Assembly: GCA_017521425.1 (NCBI GenBank)
Contig: JAFXCQ010000021.1
Span: forward strand, 16,011-80,010
DNA: 64,000 nucleotides
Source of the DNA: Clostridia bacterium
GTDB lineage: Bacteria > Bacillota > Clostridia > Oscillospirales > Acutalibacteraceae
Reading direction: 5' to 3'
The position numbers were made by a program, and so were the translations under genes. Positions 1 through 64,000 of this stretch are shown here, piece by piece (positions within the stretch are counted from its first letter, which is position 1; every line of letters starts with the position of its first letter). The notes below the pieces were generated by a model that saw only the letters and a list, made by a program, of their open reading frames with translations, was not told where the DNA came from and made no database searches.

Positions 1-169
1 GAAGCTCCTGATTGAGTTTAATGAGTTCGCCTGTTGAACAAGCAGTAGCTCTTAACTCTTCAATTTGTTCTTTTGAACCGTCAATCCAAACAATTTTGTC
101 AGGCTTAACAAGTTCAACTTTCTCGTCAATCCAAGAAAGAACGCTTTTGTTTGTTGTTAATGCGGACAT
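1..169 (-). CDS. pckG: Phosphoenolpyruvate carboxykinase (GTP), first 56 codons only; gene runs off the left edge of the window
   Basis: Not in the ORF track (under 60 aa). Minus-strand ATG at 167-169, with AGGAGG (rc of 178-183) 8 nt upstream. The translation MSALTTNKSVLSWIDEKVELVKPDKIVWIDGSKEQIEELRATACSTGELIKLNQEL follows the conserved N-terminus of GTP-dependent PEPCK (LSW..E...L..PD.VV..DGS.E....L......G....LN.E). Confidence 0.7.
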   Translation of the reverse strand, partial: MSALTTNKSVLSWIDEKVELVKPDKIVWIDGSKEQIEELRATACSTGELIKLNQEL

Positions 170-263
170 AGTAAATACCTCCTGTGAAAACCAAATTTCA
201 CCAATTTTATACATCTAACATTCTACACTATTTGAAGTCAAATTTCAATAGAAATGAGTAAAA

Positions 264-1187
264 TTATTTAATATATTTATTTGTAAATTCTTCTACTTTA
301 TTCCAATAAAGTTCAGGGTTTACTTTGTAAGAATTTGCGTGTTCTGCTTCAGGTACTACAAGCATCTCTTTTTCTGAAACACAGGCATCAAAATTTTGTT
401 GTAACATTGAGAATGGAACATAGTCATCTTTTTCACCGTGAATGAAAAGAACAGGTGTTTTGCTCTTTTTCAATTGTTCAATTGATGATGCTTGTTTTAA
501 ACTATGACCTTTAAAAATCGAGTGGATATTGCTTGAAGCGTAAAGGGTAGGAAACGCGTTTAATTTATAAGTCTTTTTCAGTTCATATTTGAATTCGTCC
601 CATACACTTGTAAAACCGCAGTCTTCAACAGCACACTTAACATTTTTGGGTAATTCTTCGCCGACTGTCATCATAACTGTTGCACCACCCATAGAAATAC
701 CATGAAGAACAATCTGACATTCAGGGTGTATAGTAACTAAATAGTTAACCCAGTCAACCATATCAAGTCTGTCAAGCCAACCCATAGAAACTGCGTTGTG
801 TTCACTATGGTCGTGACCGCGTAACGCAGGCATAATTACATTGTAGCCCCACTCGTAATATTGTTCTGCTAAGTTTGCCATGTAAAAAGGTTCACAGTTA
901 AATCCGTGAATTAAAATTGCCCACTTATCACTTTCTACAGGGGTTTTAATCATAAATCCGTGAATAGATTTGTTGTCACGGTTTTTTATAACAATATGGT
1001 CAGCTTTTTCTTGAGTTCTTGAAGTATCAGCAGGTGGTTCAGGTTCGTTACCCTTAACCCAGTCTGCAAACTTTGAAAAATGCTTATGCGCACGTGTCAA
1101 AACAAAACCGGTAAATGCAGCACCGGTTATAGCATAAAACGTACCGGCTGCAGCGCCAATCTTTAAAAGCGTTCTCTTTTTACTCAT
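264..1187 (-). CDS. Alpha/beta-fold serine hydrolase with N-terminal membrane anchor
   Basis: 307-aa ORF. It has a hydrophobic N-terminal helix, a HGISMGG nucleophile elbow (GxSxG), and later D and H residues in the usual alpha/beta hydrolase order. Confidence 0.75.
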   Translation of the reverse strand: MSKKRTLLKIGAAAGTFYAITGAAFTGFVLTRAHKHFSKFADWVKGNEPEPPADTSRTQEKADHIVIKNRDNKSIHGFMIKTPVESDKWAILIHGFNCEPFYMANLAEQYYEWGYNVIMPALRGHDHSEHNAVSMGWLDRLDMVDWVNYLVTIHPECQIVLHGISMGGATVMMTVGEELPKNVKCAVEDCGFTSVWDEFKYELKKTYKLNAFPTLYASSNIHSIFKGHSLKQASSIEQLKKSKTPVLFIHGEKDDYVPFSMLQQNFDACVSEKEMLVVPEAEHANSYKVNPELYWNKVEEFTNKYIK

Positions 1188-1388
1188 AAAATCACCTTTT
1201 GTTTTTTTGTTAGTTATATTATATATTTTTTGCTTTATTATTTCAATTGGTAAACAGAGAAAATTTGTGAACTGAATATTAAGAATTAAAAATTTTGAGT
1301 TTTAATTTTTAAAATTCTTTTTAGATAGAAAATTTGATTGCTTTTTTATATGTAGTGTGATAAAATAGCTTGGAATGGGGGTATTCCT

Positions 1389-2276
1389 ATGGCTAATGAT
1401 GTAATTTTTAAAACAAAAGCATTCGGTGGTTTTAATAAAGAAGAAGTAATGACTTACATAAACCGCCTTATTTAAGAGAAAGAAGAACTTGAAAATAAGT
1501 GTAAAGAACTTACTGACGAAAAGAATGATTTGAAAAATGAAGTTTCAGAAATTTCTCAGAAGTTAAAAGAAACAGAAGAAAAGGTTACTAAATCTGCAGA
1601 AGAGTATGAGAAACTTTCAAAAATTTTAGAAGCTGAAAGAGAAGTAAGAGATGCAGTTTGTAAAGAAAAAGATGAATTTAGTGTAGAAATTTTAAAACTT
1701 AATAAAGAACTTAATGAACTTAAAAACAAACCTGTTTTAAGTGAAGAGGACGCAGAAGTTCTTAAAGCAGAAAATTCTAAATTGAAAGCAGAATGTGACA
1801 AGTTAAAAGCTATGGAACAACAAGTTGGTGCTGCTATGCTTGACGCAAGACTTCGTTCAGATGAACTTGTAAAGGAAGCTGAAGAAAAAGCAAACCTTGT
1901 TAGAAAAGATGTTTATGATGCAATTGGTGATACCGCTTTAAAAATTGATGAGCTTTCCGGTGGTATTACTGAAATTGCCCGTAACTTCACAAAGGCAGTC
2001 AGTGAAGTTGAAATGAGAATAAGTGTTCTTACAGGTAATATGAGTAAGACTGCACAGGCTCTTATTTCTAACAATTTAGAAACATCACCTTTAAGAAAAC
2101 AGAATGCAGTAGTACCGGATTCAGATGTCACATATAACGATTTGGTAAGTGATGTTGAGCAGAGTATTGCAGATTCTGTAACTGAGGCAGAGCAGGAAAT
2201 TGCAAGTGTTAAAGAATCTTTTTCTGATGACGAACAAAAAGCAAAAATCAAAATTAAGGCAAAGCCGGTAGAGTAA
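1389..2276 (+). pseudogene. DivIVA-like coiled-coil protein interrupted by an in-frame TAA at 1473-1475 (the intact ORF in the track is 1530-2276)
   Basis: ATG 1389 gives MANDVIFKTKAFGGFNKEEVMTYINRLI and then TAA. The same frame continues EKEELENKCKELTDEKNDLKNEVSE into the 248-aa E/K-rich coiled-coil ORF. F..GGF.KEEV..YI..L is a DivIVA-type N-terminal motif. No ATG or good RBS follows the stop. Confidence 0.5.
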
Positions 2277-2277
2277 A

Positions 2278-2808
2278 TTGAAAGAATATTATCTTAATAC
2301 AAGTAATATAAATGAATGGGTAGAAGTATTGAAAAAAGGCGATAGAGTTTATTTGAGTGGTACTATTTATACCGCGAGAGATGCAGCTCATAAAAAAATA
2401 GTTGCTCTTCTTAAAGAAAATAAGCAATTACCTTTCGAGCTTCAGAATTCTATCATTTATTATGCAGGCCCTACACCTGCAAAAAACAACCTTGCTATTG
2501 GTAGCATTGGTCCTACAACATCTTCAAGAATGGATGTCTTTACACCTTTACTTTTAAAAAATGGTCTTAAAGCTATGATAGGTAAAGGTGGCAGAAGTGA
2601 AGAGGTTGTAAACTCGATAGTAAAAGAAAAGGCTGTTTATTTTGCTGCAGTAGGTGGTGCGGGTGCACTTTATTCTGGTGCGGTTACAGAGTGTGAGGTA
2701 ATTGCATTCGAAGAACTTGGTTGTGAATCAGTAAAAAGATTAACTATTAAAGATTTTCCATTGACTGTTGCTATCGACAGCTTTGGTAACTCTCTTTTTG
2801 AAAGGTGA
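2278..2808 (+). CDS. Class I (Fe-S) fumarate hydratase / L(+)-tartrate dehydratase, beta subunit
   Basis: 176-aa ORF with a TTG start 2 nt after the upstream stop. The motifs GTIYTARDAAHKK, IYYAGPTP, GPTTSSRMD and IGKGG are typical of the beta-type catalytic domain. Confidence 0.75.
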   Translation: MKEYYLNTSNINEWVEVLKKGDRVYLSGTIYTARDAAHKKIVALLKENKQLPFELQNSIIYYAGPTPAKNNLAIGSIGPTTSSRMDVFTPLLLKNGLKAMIGKGGRSEEVVNSIVKEKAVYFAAVGGAGALYSGAVTECEVIAFEELGCESVKRLTIKDFPLTVAIDSFGNSLFER

Positions 2809-2957
2809 GTAATTATTAAACAAATCAATTATTTTGAGATGTTGAAAAAATTATCGTCTTTAAATTATGAGATGTTTTGTAAATCAATAAAAAATCAACC
2901 AATAAGCAAAGAAAAAATAGATTTAATTCATTACAGGAAGAAATTTATAATAACCTG

Positions 2958-3308
2958 TTGGGTGAATTTATTTCACCAATAGAAAGAGAAGACATTTTTA
3001 TACTACAAAAAAGGCTCGAGGAAGAATTTTTAATGATTTGTTCCTTTAGCCTTTTTAATAAGAGTAATTTTTTTGATTTTTCGAGTATAGAAATTCTTTT
3101 AAAAGGTAATGTTGCGGTGTTTGAAGAGTTAAAAAACTTTAAAAATCCGAGAAAACTTTTAAGATTACTAAGAGAAAACAAGAAATCTGTTGTTAAACTC
3201 TTAACTTCAGAGGAATATAATTTTGAAAAATCAAAAGTATTAAAAATTGTACAAAAAATTTTTAATACATTAACTGAAATCGAAAGAATAATTTTAAATA
3301 ATAATTAG
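2958..3308 (+). CDS. Hypothetical protein, tentatively DUF47/PhoU_div-like; the N-terminus may lie in another frame (see findings)
   Basis: 116-aa ORF. F.SPIEREDIF.L...LEE resembles the DUF47 signature (F.tP.dREDI..L). The same frame stays open back to 2883 without a start codon. An ATG ORF (2839-2982) lies in the +1-shifted frame. Confidence 0.35.
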   Translation: MGEFISPIEREDIFILQKRLEEEFLMICSFSLFNKSNFFDFSSIEILLKGNVAVFEELKNFKNPRKLLRLLRENKKSVVKLLTSEEYNFEKSKVLKIVQKIFNTLTEIERIILNNN

Positions 3309-3320
3309 GGTGTAAAAGAT

Positions 3321-5771
3321 ATGGAGTTTACAGAGTTAAGAAGAAATCTTATTTTAAAAGAGTTTTCACGAATGAATGATGTTCAGAAAAGAGCAGTTTT
3401 TGGTATAAATGGTGCAACTTTAATTCTTGCGGGTGCGGGTAGCGGTAAAACTACTGTGCTTGTAAACAGAATTGCTTATATGATTAAATATGGTAATGCA
3501 TACGAATCAAGCTTTACATACAGAGTGCCGACAGATGAAGATTGTAAAGAACTTGAAGAGTTGATTGAAAATGGTGGCGAGCCATCATTTAGCTTAAAGC
3601 CGCTTCTTTCTGTTGATGCACCAAAACCATGGCAGATTCTTGCAATTACATTCACTAATAAAGCGGCAAATGAATTAAAAGACAGACTTGTTGCAATGCT
3701 TGGTGAAGATGGTAACGATATCTGGGCGAGCACATTCCACTCTTGTTGTGTGAGAATTTTAAGAAAAGATTGCGACAGAATAGGCTTTTCTAAGCATTTT
3801 ACAATATATGATACAGATGACTCAAAAAGAGTTATGAAAGAAGTTTTAAGAGTATTAGATATTGATGAAAAGAGGCTTCCCGTAAAATTTGTGCTTTCAG
3901 AAATAAGTAAAGCAAAGGATTCTTTAATGACACCGCGCGATTATATAGAAAGTGCGGGGTATGATAACAATAAAAAACTCATTGGACAAGCATTTGAAAA
4001 GTATGAAAATATGCTCAAAAATGCTGATGCTATGGACTTTGACGATATTATTGTAAATGCAGTTAAATTACTTAAAGAAAACCCTGACGTTTTGTCTTAT
4101 TATCAGAACCGTTTTCGTTATGTAATGGTTGACGAGTATCAGGATACTAACCAGGCACAATATATGCTCACATCTTTACTTGCGGGTGGTTACAAAAATA
4201 TTTGCGTTGTTGGTGATGACGACCAGAGTATTTACAAATTCCGTGGTGCTACTATTGAAAATATTCTTTCTTTTGAAAATCAGTATGAAGACACACGAGT
4301 AATCCGCCTTGAGCAGAATTACCGTTCAACTTCTGTTATTCTTGATGCGGCAAATGCCGTTATTAAAAATAACCAGGGCAGGAAGGGCAAAACTCTCTGG
4401 ACTGAAAAAGAGGGTGGCGACAAAATTGTTGTCAGAATTCTTAATGATGAACGTGACGAAGGTCGTTTTGTTGCAGATGAAATCTTAAATGCGGTAGCGG
4501 TAGGCAGGAAGCTTTCAGACTTTGCAATTCTTTACAGAACAAATGCGCAGTCAAGCAGTATTGAACGAGCTTTAGTTTATAATGCTGTGCCATATAAGGT
4601 AGTTGGTGGTCACCGTTTCTATGAGCGTAAAGAAATTAAAGATGTTTTAGCATATTTAAGTGTTATTGCAAATCCTTCAGATACTGTAAGACTCAGAAGA
4701 ATTATAAATGAGCCCAAAAGGGGAATAGGCGACACTACAATAAACAATGCGGCATCTATTGCCGATAATTTAGGTATGACTCTTTTTGAAGTAATATCTA
4801 ATGCGAGTGAATATCCGATGCTTTCTCGTGCAAGTGCTAAATTAAGTGAATTTACATCACTTATAAGTAAATTGGTTGAGTCACTTGAAACAAAGCCGAT
4901 TGCCGATTTCTTTGACGATGTTATCAATGAAACTGGGTATATGAGTTCATTAGATCTTGACAAAGAAACTGCAGAAGAACGCAAAGCCAATGTTATGGAA
5001 CTTCTTGCAAACTTACTTCGATATATGGAAGAAAATGAAGATGGAACTCTTACAGGCTTCCTTGAAGAAGTTGCTTTAATGACAGATTTGGACAACTATA
5101 ACCAGGATTCTGAATCTGTTGTAATGATGACGTTACACTCTGCAAAAGGTCTTGAATTTCCTGTAGTATTTATTGTTGGTATTGAAGAAGGTCTTTTCCC
5201 GGGAAATCAGGTAATGTATGACCCAAGCGAGGTTGAAGAGGAAAGACGACTTTGTTATGTTGGTATTACACGTGCAAAAGAAAAGCTTTATTTAACAAAC
5301 GCCCGTTCAAGAATGTTGTTTGGTAATACTTCATTTACTCGTCCATCAAGATTTTTAACAGAGATTCCTACTGAACTTATGGATGAAAAATCACCATTTA
5401 ACCAACCACAGAGAACTGCAACTTCATTTGGTAGTACTTATAGTGGCTCGTCTTATGGTGGTGGATTTTCTCGTGGTACATCTTCCACTACAAGAAGTGC
5501 ATCACAGAGTAAACCAACTTCTATTCCATCAAAATCTGCACCAGACCCGAAATATTCAAGAGGCTTCAGTGGTATAGGGAATAAGACTGCAAATGCAAGT
5601 AATGTTACTCTTGACTTTAAAGTCGGCGATTCAGTAGAGCATAAAGCATTCGGTAAAGGTCTTATTGTCAGCGCAAAAGCTATGGGTGGCGATATGCTCT
5701 TAGAAGTTGCGTTCGATAATGTAGGCACGAAAAAGCTTATGGCAAAAATGGCAAAGCTTACAAAGATATAA
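3321..5771 (+). CDS. pcrA: ATP-dependent DNA helicase PcrA (UvrD family)
   Basis: 816 aa. It has Walker A AGAGSGKTTVL, DEYQDTN, VGDDDQSIYKFRGA, QNYRS and TLHSAKGLEFPVVF. A Ser/Gly/Thr-rich linker precedes a C-terminal Tudor-like domain (VGDSVEHKAFGKG). Confidence 0.95.
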   Translation: MEFTELRRNLILKEFSRMNDVQKRAVFGINGATLILAGAGSGKTTVLVNRIAYMIKYGNAYESSFTYRVPTDEDCKELEELIENGGEPSFSLKPLLSVDAPKPWQILAITFTNKAANELKDRLVAMLGEDGNDIWASTFHSCCVRILRKDCDRIGFSKHFTIYDTDDSKRVMKEVLRVLDIDEKRLPVKFVLSEISKAKDSLMTPRDYIESAGYDNNKKLIGQAFEKYENMLKNADAMDFDDIIVNAVKLLKENPDVLSYYQNRFRYVMVDEYQDTNQAQYMLTSLLAGGYKNICVVGDDDQSIYKFRGATIENILSFENQYEDTRVIRLEQNYRSTSVILDAANAVIKNNQGRKGKTLWTEKEGGDKIVVRILNDERDEGRFVADEILNAVAVGRKLSDFAILYRTNAQSSSIERALVYNAVPYKVVGGHRFYERKEIKDVLAYLSVIANPSDTVRLRRIINEPKRGIGDTTINNAASIADNLGMTLFEVISNASEYPMLSRASAKLSEFTSLISKLVESLETKPIADFFDDVINETGYMSSLDLDKETAEERKANVMELLANLLRYMEENEDGTLTGFLEEVALMTDLDNYNQDSESVVMMTLHSAKGLEFPVVFIVGIEEGLFPGNQVMYDPSEVEEERRLCYVGITRAKEKLYLTNARSRMLFGNTSFTRPSRFLTEIPTELMDEKSPFNQPQRTATSFGSTYSGSSYGGGFSRGTSSTTRSASQSKPTSIPSKSAPDPKYSRGFSGIGNKTANASNVTLDFKVGDSVEHKAFGKGLIVSAKAMGGDMLLEVAFDNVGTKKLMAKMAKLTKI

Positions 5772-5812
5772 AAAAGTACGGATTTTGATAATTCAAAATC
5801 CGTACTTTTTTT
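5771..5812. terminator. Bidirectional rho-independent terminator between convergent pcrA and the GH5 gene
   Basis: A perfect 18-bp stem (5771-5788 aaaaagtacggattttga pairs with 5793-5810 tcaaaatccgtacttttt) with a 4-nt loop. An A-run lies on one side and a T-run on the other. Confidence 0.85.
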
Positions 5813-7289
5813 ATAATATTATTTCAACATTATGCTTACCAACACCGGTACTGAAAATAACATCACTACCAATATTCCCGTTGTGCTTTTTGATTTCAAT
5901 ATCTGTTAATTCTACGCCGTCAATTAAAATCTTTTTAGCATCTGACGGAATGTAAACAATGTTAGGTACTGTAAATTCTTTGTCCTGTGTGAATTTGAGA
6001 GTAAATATACCATTTACATAGTCATATTTATATTCATCAATAAAACCTGTAATTGCTTTCGGGTAAGGTCTTGTAAGAAGTTTAATAAAATCTTCATTTA
6101 AAATGCCCTCAAAGTAGCACCAGTATGTATTGCTCCATTTGTAAGCATTAAATTTATCGAGTAAAAATCTGAAATGTGGGTACCAACCGTCACCCTCGGC
6201 GTGAGAGCCCCATTCACCAACAATACAAGGAATATTTAGTCTTTCCTGAGTTCTTCTGTGCTCGTCAAAAATCATACCTGTTCTTGAGTTGTTGGCATAT
6301 TTGTACGCAGGAGTGTCAACCATTAAGTCATAAGCGTGTGGTGCAAAGCATTGTTGTTCTTTTTTACCATTAACAGTAATTGGAGTGTTACAACAAGGAA
6401 TACCCATATTTGAGTAGTAGCAGTTATCAACAAACATAATACCTTTATCTGTAACTTCTCTTACTGCCTCAGCCATTTTACAAAGGTAAGGTGAGTATTT
6501 TTCTTCGTCGAATTTTCTTACAAGCTCACTGCAGGGTTCTACTATTTTCCCGAATACATCTGCTGTGTATTGGTCAAGTGCTTTCGGTTTTTCTTTGCCT
6601 AAACCTTCTTTTGCCATTTCTAAAAGATTAACTCTTTTATCAGTAACAGAAACTTTAATAAGATTACCAATTAACTTTTTAAAGATTTTACCGCCATCAG
6701 AACCAGGGAATGGTTCGTTTAAAAAATCGAAACCAAAGAACGACTCTTTGCCTGCAAGTTTACTTGCAACATATTTCCACATATTTGCGTGGTAATCCTG
6801 AAGTCCTTTACCGTTATATTGCTTATTTGCCCAGAAATTATCAAATGCTCTGTGACAAGCTTTGCCCCAGAAATAACCCTCTGCCCATACTGCAATAGGC
6901 TTTTTAGGTGTGTACTGGTCATAAAGTGTAGCCCATTTAGGTGCACCGTCGCCACCGCCGGGGTTTTCACCGGAATATAAGTCCTGATGCCCGTCTAAAT
7001 AAACATAAATATCATTTTCTGCACACTTGTCCATAAATTTTGCAAGTGTGTCTATAGCTTTATCGTTATAGTTTTCTGGCTTTGGCTCAATTTTTGCCCA
7101 GGTAAAGCCAAGTCTTATCATATTAAAGCCACGTGCTTTGAATTCTTCGAATGGGAAAGTGTCGGGGTTGTGGCAGTAATCTTCAAGTTCATTAAATGTT
7201 GACTTATCAACAACATTCATACCATTAAAAATTCTTTCTCTGCCGTGTTCATCAACAAACCTTAAATTATCGGTAAAAATTTTATCCAT
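5811..7289 (-). CDS. Glycoside hydrolase family 5 (endoglycoceramidase/glucosylceramidase-like)
   Basis: 492 aa. It has FNMIRLGFTWAKIEP, YVYLDGHQDLYS, FDFLNEP (acid/base Glu in NEP) and VGEWG (nucleophile Glu). Confidence 0.75.
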   Translation of the reverse strand: MDKIFTDNLRFVDEHGRERIFNGMNVVDKSTFNELEDYCHNPDTFPFEEFKARGFNMIRLGFTWAKIEPKPENYNDKAIDTLAKFMDKCAENDIYVYLDGHQDLYSGENPGGGDGAPKWATLYDQYTPKKPIAVWAEGYFWGKACHRAFDNFWANKQYNGKGLQDYHANMWKYVASKLAGKESFFGFDFLNEPFPGSDGGKIFKKLIGNLIKVSVTDKRVNLLEMAKEGLGKEKPKALDQYTADVFGKIVEPCSELVRKFDEEKYSPYLCKMAEAVREVTDKGIMFVDNCYYSNMGIPCCNTPITVNGKKEQQCFAPHAYDLMVDTPAYKYANNSRTGMIFDEHRRTQERLNIPCIVGEWGSHAEGDGWYPHFRFLLDKFNAYKWSNTYWCYFEGILNEDFIKLLTRPYPKAITGFIDEYKYDYVNGIFTLKFTQDKEFTVPNIVYIPSDAKKILIDGVELTDIEIKKHNGNIGSDVIFSTGVGKHNVEIIL

Positions 7290-7307
7290 AATAACCTCCT
7301 GTAAAAG

Positions 7308-8534
7308 TCATTTTGTTTCAATGAAGAGTGGCTTATAAGAAGTACCACTTTCAAAGAAATTGTTTGCTTTAATTATTACTGTGTATTTTGTGTCAGGTTT
7401 TAAATCATCAACTGTAACAGAAAGTGTTTCAGGCATATTGTAGAAGTAATATTCAGACCAAAGACCTATTCTCTTTACAATTAAATCAGTTGCGGTTTCT
7501 TTAACTGTAATTATGTAATCATTTACATAATATTCGTCAGATGGTTTTGCCTGTGAGAAAGTAAGTGTAAACTGATTTGAATTAACTTCTGTAAATTCAG
7601 CTTTAAAATCATCAGGGAAATATGGTGCTTTCGAGTTTTTGTAGCGAATTGCATCGGTGTATTTAAATGAGTCAGGGTCACAAGGTGTATCAATTTCCCA
7701 CACCATAGGAAAGAAATTTTCTGTAAGAATATCATAAGGGTAAATTCTTACCTGACCTTTGTCATTCGCTTCAACTATAAGCATCTGAGCACAGTTGTTG
7801 TCTTGAGGAGGAACTGTTCCGTAATATTTATCAAATTCGTCAAGTTCAAAGTAGCTTAACGAACCTGTACCGAGCGCAGTAAAATGCTTCTGATAAATTG
7901 AACGAGGGTCGTTAATAGGTACATGTGAGTGACCTGAAAAGTCAAACACCTGTGGGTAGTTCATAAGAATAGGGTAGAGTGATTCGTCACCCCAGTAAAT
8001 ACTACCTGAAACTGTGTCAGTAATGTGTGGATGCTGGAAGAAGAAAATAGGCTTGTTTGGGGCATCTTCGCGAGCTTTTTTGAGTTCTGTTCTTGCGTAA
8101 TCTCGTTTAGTATCATTAAAATCACAACCATTAGTGGTTGTAAGACTTATAAAGTGGAAACCATTTATAACTCTGTGGTCATCATGTGGTAAATTGAAAA
8201 TTTCGGTGAATCTTTTAAGAGCTGCTTCTTCACCGCCATTGTCACGATTAAATTCGTGACTTGCAAGTGTAAGACAGTATTGTGTTTCCGGTTTTATATT
8301 ATCATCAAGTGTTTTCTTGAATTTTTTCATTTGTGTTTCTGTACCACTGTTTGCAAAGTCACCAACAACATAAATTGCATCTAATTTTTTATAAGTATCT
8401 GAGCTTTCTGTTATTTCATAAGCGAGCTCAATACCACGTTTCATTCTTTTTTCTTCAATACAGTCGTCATCCTTATAGTGAACATCACTTACAACCATAA
8501 ATCTTATGGTTGGGTTAAAATCTTTTTGCAACAT
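7308..8534 (-). CDS. Calcineurin-like metallophosphoesterase with a C-terminal FN3-like beta domain
   Basis: 408 aa. It has the ordered metallophosphoesterase motifs VSDVHY, VVGDFANSG, SHEFN, FFQHPH and GHSHVP. The C-terminal ~100 aa are beta-rich (TVDDLKPDTKYTV). Confidence 0.7.
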   Translation of the reverse strand: MLQKDFNPTIRFMVVSDVHYKDDDCIEEKRMKRGIELAYEITESSDTYKKLDAIYVVGDFANSGTETQMKKFKKTLDDNIKPETQYCLTLASHEFNRDNGGEEAALKRFTEIFNLPHDDHRVINGFHFISLTTTNGCDFNDTKRDYARTELKKAREDAPNKPIFFFQHPHITDTVSGSIYWGDESLYPILMNYPQVFDFSGHSHVPINDPRSIYQKHFTALGTGSLSYFELDEFDKYYGTVPPQDNNCAQMLIVEANDKGQVRIYPYDILTENFFPMVWEIDTPCDPDSFKYTDAIRYKNSKAPYFPDDFKAEFTEVNSNQFTLTFSQAKPSDEYYVNDYIITVKETATDLIVKRIGLWSEYYFYNMPETLSVTVDDLKPDTKYTVIIKANNFFESGTSYKPLFIETK

Positions 8535-8713
8535 AAACTGAACCTCCTGAACATATACAATAAAATTATAACATTTATAGCAAAAATTTACAACTGTTAA
8601 AGTGTAGAATTACAAAGTGAAAATTTAGTAAAAAGTTTCATAAAACGTATTTATTTTTTATTTTGTTTATGTTATACTATTTCAGAAGTTTAAAAGTTAA
8701 GGAGCGTAAAAAT

Positions 8714-8917
8714 ATGCAAATTTCAAAAGATACAGTTATCGGTACAATTCTTGATTCTGCACCAGAAACAGCACCATTCTTTTTAGAAATGGGTATGCAT
8801 TGTTTAGGTTGTCCTTCTGCTCGTAGTGAAACAGTAGCGCAGGCTTGTATGGTTCACGGCGTTAATGCAGATGACTTGGTTTCAAAAATCAATGCATTTC
8901 TTGCAGAAAACAAATAA
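8714..8917 (+). CDS. DUF1858 / hybrid-cluster-protein-associated redox disulfide domain protein
   Basis: ATG 8714 lies after AAGGAG (8699-8704). The 67-aa product contains GMHCLGCP. Its stop overlaps the trmK ATG (TAATG). Confidence 0.6.
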   Translation: MQISKDTVIGTILDSAPETAPFFLEMGMHCLGCPSARSETVAQACMVHGVNADDLVSKINAFLAENK

Positions 8918-9600
8918 TGTTTTTTGTGCGTAGAATAACACTTTCACCAAGACTTGCCGCTACCGCTTCACTTGTAGTAGGTGGCGGCACTATTGTTGAT
9001 GTAGGTACCGACCACGCATATTTACCTGCTCACTTAATTTTAACTAAAAAAATTTCATTTGCTATTGCTTCTGATGTAAGACAAAGTCCACTCGACAACG
9101 CAAGAGATACAGTTGTTAAATATAAGCTACAAGAAAAAATAGATTTAAGACTTTCAGATGGTTTAGCTGAAATCAAGCCAGAAGAAGTCGAAGAAATAGT
9201 CTTTGCAGGTATGGGTGGTACTCTTATTGCCGAAAAATTAAAAGAATGTTCCTGGGTTAAATCAAAAAAATATCACTTTATTTTTCAACCGCAAAGTAAG
9301 GCTGAAGATTTAAGAGAATTTTTATATTCTAATGGTTTCGAAATCAATAAAGAATTAGCAGTAAACGAAGGCGACAGATATTACATAACCTTTGATGCTT
9401 ACTACACGGGTGAAATAAAACCATTTACATTAAGCGATTGCTTTATTGGTAAGTTACCCGATACAGTTGAAGCAAAAGCACATCTTAAAATGCAACTTAA
9501 CAGATTAGAGAAAAAATATAACGCATTAAAACACAGAGAAGAAAATTTAGAAGATTTAGAAAAGTTAATTGACGATTTAAAAGGTTTTGTTTATGGATAA
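8917..9600 (+). CDS. trmK: tRNA (adenine(22)-N(1))-methyltransferase TrmK
   Basis: 227 aa. It has IVDVGTDHAYLPAHL, ASDV...PL and FAGMGG, which are typical of TrmK/YqfN. Confidence 0.8.
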   Translation: MFFVRRITLSPRLAATASLVVGGGTIVDVGTDHAYLPAHLILTKKISFAIASDVRQSPLDNARDTVVKYKLQEKIDLRLSDGLAEIKPEEVEEIVFAGMGGTLIAEKLKECSWVKSKKYHFIFQPQSKAEDLREFLYSNGFEINKELAVNEGDRYYITFDAYYTGEIKPFTLSDCFIGKLPDTVEAKAHLKMQLNRLEKKYNALKHREENLEDLEKLIDDLKGFVYG

Positions 9601-10141
9601 TTTATTAGCACAGTTAATAGGTTTTGGCGGTACTGCACTTACAATAATTGCTTACCAGCAAAACAAAAGAAAAAATATTTTGCTTTGCACAGTAATTTCT
9701 GCATCACTTTTTACAATTCATTTTATTTTACTCGGCGCTTACACAGGCGCGATTATGAATTTACTTGCAGGACTTCGTTCACTTGTATTTATGAATAACA
9801 CTAAAAAATGGGCAAGAAGTAAGGTGTGGGTTGCAGTATTTATGATTGTTTATACAGTTGCGTGTATTGCTACCTGGGATAAATGGTATTCAGTTTTACC
9901 GCTTATCGCAATGCTTTTAACTACTATAAGTAACTGGATGCAAAGCGAAAAGAAAATAAGGTTTTTAACATTTCCTAATTCACCTTGCTGGTTAGTTTAC
10001 AATATTTTAAATGGCTCGGTTGCAGGTATTATTACTGAAATTTTTGTTATGAGTTCACTTATAATTGCGATTATAAGATTTGATTTAAGAAAACCCAAAG
10101 TAAAAAATGAAGTGGGGGATGAAGTTAATGTCAACAGTTAA
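9593..10141 (+). CDS. YgjV-family inner membrane protein
   Basis: ATG 9593 overlaps the trmK stop. About six TM helices. The N-terminus (IGFGGTALTIIAYQQNKRKNILL) and IHFILLGAYTGA resemble the YgjV family. Confidence 0.5.
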   Translation: MDNLLAQLIGFGGTALTIIAYQQNKRKNILLCTVISASLFTIHFILLGAYTGAIMNLLAGLRSLVFMNNTKKWARSKVWVAVFMIVYTVACIATWDKWYSVLPLIAMLLTTISNWMQSEKKIRFLTFPNSPCWLVYNILNGSVAGIITEIFVMSSLIIAIIRFDLRKPKVKNEVGDEVNVNS

Positions 10142-10874
10142 AGATATTTATTTATATTTAGACACTTTAGCACCATTTTCTTCTGCTGCTCCTTGGGATA
10201 ATACCGGTCTGTTAGTCGGTAACGAAAATAGCGAAGTGAAAAAAGTAATGCTTTCACTTGATGTTACAGGTGATGTAATTGACGAAGCAATAAAAAATAA
10301 TGTCGATTTAGTTATTACACACCATCCGCTTATTTTTGAAGGTGTTAAAAGTGTTACTTCTAACATGCTTCTTTACAAAGCAGTTTCCTCCGGTATCTCT
10401 TTTATTAGTAGTCACACTTGTCTTGATATTGCAAAAGACGGTGTGAATGTATGTCTTGCAAATGCAGTTGGAATTAAAAATATTATATCAGTTGATGAAG
10501 AACCATTTTTGAAAATTGGCGAAATAGAAGAAATGACAGAAGATAATTTTGTCTCACTTTTAAAAGAAAAATTAAACTGCAATGTTTTATATAATGGTAC
10601 GGGTAACAATATTAGAAAAATAGCATTTTGCAGTGGTTCGGGTGGCGATTTGTTCGCTTTAGCAAAAGAAAAAGGGGCAGATGCACTTCTTACCGGTGAA
10701 GCAAAATATCACGAGTTTTTAGATGCATCATTTAATAACATTACAATTTTTGCGTGTGGTCATTTTGAAACAGAAATTGTAGTGATTGACACCTTAAAAG
10801 AAAAATTAGAAAAAGATTTTAAAAATATTGAATTTTTAAAAGCGAATCAGAAAAATGTTGTAAAATGTAAATAA
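10128..10874 (+). CDS. Nif3-like dinuclear metal centre protein (YqfO / GTP cyclohydrolase 1 type 2 homolog)
   Basis: ATG 10128 lies after a GGGGGA RBS. It has WDNTGLLVGN, ITHHPLIF and GHFETE. The trmK-nif3 neighbourhood is conserved in Firmicutes. Confidence 0.85.
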   Translation: MSTVKDIYLYLDTLAPFSSAAPWDNTGLLVGNENSEVKKVMLSLDVTGDVIDEAIKNNVDLVITHHPLIFEGVKSVTSNMLLYKAVSSGISFISSHTCLDIAKDGVNVCLANAVGIKNIISVDEEPFLKIGEIEEMTEDNFVSLLKEKLNCNVLYNGTGNNIRKIAFCSGSGGDLFALAKEKGADALLTGEAKYHEFLDASFNNITIFACGHFETEIVVIDTLKEKLEKDFKNIEFLKANQKNVVKCK

Positions 10875-10886
10875 GAAAGGCAAATT

Positions 10887-12626
10887 ATGGCACTTGACGG
10901 AATATTTATAAATTTTTTAGTAAACGAAATTTCTGAAAATTTAATAGGTTCTAAGGTAGATAAAGTGCACCAACCCACTAAAAATGAGTTGGTGTTAATA
11001 ATGCGTTCAAGGCAAGGGATGTATAAACTTTTTCTGACTGCTGATGCTAACGCACCACGTTTTCATATTATAGAAAACGCACCTGAAAATCCACAGACTC
11101 CGCCAATGCTTTGTATGCTTTTGAGGAAAAAATTAGTTGGTGCAACTCTTACGGAAATAGAGCAATATGGTCTTGACAGAGTTGTGCTTTTTAAATTTAA
11201 TGCGACTAACGAAATTGGTGATAAAGTAAAATTAACTTTAGCCGTTGAAATAATGGCACAACACAGTAACATTATTTTAATTAACGAAGAAAACAAAGTT
11301 ATTGATGCGATTAAAAGGGTAGATGCTGAAAAATCTTCATATCGTCTTGTTTTGCCGGGTGCTATTTACAAACTGCCACCGGAGCAAAATAAATTAGATA
11401 TAAGAAAAGAAAAAGAAACCGTTGTTGCAGATTTAATTTTAAATTTGCAAAACACACGACTTTCTTCTGCAATTTTAAAAACTATACAAGGTGTTTCGCC
11501 ATTACTTTCAAGAGAAATTGCCATTCGTGTTACAGAAGAAGATAGGTTTGTAAGCGAATTAAACGAAACAGAGAAACAAAAGTTAGTAGAAGTTCTTGCC
11601 AAATTTAAAGTAATGCTTACTGCAAATATGCCTGAACCTACAATTATTCTCGATAAAACTGAAAAACCGCTCGAATTTTCTTTTTTACCGGTTCTACAGT
11701 ATGGTGCAGATTTTAAAAGTATTAAGAAAAATACTTTAAGTGAATTGCTTGACGGGTTTTATTCAGAAAAAGACAGAGTAAATCGTACCCGTTCTAAAGC
11801 CTCTGAATTATTTAAACAGCTTGACAGTTTAATTGAAAGAACCGTAAGAAAATTAAATAACAGACGCGAAGAGTTAAAACAATGTGAAAATCGTGAAGAA
11901 ATTAAAATTAAAGCTGAGCTTATAACCGCTTCACAATATATGCTGAAAAAAGGTGATAGTGTTTATGAAGTTTATAATTATTATGAGAACAATGCTCTTT
12001 TAAAAATAGATGTTGACCCTGCTTTAACACCAACACAAAATGCACAGAAGTATTACAAAGAATATAAAAAAGCGTGTACTGCTGAAAATATGCTCATAAA
12101 ACTCGTAGAAGAAGGCGAGAGTGAGTTAGAGTATTTAGAAAGTGTAAAAGACTTGCTTCTTCGTTCTACTTTAGAAAGAGAATTTAATGAGATAAAAGAA
12201 GAGTTGGCGTCACAAGGCTTTTTAAAATCTAAAAATAACGGCAAGAAGCAAATGAAAAAAGCAGCATTGCCACCACTCGAATTTAAAACATCGCAAGGTC
12301 TTACTGTGCTTGTAGGTAGAAACAACACCTGTAACGATAAACTTACCTTTAAAACAGGTAGAAAAGGTGATATATGGCTTCACGCACAAAAAGCACCTGG
12401 CTCTCATGTGCTTTTAGTCGCTGACGGTAACGAAGTGCCTGACGACGCAATAGTAGAAGCAGCCGAAATTGCGGCATACTTCAGTTCGGTTAAAGATTCA
12501 ACTATTGCAACTATTGACTATACAGATGTTAAAAATATTAAAAAGCCCAATGGCGCAAAACCAGGCTTTGTTGTTTATTACACTTATTATTCGGTTAATG
12601 TAAAACCAAAGAATCCGAGTTGTTAG
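10887..12626 (+). CDS. rqcH: Ribosome quality control protein RqcH (NFACT / FbpA family)
   Basis: 579 aa. It has an NFACT-N start (MALDGIFINFLVNEI), a central coiled coil and a C-terminal NFACT-R-like region (IWLHAQKAPGSHVLL). Confidence 0.85.
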   Translation: MALDGIFINFLVNEISENLIGSKVDKVHQPTKNELVLIMRSRQGMYKLFLTADANAPRFHIIENAPENPQTPPMLCMLLRKKLVGATLTEIEQYGLDRVVLFKFNATNEIGDKVKLTLAVEIMAQHSNIILINEENKVIDAIKRVDAEKSSYRLVLPGAIYKLPPEQNKLDIRKEKETVVADLILNLQNTRLSSAILKTIQGVSPLLSREIAIRVTEEDRFVSELNETEKQKLVEVLAKFKVMLTANMPEPTIILDKTEKPLEFSFLPVLQYGADFKSIKKNTLSELLDGFYSEKDRVNRTRSKASELFKQLDSLIERTVRKLNNRREELKQCENREEIKIKAELITASQYMLKKGDSVYEVYNYYENNALLKIDVDPALTPTQNAQKYYKEYKKACTAENMLIKLVEEGESELEYLESVKDLLLRSTLEREFNEIKEELASQGFLKSKNNGKKQMKKAALPPLEFKTSQGLTVLVGRNNTCNDKLTFKTGRKGDIWLHAQKAPGSHVLLVADGNEVPDDAIVEAAEIAAYFSSVKDSTIATIDYTDVKNIKKPNGAKPGFVVYYTYYSVNVKPKNPSC

Positions 12627-12660
12627 GTTTTAGGTGTTAGAAATTGAAAATTGAAAGTTG

Positions 12661-12689
12661 AAAATTTCGGAACTGCGTTGGCATTGTAA
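12661..12689. repeat. Left arm of an imperfect inverted repeat bracketing the blaI-blaR1 cassette
   Basis: aaaatttcggaactgcgttggcattgtaa. The 11-nt core aaaatttcgga is the exact reverse complement of 16715-16725. The flanks are alignable with a few mismatches and indels. Confidence 0.6.
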
Positions 12690-12750
12690 TGTTGTATTTC
12701 TAAATATACAGTTTCATTTTTAGTGTTTTATTGTTTTTTATGCATTGGTG

Positions 12751-12775
12751 CGGGCGACCATAGGTCTGCCCCTAC
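12751..12775. repeat. REP-like GC-rich hairpin unit (copy A)
   Basis: cgggcgaccataggtctgcccctac. It is internally self-complementary (gggcgacc / ggtc-t-gccc). It matches the reverse complement of copy B (12865-12889) at 23 of 25 positions. Confidence 0.8.
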
Positions 12776-12852
12776 GATGAAGAGCGTGAATTCATACTTC
12801 TATTCAAGAAATCTTAAAATATTAAATGCGTTACAAATGAAACAGAAAATTT

Positions 12853-12904
12853 ACTCCCACTATTGTAGGGGCAGATCTGTGGTCGCCCGAAGTAGTGGGA
12901 GTAG
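12853..12904. repeat. REP-like extended palindromic unit (copy B, with cccactat / gtagtggg outer stem)
   Basis: actcccactattgtaggggcagatctgtggtcgcccgaagtagtgggagtag. Its reverse complement aligns with 26206-26258 at about 47 of 52 positions, counted by eye. Confidence 0.8.
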
Positions 12905-12957
12905 TTTTTTATTAGGATAAACCAATCGGTTGTAACGCGTGAACTGAACGTGAAACT

Positions 12958-12988
12958 CTGCTTCCTGTTTCCTGCTTCCTATTTCCTG
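12958..12988. repeat. Tandem 14-nt CT-rich repeat (2.2 copies)
   Basis: ctgcttcctgtttc / ctgcttcctatttc / ctg. The units match at 13 of 14 positions. The repeat lies immediately upstream of the blaI promoter. Confidence 0.7.
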
Positions 12989-12996
12989 AAAAACAC

Positions 12997-13049
12997 TTGA
13001 CAAATCTGTCTATTGGTGATAGACTATAGTTGTCTATTAAAGATAGACA
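12997..13049 (+). promoter_or_regulatory. SigA-type promoter overlapped by two dyad operators, presumed BlaI-family autoregulation sites
   Basis: TTGACA (12997-13002), a 17-nt spacer, then TAGACT (13020-13025). Dyad 1 is TGTCTAT-N5-ATAGACt (13007-13025). Dyad 2 is a perfect TGTCTAT-N5-ATAGACA (13031-13049). AAGGAG and ATG 13064 follow. Confidence 0.7.
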
Positions 13050-13063
13050 AAGGAGTTGATTAT

Positions 13064-13417
13064 ATGAACGAAATAAAATTAGGACTTGTTGAGGCGAGAT
13101 TTGCCGATATTATCTGGTCAAATGAACCTATAACAACTAAAGAATTAGTAACAGCCTGTCAGAATGAATTGCAGTGGAAAAGAACTACAACCTACACCGT
13201 TTTAAAGAAACTTTGTGAAAAGGGGATTTTTAAAACTGAAGACAGTGTTGTAACTTCTCTTATATCTAAAGACGAGTTTTATTCTATTCAGAGTGAACAG
13301 TTTGTAGAAGAAACTTTTTCGGGTTCGTTACCCGCATTTATTGCAGCATTTACTAAAAGAAAGAATTTAAGTGAAAAAGAAAAAGAAGAAATAAAAAGAA
13401 TGATTGAAAAGTTCTAA
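13064..13417 (+). CDS. BlaI/MecI/CopY-family transcriptional repressor
   Basis: ATG 13064 lies after AAGGAG. The 117-aa product has a winged-helix N-terminus (WKRTTTYTVLKKLCEKGI) and a C-terminal dimerisation helix. It sits directly upstream of an M56 peptidase gene. Confidence 0.85.
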   Translation: MNEIKLGLVEARFADIIWSNEPITTKELVTACQNELQWKRTTTYTVLKKLCEKGIFKTEDSVVTSLISKDEFYSIQSEQFVEETFSGSLPAFIAAFTKRKNLSEKEKEEIKRMIEKF

Positions 13418-13432
13418 AAAGGTGGGAGAAAA

Positions 13433-16400
13433 TTGGAGAATTTATTTTTAACTATTGTTAATATGAGCATTACTGCTACCTGGGTAGTTTTGGCATTTAC
13501 ACTTTTAAGACCTTTACTTAAAAAAGTACCAAAATGGGTTAACTGCTTTTTGTGGGGGATTGTAGCATTAAGACTTTGTCTGCCTTTTAGTTTAGAGAGT
13601 GTTTTTAGTCTTATTCCTACAACAGAAACAATTCCAACAAATATAACAACATCTGCTAAACCACAGATTGATACAGGTGTTGGTGTTGTAAATAGTGTAG
13701 TTAACCCTGTTATTAGCGAGTCTTTTACTCCAGACCCAAGTTATAGTGCTAACCCATTACAAGTTATAGTTGGTGTTGCTTCTTATATCTGGCTTGTTGG
13801 TTTGGTTTTTATGGTGCTTTATTGTGTAATTTCTTACATAATGTTAAAAAGAAAAGTTTCTGCATCAGTACACTACAATAACAATATTTATTATTGCGAT
13901 AATATAGAAACACCATTTATTTTAGGTGTAATAAAACCTAAAATCTATATTCCGTCAGGAGTAAACGAAAGTGACTTGCAGTTTATTTTAGAACACGAAA
14001 AATCACATATAAAGCGTAAAGATTACCTTATTAAGCCATTATCATTTTTAATTTTGTCAGTTTATTGGTTTAACCCTGCAATTTGGCTCTGGTATATTTT
14101 ACTTTGCAGAGACATTGAGTCAGCTTGTGACGAAAAGGCAATTAAGTTTTATGATAACGAATATAAAAAAATGTATTCAACAGCATTACTTAATTGCAGT
14201 TCACAAAAACGAATGATTATGGCGTGTCCTGTTGCGTTTGGTGAAACAGGTGTAAAACAAAGAATAAAATCAGTTTTAAACTACAAAAAACCTGCATTCT
14301 GGGTAGTTGGATTTGCTATAATTCTAACTGTCTGGTTAACAATTTTCTTTGTAACAAATCCTGAAAATGATAAACTTGAGAAAATTTTAAGTGAAGATGG
14401 CTATCAGATTATAAATGCAACTGAAAAGAAAGTGTCATTTGAATTTATGTCATCAGCAATTCGCCCTGAAATGTCTGAAGATGGTAATTATAAAATTAAA
14501 TCTACTCCTTTTGTGGTAAATGATTCTCTTGAACTTCAATTTACCGAATTATTAAGTCGTGATGACAGATATACATTAACTTTTAAATCGGAATATCAGG
14601 TTATTCCTGATGAAGGTACTATCTATATTGTCAATGCTAATCAATTTGACGGAGGGTTAGAGCTTGGTGATAAAATTCTTCTTTCAGATTCATTAGAAGT
14701 TCCGAATGTAGATAGTGAATATGTTGCTACTTGTTCTTCGCAAGGTCCGGGTACAGAGTTTTCGTTTTCTGTTCCTAAAACCTGGTTTGAAGACAGGCAA
14801 GATAGCAAAATAGTGGTTACACTTGATATGTTAGAAGTTGGTTATAAAAAAATCGACTCATCTGAAGAAGAAAAAACAGAAAATTATGTTTATGCAGATG
14901 AGAATACAGGTACACTATACAGGATTAAAGATAATTATTACTATGGAGTTATTAACGTAAATAATTATCAGAATTTAGGTTTGTACTTGAAAGAAGTTGA
15001 CGGTGACAATCGTTTTATTTGTGACCTTAATACCCATGATATTACGCAAAGTGTAGTTGTAGGTGATACATTTTATTTTAAAGCAAGTGATTTCAATCTT
15101 CATAAAGTAGAGTTAAAAGAAGATGCAGAAGCTACATATTTTATAGAAGAGCTTTATCACGGTGATACATTTTTCTCAATAGAAGAATTGTTTGTAGCTT
15201 CTGATGAGTTTATTTATTGCTCTGCAAAACACAGAGGATTAAGAGAAGAATATCCTGACTGGGATTTAGTTTATTTGAAGCTGGATACTAAAAGCGAAAA
15301 ATATGAAATAATTGACAAAAATGAAATTCCAAAAGTTAATTCGGGTTTTTCAGCATTGATACCTGAAATTCAAGAGGTTTTAAATGCAACTGCGAACAAT
15401 ATTTTTGTGCAGAAAATGAATTTAAACTTTGAATCAAATGGTAGTTTTGAAAGTGGTTTAATTACTGTCCAGTTTTATGATAAAGAAAGTAATGGTTTTG
15501 CAAGAATAGGTAATATACTTATTGCTGAAGACTTTAGTGTGTTTTTTAATGAGTATGAAGATTTTAAAGAGGTATCTCCTTTAGGTAAGGACAGACTTAC
15601 TACAATTGACAAAATTCTTGAAAAAGCAGGTGTTATTGATAACACAAACTTCTGCTTGAAAAATGTTGAAAAAACACCAGATAGTTTTCAGTTGATTTAT
15701 TTTGGTAAAGCACTTTTAGAAAACGGTGTTGAACGCGAAGAACCATACACACTTTATTATGATTCGCTTTCTTATGTGTTCTCTGAAAATAGTAAAGCGA
15801 AGTATTTCAACTTAAAAAATGATAAAATTCAAAAGGGTAGTAAACCAACAAGTGTTGAAAGAAAAGCGAAATATATTTCTGGAAAAGAGTTCTTCATATT
15901 GACACCTTACTATCAGACAGAAGAACCTGCGTATAAAGCATTTGAAGATTCGTCTGGTATTGCGGGAGACTTGTTATTTGTAAGTTTTGATGAAGAACCA
16001 AAAGCAGTAGCTCCTACAACTGAATCAAAAAGAACTGAAGCAACTAATGAAAATATAAAAATTCCAACATCACAAGTTTTCAAAATGGATAATATTTCTC
16101 GTATTACATTCTATTCGTACTACGGTTCTGGTAAAGGTAGCGTTGTACCAAAAGAAAATATGACGGAAATTATAAATTGGCTTGGTTCATTTAAAATTGA
16201 TAAAAAGGCACCTGATATATTGCCTCCTGGCACTGGTACTAATTGTGTAGAAATTGAGTATTCAAACGGAACGGTTGTTAAAAAAGCATTGGATTATGTA
16301 ATGGTTGACGGTGTTCAATATAATACAAAATCTGATAACGCACCTGGTTGTTATTGGGATATATTATCTAAAACAAGTTATACTACCGATAGTGACACAG

Positions 16401-16543
16401 GAGGAGTACCCACACCTAAAGGAAAACTCGTTACCTCAAACACCCCACCAGAAAATACAACTTCTCCGGAAGGCTACACTACACACTATGTAGATTACTT
16501 CACACCGGAAGGCGAAAGGGTCTTTGAGTACTATGTTTATTAA
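13433..16543 (+). CDS. BlaR1/MecR1-family M56 peptidase signal transducer with a large uncharacterised extracytoplasmic C-terminal domain
   Basis: TTG start after GGTGGGAG. It has N-terminal TM helices and the HEKSH zinc motif (13994-14008) followed by KRKD, as in BlaR1. The last TM helix is near aa 290-307. About 730 aa follow, with no penicillin-binding motifs that I can see. Confidence 0.8.
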   Translation: MENLFLTIVNMSITATWVVLAFTLLRPLLKKVPKWVNCFLWGIVALRLCLPFSLESVFSLIPTTETIPTNITTSAKPQIDTGVGVVNSVVNPVISESFTPDPSYSANPLQVIVGVASYIWLVGLVFMVLYCVISYIMLKRKVSASVHYNNNIYYCDNIETPFILGVIKPKIYIPSGVNESDLQFILEHEKSHIKRKDYLIKPLSFLILSVYWFNPAIWLWYILLCRDIESACDEKAIKFYDNEYKKMYSTALLNCSSQKRMIMACPVAFGETGVKQRIKSVLNYKKPAFWVVGFAIILTVWLTIFFVTNPENDKLEKILSEDGYQIINATEKKVSFEFMSSAIRPEMSEDGNYKIKSTPFVVNDSLELQFTELLSRDDRYTLTFKSEYQVIPDEGTIYIVNANQFDGGLELGDKILLSDSLEVPNVDSEYVATCSSQGPGTEFSFSVPKTWFEDRQDSKIVVTLDMLEVGYKKIDSSEEEKTENYVYADENTGTLYRIKDNYYYGVINVNNYQNLGLYLKEVDGDNRFICDLNTHDITQSVVVGDTFYFKASDFNLHKVELKEDAEATYFIEELYHGDTFFSIEELFVASDEFIYCSAKHRGLREEYPDWDLVYLKLDTKSEKYEIIDKNEIPKVNSGFSALIPEIQEVLNATANNIFVQKMNLNFESNGSFESGLITVQFYDKESNGFARIGNILIAEDFSVFFNEYEDFKEVSPLGKDRLTTIDKILEKAGVIDNTNFCLKNVEKTPDSFQLIYFGKALLENGVEREEPYTLYYDSLSYVFSENSKAKYFNLKNDKIQKGSKPTSVERKAKYISGKEFFILTPYYQTEEPAYKAFEDSSGIAGDLLFVSFDEEPKAVAPTTESKRTEATNENIKIPTSQVFKMDNISRITFYSYYGSGKGSVVPKENMTEIINWLGSFKIDKKAPDILPPGTGTNCVEIEYSNGTVVKKALDYVMVDGVQYNTKSDNAPGCYWDILSKTSYTTDSDTGGVPTPKGKLVTSNTPPENTTSPEGYTTHYVDYFTPEGERVFEYYVY

Positions 16544-16618
16544 ACCACTAATTTAAAATTAAAAATGAAAAATTGAAAATTGTAGGACCTGCGGTCAGCA
16601 TTATATAGTTATAACAAA

Positions 16619-16674
16619 AACTACATTCTTTCATTTAAGATTTACAGAAAATCTTTAAACGAGAGAATGTAGTT
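16619..16674 (+). terminator. Long imperfect hairpin downstream of blaR1 (possible terminator or REP-like structure)
   Basis: aactacattctttc (16619-16632) pairs with gagagaatgtagtt (16661-16674) with one mismatch. The loop contains an inner imperfect stem (tttaagattt / aaatctttaaa). It is followed by gtttta rather than a clean T-run. Confidence 0.35.
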
Positions 16675-16692
16675 GTTTTAATTCGTATTAAA

Positions 16693-16725
16693 TTACAATC
16701 AAATGCGAAGCATTTCCGAAATTTT
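16693..16725. repeat. Right arm of the inverted repeat bracketing the blaI-blaR1 cassette
   Basis: ttacaatcaaatgcgaagcatttccgaaatttt. Its reverse complement, aaaatttcggaaatgcttcgcatttgattgtaa, aligns with 12661-12689. Confidence 0.6.
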
Positions 16726-16745
16726 AAATTTTTAATTCTTGATTT

Positions 16746-17390
16746 TTAATTTGAAAAGACGCGCTTCTTCCACTGCCTTGCAATAAGCTGATGCCCTGCA
16801 GTTGTCGGGTGTACTCCGTCCCACAAAAGTTCAAAAATATCACAATTTTTACTTGCTTCATCAAAAACTTCCTGAAGTGGAACGAATATTAAATTAAATT
16901 CTTCTGCGATTTCTTTTGTTGCCTTCTGATAGAAACCAATATTGCTTTTAATGTATTCACCAGGAGCTTCTTCTCTGTGTTTACCAAAGAAAGGCTCCAT
17001 AATAATAATCTGTGTGTCAGGATTTCTTTCTAAAACTTCTTCTACTAAAAGTCTGTAAGTCTTTTTAAATCTTTCAGGTGAAGCACCGCAGTTGTGGTCA
17101 TATTGGAATATAAGCTCGTTTACACCTATTAAAATACTTAAAACAGTTGGTTTTAAGTTAAGACAATCTTCAATCCATCTTGCATATAAATCTGCAATTC
17201 TGTTACCACTTATACCACGGTTATATACAGTAACATTTTTACCTAAATTATCCGCTAAAATCTCACTTGCTAAAATGTACTGATAACCGTGACCGTGAAT
17301 ATGGTTAGGGTCAGCGCTTCTGCCTCTGTTACCGTCAGTAATTGAGTCACCCTGAAAGAGAATTACATCATTTTCTTTAATTTTAATCAT
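16746..17390 (-). CDS. SGNH/GDSL-family hydrolase (esterase/acylhydrolase)
   Basis: 214 aa. It has FQGDSITDG (block I GDS), a GINE-type block III and DGVHPT (block V DxxH). Confidence 0.8.
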   Translation of the reverse strand: MIKIKENDVILFQGDSITDGNRGRSADPNHIHGHGYQYILASEILADNLGKNVTVYNRGISGNRIADLYARWIEDCLNLKPTVLSILIGVNELIFQYDHNCGASPERFKKTYRLLVEEVLERNPDTQIIIMEPFFGKHREEAPGEYIKSNIGFYQKATKEIAEEFNLIFVPLQEVFDEASKNCDIFELLWDGVHPTTAGHQLIARQWKKRVFSN

Positions 17391-17392
17391 AA

Positions 17393-19570
17393 TTAAACCT
17401 CAGTTAAGTGAAGAAGATATGAGTCGCCGTCTTCGTCTAAAATATCATAAAGATTAAGACCTGCATTCATAAGGTATGCACCGCTATATGTATCACCGGT
17501 TGCTTCGTCTTTATAAATACTGTCAGGTTTAAGACCTTGTAATTTAAGCATTTTAAAGCCGTGAATAACTTTCTTAATCTGAACAACAGTAACAAGTGCT
17601 TCTTTTTTGTCTTCACTTACAAACTGCCAAGCGCAGCGGTCATAATTTTCAAATGGTGACTCTAATCTGTAAAGGTCACCGTAGTGAATCACATCATAAT
17701 ATTTATGGTAAAGCTTTGCTTGTTCTTTAATCTCTTCAATTTCTTCTTCTGTTAATTTGTCAGGGTCTAATTCATATCCGAATGTACCCCAAAGAGCAAC
17801 ATTTGTCTTTGTTTCGTAACCGGTTCTTTTGCTTGCAGAAACGTGAGCACCCATAGTTGAAGCAGGATACACAAGAGAGGTACCAAACTGAATTGTAAGT
17901 CTTTCAATTGGGTCAGTGTCATCACTTGTCCAGATTTGTGGTGAGTAGTAAAGCATACCAGCATCAAAGCGTCCACCACCGCCGGAGCAGTTTTCTAAAA
18001 GAAGGTGAGGGAAGTCAGTTGTGAGTCTATCCATAATTTCGTAAGTACCAAGAACGAATCTGTGGAAGACTTCACCTTGTCTTTCAGGTGGTAAATCAGC
18101 GTTTGCAACTTCTGTTAAGTTACGGTTAAAGTCCCATTTTACATAGTCAATATCATTCTCTGAAAGAATTTTATATATCTGTGAGTAAATGTAGTCGCGA
18201 ACTTCTTTTCTTGAATAGTCAATCACATACTGGTTTCTTGCAATTGAACTGTCTCTGCCTGTTACGTGAAGATGCCAGTCAGGGTGTTCACGGAAAATAT
18301 CTGAATCAGGTGAAATCATTTCAGGCTCAAACCAGATACCAAATTTAAGTCCCATTGCCTTAACCTGACTTATAAGGTTTGAAAGTCCACCTGGTAATTT
18401 ATACTCTGCAACATACCAGTCACCGAGTGAAGAGTCATCACTGTCTCTGTGACCGAACCAACCGTCATCCATAACGAGCATCTCAAATCCCATATTTTTA
18501 GCATGACGAGCGAATGAAACTAACTTGTCTGTGTCAAAGTCCATTCCTGTGCCTTCCCAGTTGTTTATAAGGAGAGGTCTTTTCTTTTTCTTCCATTCAC
18601 CACGAACAAGGTTATTTGAGTAGAGCTTATGGAAGATTCTGCTCATTTCACCAAGACCTTTGTTTGTGTAAACCATAACTGCTTCAGGTGAATAAAATTC
18701 TTCTTGTGGCTCTAAAACCCAACTGAAAGTTTCAGGGTTAATGCCCATTAAAACTCTTGTCTGGAAGAATGAGTCAACTTCAACATCAATTGAGAAATTT
18801 GAACTATAAACTAAATTAAAACCATAGCATTCACCGCAAGATTCAGTTGCATTTTTACTTACAAGAGCGGTGAATGGGTTGTGGTTGTGGCTTGAAGAAC
18901 CGCGTTTGCTTTTAATAGATTGAATACCTGTGTGAAGTGGGTGGCGACCTAATGAACGCTCTTTTGCCCATTTGCCATATAAATTGAGCATTTCAAAATC
19001 AGCACCAGGTAAATCAACACATAATGAGTGAACTGCTTCAATAGAAAATGCTTTATCAGAATTATTTTTGACAATAACACTTCTTGTGATTGCATCATAA
19101 TCTTTAAATACTGTGTAAACAAGAGTAACTTCTGCACCTGTTACCTTATCACAGGTTAATACCTCAAGTGTGTCTGCTTCATCATCATTGTTAAGATAAA
19201 GTGAAGGAAGTCCCTTTAAAGCCTTTTTACCTTTATAAATTTTGTGGCTAACATATCTTAAATCTGTAACTGTGTCGCCATTGGCATTTTTTACAGCAAA
19301 TGCAGAAATTCTGAAGTCACCGGCACCATTTGTTGAATATTCCATTGGTGTAACATCAGGTGAAAAATTCTTTTCTCTTGCAGTTGGTGAATCAGGGCAG
19401 AATGAAGCGTAATGACTTCTGTATCTTAATTTTTCAACATTGGTGTCAGGAATTGGGGCGCCATAATAGTAATGAACCAAATAATCACCTGTAAAAATAC
19501 CAAAAATATAAGTGCTTGTTTTAGTGTCAAGTTTAAACACTTTGTTTTGTTCATCAAAAATAATAGACAT
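17393..19570 (-). CDS. Alpha-galactosidase, glycoside hydrolase family 36
   Basis: It has YVKWDFNR, LENCSGGGGRFD and WTSDDTD, the GH36 catalytic region signatures. I chose ATG 19570 (MSIIFDEQ) over the TTG at 19582. Confidence 0.9.
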   Translation of the reverse strand: MSIIFDEQNKVFKLDTKTSTYIFGIFTGDYLVHYYYGAPIPDTNVEKLRYRSHYASFCPDSPTAREKNFSPDVTPMEYSTNGAGDFRISAFAVKNANGDTVTDLRYVSHKIYKGKKALKGLPSLYLNNDDEADTLEVLTCDKVTGAEVTLVYTVFKDYDAITRSVIVKNNSDKAFSIEAVHSLCVDLPGADFEMLNLYGKWAKERSLGRHPLHTGIQSIKSKRGSSSHNHNPFTALVSKNATESCGECYGFNLVYSSNFSIDVEVDSFFQTRVLMGINPETFSWVLEPQEEFYSPEAVMVYTNKGLGEMSRIFHKLYSNNLVRGEWKKKKRPLLINNWEGTGMDFDTDKLVSFARHAKNMGFEMLVMDDGWFGHRDSDDSSLGDWYVAEYKLPGGLSNLISQVKAMGLKFGIWFEPEMISPDSDIFREHPDWHLHVTGRDSSIARNQYVIDYSRKEVRDYIYSQIYKILSENDIDYVKWDFNRNLTEVANADLPPERQGEVFHRFVLGTYEIMDRLTTDFPHLLLENCSGGGGRFDAGMLYYSPQIWTSDDTDPIERLTIQFGTSLVYPASTMGAHVSASKRTGYETKTNVALWGTFGYELDPDKLTEEEIEEIKEQAKLYHKYYDVIHYGDLYRLESPFENYDRCAWQFVSEDKKEALVTVVQIKKVIHGFKMLKLQGLKPDSIYKDEATGDTYSGAYLMNAGLNLYDILDEDGDSYLLHLTEV

Positions 19571-19585
19571 AATTTTTACCAACCT

Positions 19586-20710
19586 TTATTTTGTTAAGTC
19601 TTTAATATTAGAAAGTTTTCTTGGAATATTTATCTCTTGAGGACAATGTTCCATACACTTTTTACAATCAATACAATTGTTTGCTCGTTTTTCTTCCGGA
19701 ATGAGAAGATATGTTTTATTCAAATCCTGGATATCCCTTGTTGCGTTGTATTCGTTAAATGCACTGAAGCATGAAGGTATGTCAATACCTTTGGGACATT
19801 CTGTAACACAATATTTACAAGCAGTACAGGGAATTGAAAAATTCTTTCTGAACAAAATGTTAGCTCTATCGATTGCTTTCATTTCTTCATCTGAAAGAGG
19901 TTTGCATTCATTGAAAGTGTTAATGTTATCTTCAACTTGCTCGTATGTTGACATACCGCTTAAAGTTGTTAAAACATTTGGTAACTGTGCTACAAATCTT
20001 AAAGCATAAGAAGCAGGGGAATTATCTGAAAGTTTCTTGAAAACTTCTACCGCTTCATCGTTAAGTTTTTGTAAAGAACCACCACGGACCGGCTCCATAA
20101 CGATGCAAGGAATGTTTTTATCTTCAAGTAATTTATAAAAATCTTTTGCGTTATCTGCTTCCCAGTCGTAATAGTTGATTTGCAACTGAACAAAATCCCA
20201 TTCGTAATTTTCTAAAAGTTCTTTAAATAATTCCATATCACCGTGGAATGAAAAACCTAAATGTCGAATTTGACCTTGTGCTTTCTTCTCTTTTAAATTT
20301 TCGTAAGCATTAACCGATTTGAAAGTATTCCAAATATCTCTGTTAAGACTATGAAGAAGATAAAAATCAAAATACTCTGTTTCACATTTCTCTAATTGTT
20401 CATTAAAAAGCTCGTCAACAGTTTTATTGTCATTTTTTATTGCCCAACCAGGTAATTTTGTTGCTAAATTATAGCTTTCTCTTGGGTATTTATTAAGAAT
20501 TTTACCTGCAAATATTTCAGATTCACCGCCGTGATAAACATAAGCAGTATCAAAATAGTTAACACCATTTTTATATGCTAAATCAACAAGTTTTTCTGCT
20601 TCTTTAAAGTCAATATCTTCTTTACCCTCATAAAGTTTAGGAAGTCGCATAAGACCAAAACCTAATTTTGAAACTTTACCTTGAATATTAGAAAATTCGC
20701 TGTATTTCAT
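19586..20710 (-). CDS. Aldo/keto reductase fused to a C-terminal 2x[4Fe-4S] ferredoxin-like domain
   Basis: 374 aa. The AKR N-terminus has GFGLMRLP and DTAYVYHGGESE. The C-terminus has CTACKYCVTECP and CIDCKKCMEHCP cluster motifs. Confidence 0.8.
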   Translation of the reverse strand: MKYSEFSNIQGKVSKLGFGLMRLPKLYEGKEDIDFKEAEKLVDLAYKNGVNYFDTAYVYHGGESEIFAGKILNKYPRESYNLATKLPGWAIKNDNKTVDELFNEQLEKCETEYFDFYLLHSLNRDIWNTFKSVNAYENLKEKKAQGQIRHLGFSFHGDMELFKELLENYEWDFVQLQINYYDWEADNAKDFYKLLEDKNIPCIVMEPVRGGSLQKLNDEAVEVFKKLSDNSPASYALRFVAQLPNVLTTLSGMSTYEQVEDNINTFNECKPLSDEEMKAIDRANILFRKNFSIPCTACKYCVTECPKGIDIPSCFSAFNEYNATRDIQDLNKTYLLIPEEKRANNCIDCKKCMEHCPQEINIPRKLSNIKDLTK

Positions 20711-20775
20711 AAAACTACTCCTTTAAAAAGAATAATTTCATTATACAATACAGCGAATTTATTTACAATACAAAG

Positions 20776-21696
20776 TTAAAAAATTGTTTCAATTATTCTG
20801 TCAGAACAATCAGGCGAATATTTGAAATAATCAATATGGTCGCCAATGTAAAAATAGTTGGGCTCTGGTGTGGGGTAATCAGCATTGAAAGCTTCAATAA
20901 TTATGAGCTTAAACTTCATTTTTTCAGGAATAATGCTTTTAATATATACACTTGCTTGTTGACCGACCTCCACATTAGAAGTGTACTCCGCAAGACCTGC
21001 GAGATTAGGTGCTAATTCAATGAAAATTCCATAGTTTTCAACACTTCTGATAATTCCGCTTACAGTTTCACCTACACAAAAATCTTCTGCATTTTCTTCC
21101 CAGGTGCCTAAAAGCTCCTTGTGTGAAAGTGTAACGCGATTATCTTCGTCAATATCTTTGATTATAACCTTAATTTCATCACCTACAGAAAATCTCACAT
21201 TAGGGTGTGGTATTCGTGAAACAGAAATGTTATCAATAGGTAAAAGCGCGTTTATACCTGAGCCAATATCGCAGAATACCCCAAAATTCTCAAGATGTGT
21301 AACAGATGCAGTTATAATGTCACCAATTTTAAATTCGGGGAGCTTAAGCTGATAAAATCTGTTTTGCAAAATTTTTCTGCTTAAAATTGCAGTAAGCTTT
21401 CCGTTAATTTCTTTGATGTCTGTAATTATAAATTTAACTGGTTTGTTGACTCTCGCAATAATCGCAATATCTCTTGTAGTGCCTTCATCGATTCCTACCG
21501 CACATTCAGAACGAGGGATTATTCCTTCAATAAAACCAAAATCAATATGTAAATTATGTTCTTTGTCGCAGGAGGATGCTCTTGCTTCAATTGGCATGCC
21601 TTTCTGATATGCCTCTTTAAAGTTTTCAAATGAGGAAAGTGCCTTTTTATTTTCTTCTGTCTTGATTAAAAAACCTTCTGGTAAATACAACGACAT
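20776..21696 (-). CDS. S1 RNA-binding domain protein (three S1-like repeats)
   Basis: 306 aa with repeated S1 OB-fold signatures (GDIITASVTHLENFGVFCDIG, GETVSGIIRSVENYGIFIELA). Confidence 0.7.
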   Translation of the reverse strand: MSLYLPEGFLIKTEENKKALSSFENFKEAYQKGMPIEARASSCDKEHNLHIDFGFIEGIIPRSECAVGIDEGTTRDIAIIARVNKPVKFIITDIKEINGKLTAILSRKILQNRFYQLKLPEFKIGDIITASVTHLENFGVFCDIGSGINALLPIDNISVSRIPHPNVRFSVGDEIKVIIKDIDEDNRVTLSHKELLGTWEENAEDFCVGETVSGIIRSVENYGIFIELAPNLAGLAEYTSNVEVGQQASVYIKSIIPEKMKFKLIIIEAFNADYPTPEPNYFYIGDHIDYFKYSPDCSDRIIETIF

Positions 21697-21804
21697 TTAT
21701 TATCACCTGTTTTCATTTTTTTAATGTTTACTCTTTAATTTTATGTAGGAGTGTGTTATAATATTTCAGGTTATGGTAATTTTTTACTGAAAGGCGGAGT
21801 GAAT

Positions 21805-21996
21805 TTGGATATTCGTGTTGGTGATAAATTAGAAATGAAAAAAACACACCCTTGTGGCGAGAAGGTTTTTACAGTTCTTCGCTCGGGTATCGACTTTCGT
21901 CTTCGTTGTGATAAATGTGGCAGAGAATTTTTAATTCCAAGAGTCAAAGCAGAAAAAAATATTAAGAAAGTTATAAGAGAAGAAAACAATGATTGA
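21805..21996 (+). CDS. DUF951 family small protein
   Basis: I chose the TTG start at 21805, after [49 protein letters not shown] matches the DUF951 pattern (VGD.VEMKK.HPCG...W...R.GaDirikC..C). It overlaps the prfA start by 8 nt. Confidence 0.6.
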
Positions 21997-23062
21997 TAAA
22001 TTAGAACAAGTTGAATTAAGATTTGAAAAGGTAAATGAACTTATTTGTTTACCCGAGGTTGTAAGTGACCAGAATCAATATAAAGAGCTTATGAGAGAAC
22101 TTAAAAATCTTACTCCTGTTGTTGAGTGCTTCAGAGCATATAAAGAAGCAGAAAAAACAGAAAAAGAAGCATTTTCACTTCTTAATGATGGTACACAGGA
22201 CAAGGATTTTAAAGAGCTTTTAGAAGAAGAATACAAAGAATCAAAGCAAAAGAAAGAAGAACTGTATTCGGAACTCAAAACACTTCTTTTACCTAAAGAC
22301 CCGAATGATTATAAGAATGTTATTATAGAAATCCGTGGTGGTGCCGGTGGTGACGAAGCAGCACTTTTTGCAGGTTCGCTTTTCAGAATGTACTCAATGT
22401 ATGCAGAAAGTCGCGGTTGGAAAACTGATGTTATGAATATAAATGAAACCGGTCTTGGTGGTATTAAAGAAATCAGTTTTATGATAGAGGGCGAGGGTGC
22501 CTATTCACGATTTAAGTTTGAAAGCGGAGTTCACCGTGTTCAGCGTGTGCCTGAAACAGAATCAGGTGGCAGAATTCATACTTCTACTGTTACAGTTGCA
22601 GTTTTACCTGAAGCTGAAGAAGTTGATATTTCAATTGACCCGAGCGATTTACAAATTGATACATTCCGAGCAAGTGGTGCAGGTGGTCAGCACGTTAATA
22701 AAACTGAATCTGCAATCCGTGTTACTCATATTCCGACTGGTACTGTTGTTGAATGTCAGGATGAAAGAAGTCAGTATAAAAATAAAGACAGAGCTTTAAA
22801 AATTCTCCGTTCAAGACTTCTTGAGGTTGAAAGAGAAAAGCAGGATTCTGAAATTGCTGATGAGCGCCGTTCACAAGTTGGAACAGGTGACAGAAGCGAA
22901 AGAATCAGAACTTATAACTTCCCACAAGGCAGAGTTTCTGATCACAGAATAGGTCTGACACTTTATAAAATTGAAGCTATTATGAATGGTGACATTGACG
23001 AACTTGTTGATGCACTCGTAACTGCAGATACGGCAAAAAAATTACAAGCATCCGAGGGGTAA
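21989..23062 (+). CDS. prfA: Peptide chain release factor 1
   Basis: 357 aa. It has [17 protein letters not shown] and the GGQ motif in [25 protein letters not shown]. Confidence 0.95.
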
Positions 23063-23064
23063 TT

Positions 23065-24678
23065 TTGAACACAGAAATAATAAAAATTTCTGCAAGTGAT
23101 GGTGCAGAAAAATACGAAAAAGCAGTTGAATTATTGAGAAATGATAATATAGTGGGTATGCCTACGGAAACTGTTTATGGTCTTGCGGGTAATGCTCTTT
23201 CAGAACTTTCTGTTAAAAGAATTTTTGAAGCAAAGGGCAGACCACAGGATAACCCACTCATAGTACATATTTCAGAATTTAAAGAAATGTACGATTTAGT
23301 AAGTGAAGTGCCTGAAAATGCAAAGAAATTAGCAGAAAAATTCTGGCCTGGTCCACTTACAATGATTTTACCCAAAAGCGAAAAAGTTCCTGCGTGTGTA
23401 ACTGCAGGGCTTAATTCTGTAGCTGTAAGATGTCCGTCACATATAGTTGCACGAAACTTAATTAAATACAGCGGGTTGCCGATTGCGGCACCATCTGCAA
23501 ATATTTCAGGTAAACCAAGTCCTACAAAAGCAGAGCATGTTTTTTCTGATTTGAACGGTAAAATTCCGCTTGTAATTGATGGTGGCGAAAGTGAAGAGGG
23601 TGTTGAGTCAACTGTAATTTCACTTTGTGGTGAAACACCTAAGCTTTTAAGACCAGGTAATGTAACACTCTCTGAATTAGAAGGTGTTTGTGGTAAGGTT
23701 TTAGTTGATGATGCAGTTTTAAACCCGCTTAAAGAGGGTGAAAAAGTTTCTTCACCGGGTATGAAATACAAACATTATTCACCCAACGCTACAGTTACTA
23801 TATTAAAAGGTGACTACACTTCATTTTGTCAATATGTAAATAAAAATAAAACACCTGAAACTTATGCAATGGTTTTTGATGGTGAGGGCGAAAATTTACA
23901 GGTCGAATTTATAACTTATGGTAACAAAAATGATTATCGTTCTTTGAGTAATCATCTTTTTGATTGCTTACGCGAGCTTGATACAATTGGTGCAAAACAA
24001 TGTTTTGTGCGTTGTCCAGATGAAACAACTGATGATTTAGCAGTTCTTAACAGACTTTTAAGAGCGGCGGCTTTTAATGTAATTGACCTCAATAAAAAAA
24101 CACTTTTAGGTCTAACAGGTAAAACGGGAGCAGGTAAATCTACTGTTTCAAGGTATTTAAAAGAAAAAGGTGCTTATGTTATTGACGGTGATATTGTTGC
24201 TCGTGAAGTTTTAGTTGATAATGTACCGCTTTTAAATAAACTAACTGAAAGTTTCGGTGAAGATATTTTAGAAAATGGTGTTTTAAACCGAAAAAAACTT
24301 GCTGAAAAAGCATTCAGTACCTCGGAAAACACAAAGCTTTTAAATTCTATAATGCACCCTGCAATAAACGAGAAAATTCAATCGGAAGCGAATGTAGCAT
24401 TTAAAAGTCACAATGTAGTAATTGTTGATGCGGCGGCAATAATAGAATCAGGGTACGCAGACACTTGTGACAAGTTAATTGTTGTTACTGCACCTGAAGA
24501 TATAAGAAAAGAACGCATTATTAAGAGAGATAATATTTCAGAAAAAGATGCTATAATAAGAATAAATGGTCAGAAAGATGACAAATTTTATAATGATAAG
24601 GCAGATTATATTATAAGAAACTACGAGCCGTTCTCACTTGAGAATGAAATGGCTCAGTTAATAAAAGATATTTTTTAA
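23065..24678 (+). CDS. Fusion protein: L-threonylcarbamoyladenylate synthase (Sua5/TsaC, YrdC plus SUA5 domains) and dephospho-CoA kinase (CoaE)
   Basis: The first ~342 aa carry TETVYGLAGNA, KGRPQDNPLIVHI, SANISGKPSPT and SPGMKYKHYSP. From about aa 346 the sequence is LLGLTGKTGAGKSTVS (P-loop), IDGDIVAREV, IMHPAI and VVIVDAAAIIESG, which is CoaE. It is one uninterrupted ORF. Confidence 0.85.
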   Translation: MNTEIIKISASDGAEKYEKAVELLRNDNIVGMPTETVYGLAGNALSELSVKRIFEAKGRPQDNPLIVHISEFKEMYDLVSEVPENAKKLAEKFWPGPLTMILPKSEKVPACVTAGLNSVAVRCPSHIVARNLIKYSGLPIAAPSANISGKPSPTKAEHVFSDLNGKIPLVIDGGESEEGVESTVISLCGETPKLLRPGNVTLSELEGVCGKVLVDDAVLNPLKEGEKVSSPGMKYKHYSPNATVTILKGDYTSFCQYVNKNKTPETYAMVFDGEGENLQVEFITYGNKNDYRSLSNHLFDCLRELDTIGAKQCFVRCPDETTDDLAVLNRLLRAAAFNVIDLNKKTLLGLTGKTGAGKSTVSRYLKEKGAYVIDGDIVAREVLVDNVPLLNKLTESFGEDILENGVLNRKKLAEKAFSTSENTKLLNSIMHPAINEKIQSEANVAFKSHNVVIVDAAAIIESGYADTCDKLIVVTAPEDIRKERIIKRDNISEKDAIIRINGQKDDKFYNDKADYIIRNYEPFSLENEMAQLIKDIF

Positions 24679-24690
24679 GAGGTGTTACAA

Positions 24691-26088
24691 ATGGCAAATA
24701 AAAAGATGGACGAATTAAAAAAGAATTTGTTTTACAAATCAGAAAATGCCGGTGAAGTTTTAAAAGAAACTGAAATTAAAAAGGCAGACAAATTCTGTGA
24801 AGATTACAAAAAGTTCCTTGATTCTTCAAAAACAGAAAGAGAAGCAGTAAAATCTGTTGTAGCGATTGCAGAAAAAAGTGGTTATAAAAAATACGACGAA
24901 ACAAAAAAATATAAAGCAGGCGATAAGTTTTATTATGTAAACCGTAATAAATCAATTATTCTTACAGTTATGGGTAAAAAGTCATTAAAAGAGGGTGTTA
25001 AAATTTCTGCAGCACATATAGATTCACCACGTCTTGACTTAAAACCAAACCCACTTTATGAAAAGGATGAATTAGCACTTTTCAAAACTCACTATTATGG
25101 CGGTATTAAAAAATATCAATGGGTTACAATTCCGCTTGCACTTCACGGTGTAGTTGTAAAAAAAGATGGTTCTGTTGTTGAAATAAACCTTGGTGAAGAA
25201 GATAATGAACCTAAATTTGTTATTACAGATATTTTGCCACACTTGGGCGCAGAGCAAGGCAAAAGAACTTTATCAGATGGTATAAGAGGCGAAGAATTAA
25301 ACATTTTAGTTGGTAGTCGTCCTTTTAAAGATGGCGAAGGCAGTGAACTTGTTAAACTCAATATTATGAAACTTATCAACGAAAAATATGGTATTGTTGA
25401 AGCAGACTTTTTAAGTGCAGAACTTGAAGCAGTACCGGCATTTAAAGCATCAGATATTGGTTTTGACAGAAGTTTAATCGGCTCTTATGGTCACGATGAC
25501 AGAGTATGTGCTTACCCTGCAGTAATGGCTTCATTAGCGGTTGAAAAACCAAACCACACAACAGTTACAGTCCTTGCAGATAAAGAAGAAACCGGTTCAG
25601 ACGGTAACACAGGTCTTAATTCAGATTACCTTGAAAACTTTATTTATAAATTAGGTGAAATTGAGGGTGTACAAGGCTATGACATTTTAGCAAAAAGTGA
25701 ATGTCTTTCTGCTGATGTTAATTCTGCACTTGACCCGACTTTCTGTGACGTATTTGAAAAAAATAACTGTTCAGAAATCAACAAAGGTGTTGTTATCACG
25801 AAATACACAGGCGCACGTGGTAAATCCGGTACAAGTGATGCTTCCGCTGAATATATGGGTAAAATTCGTTCAATGCTTGACAAAGCAAATGTTGTGTGGC
25901 AAATTGGTGAGCTCGGTAAAGTTGACGCAGGCGGTGGCGGAACAGTTGCAAAATATGTTGCTTCACTCGATGTTGATGTAGTTGACTTAGGTGTTCCTGT
26001 TCTTTCAATGCACGCACCTTACGAAGTGGTTTCAAAACTTGATGTATATATGGCTTACAGAGCATTCTGTGAGTTCTTTAAGCAATAA
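24691..26088 (+). CDS. M18-family aminopeptidase (aspartyl aminopeptidase-like)
   Basis: ATG 24691 lies after AAGAGGTG. It has AHIDSPRLDLKPNP, GSYGHDDRVC, ADKEETGSDG and LSMHAPYE, typical of M18 peptidases. Confidence 0.85.
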   Translation: MANKKMDELKKNLFYKSENAGEVLKETEIKKADKFCEDYKKFLDSSKTEREAVKSVVAIAEKSGYKKYDETKKYKAGDKFYYVNRNKSIILTVMGKKSLKEGVKISAAHIDSPRLDLKPNPLYEKDELALFKTHYYGGIKKYQWVTIPLALHGVVVKKDGSVVEINLGEEDNEPKFVITDILPHLGAEQGKRTLSDGIRGEELNILVGSRPFKDGEGSELVKLNIMKLINEKYGIVEADFLSAELEAVPAFKASDIGFDRSLIGSYGHDDRVCAYPAVMASLAVEKPNHTTVTVLADKEETGSDGNTGLNSDYLENFIYKLGEIEGVQGYDILAKSECLSADVNSALDPTFCDVFEKNNCSEINKGVVITKYTGARGKSGTSDASAEYMGKIRSMLDKANVVWQIGELGKVDAGGGGTVAKYVASLDVDVVDLGVPVLSMHAPYEVVSKLDVYMAYRAFCEFFKQ

Positions 26089-26096
26089 TTATAATT

Positions 26097-26121
26097 GTAG
26101 GGGATGAGCTTTGCTCTCCCG
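26097..26121. repeat. REP-like hairpin unit, divergent variant (copy D)
   Basis: gtaggggatgagctttgctctcccg. It has the same 25-nt framework as copy B (18 of 25 identical, conserved gtagggg...cccg ends) and is self-complementary. Confidence 0.6.
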
Positions 26122-26205
26122 AAACTACCCTTTGCATTTTATTATGATATTAGAAATGAAACGATAGACTCTTTACACACGACTAATTTATCATAAAAAA
26201 TTAAA

Positions 26206-26258
26206 GCTCCCACTACTACGGGCGACCACAGGTCAGCCCCTACCATAGTGGGAGTAAG
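26206..26258. repeat. REP-like extended palindromic unit (copy C)
   Basis: gctcccactactacgggcgaccacaggtcagcccctaccatagtgggagtaag. It is the reverse-orientation homolog of 12853-12904. Confidence 0.8.
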
Positions 26259-26280
26259 TTTTTAGTAAAATTCTGCATTA

Positions 26281-26301
26281 TGCATTGTGAATTTTGAATT
26301 G
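26281..26301 (+). repeat. 21-nt motif tgcattgtgaattttgaattg, copy 1 (upstream of TIR gene 1)
   Basis: It matches 30319-30339 at 20 of 21 positions in the same orientation, and lies 126 nt upstream of ATG 26427. Confidence 0.75.
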
Positions 26302-26426
26302 TCAAAAATTATTGTCGAATTTTGTGTTATTTGCGAATAGAAATAAACTGTAAAAAAGTTCATAATTATACTGAATATTTATGTATAAACGTAATATATA
26401 TAAAACAACAATTTCCGGGAGAATTT

Positions 26427-28157
26427 ATGGCAATCTTTAAATGTAAAATGTGCGGTGGCGATTTAGAAGTTTTTGATAACGCAACCGTTTGCGAATGTGA
26501 ATATTGTGGAACAAAACAAACTGTTCCCAGGTTAGATGATGAAAAGAAATTAGCGCTTTTCACCCGTGCTAATAATCTTCGCCTTAAAAGTGAATTTGAC
26601 AAAGCTGCCGGTATTTATGAAAGCATCATCGCGGAGTTTCGTGATGATGCAGAGGCTTATTGGGGACTTGTACTTTGTAAATATGGTATTGAATATGTTG
26701 AAGATAGAGACAGTAGCAGAATTCCAACTTGCCATCGTACATTACCGGTGTCGATAATGGATGATGATGATTTTCAGCAAGCATGTGAATATGCGGATAT
26801 TGCTGCTAAAACTGTTTATCGTAACGAAGCAAAGGCAATAGATAAAATTCAGAAGAAAATTTTAAAGATTGCTCATAATGAAACTCCTTACGATATTTTT
26901 ATATGTTATAAAGAAACTGACGATATAACAGGCGCTCGTACAGAAGACAGTCTTATAGCCCAAGATGTTTACACAAAACTTATAAAAGATGGTTACCGAG
27001 TTTTCTTTGCGAGAGATACACTTCGTGAGGTAGCCGGTGTTGACTATGAACCATACATATATGCAGCATTGTCAAGTGCTAAAATAATGCTTGCTATTGG
27101 TACAAAACATGAATATTACGATGCAGTCTGGGTTAAAAATGAGTGGAGTCGTTTCATTTCTATGATGGGTGATGACTCGAGTAAAGTTTTAATTCCTTGT
27201 TTTAAAGATATGGACGCTTATGATATGCCGAAAGCATTTAAAAATATGCAGGCACTCGATATGGGTGAAGTAACATTTTTTGGAGACCTCGTAGATAATA
27301 TTGAAAGAGTTTTAAGTAAATTTAGTGTTAAAGGTTCAACTGAAACCATCGGTTTTAATAGCGGAAATTCTGATGTTGCTCCGCTTTTAGAAAGAGGCTT
27401 TTTATTTCTTGAAGATGAAAATTGGCAAAAGGGTGATGATTTTTTTGAACTTGTACTTAATAAAGACCCAAAAAATGCCAGAGCATATCTCGGTAAACTT
27501 TTAGTTGACCTTGAAGTTTCAAATCCTGAAAATTTAAAAGATTTTCATACTCCTTTTGATGATAATGACAATTATCAGAAAATTATGCGCTTTGCAGATA
27601 AGTCTTTAAAAGATAATATTAAAAAGCAAAATGACATTATTATAAGACGAAACGAAGAAAACCGCAAAAGAGATATTTATGAAAAAGCAGTTTCGATGAT
27701 GTCAAGTGACACAAGTGCCAAAATGCTTGAAGCAGCAGGTTATTTATTTTTAGAAGTAAAAGATTTTAATGACGCAAGAGATTTAGCAGAAGATTGTTTT
27801 GAAAAAGCAGAAGTTGCGAGTAAAAATGAAACTCTCAGGGAAGCAAAACAAAAAATTAAACAAGATAACATCAAAAGTATTAAAACTGCCATAGAAATGC
27901 TTGAAGGAATTCAAGGTTGGGAAGATGCAGATGAGCAACTGGAATTTTGCAAAAAACGAATTGAAGAACTTAGGTTGAAAGAAATTGAGAAAAAAAGAGA
28001 ACAAGAGCGAAAAATAGCAGAAATTAAAGCAAAGTCGGAAAAACAAGCACAATACAGAGCAAAGGGGCTTTGTCAACATTGTGGTGGTGAGTTCAAAGGC
28101 TTTTTTAATAAAAAATGTGTAAACTGTGGTTTGCCAAGAGATTATTTGAAAATTTAA
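26427..28157 (+). CDS. Zinc-ribbon / TIR-domain / TPR-like / coiled-coil protein with a C-terminal zinc ribbon (TIR paralog 1)
   Basis: ATG 26427 lies after GGGAG. It has an N-terminal CKMC...CEYC ribbon. The TIR signature spans about nt 26886-27296: YDIFICYKE, GYRVFFARD, SAKIMLAIG and AVWVKNEWSRF, with the candidate catalytic Glu codon at 27141-27143. It has a K/E-rich coiled coil. The C-terminal ribbon is CQHCGG...CVNCG. Confidence 0.8.
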   Translation: MAIFKCKMCGGDLEVFDNATVCECEYCGTKQTVPRLDDEKKLALFTRANNLRLKSEFDKAAGIYESIIAEFRDDAEAYWGLVLCKYGIEYVEDRDSSRIPTCHRTLPVSIMDDDDFQQACEYADIAAKTVYRNEAKAIDKIQKKILKIAHNETPYDIFICYKETDDITGARTEDSLIAQDVYTKLIKDGYRVFFARDTLREVAGVDYEPYIYAALSSAKIMLAIGTKHEYYDAVWVKNEWSRFISMMGDDSSKVLIPCFKDMDAYDMPKAFKNMQALDMGEVTFFGDLVDNIERVLSKFSVKGSTETIGFNSGNSDVAPLLERGFLFLEDENWQKGDDFFELVLNKDPKNARAYLGKLLVDLEVSNPENLKDFHTPFDDNDNYQKIMRFADKSLKDNIKKQNDIIIRRNEENRKRDIYEKAVSMMSSDTSAKMLEAAGYLFLEVKDFNDARDLAEDCFEKAEVASKNETLREAKQKIKQDNIKSIKTAIEMLEGIQGWEDADEQLEFCKKRIEELRLKEIEKKREQERKIAEIKAKSEKQAQYRAKGLCQHCGGEFKGFFNKKCVNCGLPRDYLKI

Positions 28158-28195
28158 AATAATAAAACTCAAAATAAAAATTGGAGGTTTTTTAT

Positions 28196-29542
28196 ATGTC
28201 AAAAATAGTAGATATCATTAAATACGAGGGAGATAACAGTACATTTATATGGAAGCATCCTGCTGAAGACTTTAACTATATGAGTCAGCTCGTAGTTCAC
28301 GAAAGCCAGGAAGCTATATTCTTTATGAATGGTCAGGCACTCGATTTGTTTGGGCCTGGTCGTCATACCCTCGAAACACAAAATATTCCTGTTTTGGGCA
28401 AAGCACTTAATAAAGTAACAGGTGACAAGTCACCATTCCATTGTGAAGTTTACTTTATTAACAAAACTGTACAAATGGCGCTTAAATGGGGGACAGACAG
28501 TAAAGTTCGTTTTATTGACCCACTTACAGGTGTGCCACTTGAAATTGGTGCTTGTGGTGAAATGAATCTTCAGGTTAGTGATTCCCGTAAACTTCTTGTT
28601 AAATTAGTTGGTACTATGAAAGGTATCGCGTGGGAAGCAAACAGAGAAGGTTTTACAAAAAGTCTTACTGATTCTTTTAAACCACTTATTTCAACAGCAG
28701 TTAAAACAAATCTTGCTTCTGCTTTAAAACAAAGTGAAATTGATATTTTAGAAATTGACGAACGACTTGAAGAACTTTCAGGTACTCTTTGTGAGAAACT
28801 TATTCCGGGTTTTGAAGAATATGGTTTAACAATTCCACAGTTTTATGTTACAACAGTTGTTTTACCTGAAAATGACCCTAATTTCAAGAAAATCCGTGAA
28901 TTACATACAATTTCATTCCAGAAAAAAATGGTAGAGGCAAGTAGAGAAATTGAACTCGAACGTCAGACAACCGAAACAGAAATTGTAAAACGCGAAGCAG
29001 AGCGTGAACTTATAAAAGCGCAAACTGAAGCACAGGCAGCAAAAATGGCAGGTTTTGCAGAAGCAGAAATTATGGCTGCAAAAGGTATTACAGAAAAAGA
29101 CTATGTACAGGCAGATGTTCAGAAAGCATTTGCAGAAGGTCTTGGTAATATGGGCTCCGGCGGAAGTGCTGGTGGCGGTATGATGGGCGACATCGTTGGT
29201 CTTGGTGTAGGTCTTCAGGCGGCTAATGCTATGAGTGGTCAGTTAGGCGGTATTTTCAACGGTCTTGCAGGTGGCTCTCAGGAAGCACCACAACAAAGTA
29301 ATGTTAAATGTGCTAACTGTGGTAACACATTACCTCAGAATGCAAAATTCTGTCTTGAATGTGGTACTAAAGTTGAAAATCTTTCTGAAAACGAAATAAT
29401 TTGCCCTTCGTGTGGTAAAAAGACTGCAAAAGGCAAGTTTTGTATGGAATGTGGCGCATCTTTAATTGTGAAATGTGCAAAATGTGGCGCGGAAATCCCG
29501 AACGGTGCAAAATTCTGTCTTGAATGTGGCGAAAAACTTTAA
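28196..29542 (+). CDS. SPFH/Band-7 domain protein of the YdjI (virion-core-protein-like) type with a Gly-rich linker and three C-terminal zinc ribbons
   Basis: ATG 28196 lies after GGAGG. LVVHESQEAIFFMNGQALDLFGPGRHTLETQNIPVL is the YdjI-type SPFH N-terminus, followed by a coiled coil (EIELERQTTETEIVKREAERE). The ribbons are CANCG..FCLECG, CPSCG..FCMECG and CAKCG..FCLECG, at about 29300-29539. Confidence 0.8.
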   Translation: MSKIVDIIKYEGDNSTFIWKHPAEDFNYMSQLVVHESQEAIFFMNGQALDLFGPGRHTLETQNIPVLGKALNKVTGDKSPFHCEVYFINKTVQMALKWGTDSKVRFIDPLTGVPLEIGACGEMNLQVSDSRKLLVKLVGTMKGIAWEANREGFTKSLTDSFKPLISTAVKTNLASALKQSEIDILEIDERLEELSGTLCEKLIPGFEEYGLTIPQFYVTTVVLPENDPNFKKIRELHTISFQKKMVEASREIELERQTTETEIVKREAERELIKAQTEAQAAKMAGFAEAEIMAAKGITEKDYVQADVQKAFAEGLGNMGSGGSAGGGMMGDIVGLGVGLQAANAMSGQLGGIFNGLAGGSQEAPQQSNVKCANCGNTLPQNAKFCLECGTKVENLSENEIICPSCGKKTAKGKFCMECGASLIVKCAKCGAEIPNGAKFCLECGEKL

Positions 29543-29561
29543 TTTCTGAGGAGTAATTATT

Positions 29562-30254
29562 ATGAAAACATCATTTAAAATTTATGCTCTTATATGGGCA
29601 ATAGGCTTTGCAATTTTTAATTTAGTTGCTTTTATTCCTGTTGTAAGTATTGAAGGTGCAGAAATTACATCTTCATTTGTTGTTGCAAATATTTTCTGTG
29701 ACATTATGTTTATAGCACAACTTGGTTGCGGTTACTTTGCGTTTAAACCGGAAAATAAGCAAAAAATGTTTTATAATATACCACTTGTTACAACAAGTTT
29801 AGTAAGTCTCTTTGTTACAATAGTTGCCGCAGTTATTTTAGCATTAATTCCTGACGTTCCGAACTGGCTTACTGCACTTGTTTTAGTAGTTATTACTTTA
29901 ATTTCAGTTGTTGCTATTTTAAAATCACATTTCGTAGCAGAAACAGTTGCAAAAATTGATGATAAAGTTAAAACTAAAACCTTTTTTATTAAAAATCTTA
30001 CTGTTGATGCTGAAACCCTCATTTCAAAAGCAACAACAGAAGAAGCAAAAGCAGTTGCAAATAATGTTTACGAAGCAATCCGTTACTCTGACCCTATGAC
30101 AAATGATGCGCTTTCTTCACTTGAAAGTGAAATTACAAATAAATTCAATGCATTTGAAAATGCTGTTGTAAGTGGTGAAGCACTTGAAGAAACTTCAAAA
30201 GCACTTTTGATTTTAGTTGAAGAAAGAAACCAAAAATGCAAACTTCTTAAATAA
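29562..30254 (+). CDS. Uncharacterised 4-TM membrane protein with a ~105-aa helical C-terminal tail
   Basis: ATG 29562 lies 8 nt after GAGGAG and 19 nt after the SPFH stop. Four hydrophobic helices fall within aa 7-122, followed by a soluble helical tail (VYEAIRYSDPMTNDALSSLESEI). I recognise no family. Confidence 0.6.
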   Translation: MKTSFKIYALIWAIGFAIFNLVAFIPVVSIEGAEITSSFVVANIFCDIMFIAQLGCGYFAFKPENKQKMFYNIPLVTTSLVSLFVTIVAAVILALIPDVPNWLTALVLVVITLISVVAILKSHFVAETVAKIDDKVKTKTFFIKNLTVDAETLISKATTEEAKAVANNVYEAIRYSDPMTNDALSSLESEITNKFNAFENAVVSGEALEETSKALLILVEERNQKCKLLK

Positions 30255-30318
30255 TGAGAGTTAAAAAAACAACTTACGAAAAATCAAGGGGGCAAAGGCA
30301 TAAAATCATTGTGCGTTG

Positions 30319-30339
30319 TGCATTGTGAATTATGAATTG
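30319..30339 (+). repeat. 21-nt motif tgcattgtgaattatgaattg, copy 2 (immediately upstream of TIR gene 2)
   Basis: It matches 26281-26301 at 20 of 21 positions and ends 6 nt before ATG 30345. Confidence 0.75.
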
Positions 30340-30344
30340 AGTAT

Positions 30345-32243
30345 ATGGCAGTTTTTAAATGTAAAATGTGCGGTGGTGACCTCGAGGTTCAGGAAAAAAC
30401 TACCGTATCTGAATGTGCATATTGTGGAACAAAGCAAACTGTTCCAAGTTCAGATGATGAAAAGAAACTTCAACTTTTCAACAGAGCAAACAGATTAAGA
30501 TACAATAACGAATTTGATAAAGCGGCTGGTGTTTACGAGTCAATTGTAGCAGAATTCCCAGAAGAACCTGAAAGTTATTGGGGGTTAGTTCTCTGTAAAT
30601 ACGGCATTGAATATGTTGATGACAAAAAAACAGGCAGAAAAATACCAACTTGTCACAGAACTGTTCCGGTGTCAATTCTTGATGATAAAAACTATGAGTT
30701 AGCTTATGAGTATGCTGACAATTCTGCAAAAGCAATTTACAGAGAAGAAGCAAAAGAAATTGATAAAATTCAGAAAAGTATTCTTTCAATTGTTGAAAAC
30801 GAAAACCCTTATGATGTTTTTATCTGTTATAAAGAAACCGATGAAAATGGTAACAGAACTGAAGATAGTTTACTTGCACAGGATATTTACACAGAATTAG
30901 TAAAAGAGGATTATAAAGTATTCTTTTCGCGTGTTACTTTGCGTGATATGGCAGGTACTGAGTATGAACCGTATATTTATGCCGCTTTAAAAAGTGCGAA
31001 AGTAATGCTTTGTATCGGTACAAAATATGAGTACTTTGATGCTGTGTGGGTAAAAAACGAGTGGAGTCGCTTTCTTTCAATGATGGAAAGTGATGAAGAA
31101 AAGCATCTCATTCCTTGTTTTAAGAATTTAGATGCTTATGATATGCCAAAAGAATTTAAAAATCTTCAGGCACTTGATATGGATGAGGTTACTTTCTTTA
31201 AAAATCTTGCAAATTCTATCGAGAAATTTGTTGAAAAAGAAACTGTTACCGAAACAGTTATAATAAATTCCGGGCCTACTGCTATTGAGCCATTGTTAAA
31301 AAGGGCATTTATGTTTCTTGAAGATGGTGAATTTAAAGATGCAGACGAATACGCAGAAAAAATACTTGATACAAACCCTGAGTGTGCTGAAGGGTATCTT
31401 GTAAAAGTTCTGGCAGAGAATTCTTTAAGAAAAAGACGCGATTTGTCTGATTGTGAAGGTCAATACACCTGTAGTAAAGATTATCAGAAAGCTGTTCGTT
31501 TTGCCGATGAAAAGTTAAAAGCAGAGTTGGATGAGTACCTTTCAGTATGGAAAGAATACAAATATAATATTGCTTGTGAAAATATGGCAACTGCTACGAC
31601 AATTGATGAATATAATTCTGTAATTTCAATTTTTGAGATGCTCGAAGGTTACAAAGATTCACAAGAAAAAATTGAAATTTGTATGAATAATATCAATGAT
31701 ATTACCAGCGAAAATTGCAGAATTGCAGGTATTAAAAATAGTATTTGTCGAAAAAATATCAGAATAAATGAACTTACAAAAAATAAAGAAGAACTTAATA
31801 AAGCTCTTGAAGAATGTAAAGAACAGTACCACAGAAGAAAGGCTTTAAGTCTCAAAAGACTGACCGCTTCTCAGGTTGCAATGTTTGTACCAGCTTTTAT
31901 TTCGACAATGATTATCAGTTTAAATGGCGAGGTAAATCAATCACTTTCAGAAATTTTTGCTTTTCTTACTTTCGGCGCATATATTTGGTATTTGGTAGAA
32001 GTTTATTTGTTTATGAAAAAAGGTGTTAAAGGCAAAAAATACAGAATAATACTTTTTATTTACCCGTTCATTGGTTTTATTTTCTGTTTAAAAGAATGGC
32101 TTTTTATGAAGAAAAATTACAATTTTACAATCGGTGAAAAGTTAAAGGAAATCCAACTCTTAAACAGAAAAATCAGCGAATGTGATATTGAAATATTGAA
32201 AGAACAACAAGAAATAAAAAAATTGAATGCTGAGCAAGAATAG
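30345..32243 (+). CDS. Zinc-ribbon / TIR-domain / TPR-like protein with three C-terminal TM helices (TIR paralog 2, membrane anchored)
   Basis: It has N-terminal CKMC...CAYC, YDVFICYKE, DYKVFFSRV, SAKVMLCIG and AVWVKNEWSRF, with the Glu codon at 31059-31061. Hydrophobic helices lie at about aa 509-526, 536-556 and 566-587 (nt ~31869-32105), followed by a short coiled-coil tail. Confidence 0.8.
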   Translation: MAVFKCKMCGGDLEVQEKTTVSECAYCGTKQTVPSSDDEKKLQLFNRANRLRYNNEFDKAAGVYESIVAEFPEEPESYWGLVLCKYGIEYVDDKKTGRKIPTCHRTVPVSILDDKNYELAYEYADNSAKAIYREEAKEIDKIQKSILSIVENENPYDVFICYKETDENGNRTEDSLLAQDIYTELVKEDYKVFFSRVTLRDMAGTEYEPYIYAALKSAKVMLCIGTKYEYFDAVWVKNEWSRFLSMMESDEEKHLIPCFKNLDAYDMPKEFKNLQALDMDEVTFFKNLANSIEKFVEKETVTETVIINSGPTAIEPLLKRAFMFLEDGEFKDADEYAEKILDTNPECAEGYLVKVLAENSLRKRRDLSDCEGQYTCSKDYQKAVRFADEKLKAELDEYLSVWKEYKYNIACENMATATTIDEYNSVISIFEMLEGYKDSQEKIEICMNNINDITSENCRIAGIKNSICRKNIRINELTKNKEELNKALEECKEQYHRRKALSLKRLTASQVAMFVPAFISTMIISLNGEVNQSLSEIFAFLTFGAYIWYLVEVYLFMKKGVKGKKYRIILFIYPFIGFIFCLKEWLFMKKNYNFTIGEKLKEIQLLNRKISECDIEILKEQQEIKKLNAEQE

Positions 32244-32263
32244 GCTCAGCATTCAGTTTTTTT
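32225..32263 (+). terminator. Rho-independent terminator closing the TIR cassette
   Basis: gaatgctgagc (32225-32235) pairs perfectly with gctcagcattc (32244-32254) across an 8-nt loop, followed by a T7 run (32257-32263). It overlaps the stop codons of both convergent genes. Confidence 0.85.
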
Positions 32264-33419
32264 ATTGCATATATTCCTCAATTCCACCGAACTCGTCCAT
32301 CATAGCCATTATGATGTAAAGTCTTGGAATGTGGAAAGGACCTTTGAAAATATTGCCTTTTAGTGTTGTTGAAACTGTGTTGTCATAGTGAAGGTAACCG
32401 TACCATTCGCCACTTTCGTTATCAACAAAATATTTTTCACAATATTCCTTGAATTCTTTATAAAGCTTTAAGTATTTTTCATCTTTAAACACTGTGTGAG
32501 CAAGTCTTAAAGCAATCATTGTTTCACATTGTGGCCACCAGAGCTTCATATCCCATTCAAGTTGAACAGGCGGTTTACCTTCTAAATCTGTGAATGCAAT
32601 TATACCACCGTGTTTTTTATCAATACCAAGAGGTAAAGTTATGTCAATAATTTTCTTTGCGGCTTCAATTGCTTCATCATTTTTTGTAACAATGCCTTCT
32701 GCTAAAATAAACCATGCGGCTTCAAGCGAATGTCCGGGGTTTACAATTCTGCCGTTAGGTGAGTCAATAAATTTACCATCAACACTAACACTTTCAAGTA
32801 ATGCTCTTTCTGTTAAGTAACCGCCGTGTAAAATCTCATCAAGACATTCTTTTGCAATTTTATTGTATTTGTCGTAAAGACTTTCAACACTTCTCATAAC
32901 CTGTGCAGTTGCAAGCATTATCATAACAGGCGAGAGTGCTTTTGTCTGTTGGTTTTCAGGGTTAATTTTAGGTGGGTTTTTTCTTATTCCTTTAAAGCAT
33001 TCATAAGCAACCGTAAAGTATTTTTCAGCACTTTCTAAAACTTCTTTGTCACCGGTTGCTTTGTAAAGTTCTGCACAACCAATTGCCGCAAATGTTTCAG
33101 AGAAATAATATCTTCTTTTTTGTAATTCACGACCATCTTTTGTTACTGTAAAGAACATTCTGCCATCTGTGTCAGTGCATTTTGGGAAAAATTTATAAAT
33201 GTTTTTTGCTGCCTTTAAGTATTCCTCGTTCTTTTCAATGCAGTTATATGCTTTTGAAAATACCCACAAAGCTCTGCCTTGAAACCATACGCTTTTGTCT
33301 GTTCCGTAAATGTTGCCATCTTTGTCAAGACAAGTGTAAATACCACCATTTTCGTAGTCAATAGCGTCTTTTAACCAGAAAGGCAAAATATTGTTTACTA
33401 AATCATTTTTAAAGTTCAT
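32262..33419 (-). CDS. N-acylglucosamine 2-epimerase (AGE) family epimerase/isomerase
   Basis: ATG 33419 lies 8 nt after AAGGAG. It has LPFWLKDAIDYENGGIY, WFQGRALWVFS and GHSLEAAWF, typical of the AGE superfamily (alpha/alpha)6 barrel. Confidence 0.8.
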   Translation of the reverse strand: MNFKNDLVNNILPFWLKDAIDYENGGIYTCLDKDGNIYGTDKSVWFQGRALWVFSKAYNCIEKNEEYLKAAKNIYKFFPKCTDTDGRMFFTVTKDGRELQKRRYYFSETFAAIGCAELYKATGDKEVLESAEKYFTVAYECFKGIRKNPPKINPENQQTKALSPVMIMLATAQVMRSVESLYDKYNKIAKECLDEILHGGYLTERALLESVSVDGKFIDSPNGRIVNPGHSLEAAWFILAEGIVTKNDEAIEAAKKIIDITLPLGIDKKHGGIIAFTDLEGKPPVQLEWDMKLWWPQCETMIALRLAHTVFKDEKYLKLYKEFKEYCEKYFVDNESGEWYGYLHYDNTVSTTLKGNIFKGPFHIPRLYIIMAMMDEFGGIEEYMQ

Positions 33420-33420
33420 T

Positions 33421-34485
33421 TTAAACACTCCTTATAATTAAATCAGCGTTTTCTTCAATTTTTATACGCTGAAAATATTTGTTTTCCTGTGGAATCCAAT
33501 CGCTTACGAAACGGTCAAGCATCGCTTTACCGTTTCTGCTTGAAATTCTTGAAACTTGTGTCTCGAAAGAGCAGGTTAAAAATATTCTGAAGTCAGAATA
33601 ATCTTCAAAGTATGGGTGTGAAGAGTAAGCGCCTTCAACAATTACAAACTTTTTATTCATTAAAAATCTATTTTCTCTGTAGGTGGCAGTACGACAGTCA
33701 AATCCTTTATAAGAAATAACTTTAGGTTTTCTTAAATTATCAATAACCTCACTTTTCAATCTTTCGTAGTGAATATTTCCGCCGACTGTAGTTAACCTGT
33801 CTTCTGTTCTTAATTCTGGCGGTAAAAAGAAATCATCACAATGAACTATCTCTGCACCTAAAAGTGAAGCTAAATCTTTAGCAAGGGTTGTCTTGCCGGA
33901 TGCGGATTTACCATCAATGTTTATAACAATGTGACTTTTAGATGTATCAAGCTTACGAAGACCGATAACCGCTTCAACCAATGTTCTGTATTTTTCACTT
34001 ATAACTCTGTAAGAAGGGGAATAGTTTTCTTTATAAACATTGCTGTGATTTATTGGTTTGAATCCATTTTTAGCAAATGCGTTTGTTTCGTTTCTTACAC
34101 GTTCTATATCAAAAGGGATTTCTTTGTTTTGTGCCATAACAACTAAAAGACCGAACTTAACAACAAGTTTTTCGTTAGTGCCACAAAATTCATCGGCAGA
34201 TTTTACAATAATTTTATTTATGTAATTTAAATCCGTATCTTTTGGAATTGCCTTTAAATTAAGTCTTAACGCACCGTAACCTATATTTTCAAATAACACT
34301 TCATCTTCGTTATATTCAACTTCCTGAAACTCTTTAGAAAGTGATTTGAAGCATTCTATTTCATTTTCTGCTATGTGTTTAGGACCAAATTCATTCTGAT
34401 AAAGCATTTTTAAAATATCCTGAAGCTCAAGCTTCGGGTATTTTTTTATGTGCTCAAAAATTATATATTTTAACCCGTCAGTCAC
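33421..34485 (-). CDS. Two-domain protein: uncharacterised N-terminal domain plus a uridine-kinase-like P-loop NTPase
   Basis: The P-loop is IDGKSASGKTTLAKDL, followed by VHCDDFFLP, as in uridine/nucleoside kinases. I do not recognise the N-terminal ~190 aa (LQDILKMLYQNEFGPKHI). I chose the GTG start at 34485, after AAGGAAGG, overlapping the upstream stop. The ORF track extends to 34515. Confidence 0.55.
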   Translation of the reverse strand: MTDGLKYIIFEHIKKYPKLELQDILKMLYQNEFGPKHIAENEIECFKSLSKEFQEVEYNEDEVLFENIGYGALRLNLKAIPKDTDLNYINKIIVKSADEFCGTNEKLVVKFGLLVVMAQNKEIPFDIERVRNETNAFAKNGFKPINHSNVYKENYSPSYRVISEKYRTLVEAVIGLRKLDTSKSHIVINIDGKSASGKTTLAKDLASLLGAEIVHCDDFFLPPELRTEDRLTTVGGNIHYERLKSEVIDNLRKPKVISYKGFDCRTATYRENRFLMNKKFVIVEGAYSSHPYFEDYSDFRIFLTCSFETQVSRISSRNGKAMLDRFVSDWIPQENKYFQRIKIEENADLIIRSV

Positions 34486-35077
34486 TTGTTTTACCTTCCT
34501 TTTTTCTTTTTTCAATATCCTTAAGATTTAATCTGAATTCCTTTGCAATCCATATAAATGATAATATCCACGCACCAGGGATAGCAACAACAAAATCAAT
34601 TCTGCCCATCGGAATTGCAGCAACAATATCGAAAAATATCCCTGCATCTATTTTTAAAATCATAAAAAACCAGAGTGCAACCACAAAAAGTCTTGCAAAT
34701 GGGAGTATAACAGCAACTGACCAGCAAAGACACGCAATTTGCGGGCCCCAGTACTTCGGAATTTTCCACATCATTGTAACATATCTGTCTGCATCACCAA
34801 AAGAAATGTAAGACAAATACTTTTTTAAATCTGTTTCATTTGTAATTGGCCTTTTGTAACCAATAAAACCATAATAAGCAACCAGGCAATAAAATAAAAA
34901 AGAAATTACATTTATTGTTATGAGCCCTTGCCAACCAAAAAAGAGAACATTTAAAAGCGGGTTGCCTTCAAGCTCTAAATTGGGTGTTGCAATATATGTG
35001 AAATATAAATCTAAAAATGTAACAACAAAAAACGATGTTACTGAAAGAATAAAACCTGTTTTGTTATTAGTTTTCAT
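34478..35077 (-). CDS. Uncharacterised polytopic membrane protein
   Basis: 199 aa with about five hydrophobic helices. It appears translationally coupled to the kinase-like gene (8-nt overlap). Confidence 0.5.
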   Translation of the reverse strand: MKTNNKTGFILSVTSFFVVTFLDLYFTYIATPNLELEGNPLLNVLFFGWQGLITINVISFLFYCLVAYYGFIGYKRPITNETDLKKYLSYISFGDADRYVTMMWKIPKYWGPQIACLCWSVAVILPFARLFVVALWFFMILKIDAGIFFDIVAAIPMGRIDFVVAIPGAWILSFIWIAKEFRLNLKDIEKRKKEGKTSD

Positions 35078-35186
35078 AAGTTAACACCTGAAAAATATAA
35101 TACCTTTATTTTAACATTATTTTATAAAAATGCAATATTCACCAAGAAAATTTTTCTTCATATATTAATAAAAGGAGTTGAGCATA

Positions 35187-35441
35187 ATGCAAATGACTTT
35201 ATATGATTTAAATATCGGTGAAACTGCTTTAGTGATTGATATAAATACGGATATTTGTTTAAAGCAACGATTGCGAGACATTGGGCTTATAAAAAACAGT
35301 GAGATTAAATTTCTCCATAGTAGCCCGTCGGGTAATCCACGTGCTTATTTAATAAAGGGAAGTGTAATTGCTTTAAGAAATTGTGATGCAAAAAAAATAA
35401 AAGTTTTGAAGAGTGGTGAGGGTTGTGGTGGAAAATGTTAA
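35187..35441 (+). CDS. feoA: Ferrous iron transport protein A (FeoA family)
   Basis: ATG 35187 lies after AAGGAG. The small SH3-like protein has L.IGETALVIDI, RLRDIGLIKNSEI and G.VIALR. Confidence 0.8.
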   Translation: MQMTLYDLNIGETALVIDINTDICLKQRLRDIGLIKNSEIKFLHSSPSGNPRAYLIKGSVIALRNCDAKKIKVLKSGEGCGGKC

Positions 35442-37491
35442 AATAGCTCTTGCAGGTAACCCGAATGTAGGTAAAAGTACAGTTTTTAATGCATTAACAG
35501 GGTTGAAACAGCACACAGGTAACTGGACGGGTAAAACTGTCGGTGTGTTTTCGGGAGAATTTAAACATAACAGTAAAACTTATGAGATTGTAGATGTGCC
35601 TGGTACTTATTCTTTAATTCCACATTCAAAGGAAGAAAGTGTTGCAAGAGATTTTTTATGCTTTTCACAGAATGATAAAATTTTGATTGTATGTGATGCA
35701 ACTTCACTTGAAAGAAATCTTTATTTTGTTTATCAGATTTTAGAATTGAACAAAGATACTGTGGTTTGTGTGAATTTACTTGATGAGGCGAAGAAAAAGG
35801 GGATAGAAATTGACCTCCAGTTATTATCGTATGAATTAGGGGTAACAGTTGTAGGTGCGGCAGCAAGAGAAGAGCAAGGTATTTATGAAATAAAAAAAGC
35901 ACTTGCAGATAGAAATACTAAAAAAATTAAAAGAATTAAATATCAAAAGACAATTGAACAAGCACTCGAATATATTTATCCTGTACTTTTTAAGCTTGAT
36001 TTAAAAGAACTTGATAAGCGTTGGCTTTCGTTAAGATTATTAGATGGTGATGATGAGTTTTTTGATAGTTTAAAAGCATATTTAGGTTACGATTTGAGAG
36101 TAAATGAATTTATAAATAACACAATTAAAAAAGCTTGGATATTATTAAATGATAATGGTATTGACAAAGAAGGACTATGCGAGCTTATAGCTGAAAAATT
36201 ATATAACGAAGCAACTGAAGTGTCAGACAGAGTTACTTTATCAAAACAAAAAACTAATATAAGGAAGGATTTGAAAATTGACAGATACATTACCGGTAAA
36301 TACACTTCATATTTAGTTTTGGGCATAATTCTGTTTCTTGTTTTTTATATTACCATTGTTGGTGCTAATATACCGTCAGGTCTTTTAATGGACTTTTTTA
36401 CAAAATCTGAAAGTGTAATATATCAGTTTTTTGAAAATATTGGTGTCGGTCAATTTATAAATGATATGTTTGTAAAGGGTGGTTTTAGAGTGCTCGGTTG
36501 GGTGGTTTCTGTTATGCTTCCACCAATGGCAATATTTTTTCCGCTTTTTACAATACTTGAAGATTTGGGTGTTTTACCAAGAATTACTTATGTTTTAGAT
36601 AGTAAGTTTCAAAAAGCGAATACTTGCGGTAAACAGGCATTAACTATTTGTATGGGTTTTGGTTGTAACTGTGTGGGGGTTACAGGTGCAAGAATTATTG
36701 ATTCTAAAAGAGAGCGATTGATTGCAATATTAACTAACAGCTTTACACCTTGTAACGGTAGATTCCCTGCAATAATCAAGCTTATTTCAATATTTTTTAT
36801 TTCTGTCTCAACTGGGGGTAATGAATTTTTAAGTGCAGTGTTTTTGTCGGTAGTTATTGTTTTTAGTATTACGATAACATTATTCGTTTCAAATCTGCTT
36901 TCTAAAACTATTTTAAAAGGCGAAAAGTCACATTATATATTAGAACTACCATCCTACAGAAAACCGCAAATAACAAAGGTTATAACAAGGTCATTAGTAA
37001 ACAGAACAATTTTTGTCTTAGGTAGGGCAGTGGTAGTAGCTTTTCCTGCTGGTATAATTATCTGGTTGTTACTTAATTGCGGAAACAAAATTATATTAGA
37101 AAGTATTATTTCATTTTTTTCGCCAATAGGTGCGTTTTTAGGTCTTGATGGTGAAATATTGACTTCGTTTATACTTGGTATTCCTGCAAACGAAATTGTT
37201 TTGCCAATTGTTTTAATGACTTATTCAGGAAGCCAGGAACTACTTTCAGTTGAAAGTGCAGAAATAATCAGTAAAATTCTTATAGAAAATAGCTGGACAA
37301 TTAAAACGGCTATTTGCTTTATAATGTTTTCAGTTTTTCATTTTCCGTGTGCTACAACGCTTATTACCGTTTTTAAAGAAACTAAAAGTTTTAAATGGAT
37401 GATTCTTTCTTTCGTGATACCGACTGCTTTAGGGGTAACAATTTGTGCGATTTTGAATTGTATTTTTAGTATTTTTGAATATATAGTGTGA
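35413..37491 (+). CDS. feoB: Ferrous iron transport protein B
   Basis: The G-domain has IALAGNPNVGKSTVFNALTG and VDVPGTYSL, followed by a polytopic permease domain. The exact start is uncertain (several GTGs between 35413 and 35425). Confidence 0.9.
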   Translation: MVRVVVENVKIALAGNPNVGKSTVFNALTGLKQHTGNWTGKTVGVFSGEFKHNSKTYEIVDVPGTYSLIPHSKEESVARDFLCFSQNDKILIVCDATSLERNLYFVYQILELNKDTVVCVNLLDEAKKKGIEIDLQLLSYELGVTVVGAAAREEQGIYEIKKALADRNTKKIKRIKYQKTIEQALEYIYPVLFKLDLKELDKRWLSLRLLDGDDEFFDSLKAYLGYDLRVNEFINNTIKKAWILLNDNGIDKEGLCELIAEKLYNEATEVSDRVTLSKQKTNIRKDLKIDRYITGKYTSYLVLGIILFLVFYITIVGANIPSGLLMDFFTKSESVIYQFFENIGVGQFINDMFVKGGFRVLGWVVSVMLPPMAIFFPLFTILEDLGVLPRITYVLDSKFQKANTCGKQALTICMGFGCNCVGVTGARIIDSKRERLIAILTNSFTPCNGRFPAIIKLISIFFISVSTGGNEFLSAVFLSVVIVFSITITLFVSNLLSKTILKGEKSHYILELPSYRKPQITKVITRSLVNRTIFVLGRAVVVAFPAGIIIWLLLNCGNKIILESIISFFSPIGAFLGLDGEILTSFILGIPANEIVLPIVLMTYSGSQELLSVESAEIISKILIENSWTIKTAICFIMFSVFHFPCATTLITVFKETKSFKWMILSFVIPTALGVTICAILNCIFSIFEYIV

Positions 37492-37527
37492 AATTTTAAA
37501 TTTTTTAAAATAAATTTCAAAAAAGGG

Positions 37528-37556
37528 TTGCTTTTTTTGTCGGTTTATGATAATAT
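37528..37556 (+). promoter_or_regulatory. Putative SigA promoter of rpmE
   Basis: TTGCTT (37528-37533), a 17-nt spacer, then TAATAT (37551-37556), about 55 nt upstream of ATG 37611. Confidence 0.5.
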
Positions 37557-37610
37557 TCTCGTGCTAATGTGTATTTAAAGTTTAAATGTTATTTAAAGAG
37601 GTGACAATAA

Positions 37611-37814
37611 ATGAAAGAAGGACTTCATCCAAACTACGCACCAACACAGGTAAAATGTGCTTGCGGTGCTATCATTGAAACTGCTTCAACAAAGAGCGAT
37701 ATGCGTGTTGATATCTGCTCAAACTGCCATCCATTCTTCACAGGTAAACAAAAACTTGTTGATACAGGCGGACGTGTTGACAGATTCAATAAGAAATACA
37801 ATCTTTCAAAATAA
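37611..37814 (+). CDS. rpmE: 50S ribosomal protein L31
   Basis: MKEGLHPNY...CAC...[28 protein letters not shown] is the canonical Zn-binding type A L31. Confidence 0.95.
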
Positions 37815-37829
37815 TTGTGTGCTTAAATG

Positions 37830-37853
37830 GGCGGTGAGTTATCACCGCCTTTT
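37830..37853 (+). terminator. Rho-independent terminator after rpmE
   Basis: ggcggtga (37830-37837), loop gtta, tcaccgcc (37842-37849), then tttt. Confidence 0.8.
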
Positions 37854-37876
37854 AGCATATCTAAGGGGGTGTAAGT

Positions 37877-38500
37877 ATGGCAGATATCTACAAAACATTA
37901 AGAGAATATGCAGAAACTGAATATATAATAAAAAAATCTAAGTTTTTAAGCTACTCAAAGCCAGTGAAAACTGAGCAGGAAGCACAGGAGTTTATTGCTT
38001 CAATTAAGCAAAAGCATTGGAATGCAACCCATAATGTGTACGCTTATTGCATCCGAGAAGGTAATATTAAAAGATATTCTGATGATGGTGAGCCACAGGG
38101 TACTGCGGGTATGCCAACTTTAAATGTTTTGACTCAGGAAGATATTACTGACTGTGTTGTTGTCGTAACGAGATATTTCGGTGGTATTCTTTTAGGTGGA
38201 GGCGGTCTTGTTCGTGCTTACTCACACTCAGCAAAGCTTGGTGTTGATGCTTCAGGCATTATAACACTTATGCCCTGGAAAATTTTTACTGTTTCAGTTG
38301 ATTATACGTTTTATAATAAAATTGATACTTTAATACGCGACTCAGGTGGTGTAGTAATAAATTCTGATTTCGGAGAAAATGTTACACTCGAATTTCGTAT
38401 AATAGATGAAGTAAAAGATGATTTATTTAAAAATTGTGCCGATTTAACTAATGGTAAGGTTACCCCAAAAGAATGCGGAGAAGTTATAGCAGAAGGTTGA
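37877..38500 (+). CDS. yigZ: YigZ / IMPACT family protein (UPF0029)
   Basis: It has IKKSKFLSY, HWNATHNVYAY, SDDGEPQGTAGMP and VVVTRYFGGILLGGGGLVRAY. Confidence 0.85.
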   Translation: MADIYKTLREYAETEYIIKKSKFLSYSKPVKTEQEAQEFIASIKQKHWNATHNVYAYCIREGNIKRYSDDGEPQGTAGMPTLNVLTQEDITDCVVVVTRYFGGILLGGGGLVRAYSHSAKLGVDASGIITLMPWKIFTVSVDYTFYNKIDTLIRDSGGVVINSDFGENVTLEFRIIDEVKDDLFKNCADLTNGKVTPKECGEVIAEG

Positions 38501-38607
38501 ATTTTGGCGAATTTTAAAAAATTTTAAGAAATTTTCAAAAAATTTAAATTTTTTGAAGGGAAAAAAAGAACACCCGCGTATTATAAGGGTGTAAGAAGGT
38601 GATATTC

Positions 38608-39612
38608 GTGTCAGGGGAAATAAGATTAAGAACTCTTGAAAGGGAAAAAAGAGAACTTTCAAAATATGCTATGCTTTGTATGGATACTAAAGGCAGACAG
38701 GTTTTAGAAGAAGAATGTCCTGTCAGAACTGCGTATCAGCGCGACCGAGACAGAATATTGCACTCATCCTCATTCAGAAGATTGAAGGACAAAACACAGG
38801 TTTTTTTGTCACCTGATAATGTTCATTACAGAACACGTCTAACTCATACATTAGAGGTTAGTCAGATAGCAAGAACTATTGCTCGTTCGCTTTCTCTTAA
38901 TGAAGATTTAACAGAAGCAATTGCTTTAGGTCACGATTTAGGTCATACACCATTCGGTCACGCGGGTGAAAGAGCTTTAAACGAGGTTTACCCAAAAGGT
39001 TTTACTCATTTTGAACAAAGCTTAAGAGTAGTTGATTGTCTTGAAAGAGATGGTATTGGTCTTAATCTTACAGAGGAAGTTCGTGACGGAATTCTTTGTC
39101 ATACAAAAGGACCTGAAGCGAAAACACTCGAAGGTAGAATTATTAAATTAGCAGATAAAATCGCTTATATTAACCATGATATTGATGATGCAAAAAGAGC
39201 GAATGTTTTAACAGAGGACGATATTCCGTTAGAAATTCGTATGACTGTTGGTTTCAGTAAAAGTGAAAGAATAAACAAATTCGTAATGTCTGTTATTGAA
39301 AATACAGAAGACGATGTTAAAATGTCAGATGAAGTTCAACAAGCGTTCACAGAGCTTCATAGTTTTATGTTTAAAAATGTTTATACTAACCCTGTATGTA
39401 AAAGTGAAGAATTCAGGGCAGAGGATATGATAAAACAGTTGTATAAATATTTTTCACTTTATCCTGATAAAATGCCTGATTTTTATTACCAGATAGCATT
39501 AAAGGAAGGTTCTGAAAGAGCCGCTTGCGATTTTATTTCGGGAATGACCGACGCATTTTCAATTAAAATATTTACAGATTTGTTTGTACCAAAAACTTGG
39601 GGATACAAATAA
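38608..39612 (+). CDS. dgt: dGTP triphosphohydrolase-like HD-domain protein
   Basis: It has YQRDRDRILHSSSFRRLKDKTQVF, RTRLTHTLEV and LGHDLGHTPFGH. I chose GTG 38608, after AAGAAGGTG. The ORF track starts at 38599. Confidence 0.85.
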   Translation: MSGEIRLRTLEREKRELSKYAMLCMDTKGRQVLEEECPVRTAYQRDRDRILHSSSFRRLKDKTQVFLSPDNVHYRTRLTHTLEVSQIARTIARSLSLNEDLTEAIALGHDLGHTPFGHAGERALNEVYPKGFTHFEQSLRVVDCLERDGIGLNLTEEVRDGILCHTKGPEAKTLEGRIIKLADKIAYINHDIDDAKRANVLTEDDIPLEIRMTVGFSKSERINKFVMSVIENTEDDVKMSDEVQQAFTELHSFMFKNVYTNPVCKSEEFRAEDMIKQLYKYFSLYPDKMPDFYYQIALKEGSERAACDFISGMTDAFSIKIFTDLFVPKTWGYK

Positions 39613-39676
39613 AGTGAAGAGTGAAGAACGTGAATTAGAGTGAGAATTAAAATGGGAAGTTGAAAGGGGTGAGAGT

Positions 39677-41470
39677 GTGGCTGTTAGATTATCTGATGAT
39701 TTTTTAGAACAAATCCGTGACAGAAATGATATTGAATCAGTAATTTCAAATTATGTTGAACTAAAAAGACGTGGCCGCAACCTCACAGGGCTTTGTCCGT
39801 TTCATAACGAAAAGACCCCATCATTTACAGTTTACCCTGAAACTTCATCGTATTATTGTTTTGGTTGCCACGTTGGTGGCGATGTAATTACATTTATAAG
39901 AAATATTGAAAATTTAGATTATATAGATGCAGTTAAGTTTTTAGCTGATAGAAGTGGCATTAAAATGCCTGATGAAAATTTTGATGATACAGTTCACGAA
40001 AAACGTAAATTAACTTATGAAGCTAACCGTGCCGCTGCAAAGTTTTTTCACGAAACCTTGTTAAGTGAAAAAGGTAAAACACAGTTGCAGTATTTTATAG
40101 ACCGTGGACTTTCTAAAAGTGATATTACTCACTTTGGTTTAGGGGCTGCCCCTGATGATTGGCACGAGCTTACAAATTATCTTGTTTCACAAGGCTTTAA
40201 AAAAGATGATTTAGTCCGTGCGGACTTAATAAAACTTTCGGAAAAAAATGGCAAAAAGAATTATTATGATAATTTCAGGAACAGAGTGATTTTTCCTGTT
40301 ATAGATTTGCGCGGTAATGTTATTGCATTCGGTGGCAGAGTTTTAGATGACAGTAAACCGAAATATATAAACACAGGTGATACGCCGGTTTATAAAAAAG
40401 GTCGGGAGCTTTTTGCTTTAAACTTTGCAAAAAATGGTAATAATGGTAAGCTTATTTTATGTGAAGGTTATATGGATGTTATAGCGCTCCATAAATATGG
40501 TTTTAAAAATGCTATTGCAGGTCTTGGTACAGCTTTGACACCAGAACAGGTTACATTGATTTCACGCTATGCAGAAGAAGTTTTTCTTTGCTACGATGCT
40601 GATGAGCCAGGGCAAAAGGCTGTAAAAGCCGCTTTGGCACTCTTTTCAAAAACAGGGGTTAAAGTAAAGGTTATAATGATGCCAGGTAGTAAAGAAATAG
40701 ATAAAGATGCTGATGAAATTTTAAGAAAACCTGGTGGACCTGATAGATTCAAGACTCTTATGGATAATGCACTTAATGCGGTTGAGTATTATTTGCATAT
40801 AACAAAAGCCAAGTATAATCTTCAAACTGCGGATGGAAGAAAAAATTATCTTAACGATGCTTCAAAAATTCTTGTAAGAGTAGGACCGATTGAACGAGAT
40901 GTTTATGCCTCAAAGCTTGCGGAAGAATTAGGTGTAGACAAAAATTCAATTTTAACAACAGTTAATTATAATACAACTAAAGAAAATAAATCGGTTAAAC
41001 GCGAAGAGTTTAAAACTGCACAAAAAGAAGAACGCGAAGCACAGAAATCTTTCGACCCCGAAAGAGCAAAATTTTTAAGAGCCGCGAAGGCAGAAGATAT
41101 TATTCTTATTTCATTGTTAAATAATACAGCATTTTATAATAAATTAAAGGCAGATTTAACCAGTGACCTTTTCATAACGCCGTTAAATAAAAAATTATTA
41201 AATCTTATTGTTGGGCGAATTGATGAAGGGTTGAGTGTTGAAATTTCGCTTTTAGCACCACATCTTACTTCTGATGAAATGAATGTGGTTGCAAGGCTGT
41301 TTGCTGATACTTCTATGGTTTCAAATACTATTGAGGAATGTGTGGATTGCATCAATGTATTAAAAAACGAGAAGGAAAAGCAAGAGAACAAAGCTCCGTC
41401 ATCTATGGATGACCAAGCGTTTTTAGATTTCTTTGCGTCTTTAAAGAAATCAGAAGATGAGAAAAAGTAA
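39677..41470 (+). CDS. dnaG: DNA primase
   Basis: It has the zinc finger [13 protein letters not shown]...CFGC, a TOPRIM region ([19 protein letters not shown]) and a C-terminal helicase-interaction domain. Confidence 0.95.
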
Positions 41471-41492
41471 TTGTGAAAAGAAAGGTGTAAAA

Positions 41493-42587
41493 ATGGAAGG
41501 ATTAGACAAAAAACCACAAATTAAAGCATTGATTGAAAAAGGTAAGGCAACAGGTAAGCTTACCACTCACGAAATTGATGCTGTAATTCTTGAAATGGAT
41601 TTTGATATTGAAGAACTTGACAAGCTCTATGAAACTGTTGAGAGCAACAATATTGAAATTATTGATGACCTTGGCGATGAAATGCTTGATGCACTTTCGT
41701 TTGACCTCGATGTGTCAAAAAATGTTGAAGAAGAAGCATCTGCAGATGCAAAAAATATTGCAATTGATGACCCTGTTAAGGTTTATTTAAAAGAAATTGG
41801 TAGAGTACCACTTTTAACACCCGAAGAGGAAATTGAGCTTGCTATGAGAATTTCTTCAGATGATGAGGAAGCAAAGAAAAGACTTTCTGAATCAAACCTT
41901 CGTCTTGTTGTTAGTATCGCAAAAAGATATGTTGGACGTGGTATGCAATTCTTAGATCTTATTCAAGAAGGTAACTTAGGTCTTATTAAAGCTGTTGATA
42001 AGTTTGACTACACAAAAGGCTTCAAATTCTCAACCTATGCTACATGGTGGATTAGACAAGCTATCACTCGTGCTATTGCAGACCAGGCAAGAACAATTCG
42101 TATTCCTGTTCATATGGTTGAAACAATTAACAAAGTTAAAAAAACTAACAGTCAGCTTCTCCATGAAAATGGCAGAGACCCGACTGCTGAAGAAATTGCA
42201 GCAAAGCTTGATATGCCGGTAGATAAGGTTCGCGAGATTCTTCGTGTTGCTCAAGAGCCTGTTTCTCTTGAAACACCAATCGGTGAAGAGGAAGACAGCC
42301 ATTTAGGCGACTTTATTCCTGATGATGATGCACAAGCACCTGTTGATGCGGCATCTATGGCTTTAATGCGTGAACAACTTTCTGAAGTTCTTAAAACACT
42401 CACTCCAAGAGAAGCAAGAGTTTTAAGTCTTCGTTATGGTCTTGATGATGGTAATCCAAAAACTCTTGAAGAAGTTGGTAAAGAATTCCAGGTTACAAGA
42501 GAGCGTATCCGTCAGATTGAAGCAAAAGCATTAAGAAAGCTTCGTCACCCAAGTAGAAGCAAAAAACTCAAGGATTTCCTTGATTGA
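41493..42587 (+). CDS. sigA: RNA polymerase primary sigma factor
   Basis: ATG 41493 lies after AAAGGTG. It has region 1.2 [11 protein letters not shown], region 2 [36 protein letters not shown], and region 4 [20 protein letters not shown]. Confidence 0.95.
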
Positions 42588-42596
42588 TAAAATTAA

Positions 42597-42627
42597 GGGT
42601 TAGTCATAAGACTAACCCTGATTATTT
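42597..42627 (+). terminator. Rho-independent terminator after sigA
   Basis: gggttagtc (42597-42605), loop ataa, gactaaccc (42610-42618), then a T-rich tail (tgattattt). Confidence 0.75.
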
Positions 42628-42636
42628 AGGTGTGTT

Positions 42637-43410
42637 ATGAAATTTAAAAAATATATAATAATAGGAGTAATTGCTATTATAGCCGTTACTGGTGTAGTTG
42701 GAGGTGTGATTTTTATGAACGAAAAGAATGAAATAGAATTTTATAAAAATCAACCTTTAAATTTACCAGAATACTTTACATACACCGCACACACAGGTTG
42801 TTGTGGCACAGAAGATAATTCTCTTGAAGCTATAAAAGTAGGCATAGAAAATGGTTCAGATATCGTTGAATTTGATTTGTATTTCAATGATGAAAATGTT
42901 GCAGTACTTTCTCACGACAAACCAAGAGGTAATGAAGTTACACTTGATGAAGCATTTGAATTTTTAAGTGCTTATGAAAATTTGAAAGTTAATGTCGATG
43001 TCAAATTGTGTAATGATAATCTGCATATTGTTTATGATTTAGCAGAAAAACATAATATTACAGACAGAATTTTCTTTACAGGTATCAATCTCGAAGATGT
43101 TGAAATAGTAAAGAAAGAATGTCCAACTGTGCCTTATTATCTCAATTACGAGGTTTTAAAAGAGAGTAAACAAACAACAGAATATCTTAATGACCTTGTA
43201 AAAATCGTAAAAGATACCGGGGCAATAGGTATTAACTTTAATAAAGATTCTGCGACAAAGGAATTGGTTAATACATTCCATAATAACGGTTTACTTGTTT
43301 CAATCTGGACAGTAAACGAAGAAAAAGATATGTTTAAAATCCTTTATTTCGCACCGGATAATATAACAACAAGAAATCCTGATGTCTTGAAAGAATTTTT
43401 AGGCGTTTGA
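42637..43410 (+). CDS. Glycerophosphodiester phosphodiesterase family protein with an N-terminal TM anchor
   Basis: AHTGCCGTEDNSLEAIKVGIENGSDIVEFDL follows the GDPD signature (HRG...EN...A......GAD.IE.D), and IWTVN lies near the C-terminus. Confidence 0.7.
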   Translation: MKFKKYIIIGVIAIIAVTGVVGGVIFMNEKNEIEFYKNQPLNLPEYFTYTAHTGCCGTEDNSLEAIKVGIENGSDIVEFDLYFNDENVAVLSHDKPRGNEVTLDEAFEFLSAYENLKVNVDVKLCNDNLHIVYDLAEKHNITDRIFFTGINLEDVEIVKKECPTVPYYLNYEVLKESKQTTEYLNDLVKIVKDTGAIGINFNKDSATKELVNTFHNNGLLVSIWTVNEEKDMFKILYFAPDNITTRNPDVLKEFLGV

Positions 43411-44160
43411 TTTCTGCTTACCGGTATGGTCAATTTTATAATTATCCCAATATATAAGCTCACTGACGGTTACAAATTCGTAGCCGTCATTTTTTAATTT
43501 TTCTAAAATTTTTCTTAACGCATCAGGTGTATTTTCAATTCCATTGTGGAAAAGAAGAATTGAGCCATTCTCGGTTTTAGTAACAACTCTCGAAAACATT
43601 TCTTGGGCTGAAAGCTTCTTCCAGTCAAGAGAGTCAACCGACCATTGAATCATTTTCATATTCAAACTTTCTGCAATTTCAATACTTTTATTATCATAAT
43701 CGCCAGATGGTGCTCTCAAAAGCTTTACCTTTTCACCAGTAACTTTTTCAATCTTTTTATTACATTCTTCAATTTCTTTAATAACTTCTTCACGTGAAAC
43801 CTTGCTGAATAATTTGTGTGTATCAGAGTGGTTTGCAATTTCGTGACCTTTTTCATAAAATTTCTTAACTGCATCTGGGTTAGCATCAACCCATGTACCA
43901 AGAACAAAAATGGTAGCTTTTGCGTTGTAACTTTCTAATATTTCAATAATTTCATCTGTATCTTCTGCACTCCATGCCGCGTCAAATGTAATTGCAATTT
44001 TCTTTTCATTTGTTTCTACACAGTAAATAGGTAATCTTCTTATAGGATTATCACTTTTTATGGCAAACCCCATAATTGTTGAAAAGCTTGTGACTGCAAG
44101 CAGAAAAGAAAAAGCAAGAATAAAAACTGTATTTCTGTAATTTATAACTAAACATTTCAT
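43399..44160 (-). CDS. Polysaccharide deacetylase (NodB homology domain) with a signal/anchor sequence
   Basis: It has ITFDAAW, ATIFVLGTW, ANHSDTH, LLRAPSGDY and ILLFHN, the NodB motifs in order. Confidence 0.85.
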   Translation of the reverse strand: MKCLVINYRNTVFILAFSFLLAVTSFSTIMGFAIKSDNPIRRLPIYCVETNEKKIAITFDAAWSAEDTDEIIEILESYNAKATIFVLGTWVDANPDAVKKFYEKGHEIANHSDTHKLFSKVSREEVIKEIEECNKKIEKVTGEKVKLLRAPSGDYDNKSIEIAESLNMKMIQWSVDSLDWKKLSAQEMFSRVVTKTENGSILLFHNGIENTPDALRKILEKLKNDGYEFVTVSELIYWDNYKIDHTGKQKSNA

Positions 44161-44204
44161 AAAAATCCCCCTGATGAAGTTTATTCATCAAGGGGATAGT
44201 CCTA

Positions 44205-45800
44205 TTATCTTAAATCAGAAATAATTGCTTCTGCACATTTAATTCCGTCAACTGCTGCAGATACAATACCACCAGCATAACCAGCACCCTCACCAGATGG
44301 GAAAATACCCTGAACTTTTGTTGTCTGATAAAATTCGTTTCTTAGAATTCTAATAGGTGAAGAGCTTCTTGACTCAGGTGCAGTTAAAACAGCATCATAA
44401 AGATTGAAACCATTTAGCTTTTTATCAAAATCATTTATTGCACCAGCAATAGTTTCTGTAACCTTGTGTGGTAAAATTCTTTTTAAATCTGACGGTGCAA
44501 CACCGGTCGGGCACGAAGGATTTACAAAACCGAACTTTTTAGTAGGCTCGTTTTTAAGAAAATCACCTAAAAGCTGTGCAGGGGCGGTGTAATCACTTCC
44601 ACCTTCTTTAAATGCTTTTCTTTCTATTTCTCTTTGTAAATACATACCGGCAAGCGGGTGGTCGGAATCAAAAGGCGGTTCAATTCCAACAAGTAAAGCA
44701 CAGTTTGCATTTTCTTTATCACGTGCATATTCACTCATTCCGTTTACAACCATCCCGCCTTCTTCAGAGGATGCTGCAACAACTGTACCACCAGGGCACA
44801 TACAAAATGTGTAAAGTCCGCGACCGTGTTCTGGGTGACACGCTAATTTATAGTCTGCATTAGGGAGCAGAGGAGAATTATAAAATTTACCATACTGTGC
44901 TTTGTTTATATATTCTTGTGGGTGTTCGATTCTTGTGCCAACAGAAAAAGGCTTTTGAGTAATTTCAAAATTTTTGTTGTAAAGCATTTCAAAGGTATCT
45001 CTCGATGAATGACCGATTGCAAGAATTACTGCATCAGTTTCAATATCGTAGCTACCGGTTTCATCAGTATAAGAAATGCCTTGCAACGCACCATTTGCAA
45101 TTATTAAATCGGTAAGCCTTGTGTTGAATTTCACTTCACCACCGAGTTTTTTAACTTCTTCTCTTAAATTTTTAACAACAGTTTTTAACTTGTCTGTACC
45201 AATGTGTGGTGTTGCAGAGTAGAGAATTTCTTCGGGTGCGCCAAATTTTGCGAACTGAATAAATACTTCTCGACACCGAGGGTCTTTAATACCAGTTGTG
45301 AGCTTACCATCTGAAAAAGTACCTGCGCCACCTTCACCAAACTGAACATTGGATTCTGTGTTTAATTTGTGTTCGCTCCAGAATTTGTTTACACTTTTAG
45401 TTCTTGAGTCAACATCGCCGCCACGCTCTAAAACAAGTGGACGAAGTCCTGCTTTTGCAAGTGTTAAAGCGGCAAACATACCAGCAGGACCAAAGCCAAC
45501 AACAACAGGTCTGAATTTAGACTTGCGTTTGTTTTCTGGTAAAACATATTCATATTTTTGTGTTATAAAAGCCTTGTTTGGAAGAAAGCCTGCAATTAGA
45601 TTCTCTTCGTTTAAATCTGTTTCAATATTCGCAGAATAAACAAGAAAAATGTTGTCTTTTTTTCTTGAATCTATAGAACGCCTTGCGAGTGAAAAATCTT
45701 TTATATCACATTCATTGATTTTAAGAATTTTACTGACTTCTTTTTTTACTTCAAGTTCAGTTGTGCCTAAAGGCATTTTAATTTCATTAAGTCTTATCAT
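44205..45800 (-). CDS. NAD(P)/FAD-dependent oxidoreductase (COG2509-type)
   Basis: I chose ATG 45800 (MIRLNEIKMPL), after an AAAGGAA RBS. It has ARRSIDSRKK, VVGFGPAGMFAAL (dinucleotide fold) and EGAGYAGGI at the C-terminus. Confidence 0.75.
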   Translation of the reverse strand: MIRLNEIKMPLGTTELEVKKEVSKILKINECDIKDFSLARRSIDSRKKDNIFLVYSANIETDLNEENLIAGFLPNKAFITQKYEYVLPENKRKSKFRPVVVGFGPAGMFAALTLAKAGLRPLVLERGGDVDSRTKSVNKFWSEHKLNTESNVQFGEGGAGTFSDGKLTTGIKDPRCREVFIQFAKFGAPEEILYSATPHIGTDKLKTVVKNLREEVKKLGGEVKFNTRLTDLIIANGALQGISYTDETGSYDIETDAVILAIGHSSRDTFEMLYNKNFEITQKPFSVGTRIEHPQEYINKAQYGKFYNSPLLPNADYKLACHPEHGRGLYTFCMCPGGTVVAASSEEGGMVVNGMSEYARDKENANCALLVGIEPPFDSDHPLAGMYLQREIERKAFKEGGSDYTAPAQLLGDFLKNEPTKKFGFVNPSCPTGVAPSDLKRILPHKVTETIAGAINDFDKKLNGFNLYDAVLTAPESRSSSPIRILRNEFYQTTKVQGIFPSGEGAGYAGGIVSAAVDGIKCAEAIISDLR

Positions 45801-45811
45801 TTTGATTCCTT

Positions 45812-47035
45812 TTATTTGTTGTTTAAATATTTTACTGCTGATGCACCCGCAAGTCTTCCGCTTGTCCAGGCGAAATGGAGGTTGTAGCCACCACAATCAC
45901 CGTTTACATTAAGAATTTCGCCACAAGCAAATAAACCATCTTGTTTTTTTGATATAAGACTTTTGGTGTCAAAATCGCTACTTGAAGCGCCGCCTTTTGT
46001 TACTTGTGAATAATCAAAATCACGGACGCCATCAATTTTAAATTCGAGTTGTTTTAATGTTAAAACGAGTGATTCAATATTTTTTTCTGTAAGTTTACTT
46101 GCTAATGTATTTTCTTTTATTCCTGATTTTTTCATAACAAAATATGCAAGCTTCTGTGGAATAATTCCTGACAGAATTTCTTCTGTTCTAAAAGTAGGGG
46201 ACTTGTATCTGCATTCTTTAAAATGCTTTGTCAAATCATTTACTGAAAATTCATTGCAAACATCAATCAAAACATTAAGATTTTTCTTGCCATTCGCAAA
46301 CTGAGAGATGTTGAGCACAGGAATTCCCGAAATAGCATTTTCTGTGAATTGAATTTCGCCATATTCTTCTTTTAACAATTTTCTACCACTATATAAAGCA
46401 CAATTGCCCTTGACTCTTAAGCCTTTTAAATCTTTAAATGATTTTTCATTTATGGTAAGAGCTGTAAGCGCAGGGGAAATATCTGTTATCTTATGCCCTA
46501 AGGCTTTTAATAGCTTGTACCCTGAACCATCACTGCCTTGTGATTTTTGAGAATTACCTCCCGTGGCAATAATAACTGAATCGTAATTATTATCAAGAAT
46601 TATGAATTTGTTATTATCAACTTCAATTTTCTCAATATCACATTCCGTTAAGAAGTTAATGTTGAGAATTTCACAGGTTTTTAAAAGTGCATCTCTTATA
46701 GATGTAGCTTGTTCTGAACGCGGATAAACTCTGCCATTTTCAAAATAGGGTAGAATACCCATAGATTTGAAAAAACCAATCGAATCGTTATATTTGCTTG
46801 ACAACACATCTTTAATAAAATCATTGTCACCAAAGTAATGAGATTCGTTTAAATCGGTGTTGCAAAAATTGCATCTGCCATTTCCGGTTGCAAGAATTTT
46901 CTTTGCCGGCTTATTTAAGTGTTCAAAAACCGTAACATTCAAATCTATTCCTGCTTTTTTGCTTTCTCTTTTTGCTTCTATTGCAGCAGAAAGACCCGAC
47001 GCACCGCCACCGATTATTGCAAGGTCAAAAGACAA
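45812..47035 (-). CDS. HI0933/BaiN-family FAD-dependent oxidoreductase (aminoacetone-oxidase-like)
   Basis: It has DLAIIGGGASGLSAAIEA and ILATGNGRCNFCN. I chose the TTG start at 47035, after GGCGG, which puts the Rossmann motif at the N-terminus. The ORF track extends to 47095. Confidence 0.75.
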   Translation of the reverse strand: MSFDLAIIGGGASGLSAAIEAKRESKKAGIDLNVTVFEHLNKPAKKILATGNGRCNFCNTDLNESHYFGDNDFIKDVLSSKYNDSIGFFKSMGILPYFENGRVYPRSEQATSIRDALLKTCEILNINFLTECDIEKIEVDNNKFIILDNNYDSVIIATGGNSQKSQGSDGSGYKLLKALGHKITDISPALTALTINEKSFKDLKGLRVKGNCALYSGRKLLKEEYGEIQFTENAISGIPVLNISQFANGKKNLNVLIDVCNEFSVNDLTKHFKECRYKSPTFRTEEILSGIIPQKLAYFVMKKSGIKENTLASKLTEKNIESLVLTLKQLEFKIDGVRDFDYSQVTKGGASSSDFDTKSLISKKQDGLFACGEILNVNGDCGGYNLHFAWTSGRLAGASAVKYLNNK

Positions 47036-47165
47036 AATAACACCGCCTTTAAATAGATTTAAGGATATTATATAATAATTTTTAAAATGATACAATAAGT
47101 TTTTAAAAAATGTTTACAAATCATTTTTGTTTTGCTATAATATTACGGATAATGTGATTAAATAT

Positions 47166-48497
47166 ATGAGGGGTGATATTTTGAAACCCAATATTATTTT
47201 TTATTTTTCAGACCAGCAACGCGCTGATACATTGACACCTGAAATAATGCCTAATTTGTGGGCATTGGCTGAAGAGGGTACTCGTTACACCAATTCTTAC
47301 ACTTGTCAGCCGGTTTGTGGTCCTGCGAGAGCATGTTTACAAACAGGTAAATATGCAACGCAGTGTGGTTGTTATAAAAACGGAATACCACTCCCTGAGA
47401 ACGAGAAGACTTTAGCAGATTATTTTAACGAGAATGGTTATGATACCGCGTATATAGGAAAATGGCATTTAGCTTCTGAATTAGGTAATTCGGACAGACA
47501 TTTTCATAAAAGTGCTGTTCCAAAAGAATTTCAAGGTGGCTATAATTACTGGCGTGCTTCTGATATTTTAGAATTTACTTCTCACGGTTATGATGGATAT
47601 GTATTTGATGAAAGTGGTAACCAGTTGGATTTTACAGGTTATCGTGCAGATGCTATCAATGATTTTGCAATTGAATATATAAATATGAGAACCGAAGGCG
47701 ATAAACCGTTTTTTATGTTTGTTTCTCAGCTTGAGCCACATCATCAGAATGACCATAAGCACTTTGAGGGCTACAGAGAAACAATTGACAGTTTCAAAAA
47801 ATACCCGATGCCGAGTGATTTAGCATTTTTAAAGGGTAATTATAAAGAAGAATATCCTGATTATCTTTCTGCTATAAACAGAATTGACTATAATCTTGGT
47901 AAACTTATAGACACACTTAAAGAAAAAGGGTTATATGATAATACTGTCATAATTTACACAAGTGACCACGGTTGTCACTTTAAAACCCGAAATTCAGAAT
48001 ATAAGCGTAGTTGTCATGAATCTTCAATACACACACCACTTGTTATTGGTGGCGGTGCTTATAGAAAAGGTAAAGTGGATGACAGGTTAGTAAGCTTAAT
48101 TGACTTACCACCGACAATGCTCCAGTTTGCAGATATTTATATACCATCTTTCTTTTCTGGGATTTCGATTCTCGAACAAGAAGAAAAAGGTACAAAACGC
48201 GACAATGTATTTCTTCAGATTAGTGAGTCTCAAACGGGTCGTGCAATAAGAACTGAAAAATATAAATATTCAGTAAGGGCGTTAAATTCAGGTTTTTACT
48301 CAAAAGATTCTAAGGTATATTACGAAGATTATCTTTATGATTTAGATAATGACCCTGATGAAAAAATGAACCTTGTTAATGACAAGAATTTTAAAGAAAT
48401 AAGAAAAACTCTCTCTAAACAGCTTACTGATGAAATGGAAAAAGCGTGGGAATTAAAACCAAAAATTAAGCCTGCAATTTTTAAAAAGAAAAAATAA
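47166..48497 (+). CDS. Sulfatase-family hydrolase (Cys-type, CxPxR motif present)
   Basis: It has IIFYFSDQQRAD, CQPVCGPARACLQTG (a C-x-P-x-R formylglycine motif), GKWHL and YTSDHG. The start is either ATG 47166 or TTG 47181. Confidence 0.8.
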   Translation: MRGDILKPNIIFYFSDQQRADTLTPEIMPNLWALAEEGTRYTNSYTCQPVCGPARACLQTGKYATQCGCYKNGIPLPENEKTLADYFNENGYDTAYIGKWHLASELGNSDRHFHKSAVPKEFQGGYNYWRASDILEFTSHGYDGYVFDESGNQLDFTGYRADAINDFAIEYINMRTEGDKPFFMFVSQLEPHHQNDHKHFEGYRETIDSFKKYPMPSDLAFLKGNYKEEYPDYLSAINRIDYNLGKLIDTLKEKGLYDNTVIIYTSDHGCHFKTRNSEYKRSCHESSIHTPLVIGGGAYRKGKVDDRLVSLIDLPPTMLQFADIYIPSFFSGISILEQEEKGTKRDNVFLQISESQTGRAIRTEKYKYSVRALNSGFYSKDSKVYYEDYLYDLDNDPDEKMNLVNDKNFKEIRKTLSKQLTDEMEKAWELKPKIKPAIFKKKK

Positions 48498-48539
48498 TTA
48501 TAAATATACTTTACGTAAAAGTAATGGAGGAATAGTTCA

Positions 48540-49934
48540 ATGAAACGCATTGAAATAGCAAACATTTATAAATCACCTGAACAATTTGGTGATAAAGAAA
48601 TTACAGTTTGTGGTTGGGTAAGAACTCAGCGTGCATCAAAGGCAATCGGATTTCTTGAAATAAATGACGGTGGTTGCTTTAAAAGTCTTCAGGTAGTTTT
48701 TGAAGATGAAAAAATCAACAACTTCAAAGAAATTTCAAAAATCAATGTTGGTGCAGCAGTTATTGTTACTGGTACTTTAATTTTAACACCAGATGCAGCA
48801 CAACCATTTGAAATTAATGCAAGTGAAATTGTAATCGAAGGTGAATCAGCACCAGATTACCCGCTTCAGAAAAAACGTCATACATTAGAATATTTAAGAA
48901 CAATCGGACACCTTCGTCCAAGAGCAAATACTTATTCTGCTGCATTCAGAGTTCGTTCTGTTGCATCATTTGCAATTCATAAGTTTTTCCAGGAACGTGG
49001 CTTTATGTATGCACACACACCACTTATTTCTTGTAGTGACTGTGAGGGTGCAGGTGAAATGTTCAGAGTAACTTCATTTGAACTTGACAATATTCCAACA
49101 ACAGAAGAGGGTAAAATTGATTATAGTAAAGACTTTTTCGGGAAGCCTGCTTTCTTAACAGTTTCAGGTCAACTTGAAGGCGAAATTATGGCTCAGTCTT
49201 TTGGTAAGATTTATACATTCGGTCCTACATTCAGAGCAGAACGTTCGTATACACAACGTCACGCAGCTGAATTCTGGATGATTGAACCAGAAATTGCTTT
49301 TGCTGACCTTAGTGATGATATGGATTTAGCAGAAGATATGATTAAGTATGTAATCAGCTATGTTCTTGAGAATTGTAAGCAGGAACTCGAATTTTGCAAT
49401 AAATTCATTGATAACGGTCTTATTGAAAGACTTACAACAGTTGCAAATTCAGATTTTGCAAGAGTAACTTATACTGATGCTGTTAAAGAACTCGAAAAGA
49501 ATAACGATAACTTTGAATTTAAAGCATATTGGGGTTGTGACCTTCAGACAGAGCACGAAAGATACTTGACAGAACAAGTATTTAAAAAGCCTGTTTTCGT
49601 TACAGATTATCCAAAAGAGATAAAAGCATTTTATATGCGTCTTAATGATGATGGTAAAACTGTTGCCGCTGCCGACTTACTTGTAATGGGTATTGGTGAA
49701 ATTATCGGTGGTAGTCAGCGTGAAGAAAGATATGATGTTCTTGTTCAGCGAATTAAAGAATTAGGACTTAAGGAAGAAGATTACTGGTGGTATCTTGATT
49801 TAAGAAAATATGGTGGTACTCACCACGCCGGTTTTGGTCTTGGTTTTGAAAGACTTATTATGTATATGACAGGTATTTCAAATATTCGCGATGTTCTTCC
49901 ATTCCCAAGAACAACTGGTACAGCAGAATTCTAA
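48540..49934 (+). CDS. asnS: Asparagine--tRNA ligase
   Basis: 464 aa. It has an OB anticodon-binding N-terminus (VCGWVRTQR), class II motifs ([15 protein letters not shown]) and the AsnRS-type length and layout. Confidence 0.9.
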
Positions 49935-49966
49935 ATTATTTATATTTTTCATAGTGGAGTTAATTT

Positions 49967-51235
49967 ATGAATCAATCTTATTTAAAAATGTCAAAAGACG
50001 AATTAAAAGCACAGTACGATGCGGTTTTAGCAGAGTATAATGATATAAAGACAAAAGGTCTTAACATTGATATGTCACGCGGTAAACCCGGTAGTGACCA
50101 GCTCGATATTTCTGACGATATGCTCAAGGTTTTCGATGACGGCAACTTTAAAACCGAAGCGGGTTTTGATGTAAGAAACTATGGTTTGCTTCAAGGTATT
50201 CCAGAATGTCAGAAACTTTTTGCTGACCTTTTAGATGTAGAGCCACAGAATATAATTGTTGGTGGTAACTCAAGTCTTTCTCTTATGTATGACTATGTAA
50301 ATCAATGTATGTTTTTAGGTGCAGGTTTTACTCCTTGGTCACAGCAGGGTAAGGTTAAATTTCTTTGCCCTTGTCCTGGTTACGACAGACACTTTGCTAT
50401 ATGTGAATCATTAGGTATTGAGATGATTAACATCAGAATGACTGCTGATGGTCCTGATGTTTCACAAATTGAAGAATATGTAAAAGACCCGATGGTTAAG
50501 GGTATGTTTGTTGTACCAAAATACTCAAACCCACAAGGTATTACATTCTCAAAAGAAACTGTTAAAAGAATTGCTGAATTAACACCAGCAGCGAGTGATT
50601 TCAGAATTATCTGGGATAATGCTTATATCGTCCACGATTTAACAGAAAAAAGTGACGATTTACTTAACATTTTCTCAGTTCTTCCTGAAAGAAATAAAAA
50701 CATGGTAGTTGAAGTTACTTCTACTTCAAAAATTTCTTACCCGGGTGCAGGTGTTTCATGCCTTGCTTCTTCAGAGGAAAATATTAAAGTAATTTTAAAA
50801 CGTCTTACAGTTCAGTCCATCAGCTACGATAAAATGAATATGTTAAGACACGTTAAATATTTCAAAAATCTTGATGGCATTAAAGCACATATGCAAAAAC
50901 ATGCAAAGATTTTAAAACCAAAATTCGATGCAGTTATTGACACATTAAATGCTGATTTAAGTGGTCTCGAAATAGCAGAATGGAATGAGCCAAACGGTGG
51001 TTATTTCATCAGTCTTGATGTAACAGGTGGCAGTGCTTCAAGGGTTGGCATTTTATGTAAAGAAGCGGGTGTTACTCTTACTAATGTTGGTGCTACTTTC
51101 CCTTATGGTAAAGACCCAAGTGACAGCAATATAAGAATTGCACCTACTTTCCCAAGTGCAGATGTTTTAAAGCAAGCAGTAAAAGTTCTTACTGTTTCAG
51201 TTAGGCTTGCTTGTCTTGAAAATCTTATAAAATAA
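49967..51235 (+). CDS. PLP-dependent aminotransferase, class I/II fold
   Basis: 422 aa. It has DMSRGKPGSDQLD, KYSNPQG and TSTSKISYPGAGV (the PLP-lysine region). Confidence 0.7.
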   Translation: MNQSYLKMSKDELKAQYDAVLAEYNDIKTKGLNIDMSRGKPGSDQLDISDDMLKVFDDGNFKTEAGFDVRNYGLLQGIPECQKLFADLLDVEPQNIIVGGNSSLSLMYDYVNQCMFLGAGFTPWSQQGKVKFLCPCPGYDRHFAICESLGIEMINIRMTADGPDVSQIEEYVKDPMVKGMFVVPKYSNPQGITFSKETVKRIAELTPAASDFRIIWDNAYIVHDLTEKSDDLLNIFSVLPERNKNMVVEVTSTSKISYPGAGVSCLASSEENIKVILKRLTVQSISYDKMNMLRHVKYFKNLDGIKAHMQKHAKILKPKFDAVIDTLNADLSGLEIAEWNEPNGGYFISLDVTGGSASRVGILCKEAGVTLTNVGATFPYGKDPSDSNIRIAPTFPSADVLKQAVKVLTVSVRLACLENLIK

Positions 51236-51247
51236 GGAGAAATAGCT

Positions 51248-51721
51248 ATGATTCGTATTGGTCATGGTTACGATGTTCACGCATTCGCAGAAAACAGAAA
51301 GTGCATAATCGGTGGTGTGACAATTCCTTATGAAAAAGGTCTTTTAGGTCATTCTGATGCAGATGTTTTGTTACACGCGATTTCCGATTCATTACTTGGT
51401 GCGGCGGCATTAGGTGATATTGGTAAGCATTTTCCTGATACAGACCCTGAATTCAAAGGTGCAGATAGTTTAGTGTTACTTGAAAAAGTAAATGAATTAT
51501 TAGTTCAGAATGGTTACAAAGTAGTTAATGTTGATTCAACGGTAATTGCACAAGCACCAAAGCTTGCGCCATATATAGTTGATATGCGTGAAAACATTGC
51601 AAAAGCACTTAAAATGGATGTTGACCTTGTAAGCGTAAAGGCAACAACTGAAGAAAAGATGGGGTTTACAGGTAGAAAAGAAGGTATTTCTGCACATTCT
51701 GTATGTCTTATTGAAAAGTAA
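51248..51721 (+). CDS. ispF: 2-C-methyl-D-erythritol 2,4-cyclodiphosphate synthase
   Basis: It has [44 protein letters not shown] and [12 protein letters not shown]. Confidence 0.95.
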
Positions 51722-51782
51722 ACAATTTTAAATCCTTGCATATTATATATTGATTTCAAAATATAATATGGAAGGGTTTTTT

Positions 51783-52013
51783 ATGAGCAAAAAGGGCGTA
51801 AAGGTTTCTTCTGTTACCCTTGCAATGAAAGGTAGAGATTTATTGCTGAAAAACGGTTATAAAGCATATTTAACCCGCAATCCAAAACCTGCAAAAGGTG
51901 AGGGCTGCGGGTATCTTATTTATATAAATAATCCGGACAAACGAAGTTTACAAATTCTGCAGAATAATGGAATAAAAGTTATTGAATTAGTTGATTTGGG
52001 GGATATATTATGA
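51783..52013 (+). CDS. DUF3343-like small protein (putative Se/S carrier-like)
   Basis: ATG 51783 lies after GGAAGGG. It is 76 aa, with A.K....L...G.......P......GCG that fits DUF3343. It overlaps the downstream cysteine desulfurase start by 4 nt. Confidence 0.5.
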   Translation: MSKKGVKVSSVTLAMKGRDLLLKNGYKAYLTRNPKPAKGEGCGYLIYINNPDKRSLQILQNNGIKVIELVDLGDIL

Positions 52014-53158
52014 TTTATTTAGACAATGCCGCAACAACATATCCAAAGCCGACAGAGGTTATAAATGCAGTAAACAAATCCTTTAGTTTATATGGTGCTA
52101 ATCCTGGCAGAAGCGGTCACAATTTATCTATAAATACTGCTATGGAAATTTATTCAACCAGAGAAAAATTAAATGACTTATTTGATGGGTATGGTAGCGA
52201 ATTTGTAAGTTTTACAATGAATTGCACGTATGCTTTGAATATGGCAATTAAAGGTGTTTTAAAAAAGGGCGACCATATTATTATGTCATCGCTTGAACAC
52301 AACTCTGTGTTAAGACCAATTTTTAAAATGACAGCTGATGGCTTAGTTTCAAGCTCCGTTTTTACAGTTACTCACGATACAGACGAAACTATTTCTAATC
52401 TCAAAAAAGAAATCAGAGATAATACGAAAATCATTATTGTAACGGCAGTTTCAAATGTTTTTGGTGATATTCTTCCACTTGAACAAATTTCAAAAGTAGC
52501 AAAAGAAAATAATATTTTGTTTTTTGTTGATGGTGCGCAGGGTGCGGGCATTATTCCTATTAAAATGAAAAAAATGGGAATAAATTGCCTATGTGTGCCT
52601 GGTCATAAAGGTTTACTTGGTATAATGGGTGTCGGTGCAATTCTTCACGATGGTTGTATAAAAGATACTATAATTGAAGGTGGTACGGGTAGCGAAAGCT
52701 TTAATTATTTTCAACCACAGAATTTTCCTGAAAAATTAGAGGGCGGTACACTTAATGTTCCTGCGATATGCGGTTTAAAAAAGGGGATTGAAATTGTTTC
52801 TGCTTACGGTGTTGAGAATATTTTTAAAGAAGAAACAGACCTGATGAAAATGATGTTCAATGAGCTTTCAAGTATGAGAAAGGTTGTTCTTTATAGAAAT
52901 GAATATAACGAAAAAATTAAAGCTCCTTTGATTGCTTTTAATATAAAAGGGTATCATAGTGAAGAGGTTGCAAGCTATCTTAATGATAATTCTGTAGCTG
53001 TCAGAGGTGGGTATCATTGCTCGCCTTTAGCACATAAAACTTATGGTACAGAAGATATTGGTGCAGTAAGAATCAGCCCGTCAAGATTTACTACAAAAAA
53101 AGATGTAAATTATGTAATAAATTTGCTTCAAAAAATTGCAAAAAATAAAAAAGTATGA
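52010..53158 (+). CDS. Cysteine desulfurase-family aminotransferase, class V
   Basis: It has MIYLDNAATTYPKP, VDGAQGAG, VPGHKGLLG (the PLP Lys) and RGGYHCSP. Confidence 0.85.
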   Translation: MIYLDNAATTYPKPTEVINAVNKSFSLYGANPGRSGHNLSINTAMEIYSTREKLNDLFDGYGSEFVSFTMNCTYALNMAIKGVLKKGDHIIMSSLEHNSVLRPIFKMTADGLVSSSVFTVTHDTDETISNLKKEIRDNTKIIIVTAVSNVFGDILPLEQISKVAKENNILFFVDGAQGAGIIPIKMKKMGINCLCVPGHKGLLGIMGVGAILHDGCIKDTIIEGGTGSESFNYFQPQNFPEKLEGGTLNVPAICGLKKGIEIVSAYGVENIFKEETDLMKMMFNELSSMRKVVLYRNEYNEKIKAPLIAFNIKGYHSEEVASYLNDNSVAVRGGYHCSPLAHKTYGTEDIGAVRISPSRFTTKKDVNYVINLLQKIAKNKKV

Positions 53159-53226
53159 TATAATAAATCAGTATATGTGGTAGTATGTGCTTTTAAAGAA
53201 AAATTAGAGTGAAAACAGGTGAAAAA

Positions 53227-54099
53227 ATGTCGGGATTTGTTGAATTTTTTAAGACTATATGGGGTGCATTATTAAGTTTTGATTTTCCATATGATTTATT
53301 TGATATAATATTTGTTACTTTTGTTATTTACGAGGCAATTAAGTTTATAAGAGGTTCTCGTTCATTCCATTTAATAAAGGGTATTGCATTTATCGGTGGT
53401 CTTTATCTTGTTGTAAAATTCGCAAAAATGGAAGCAAGTGAATTTCTTCTTTCTTCACTTATCGAAAATGCTCTTATTGTACTTGTTGTTTTGTTTGCTC
53501 CTGAAATTCGTAATATTCTCGAAAGATTTGGTAGACGCTCGATTACAGACTTTTCGTTTTTGAGCTTCAGAAATAATGGTGCATATCAGGAAGCGGTAAC
53601 AACTTTAGTTAATGATTTTTGTAAAGCGGCTGGTGAAATGAGTGAAACAAAAACAGGTGCTTTAGTTGTTTTTGAAAGGGAAACACCACTTAATGATGTT
53701 ATAAAATCCGGTACTGTTTTGGATGCTCGTTCTTCTACAGAGCTTTTTAACGGAATTTTCTTTAAAAATTCAGCATTACACGATGGTGCGGTTGTTGTTA
53801 AAGATGCAAAGATTTATTCCGCTGGTTGTATTTTACCACTTACACAAAACAACTCAATCAGCAGTGATTTAGGTACAAGGCACAGAGCTGCTATTGGTAT
53901 GAGTGAGCAAAGTGATGCTGTAGTTGTTATTGTTTCTGAAGAAACAGGGTTTATTTCAGTTGCTATAAATGGTAAACTTCAACGCGATGTTCAGACTGGT
54001 AAGCTTCGTGAAATTTTATTAAGTGAGCTGATTACTGTAAATCAGAAAAATGAGGTTGTAGATAAATTAAAAAGAGGTGAGAATCGTGACAACAAATAA
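53227..54099 (+). CDS. cdaA: Diadenylate cyclase CdaA
   Basis: It has three N-terminal TM helices and a DAC domain with GALVVFE, HDGAVVV and TRHRAAIGMSEQSDAVVVIVSEETG. Confidence 0.9.
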   Translation: MSGFVEFFKTIWGALLSFDFPYDLFDIIFVTFVIYEAIKFIRGSRSFHLIKGIAFIGGLYLVVKFAKMEASEFLLSSLIENALIVLVVLFAPEIRNILERFGRRSITDFSFLSFRNNGAYQEAVTTLVNDFCKAAGEMSETKTGALVVFERETPLNDVIKSGTVLDARSSTELFNGIFFKNSALHDGAVVVKDAKIYSAGCILPLTQNNSISSDLGTRHRAAIGMSEQSDAVVVIVSEETGFISVAINGKLQRDVQTGKLREILLSELITVNQKNEVVDKLKRGENRDNK

Positions 54100-55345
54100 A
54101 AGTAAGATTTCAATTCTTTTGAATAATAATAAATTTGTTTTTGTTGTTGCTTTTCTTTCATCAATAATAATTTGGCTTGCAGTTGCTATAAATGTTAGCC
54201 CTGAAACAACAAGAACAATAAACAAAGTAAAAGTTACTATTGATAATACAGTTCCTTCTCAATTTGGTCTTGAGGTTTTTGGTGATTCTGAATTTTATGT
54301 TGATGTTACAGTAAAGGGTAAAAAATATCAGATTTCTCCGGCAAACCTTTCTGCAGATGACATTGTTGTATTAGCGTTAACTAATAATGTTGATTCTGCA
54401 GGTAACAGAACACTTTTCTTAAAAGCTGAGCCAGCTACTGGCTCAAACGACTACACAATATCTTCAATTTCACAAAAAAGTATTGATGTTTATTTTGATG
54501 TACCAAAAACGATAAATATGGTTGTAGAGCCCGAGGTAATTACCGATGGTTTTGAAATTGTTGAAGAAGGTTTTGTTACAGGACCGGTTAATCTGTCAGA
54601 AACTTCTGTAACTCTTACAGGTCCTGCAACAGAAATTAACAAAATTGAAAAGGCGGTAGCAAGAATTGAACTCAGTTCTTCGCTTTCTTCAAATAAATCT
54701 GCTGATGCAGAAATTGTCCTTCTTGATGAAAATCATAAATCAAATTTTAAATTTGTAAAAACAAATATTAATACAGTGATTCTCACAATTCCTGTGCTTC
54801 GCGTTAAAGAGGTTGATACAACAGTACTCTTTAAAAACGCGCCAGATGAATATGTTTTAAATCCACTATCATTTACTGTTTCACCTTCAAGAGATTACTT
54901 TAATATTTCTGTTGATGAGTACGATAAAACAACTGAATTTTCAGTTGGTACAATTGATTTTAAATCTGTTTCACCTTCAAATTATATCTTTGAATTTTTA
55001 AGAGCAGATTTACCTGTTTCAGAACAAAGCAGAACTGAAAAGTTTATAGTAAAACTTGATGTTTCTAATCTTTCACAGGAATATTTTGTTATTGCAGGTA
55101 GTAAGGTTAAAGTTAATAATCCTGATAATCTTGACTACAGTGTTTCAGGGCTTAATAAGTCTGTTATGATTGTTGGTTCAGAAAAAGCATTGGAAAGTAT
55201 AACAGAAGATGATATAACAGTTGAAATTGATATTTCTTCGCTTAATATTTCTGCAGGTCAGACCACGACAGTTCCTGCAAATGTTACCGTTAAAAGTGCA
55301 AATTGCTGGGTTTACGGAACTTATACAGTAGAAGTATCTTTATAA
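54086..55345 (+). CDS. cdaR: CdaA regulator CdaR (YbbR-domain protein)
   Basis: GTG 54086 lies after AGAGGTGA and overlaps the cdaA stop. It has an N-terminal TM helix followed by repeated YbbR-like beta domains, in the conserved position after cdaA. Confidence 0.75.
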   Translation: MTTNKSKISILLNNNKFVFVVAFLSSIIIWLAVAINVSPETTRTINKVKVTIDNTVPSQFGLEVFGDSEFYVDVTVKGKKYQISPANLSADDIVVLALTNNVDSAGNRTLFLKAEPATGSNDYTISSISQKSIDVYFDVPKTINMVVEPEVITDGFEIVEEGFVTGPVNLSETSVTLTGPATEINKIEKAVARIELSSSLSSNKSADAEIVLLDENHKSNFKFVKTNINTVILTIPVLRVKEVDTTVLFKNAPDEYVLNPLSFTVSPSRDYFNISVDEYDKTTEFSVGTIDFKSVSPSNYIFEFLRADLPVSEQSRTEKFIVKLDVSNLSQEYFVIAGSKVKVNNPDNLDYSVSGLNKSVMIVGSEKALESITEDDITVEIDISSLNISAGQTTTVPANVTVKSANCWVYGTYTVEVSL

Positions 55346-55361
55346 ATTCGGGAGAAAATAA

Positions 55362-56723
55362 ATGAAATTAAAAAAAGTTTTATCGGTGATTATTGTTACA
55401 GTAATGCTTTTGAGCTTGTCCGGGTGTTCTCTTAATTTCTTTTCAACTGAAACACTCTTAAAGCCACCAGCACTCTCTGGTAAAAGTGGTGAAGTTCAGG
55501 AAGCATTCAATAAACTGATGAGTGGAAAAACATTTCTTTTAAAAACACCGACAAAGGGTGATTATAAATCGTCTTTTGTTCTTTACAATATTGATAGTGA
55601 TGAGGATGAAGAAGCGATTGTTTTTTATACTGATTCTTCAACGGATACAACCGTAAGAATTGCAGTTCTTGACTATGTAAATCGTAAATGGATTCTTGTT
55701 ACTGATATTAAAGGTTCAGGTAGTGGTGTTTATGATATTGCTTTCCCTGACCTTGATGGTGACAAGCTTCCTGAAATAGTGATTTCGTGGTCGCTTTTCG
55801 ATACAAAACTTACCAAGATGCTTACAGTTTATAAAGTGACACAAGCAACTAATAAAAGCTTTAATATTGAAACCCTCGCAAATGAGTATTTTAATGCTAA
55901 AGCATTTTTAGATTTGAATTCAAATGATATAAATGATTTAGTTATAGTGTATCTTGATGATGCGGCGGAGGTTCAGAACTCTTATTTCAGAGCATTTTCA
56001 ATTCAGAATAATTCTTCTATTGTTAAGTTTTGTGAAATTCTTCTTGATTCAACAATAACCTCTGTTTCTGCGATACATTCAGATGAAATAAACTTAAAGA
56101 ATGATTCATATACACGAGTTTTTATGGATTGCATAAAAAGTGATACTTCAATGTTTACAGAAGTTGTATCGTGGGATGTTGAGTCTCTTAAAGTAAAGAG
56201 GGAAATACCTGAGCCATCAAAAAACACTTTAAGAAGCGTGAAATTGCTTTCTCGTGATATTGATAGTGACGGAAAAATAGAAATTCCTGTAAACACTAAA
56301 TTTTTTACAGGTGAAAAGGCAGTTTCAGTTAGTTTATCGGGTGTGGTTTATAACTTCTCAATGGTAGAATGGAAGAATGTATCTGACGACAAAACTTCTG
56401 AAAAATTCAAAAGTGTTTATAATCCGATTCATTCTTATTTATTCAATTTTCCCTGGTCAGAAGATGTTACAGTAAATTTTGATAAAATTGAAAATCAAAC
56501 CAATTTCTGTATCTGGAATACTGATACTAAAGATGTTGAGGATATTCTCTTTACAATTAAATTTATTGAAAACAACGATAAATTAACAAGAGATATTGAA
56601 GATTTAGAAGAATACATTCTATTCCAGTCAGAAACTGGCTATTTTGTTTATGAAATGACACCTTATGGTGAAAACTATGGTATAACCGATGAGTTTATAA
56701 AAAATTCATTTATTAAAGTTTAG
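55362..56723 (+). CDS. Uncharacterised lipoprotein with FG-GAP/VCBS-like Asp-rich loops
   Basis: The signal peptide ends in the lipobox LSLSGC. It has DLDGDKLPEIVISW and DIDSDGKIEIPV calcium-loop-like motifs. Confidence 0.6.
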   Translation: MKLKKVLSVIIVTVMLLSLSGCSLNFFSTETLLKPPALSGKSGEVQEAFNKLMSGKTFLLKTPTKGDYKSSFVLYNIDSDEDEEAIVFYTDSSTDTTVRIAVLDYVNRKWILVTDIKGSGSGVYDIAFPDLDGDKLPEIVISWSLFDTKLTKMLTVYKVTQATNKSFNIETLANEYFNAKAFLDLNSNDINDLVIVYLDDAAEVQNSYFRAFSIQNNSSIVKFCEILLDSTITSVSAIHSDEINLKNDSYTRVFMDCIKSDTSMFTEVVSWDVESLKVKREIPEPSKNTLRSVKLLSRDIDSDGKIEIPVNTKFFTGEKAVSVSLSGVVYNFSMVEWKNVSDDKTSEKFKSVYNPIHSYLFNFPWSEDVTVNFDKIENQTNFCIWNTDTKDVEDILFTIKFIENNDKLTRDIEDLEEYILFQSETGYFVYEMTPYGENYGITDEFIKNSFIKV

Positions 56724-56734
56724 TAGGTGAGAAA

Positions 56735-57436
56735 ATGAAAAAAGTATTGATAGCAGAAGATGAGGCAGCAATCAGAGAAATAATTGCTATAACTCTCAAA
56801 AGAGCAGGTTACGAGGTAACTGAGGCGTGTGATGGTGAAGAGGCATTATTGTTGTACACAGAGCACGAAAATGAATTTGATGTTGTGCTTCTTGATATTA
56901 TGATGCCTAATATTGATGGTCTCGAGGTTTGTAAAAGACTTCGTAAAATCAGTAGCACTGTTGGTATTATTATGCTTACTGCTAAAACTCAGGAAATGGA
57001 CAAGGTATCAGGTCTTCTTATGGGTGCTGATGATTACATAACAAAACCATTTTCACCATCAGAGTTAATGGCACGTGTAGATAGTGTTTACAGACGAGTT
57101 GCAATGAATTCAAATCAGAACAACCAACAGGTTCCGGCAGACAAAATCAATATAGGACCTTTTGAACTCAATTTAAGAAACAGAACACTTTTCAAAAATG
57201 GTGTTCAGATTGAGTTGACTCAGGTTGAATTCCAGATTATAGAATTCTTTTTCTCAAATCCTGGTAAAGCACTCAGCAGAACAGATATTTTGAAACACGT
57301 ATGGGGCGAGTCATATTACGGTGACGAAAAAGTAGTTGATGTTAATATGCGTCGGCTCAGAATGAAAATTGAAGATGAACCATCTTTACCAAAACATCTT
57401 GTTACAGTATGGGGAATGGGATATAAGTGGAATTGA
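56735..57436 (+). CDS. OmpR/PhoB-family response regulator
   Basis: The receiver domain has LIAEDE, LLDIMMP and LTAK. The winged helix has LT.VEFQIIEFF and VDVNMRRLRMKIE. Confidence 0.9.
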   Translation: MKKVLIAEDEAAIREIIAITLKRAGYEVTEACDGEEALLLYTEHENEFDVVLLDIMMPNIDGLEVCKRLRKISSTVGIIMLTAKTQEMDKVSGLLMGADDYITKPFSPSELMARVDSVYRRVAMNSNQNNQQVPADKINIGPFELNLRNRTLFKNGVQIELTQVEFQIIEFFFSNPGKALSRTDILKHVWGESYYGDEKVVDVNMRRLRMKIEDEPSLPKHLVTVWGMGYKWN

Positions 57437-58950
57437 TTCGTAAAAGATTTGATAAAATTAAATCCTTTTTTCAACCAGAGGGTATAACAAAGCGATGGAT
57501 GACAAATACGCTTTTGGTTACTGCAGTAATCTTAGCAATAATTCTTGCGATTTCTGTTTATGCAGTTGCAAGTTATTACAGAACGTATGCCTCCAATGTT
57601 TTGTTCAGTTATGCAAATGATAGTGTTACAACATTCTTTTCACCATATTTAGATGGTACAGAAGAATCCTTTCAGGAAAAATCAATGGAATTTGTTGAGA
57701 ATTTTACTGATAAATCCAAGGTTGAAGTAATGGTAATAGACAGACATGGTAGAGTTGCAGTTTCATCATCTGGATTCGCAGTAGAAGAAACTATGAAAAG
57801 TATGGATGATGTAACTGATGCTATGGAATCAAAAACTGGTATCAGCAGTTGGGCAGGGTTTAATGAAAATGGTGAACACGTTATGAGTGTTGCTATGGTT
57901 TTTCCGACTTCTGATGGTAACTTTAAAGGTGCGGTAAGATTTGTTACTTCGCTTTCAAGCATTGACTCACAGATTTATGGCTTTGTTGCAATAGTTTTTC
58001 TTATTTATATTATAGCTTTGGCATTCGTTATGGTGTCCGGTTCATTCTTTATTAAGACTATTGTTGTTCCTGTAAGAAAAATTAATGACGCAACAAAGGA
58101 ATTTACACAGGGTAATTTTGATGTCCGAATTGAGCTTGCAGGCAACGAAAAGGACGAAATTAACGAGTTAGCAGAGTCAGTTAACAATATGCTTAATGAA
58201 GTGTCCGCGACCGATAAAATTAAAAATGACTTTATTACAACTGTTTCTCACGAATTACGAACACCTTTAACAGCAATTAAGGGTTGGGGTGAAATGCTTC
58301 GTGAATTAGGTCCTGATGATATAGAGCTTGCAAAACGTGGTACTGAAATTATCATTAGTGAATCTGAAAGATTGTCACAGTTAGTTGAGGAACTTCTTAA
58401 CTTCTCAAGAATACAGAATGGTACGCTTTCTTTAAGACTTGAAAAAATAGACGTTTTAGCAGAGCTTGATGAAACAATATTTGTATTCAAAGAGCGTTCA
58501 AAACGCGACGGTATAGAGCTTACTTATTCTGCACCAGAATTACCTGCACCAATGATGGCAGACCCTAACAGAATAAAACAAGTTTTTGTTAATATTCTCG
58601 ATAACGCATTTAAATACACTGAAAGCGGTGGTATGGTAAGTGTTGAGGCATATATTTCAGAAGGAGATTTAATCATTCAGGTTCTTGACACAGGTTGTGG
58701 AATAGCACAGGAAGATTTACCGAATGTAAAAATGAAATTCTTTAAAGCAAATCTTCAGGTACGTGGCTCTGGAATTGGTCTTGCAGTTGTAGATGAGCTT
58801 ATAAAAATGCATAATGGTACACTCGATATACAAAGTAAGCTTGGTATTGGTACAACTGTTACAATTGCTTTACCGGTTGAAGTGGTCGAGGTTCAGAATG
58901 AAGATAGTTTAATCAATGAGATTATAGGAGAAGATATATCTGATGTCTAA
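57427..58950 (+). CDS. Sensor histidine kinase (2 TM, extracytoplasmic loop, HAMP, HisKA, HATPase_c)
   Basis: It has the H-box SHELRTPLTAIKGW, the N-box NILDNAFKYT and the G-boxes DTGCGI and GSGIGLAVV. It overlaps the response regulator gene by 10 nt. Confidence 0.9.
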   Translation: MELIRKRFDKIKSFFQPEGITKRWMTNTLLVTAVILAIILAISVYAVASYYRTYASNVLFSYANDSVTTFFSPYLDGTEESFQEKSMEFVENFTDKSKVEVMVIDRHGRVAVSSSGFAVEETMKSMDDVTDAMESKTGISSWAGFNENGEHVMSVAMVFPTSDGNFKGAVRFVTSLSSIDSQIYGFVAIVFLIYIIALAFVMVSGSFFIKTIVVPVRKINDATKEFTQGNFDVRIELAGNEKDEINELAESVNNMLNEVSATDKIKNDFITTVSHELRTPLTAIKGWGEMLRELGPDDIELAKRGTEIIISESERLSQLVEELLNFSRIQNGTLSLRLEKIDVLAELDETIFVFKERSKRDGIELTYSAPELPAPMMADPNRIKQVFVNILDNAFKYTESGGMVSVEAYISEGDLIIQVLDTGCGIAQEDLPNVKMKFFKANLQVRGSGIGLAVVDELIKMHNGTLDIQSKLGIGTTVTIALPVEVVEVQNEDSLINEIIGEDISDV

Positions 58951-59914
58951 AGAAAATAAGAAGATTTCAATTGGTGGTCAGGCTTTAATTGAGGGCATAA
59001 TGATGCAAGGCCCAAAAGGCGCTGCTATGTCTGTCCGCCTACCAAGTGGCGAAATTGAAACTGAACAGCTTGAATTAAAGAAGTTGAAGGATAAATTTAA
59101 ACCAGCAGGGTGGCCTTTAATAAGAGGTATTGTAAATTTTGTTGAGTCAATGTTATTTGGTTTTAAATGCATTGAAAAGTCAGCAGAAAAAGCCGGGCTT
59201 GATGATGAGAATATTCCTGAAGAAGAAATGTCTAAGCTTGATAAATGGCTTTCAGACCATTTTGGACCTAAAATGATTGCAGTAATTTCAGGTATTGCTA
59301 TGATATTGGGCTTTGGTCTTTCATTTTTATTGTTTGTTTATTTACCGACTTTTCTTGTTGATGTAGTAGATAAATATATTTTTAAAGATGCTTTAGCAAA
59401 TTTACATCCACTTTTTGAGGGTGTAATGAGAATGATAATATTTGTTTTTTATTTCTATCTCGTTTCTCTTATGCCGGATATAAAGCGTGTGTTTATGTAT
59501 CATGGAGCAGAGCATAAAAGTATTTTCTGTTATGAAAATGGTTTGGAGCTTACAGTTGAAAATGTTAAAAAACAATCTCGCTTTCATCCAAGATGCGGAA
59601 CAAGCTTCATTTTTGTTGTTATAATAATCAGTATTTTTATTTCCTCTGTGCTTGTTGTGTTATTCCCGACAATTGATGATGTAAGACTTGTATGGATTGC
59701 AATAAAATTACTAATAATACCTATAACAGTTGCATTCAGTTATGAATTTATTAAATATGCAGGTAGTCACGATAACATTTTAGTTAAAATACTTTCTTTC
59801 CCTGGTCTTATGATGCAACGAATTTCAACAAAAGAGCCGACAGATGATATTATTGAAGTTGGTATTGCTGCTTTAAAAGCAGTTTTACCAGATGACTTGG
59901 AGGACAATAATTGA
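58943..59914 (+). CDS. DUF1385 domain membrane protein (YqhQ-like)
   Basis: It has GGQALIEGIMMQGP, YHGAEHK and HPRCGTSF. It sits immediately upstream of prmC, as is common in Firmicutes. Confidence 0.8.
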   Translation: MSKENKKISIGGQALIEGIMMQGPKGAAMSVRLPSGEIETEQLELKKLKDKFKPAGWPLIRGIVNFVESMLFGFKCIEKSAEKAGLDDENIPEEEMSKLDKWLSDHFGPKMIAVISGIAMILGFGLSFLLFVYLPTFLVDVVDKYIFKDALANLHPLFEGVMRMIIFVFYFYLVSLMPDIKRVFMYHGAEHKSIFCYENGLELTVENVKKQSRFHPRCGTSFIFVVIIISIFISSVLVVLFPTIDDVRLVWIAIKLLIIPITVAFSYEFIKYAGSHDNILVKILSFPGLMMQRISTKEPTDDIIEVGIAALKAVLPDDLEDNN

Positions 59915-60753
59915 ATTTATACACATTTTTCAGAAATTCAGTAAATGATTTATCAAAAGCTGGGTGTGACAGTCCTGAATTTGATGTTCAGCAGTTGTTT
60001 GATTTTTGTCTTAATATAAATAAAACTCAGCTTCTTTTGAAAGCAAATGAAAAAATTAATGATATGAATCTTGATTTTTTCAACGAGTGTTTAGAAAAAA
60101 GGAAAAATCGCGTTCCACTTCAATATATTTTAGGCGAATGGGATTTTTATAAATACAAATTCAAGGTCGGTGAGGGTGTTTTAATTCCACGCCCTGAAAC
60201 TGAGATTATTCCTGATTATATTTACAACAAGTTTAAAACCAATCCGCCGAAGGTTGTGTACGATGTTTGTTCAGGTAGTGGTTGCTTAGGTTTAACTATT
60301 GCAAAGCTTTTCCCACTTTGTAAGGTTTATTCAATAGATATTTCAGATGATGCTATTAAGTACACGACACTTAACAAAGAGATTTTGCAAGCTGATAATG
60401 TGACAGTTTTAAAAGCTGATATGCTTGATGAAACCTCGCCAATCGGTTTACCATTTGCAGACATAATAATTTCAAACCCGCCATACATAAAAACTGATGA
60501 GTTAAATGATTTACAGAAAGAGGTTCAGTTTGAGCCCGCATTAGCACTTGATGGTGGTGAAGATGGTCTTGTTTTTTACAGAGCTTTGAAAAATAATTGG
60601 TTCCCGTTTTTAAATCGTGATGGTTTAATGATTTTAGAATGTGGCGAAAATCAGGCGAAAGATATTCTTGAGATTTTCCTTACTTCTGCAAAAGGTGCGA
60701 GAATAATTGAAGATGGTCAGGGAATTGAACGAATAGTAGTTTTAAAAAAATAA
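59911..60753 (+). CDS. prmC: Release factor glutamine N5-methyltransferase PrmC (HemK)
   Basis: It has PLQYILGEWDFY, IPRPETE, DVCSGSGCLG and the catalytic ISNPPY motif. Confidence 0.9.
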   Translation: MNLYTFFRNSVNDLSKAGCDSPEFDVQQLFDFCLNINKTQLLLKANEKINDMNLDFFNECLEKRKNRVPLQYILGEWDFYKYKFKVGEGVLIPRPETEIIPDYIYNKFKTNPPKVVYDVCSGSGCLGLTIAKLFPLCKVYSIDISDDAIKYTTLNKEILQADNVTVLKADMLDETSPIGLPFADIIISNPPYIKTDELNDLQKEVQFEPALALDGGEDGLVFYRALKNNWFPFLNRDGLMILECGENQAKDILEIFLTSAKGARIIEDGQGIERIVVLKK

Positions 60754-60769
60754 ATTGGAGTAGTTAGTA

Positions 60770-61441
60770 ATGATTAGTGTTATAAGACAAGTGATTTCAG
60801 GTCAGATGGATTTTATTTATCTGATTATATACTTAGGTGCAACTGCATACGTTGTTTTTTGCACATTACCATTGCACGAATATGCACACGCATTAGTGGC
60901 AGATAAGTTAGGGGATGATACCCCAAGAAGAATGGGCAGACTTACAATAAGCCCGATGGCACATATCAGTCCATTAGGTGCGTTAATGATATTCTTATGC
61001 GGTTTTGGTTATGCAAAACCTGTGCCTGTAAGAATGAAGAATTTTAAAAATCCTAAAAGAGATATGGCACTTGTAGCATTAGCAGGCCCTTTATGTAATA
61101 TATTACAAGCATTTATTTATCTGTTTTTATATTCTCTGATTACTTCATTTGAAGTTGCAAACCCGGCAATTGCTTATATAGCGCTTTTCTTTTTCTTTGC
61201 AGCAGATGTCAATATCGGTCTTGCGGTGTTTAATCTTCTTCCTATTCCACCACTTGATGGTTCAAGATTAGCAACTGCATTACTTCCTGCAAAATACTAT
61301 TACAAAATTATGCAATATGAAAGACAAATTACAATCGGTCTTTTCATTTTAATTATTACTGGTGTTTTAACTGCACCATTAAGCAAACTTTCAGATTTGT
61401 TAATGAATCTTATTTATGGAATAACACAACTTCCATTTTAG
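60770..61441 (+). CDS. Site-2 protease family (M50) membrane metalloprotease
   Basis: It has HEYAHALVA (HExxH) and FNLLPIPPLDGSR (the NxxPxxxLDG motif), with several TM helices. Confidence 0.85.
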   Translation: MISVIRQVISGQMDFIYLIIYLGATAYVVFCTLPLHEYAHALVADKLGDDTPRRMGRLTISPMAHISPLGALMIFLCGFGYAKPVPVRMKNFKNPKRDMALVALAGPLCNILQAFIYLFLYSLITSFEVANPAIAYIALFFFFAADVNIGLAVFNLLPIPPLDGSRLATALLPAKYYYKIMQYERQITIGLFILIITGVLTAPLSKLSDLLMNLIYGITQLPF

Positions 61442-61454
61442 AAAACGGTGAATT

Positions 61455-62174
61455 ATGGAAAAATTATCTTATAAATTAGAAGTGTTTGAAGGTCCAATGG
61501 ACTTGCTTCTGCATTTGATTACAAAGCATAAAATTGATATTTATGATATACCTATTGTTGAGCTTGTTGACCAGTACACAGAGTATGTTCGTGCTATGCA
61601 AGAGGAAAATATGGATATTGCAAGTGAATTTTTAGAAATGGCTGCAAGACTTGTTTATATTAAAACGGTTTCGCTTTTACCAGTATATGAGGATGCAGAG
61701 GAACAAAAAAATTTACTTACACAAGAGCTTATAGAGTATCAGGAATGTAAGCTTCTTGCACAGAAACTCGCTTGTATGACAACTGGATTTGATTATGTTG
61801 TAAGGGCAGTTCCCGAAGATGTTGAACCAGACCTTACTTATAAAAGATTACATGAACCATCAGAACTTTTAAAGGCATATGCTACTGTGGTTGGTAAGAA
61901 ATTAAGAAAATTACCGCCACCACTTGACTCGTTCAAAACAATAGTAGCAAAGAAAATTGTTTCTGTAGGTTCAAAAATAGAATCAATTATGAATGTATTA
62001 AAATCAAAAGGTAAACATAAATTATTTGATTTTTACAAAACTGCAACAAGCCGTTCAGATTTAGTTGCTTCGTTTTTAGCAATTTTGGAGCTTGCTAAGG
62101 ATAAGTCGATTTATCTTACAGGTGACGGAGAAGATATTCAAATTGAACTTTTGGAAGGAAATGAAAATACTTGA
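61455..62174 (+). CDS. scpA: Segregation and condensation protein A
   Basis: It has FEGPMDLLLHLI.KHKIDIYDIPI and a C-terminal winged helix (VASFLAILEL). scpB follows. Confidence 0.9.
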   Translation: MEKLSYKLEVFEGPMDLLLHLITKHKIDIYDIPIVELVDQYTEYVRAMQEENMDIASEFLEMAARLVYIKTVSLLPVYEDAEEQKNLLTQELIEYQECKLLAQKLACMTTGFDYVVRAVPEDVEPDLTYKRLHEPSELLKAYATVVGKKLRKLPPPLDSFKTIVAKKIVSVGSKIESIMNVLKSKGKHKLFDFYKTATSRSDLVASFLAILELAKDKSIYLTGDGEDIQIELLEGNENT

Positions 62175-62797
62175 TAGAGAAAAAATTATTAGCGATTGCA
62201 GAAGCTGTTCTTTTTGCTGCTGCAGAGCCGATTGAACACACAAGACTTTCTATAGTTTTAGGTACTGATAGTGAAGTTACATTAGAGATATTAGATATTT
62301 TAAAAGAAAAATACGAGCAGGAAGAAAGTGGATTATGCCTTTTGAAGCTTGGTAGTAAATATCAGCTTTGCAGTAAAAAGGAATACATAAACGAAGTTCG
62401 TGCAGTTCTCGATTTAAAACGAAATACTCCGCTTTCACAGGCCGCTTTTGAAGTTCTTGCAATTATTGCTTACAACCAACCAATAACGAAACCATATATC
62501 GAACAGATTCGTGGTGTTGATTGTTCTGGTGTTGTAAGTACACTTTGTCAACGTGGTCTTATTGAAGAAAAAGGTCGTTTAGAAGTACCAGGCAGACCTG
62601 TACTTTATGGTACAACTGATGATTTTTTAAGATGCTTTTCGCTCAGTGCTTTATCTGAACTTGAAGAATTACCAAATGTTGACAAGCAGGTTCTTATGTC
62701 AGATATTGATTCTGGTCAGTTGTCGCTCTTTGATAATGGTGATAGTGACCCAGAGGTTAATAAAGAAGATAAAGAGCCGGCAACAGCTACAGAATAA
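62171..62797 (+). CDS. scpB: Segregation and condensation protein B
   Basis: It has IAEAVLFAAAEPI, LSQAAFEVLAIIAYNQPITKPYIEQIRGV and GRPVLYGTTDDFL. Confidence 0.9.
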   Translation: MIEKKLLAIAEAVLFAAAEPIEHTRLSIVLGTDSEVTLEILDILKEKYEQEESGLCLLKLGSKYQLCSKKEYINEVRAVLDLKRNTPLSQAAFEVLAIIAYNQPITKPYIEQIRGVDCSGVVSTLCQRGLIEEKGRLEVPGRPVLYGTTDDFLRCFSLSALSELEELPNVDKQVLMSDIDSGQLSLFDNGDSDPEVNKEDKEPATATE

Positions 62798-62830
62798 AAT
62801 ATTATATTATTTTCTTTTGAAAGGAGGGGT

Positions 62831-63580
62831 TTGGTGACAGCATTGTACATAATTTTAGGAATTGTACTTTTTTTCGTAATTTTATTTTCTTTAAAAGTAT
62901 CAGTTATTGTTGAAATGACTGATGTAAATAAGGTTGTAATAAAATATCTGTTTTTTAAATTTACTGTGGTTGATTCATCAAAACCTCCAAAAGAGAAGAA
63001 ACCTAAAAAAGAAAAAAAGAAGACAGAAGATACTACTGCAACTGAACAAACTGAAACGACTTCTCAGCAACCTGAAAATAATAAACAGAGTAATAATTTT
63101 TTCAAACAGTTATATATTGACCATGGCTACGATGGTATTGAAAAAATGCTTTTGGCAGTAAGAGATTCTTTGAGTTCATTTTTTGCTAAGTTATATAAAA
63201 CATTTACTATAAATGAGTTTTATCTCACTATGCATATAACTGGTAGTGATGCAGCAGATACTGCTATTAAATATGGTAAGCTGTCTGCATGGTTATTTCC
63301 TTTGTTAGGTAAGGTTGCTTCAACCTGTAAAATGAAAAAATATGATATTGATATAAGTCCGGATTTTCTTGGTGTTAAAAATCAGGCGGATTTATATTTA
63401 GATGTATCTGTTGTTCCAATAAGAATTACAAATGGAGTAATTATTCTTGCACTACAATTGGTATTTAAAGTGTTATTAAAGGTTCTTTTTTCAAACAAAA
63501 ATGCAAAAAAGAGCGTTAATATAAAAAATAAAACAACAGCTGAAAATTCAGATGTTGAACACGAAAGTCAAAAATTATAA
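62831..63580 (+). CDS. DUF2953-like membrane protein (YtfI-like, sporulation associated)
   Basis: It has an N-terminal TM helix and a K/E/T-rich low-complexity linker. Its position immediately upstream of ytfJ matches the ytfI-ytfJ pair of spore formers. Confidence 0.5.
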   Translation: MVTALYIILGIVLFFVILFSLKVSVIVEMTDVNKVVIKYLFFKFTVVDSSKPPKEKKPKKEKKKTEDTTATEQTETTSQQPENNKQSNNFFKQLYIDHGYDGIEKMLLAVRDSLSSFFAKLYKTFTINEFYLTMHITGSDAADTAIKYGKLSAWLFPLLGKVASTCKMKKYDIDISPDFLGVKNQADLYLDVSVVPIRITNGVIILALQLVFKVLLKVLFSNKNAKKSVNIKNKTTAENSDVEHESQKL

Positions 63581-63609
63581 TTTAAAATAAAAAAGGATGG
63601 TGCTTAAAA

Positions 63610-63996
63610 ATGGAAAAATCAGCAAATGGTATTTTAAAAACTACAATTGAAAAGGTAAGAGATTTAGTAGATGTCAGCACAATTATCGGTGAGCCTATAA
63701 ATCTTCCTGATGGTCTTACAATTGTTCCTGTTTCAAAGGTTACTTATGGTTTTGCTTCAGGTGGTTCAGACTTCCCATCAAAAAACAATGTTGAGCTTTT
63801 TGGTGGTGCAGGTGGTGCCGGTATCACAATCAATCCAGTTGCGTTTCTTGTTGTAAAAGATGGTGATGTTACAATTAAACATATCACAGCAAACGATAAC
63901 GCTGTTGAAAGAGCGGTAACAATGGTGCCAGAAATGTTCGATAAGGTTACAAGCTTTGTAAGCAAAAGTAAAGAAGATAAAACAAAAGCAGAATAA
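63610..63996 (+). CDS. ytfJ: GerW/YtfJ family sporulation protein
   Basis: It has IIGEPINLPDGLTIVPVSKVTYGFASGGSDF and GGAGGAGITINPVAFLVV, typical of YtfJ/GerW. Confidence 0.85.
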   Translation: MEKSANGILKTTIEKVRDLVDVSTIIGEPINLPDGLTIVPVSKVTYGFASGGSDFPSKNNVELFGGAGGAGITINPVAFLVVKDGDVTIKHITANDNAVERAVTMVPEMFDKVTSFVSKSKEDKTKAE

Positions 63997-64000
63997 CTTA

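Follow-up and report, generated by a model that had tools for sequence, protein, structure and literature searches.

The two TIR domain proteins TIR1 and TIR2 are encoded in one gene cassette together with an SPFH (flotillin-like) protein and a protein with four transmembrane helices (4TM protein). As judged from sequence comparison, both are old, anciently diverged paralogs and real members of one family, and this family is very large and modular, abundant in gut and rumen Clostridia and comprising at least 2,400 clusters (50% identity). TIR2 was most likely added to a pre-existing TIR–SPFH–4TM cassette and not copied from TIR1 in place. In the papers and libraries searched, the zinc-ribbon/TIR family with swappable tails and the SPFH/4TM cassette have so far not been described. 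We tentatively propose that the cassette encodes a surveillance module beneath the membrane in which the TIR paralogs, predicted to cleave NAD+, would be docked on a scaffold of the SPFH and 4TM proteins.

Organization of the cassette

The window, that is, the whole stretch of 64,000 nucleotides of a Clostridia bacterium that was analysed, carries the cassette on the plus strand. TIR1 and TIR2 are 2.2 kb apart with the SPFH gene between them. The features are as follows:

26427..28157, plus strand: TIR1, 576 aa; Cys4 ribbon, TPR-like helices, PTCHRT beta-hairpin, TIR domain, TPR-like helices, Lys/Glu-rich helix, Cys4 ribbon
26892..27311, plus strand: TIR domain of TIR1 (aa 156–295), Pfam TIR_2 E = 1.8e-10; Glu239 codon at 27141–27143
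28071..28130, plus strand: C-terminal Cys4 ribbon of TIR1, CQHCGGEFKGFFNKKCVNCG (CQHCGG...CVNCG, aa 549–568)
28196..29542, plus strand: SPFH protein, 448 aa; Band_7_1, Gly-rich low-complexity segment, two double zinc ribbons (four motifs) at the C-terminus
29562..30254, plus strand: 4TM protein, 230 aa; four helices of strong hydrophobicity, followed by a helical bundle in the cytoplasm that contains the conserved KVYEAIRYSDPMSNDAL; C-terminal end RNKKCKLLK
30345..32243, plus strand: TIR2, 632 aa; TIR1-like N-module, TPR-like helices, long helix, three moderately hydrophobic helices, helical tail
30345..30449, plus strand: N-terminal Cys4 zinc ribbon of TIR2 (C6, C9, C24, C27), modelled as four short strands
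30810..31229, plus strand: TIR domain of TIR2 (aa 156–295), Pfam TIR_2 E = 5.2e-11; Glu239 codon at 31059–31061
31290..31424, plus strand: TPR-like helical hairpin of TIR2 after the TIR domain (aa 316–360), 40% identity between the paralogs
31860..32108, plus strand: three hydrophobic segments of TIR2 (aa 506–526, 537–555, 568–588), with K/R counts of 6, 0, 6 and 4 in the flanks
32224..32255, no strand: hairpin with a 12-bp stem overlapping the TIR2 stop codon, terminator-like for the convergent epimerase gene

The conserved start of TIR1 is the ATG at 26427 (MAIFKCKMCGG) and not the TTG at 26322 given by the ORF lister. The hairpin at 32224–32255 delimits the cassette on its 3′ side and looks like the terminator of the convergent epimerase gene; apart from this hairpin, promoter and terminator scans gave background level only. 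A search for RNA-seq runs turned up nothing but gut metagenomes of DNA. The cassette is surrounded by housekeeping genes, which is a core-genome context and not a defence island. A phage-borne or defence-island origin of the cassette was considered and rejected on account of this context and because relatives of the family were found in only 3 of 2.9 million viral contigs.

The SPFH protein matches the Pfam models Band_7_1 (E = 8.6e-38), DZR (E = 1.7e-15) and Zn_Ribbon_1 and is devoid of a hydrophobic segment (maximum 19-residue hydropathy 1.05). Being anchorless and combining Band_7_1 with a zinc ribbon at the C-terminus, it is a protein of the YdjI/SamI type. A PDB sequence search with the SPFH protein returned nothing useful. 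The 4TM protein belongs to no known family or fold: Foldseek with its model gave zero matches at E ≤ 0.001, and the comparison with the S_4TM model of CBASS gave 16 bits (E = 0.008), below the cut-off of 26.9. PADLOC did not match any of the four cassette proteins. PHROGs did not match TIR1, TIR2 or the 4TM protein and gave only weak matches for the SPFH protein, which fall largely on its zinc ribbons. With NCBIfam nothing was above threshold for the four proteins, the Thoeris model ThcB4 reaching 22 bits at a cut-off of 220.

The arrangement of the cassette recurs in other genomes. In 41 of 47 SPFH loci, all from different species and with room on both sides, a TIR gene of the family is adjacent and on the same strand. 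When the neighbours in 76 loci were clustered, the SPFH family was present in 76, the 4TM family in 62 and the TIR family in 60, and every other family in at most six loci. Neither TPM nor PspA of Pfam was matched within the cassette, and no pspA was among the recurrent neighbours of the 76 loci. The SPFH/4TM/TIR triad also flanks P0109, a tail-anchored ortholog, and is found on a conjugative element with four tandem TIR genes. Cultivable carriers of the cassette include Lachnospiraceae bacterium AC2029 (L057) and Blautia sp. HCP3S3_H10_2 (L051, L084). In about three quarters of the cassettes, one or more of the TIR proteins have a hydrophobic segment, and in the sole clade with a soluble upstream TIR protein (the window and loci L014–L016) a TIR2 with putative TM segments is present downstream.

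A shared N-terminal module with different C-terminal ends

Both proteins share a long N-terminal module and end in unrelated C-terminal parts, as the initial annotation had noticed by eye and as BLASTP (51% identity over 533 aa, E = 0) and global alignment segment by segment bear out. Over residues 1–100 the identity amounts to 72%, and the 27 differences and one gap counted by eye (about 70%) are exact. The zinc ribbon (residues 1–35) is 77%, the linker (101–155) 65% and the TIR domain (156–295) 71% identical. Past about residue 300 the identity fades, with 40% in the TPR-like hairpin (316–360), 27% in residues 361–400 and about 20% in residues 401–505, and nothing is alignable beyond 505. 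A further motif that had been read as common to both, MLEG[IY].....[DQ]E[QK][LI]E[FI]C, matches neither protein as written, the spacer being six residues long in TIR1 and three in TIR2. In fact, the motif belongs to a helix-hairpin repeat with two copies in TIR1 and one in TIR2.

The C-terminal CQHCGG...CVNCG ribbon of TIR1 lies where it had been placed (nt 28071–28130). Cys4 ribbon tails of this type recur in many family members, and close relatives within the TIR1 clade have a hydrophobic tail anchor at the position of the ribbon instead. At a Kyte–Doolittle threshold of 1.6, three hydrophobic segments were called in TIR2, all of which pass, and none in TIR1, in line with the earlier view that one copy has a ribbon end and no hydrophobic segment and the other has hydrophobic helices. 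That the segments of TIR2 are three TM helices had also been claimed; the segments themselves are present, and their TM nature is no more than plausible, the third one being ambiguous under the positive-inside rule. The summed insertion cost is +2 to +4 for the TIR2 segments; the 4TM protein reaches −3.7 to −1.4, and the soluble proteins have costs of +8.6 or more. The putative TM helices are only moderately to marginally hydrophobic. The segments are kept in seven orthologs (including L013–L016, P0001 and P0002) and have a dN/dS of 0.08–0.16, and AlphaFold2 models this region as long helices with low confidence (pLDDT 40–65).

The TIR domain

The TIR domains of both proteins are recognized by Pfam TIR_2 with 41.8 bits (TIR1) and 43.5 bits (TIR2) at a curated cut-off of 28. 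Both contain AVWVKNEW with Glu239, which fits the (S/A)xW(C/V)xxE motif in the alpha-C helix of enzymatic TIR domains. In two family alignments with 51 and 56 members, Glu239 and the cysteines C6, C9, C24 and C27 of the N-terminal ribbon are invariant. Glu239 aligns with the glutamate of SKWCLMEL in the TIR domain of flax L6, although by itself this alignment is weak (E = 0.18). The glutamate of this motif is catalytic in L6 and other plant TIR domains. Glu239 is likely a residue of the catalytic type, and NAD+-cleaving activity is predicted for both proteins. The C-H-R motif of the beta-hairpin (PTCHRT) is likewise invariant in the family, and the invariant C84, C103 and H104 possibly form a second metal site.

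The AlphaFold2 model of TIR2 has a flavodoxin-like TIR fold across residues 156–295 (pLDDT 80–95). Foldseek with TIR2 identified the TIR domains of MyD88, MAL, TRR-2, RPP1 and Roq1, with target-normalised TM-scores of 0.66–0.77 for the animal TIR domains MyD88, MAL and TRR-2. The Foldseek result for full-length TIR2 is dominated by generic TPR proteins, and the TIR matches alone are informative. A PDB sequence search with the N-module gave only spurious summed matches to designed WD40 repeats and the weak match to the L6 TIR domain.

The wider TIR family

A homolog search yielded at least 8,000 proteins at E ≤ 1e-5. With the N-terminal 150 aa as query, 2,411 clusters (50% identity) were found at E ≤ 1e-30, with matches almost always starting at residue 1; the W..xE motif of the TIR domain is present in 136 of the 138 matches which were new relative to the first search. 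TIR_2 matches all 56 family representatives scanned, and TPR models match the region after the TIR domain in family members. The first ~300 residues are strongly conserved and comprise the Cys4 ribbon, TPR-like helices, the C-H-R beta-hairpin and the TIR domain with the invariant catalytic-type glutamate. The C-terminal halves are swappable: they consist of a Cys4 ribbon, a tail anchor, two to four TM segments, or one TM segment followed by RCC1 repeats (e.g., P0004 and P0019), LRR (e.g., P0042 and P0104) or DUF6273. The architecture reminiscent of Toll-like receptors is seen in such homologs and not in TIR1 and TIR2 themselves, for which Pfam gave no outer repeat domain.

We found no published description of an SPFH, Band-7 or flotillin protein paired with a TIR protein, nor of a TM/RCC1 TIR family in Clostridia, and no zinc-ribbon/TIR–SPFH–4TM module is described in the defence-system libraries searched. 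SPFH has a single mention in Kaur et al. 2020, as an entry of the reference list. Genes of this kind are currently annotated only as "TIR domain-containing protein" or "hypothetical protein".

Proposed function of the cassette

In Bacillus subtilis, YdjI/SamI is a soluble SPFH protein with a low-complexity segment and C-terminal zinc ribbons, and its operon also contains pspA, ydjG (two zinc ribbons, an NTF2-like domain and a TM segment) and ydjH (TPM domain) (PMC8581546; PMC11237479). SamG and SamH hold SamI under the membrane, and YdjI/SamI works in membrane-stress signalling (PMC8581546, PMC11237479, bioRxiv 10.64898/2026.02.06.704340). Compared by description, the SPFH protein of the window is similar to YdjI, as it is soluble and has Band_7_1, a low-complexity segment and C-terminal ribbons. 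Its gene also adjoins genes of membrane proteins, one class of which has, like YdjG, an N-terminal zinc ribbon and often a TM segment. Both systems nevertheless differ in three respects: pspA is not linked to the cassette of the window, its membrane partner is a 4TM protein without the TPM domain of YdjH, and its zinc-ribbon partner carries a TIR domain, whereas YdjG carries an NTF2-like domain.

By analogy to SamG and SamH, we suggest that a soluble SPFH oligomer is retained beneath the membrane through the 4TM protein together with the putatively membrane-bound TIR paralog. The conserved N-module would dock the TIR proteins onto this shared scaffold, and such docking could be the reason why the N-module stays 55–85% identical between paralogs with varying tails. 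About half of the family members sampled lack an adjacent SPFH gene, and therefore any docking would act in trans. The variable tails might place or trigger each paralog: TIR2 would sit in the membrane, and TIR1 would attach via its ribbon tail as the counterpart of the tail anchor of its orthologs. Upon a cue from the membrane, the envelope or a ligand, the TIR domains would cluster and cleave NAD+, leading to NAD+ depletion or to a signal nucleotide. Scaffolds of SPFH proteins sequester or concentrate a client, as in HflK/C–FtsH, stomatin–NfeD and the flotillins. The cassette resembles these systems in that small membrane partners and a candidate client enzyme are encoded along with the SPFH protein; by contrast, those SPFH proteins are anchored and have protease clients, whereas that of the window is anchorless and its client would be a TIR protein.

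The most likely role of such a module would be immune-like surveillance. The housekeeping context, the lack of a PADLOC match and the small number of viral relatives count against this assignment, as does the conservation of the N-module, which is unusually high for immune proteins. The same context fits a complex of the PspA/SamGHI type for envelope stress or membrane maintenance, in which the TIR domain would serve as a non-catalytic oligomerisation adaptor as in MyD88 and MAL. In addition to the YdjI/SamI architecture of the SPFH protein, known from membrane-stress signalling, the high conservation of all parts and the MyD88 and MAL assemblies among the best structural matches of the TIR domain speak for such a complex. 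We nevertheless consider it unlikely, as neither pspA nor any other recurrent neighbour is found in the 76 loci and the 4TM protein does not match the TPM domain of YdjH. Furthermore, an adaptor would not need the glutamate of enzymatic TIR domains, which is invariant family-wide, and a huge expansion of paralogs with variable, sensor-type tails is unexpected for a maintenance machine.

A more far-reaching, though unlikely, idea is that the family is a prokaryotic counterpart of the Toll-like receptors. Hundreds to thousands of paralogous sensors would detect events at the surface or membrane, such as phage attachment, by means of variable domains on the outside or in the tail (LRR, RCC1, DUF6273, Ank, TM bundles, ribbons). 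Their signals would all pass through a single conserved zinc-ribbon/TIR module in the cytoplasm, assembled on an SPFH/4TM microdomain scaffold that they share; TIR1 and TIR2 would then be two receptors on the same scaffold. Similar to Toll-like and plant TIR receptors, many homologs consist of one TM segment, outer repeats (LRR_5/LRR_8, RCC1, DUF6273) and a cytoplasmic TIR domain, and the TIR fold matches MyD88, MAL, TRR-2, RPP1 and Roq1. The orientation is inverted, however, with the TIR domain N-terminal and inside the cell, and TIR1 and TIR2 have no ectodomain; the likeness implies no common descent beyond the TIR domain.

TIR domains are a currency of immunity common to animals, plants and bacteria, and to our knowledge the bacterial TIR systems described to date act in the cytoplasm as sensors or effectors. 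The family described here is receptor-like in its build: its output half is constant, its tails vary, and for many of the tails a location outside the cell is predicted. If it were indeed a counterpart of the Toll-like receptors, gut Clostridia would possess a membrane-based form of TIR immunity that is new. The only studied relative of the SPFH scaffold that we know of organises membrane-stress signalling in Bacillus. Should the link between TIR and SPFH be functional, SPFH microdomains would gain a concrete bacterial client, and it would become possible to test directly whether bacteria use TIR signalling to sense threats at their cell surface.

With known TIR immunity such as Thoeris, the cassette shares a TIR_2 domain with the conserved catalytic-type glutamate in W..xE and the location of the TIR gene in a small operon with membrane proteins. 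The cassette might also be a two-step anti-phage system. In this case, the TIR protein would sense infection and produce a nucleotide as signal, the 4TM effector would bind this signal via its cytoplasmic bundle and breach the membrane, and the SPFH protein would only organise the components. The invariance of the glutamate and the strongly conserved cytoplasmic motif of the 4TM protein with its weak similarity to S_4TM (E = 0.008) would suit such a system, as would the tandem arrays and the variable LRR, RCC1, Ank and TPR domains, both reminiscent of immune receptors, and the copy on a conjugative element. Yet no ThsA effector (SIR2–SLOG or TM–Macro) is present, and no such SIR2, SLOG or Macro partner is recurrent in the 76 loci. 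The N-terminal ribbon/TPR module and the SPFH partner occur in no described Thoeris type in the libraries and papers searched. As in addition PADLOC gave no match, ThcB4 and S_4TM (16 bits) stay far below and below their cut-offs of 220 and 26.9, respectively, the 4TM model has no structural match and the cassette has a core-genome location, we judge a Thoeris-like mechanism to be quite unlikely.

Origin of the TIR1–TIR2 pair

The N-module of TIR1 is 84–87% identical to proteins of other genomes and 70% identical to that of TIR2. Neighbour-joining analysis of 183 N-modules places the two proteins in different clades: TIR1 clusters with the SPFH-upstream TIR proteins of other genomes, and TIR2 clusters with the downstream TIR proteins of L013–L016 and next with P0036, a stand-alone gene elsewhere which is its nearest non-ortholog. 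Synonymous divergence between TIR1 and TIR2 is saturated (dS = 2.2), compared with 0.7–1.3 between each and its orthologs. Orthologs of TIR1 are found upstream of the SPFH gene in loci L014–L023, and the cassettes of sister lineages have an upstream TIR gene only. Copies from a tandem duplication are mutual closest relatives; by identity, tree and dS TIR1 and TIR2 are not. Because of the N-module identities, the tree, the dS and the upstream-only sister lineages, TIR2 most likely joined an existing cassette. These four results also make it highly improbable that TIR2 arose from TIR1 by duplication in place, followed by divergence of the C-termini to soluble and membrane-bound hetero-oligomer partners, as the initial annotation had proposed from the pattern of shared and divergent parts, even if the 70% identity of the N-modules, the location on one strand of one cassette only 2.2 kb apart and the retention of the pair under purifying selection would agree with it. 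The hetero-oligomer part of that proposal, TIR1 together with TIR2, could still be true.

A recent neutral duplication was rejected as well, given the saturated dS and a dN/dS of 0.07–0.18. Four other species (L013–L016) have retained the pair, and against the orthologs in four other species every segment of TIR1 and TIR2, both C-terminal ends included, has a dN/dS within this range. Purifying selection acts on all four cassette genes (0.07–0.18). Together with the presence of Glu239 in both proteins and its invariance in the 51 and 56 family members, this selection agrees with the earlier view that neither copy is decayed.

Shared module and divergent tails of the two TIR proteins

The two TIR paralogs lie in a cassette of four genes, all on the + strand and separated by small intergenic gaps:

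26427–28157, + strand: TIR1, upstream TIR paralog, 576 aa (the conserved ATG at 26427 is taken as start)
28196–29542, + strand: SPFH protein, a flotillin-like scaffold protein, 448 aa
29562–30254, + strand: 4TM protein, a four-helix membrane protein, 230 aa
30345–32243, + strand: TIR2, downstream TIR paralog, 632 aa

The longest ORF of TIR1 starts at a TTG at 26322, 35 codons 5′ of the MAIFKCKMCGG start (26322–26426), and the public gene calls of 576 or 608 aa do not agree.

BLASTP aligns both TIR proteins with 51% identity across 533 aa, and Pfam TIR_2 scores above cut-off in each. The per-domain alignment bears out the conserved N-terminal module of about 300 residues (N-module; 65–77% by region) and the loss of identity after residue 505, and it reproduces exactly the 27 differences and one gap that had been counted by eye.

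Table. TIR1/TIR2 identity, from one global alignment divided by region
Residues 1–100: 72% (27 differences and one gap)
Zinc ribbon, residues 1–35: 77%
Linker, residues 101–155: 65%
TIR domain, residues 156–295: 71%
TPR-like hairpin, residues 316–360: 40%
Residues 401–505: about 20%
Beyond residue 505: no alignable stretch

Thus, the observation of the initial annotation that the paralogs share their N-terminus and differ in their C-terminal ends is confirmed, with two caveats, one on how strong the TM helices are and one on a motif. The C-terminal ribbon of TIR1 is found as described (aa 549–568, nt 28071–28130). For TIR2 three TM helices had been proposed, and hydropathy indeed reveals three hydrophobic segments (aa 506–526, 537–555, and 568–588) which are kept in seven orthologs, but their hydrophobicity is only moderate. 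The K/R counts flanking these segments (6, 0, 6, 4) fit a cytoplasmic N-terminus and the first two spans, whereas the third helix is ambiguous. By the same analysis neither TIR1 nor the SPFH protein has a hydrophobic segment, and the 4TM protein has four strong ones. The shared MLEG motif has no match as written and is one copy of a repeated helix–hairpin motif, [FWY]x[DE][AS]...x..C, for example, VKDFNDARDLAEDC, GWEDADEQLEFC, and GYKDSQEKIEIC. Two copies are present in TIR1 (27765–27950, aa 447–508) and one in TIR2 (31650–31700, aa 436–452); the motif is also visible in the family consensus and is not covered by any Pfam model.

Structure model and the TIR domain

An AlphaFold2 model of TIR2 built from a 51-sequence alignment has a pLDDT of about 90 for residues 1–300 and 313–455. 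It comprises a four-strand ribbon, TPR-like helices, a beta-hairpin bearing PTCHRT, a TIR fold, and more helical hairpins, and it shows the hydrophobic region as helices with low confidence. With Foldseek the TIR domain matches those of MyD88, MAL, and TRR-2 (target-normalised TM-score 0.66–0.77) and also those of RPP1 and Roq1. Glu239 within WVKNEW is present in both proteins and does not vary across two family alignments (51 and 56 members). It aligns, in a pairwise comparison with E = 0.18, to the Glu of SKWCLMEL in the flax L6 TIR domain, the residue on which catalysis by plant TIR NADases depends. Beyond the N-terminal ribbon, TIR2 has further invariant residues, C84 (30594–30596) and C103-H104-R105 (30651–30659), and its TIR domain has two nearly invariant cysteines, C161 and C258. 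C84, C103, and H104 together with C161 and C258 might make up a second metal site that links the pre-TIR and TIR domains.

The wider TIR family

TIR2 has at least 8,000 homologs at E ≤ 1e-5; among the matches listed, all begin with MA[IV]FKCKMCGG and share 50–65% identity with TIR2 across the N-terminal two thirds. A second search with the N-terminal 150 residues alone against 1.84 billion representatives yielded 5,085 clusters at E ≤ 1e-3, of which 2,411 reach E ≤ 1e-30, with matches nearly always beginning at residue 1. As 136 of the 138 matches that were new relative to the first search carry the TIR motif and all 56 family members scanned match TIR_2, the pre-TIR domain is essentially always coupled to TIR.

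The C-termini of the family are modular. Some proteins have no TM segment and often end in the TIR1-like ribbon CQHCGG..C..CGKPKDY, some have a hydrophobic tail anchor or 2–4 TM segments, and others have one TM segment followed by DUF6273 (18 of 56), RCC1 (8), LRR_5 or LRR_8 (4 and 3), or more rarely Ank or MORN domains. Many members thereby have the layout of Toll-like receptors in inverted orientation, a layout which TIR1 and TIR2 lack. Since the proteins of the TIR1 clade are collinear except for the last ∼25 residues, which are either ribbon or tail anchor, the ribbon of TIR1 may be a stand-in for a membrane anchor. Tandem arrays of 2–4 family genes are common. Among 2.9 million viral contigs, relatives occur on only three (IMG/VR contigs L093, L094, and L095, 32–49% identity). 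Another family, of 349 aa with a similar zinc-ribbon start (MSYLECKSCGG..., L064 12182–13225), is not detected as TIR and is located between the SPFH and TIR genes in five loci.

The SPFH–4TM–TIR cassette

The SPFH protein is soluble; it combines Band_7_1 (E = 8.6e-38), a Gly-rich segment, and four zinc-ribbon motifs and has no anchor, an architecture shared with YdjI/SamI of B. subtilis. YdjI/SamI is a soluble protein brought to the membrane by YdjH and by YdjG, which has zinc ribbons and a TM segment (PMC8581546; PMC11237479; bioRxiv 10.64898/2026.02.06.704340). The 4TM protein has 733 homologs, all of about 230 aa and without Pfam domain or name, and a conserved cytoplasmic motif; its model is all-helical and confident (pLDDT 85) and has no structural match in the PDB.

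Scanning one genome per GTDB species with a two-sequence SPFH alignment gave 277 relatives, and 80 loci were kept from Oscillospiraceae, Acutalibacteraceae, Lachnospiraceae, Erysipelotrichaceae, one Bacilli MAG, and one Synergistales genome. In 41 of the 47 loci with room on both sides a same-strand family TIR adjoins the SPFH gene (12 upstream only, 26 downstream only, 3 on both sides). When all neighbouring ORFs were clustered, SPFH recurred in 76 loci, 4TM in 62, and TIR in 60; no further family occurred in more than six loci, and pspA was absent. About three quarters of the cassettes encode one or more TIRs with a hydrophobic segment, and the combination of a soluble TIR upstream with a 3-TM TIR downstream is found only in the window and L013–L016. 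Among eight sampled family members, three adjoin SPFH (window, P0109, and P0016), four do not (P0051, P0036, P0042, and P0073), and one is on a broken-off contig.

One module copy (L098 2192–14909) looks as if located on a conjugative element, the block being flanked by relaxase and FtsK/DUF87 genes. Its four tandem family TIR genes encode 795, 825, 660, and 635 aa, the first and second being separated by a gene of 291 aa. After them come a gene of 103 aa and those for a Band_7_1/zinc-ribbon protein of 620 aa and a protein of 233 aa.

Proposed role

We suggest that an SPFH oligomer would be held under the membrane by the 4TM protein and by TM-bearing TIRs. The conserved N-module would dock the TIR proteins, including paralogs encoded elsewhere, on this scaffold, the tails would position or trigger each paralog, and clustering of the TIR domains would lead to NAD+ cleavage. 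The known bacterial TIRs with the catalytic-type Glu are mostly immune. For this reason, and because of the receptor-like family expansion with variable repeat domains and the copy on a conjugative element, we favour a role in immune-like surveillance. Our confidence is moderate at best, as the window copy belongs to the core genome, conservation of the N-module is unusually high, and defence libraries do not recognise the proteins: the four cassette proteins gave nothing above threshold against PADLOC, NCBIfam, and PHROGs.

In its workings the module would combine features of the SamGHI SPFH complex with those of a TIR immune system. Two rival schemes were considered. The first is Thoeris-like with the 4TM protein as the effector; ThsA, the defining partner of Thoeris, was sought and is absent from the cassette. 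The second is a PSP-like maintenance complex with the TIR protein as adaptor; pspA and the TPM protein, which define SamGHI, were likewise sought in the cassette and not found. As these three partners are missing, the cassette belongs to neither SamGHI nor Thoeris. A literature search found neither the SPFH–TIR pairing nor this TIR family described.

Origin and selection of the paralogs

The proposal that both paralogs arose by in-situ duplication is contradicted by identities, tree placement, and divergence. Among homologs found with TIR2 as query, the first 300 residues of TIR1 are 84–87% identical to many proteins from other genomes versus 70% to TIR2, and TIR2 is closest to its own orthologs (88%), then to P0036 (84%), a stand-alone gene adjoining large surface proteins, and to all others at about 73%. 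A neighbour-joining tree of 183 N-modules places TIR1 with SPFH-upstream TIRs of other genomes, and TIR2 with the genes downstream of 4TM in L013–L016 and then with P0036. Between TIR1 and TIR2 dS is 2.2 (saturated) versus 0.7–1.3 to orthologs. One step further out (L017–L023, and L007/L008 with P0109) the cassette has only the upstream TIR, and duplication in place was rejected on this count too. The simplest history would be that the TIR–SPFH–4TM cassette came first and that a TIR of a different subfamily later joined at its 3′ end, probably in the ancestor of the window and L013–L016.

Compared with orthologs in four other species, all segments of both TIR genes are under purifying selection (dN/dS 0.07–0.18), including the TIR1 ribbon tail (501–576) and the TIR2 hydrophobic tail (501–632), and the SPFH and 4TM genes fall in the same range. 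Together with Glu239 in both proteins this upholds the earlier view that neither paralog is decayed; by these sequence measures TIR1 and TIR2 are both functional copies.

Genomic surroundings

The cassette is flanked by ordinary chromosome, with prfA, a Sua5–CoaE fusion, and an M18 aminopeptidase on the 5′ side and a convergent GlcNAc 2-epimerase on the 3′ side, further off followed by FeoAB, DnaG, sigma-70, PcrA, and RqcH. The window sequence is also matched by the Clostridia MAG GCA_017517205.1, and the locus is seen again in gut metagenomes. The TIR2 stop codon is overlapped by a hairpin (32224–32255; 12-bp stem, T-run) that resembles a terminator of the convergent epimerase gene and possibly terminates in both directions. 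Sua5/TsaC (threonylcarbamoyl-AMP synthase) and CoaE (dephospho-CoA kinase) form one 537-aa ORF (23065–24678) and are two separate genes in L009 (342 and 196 aa).

The prfA/Sua5/M18-aminopeptidase block lies near family TIR genes in the window, L009, and L096, and spo0A directly adjoins such genes in two different lineages (L007 10001–14961 and L096 457–9089); a position beside this block or spo0A may be ancestral or due to chance. Elsewhere in the window, a BlaR1-type M56 peptidase sensor of 1036 aa (13433–16543) has a long unannotated C-terminal part, and the preceding 134-aa ORF (13013–13417) may be its BlaI-type repressor.
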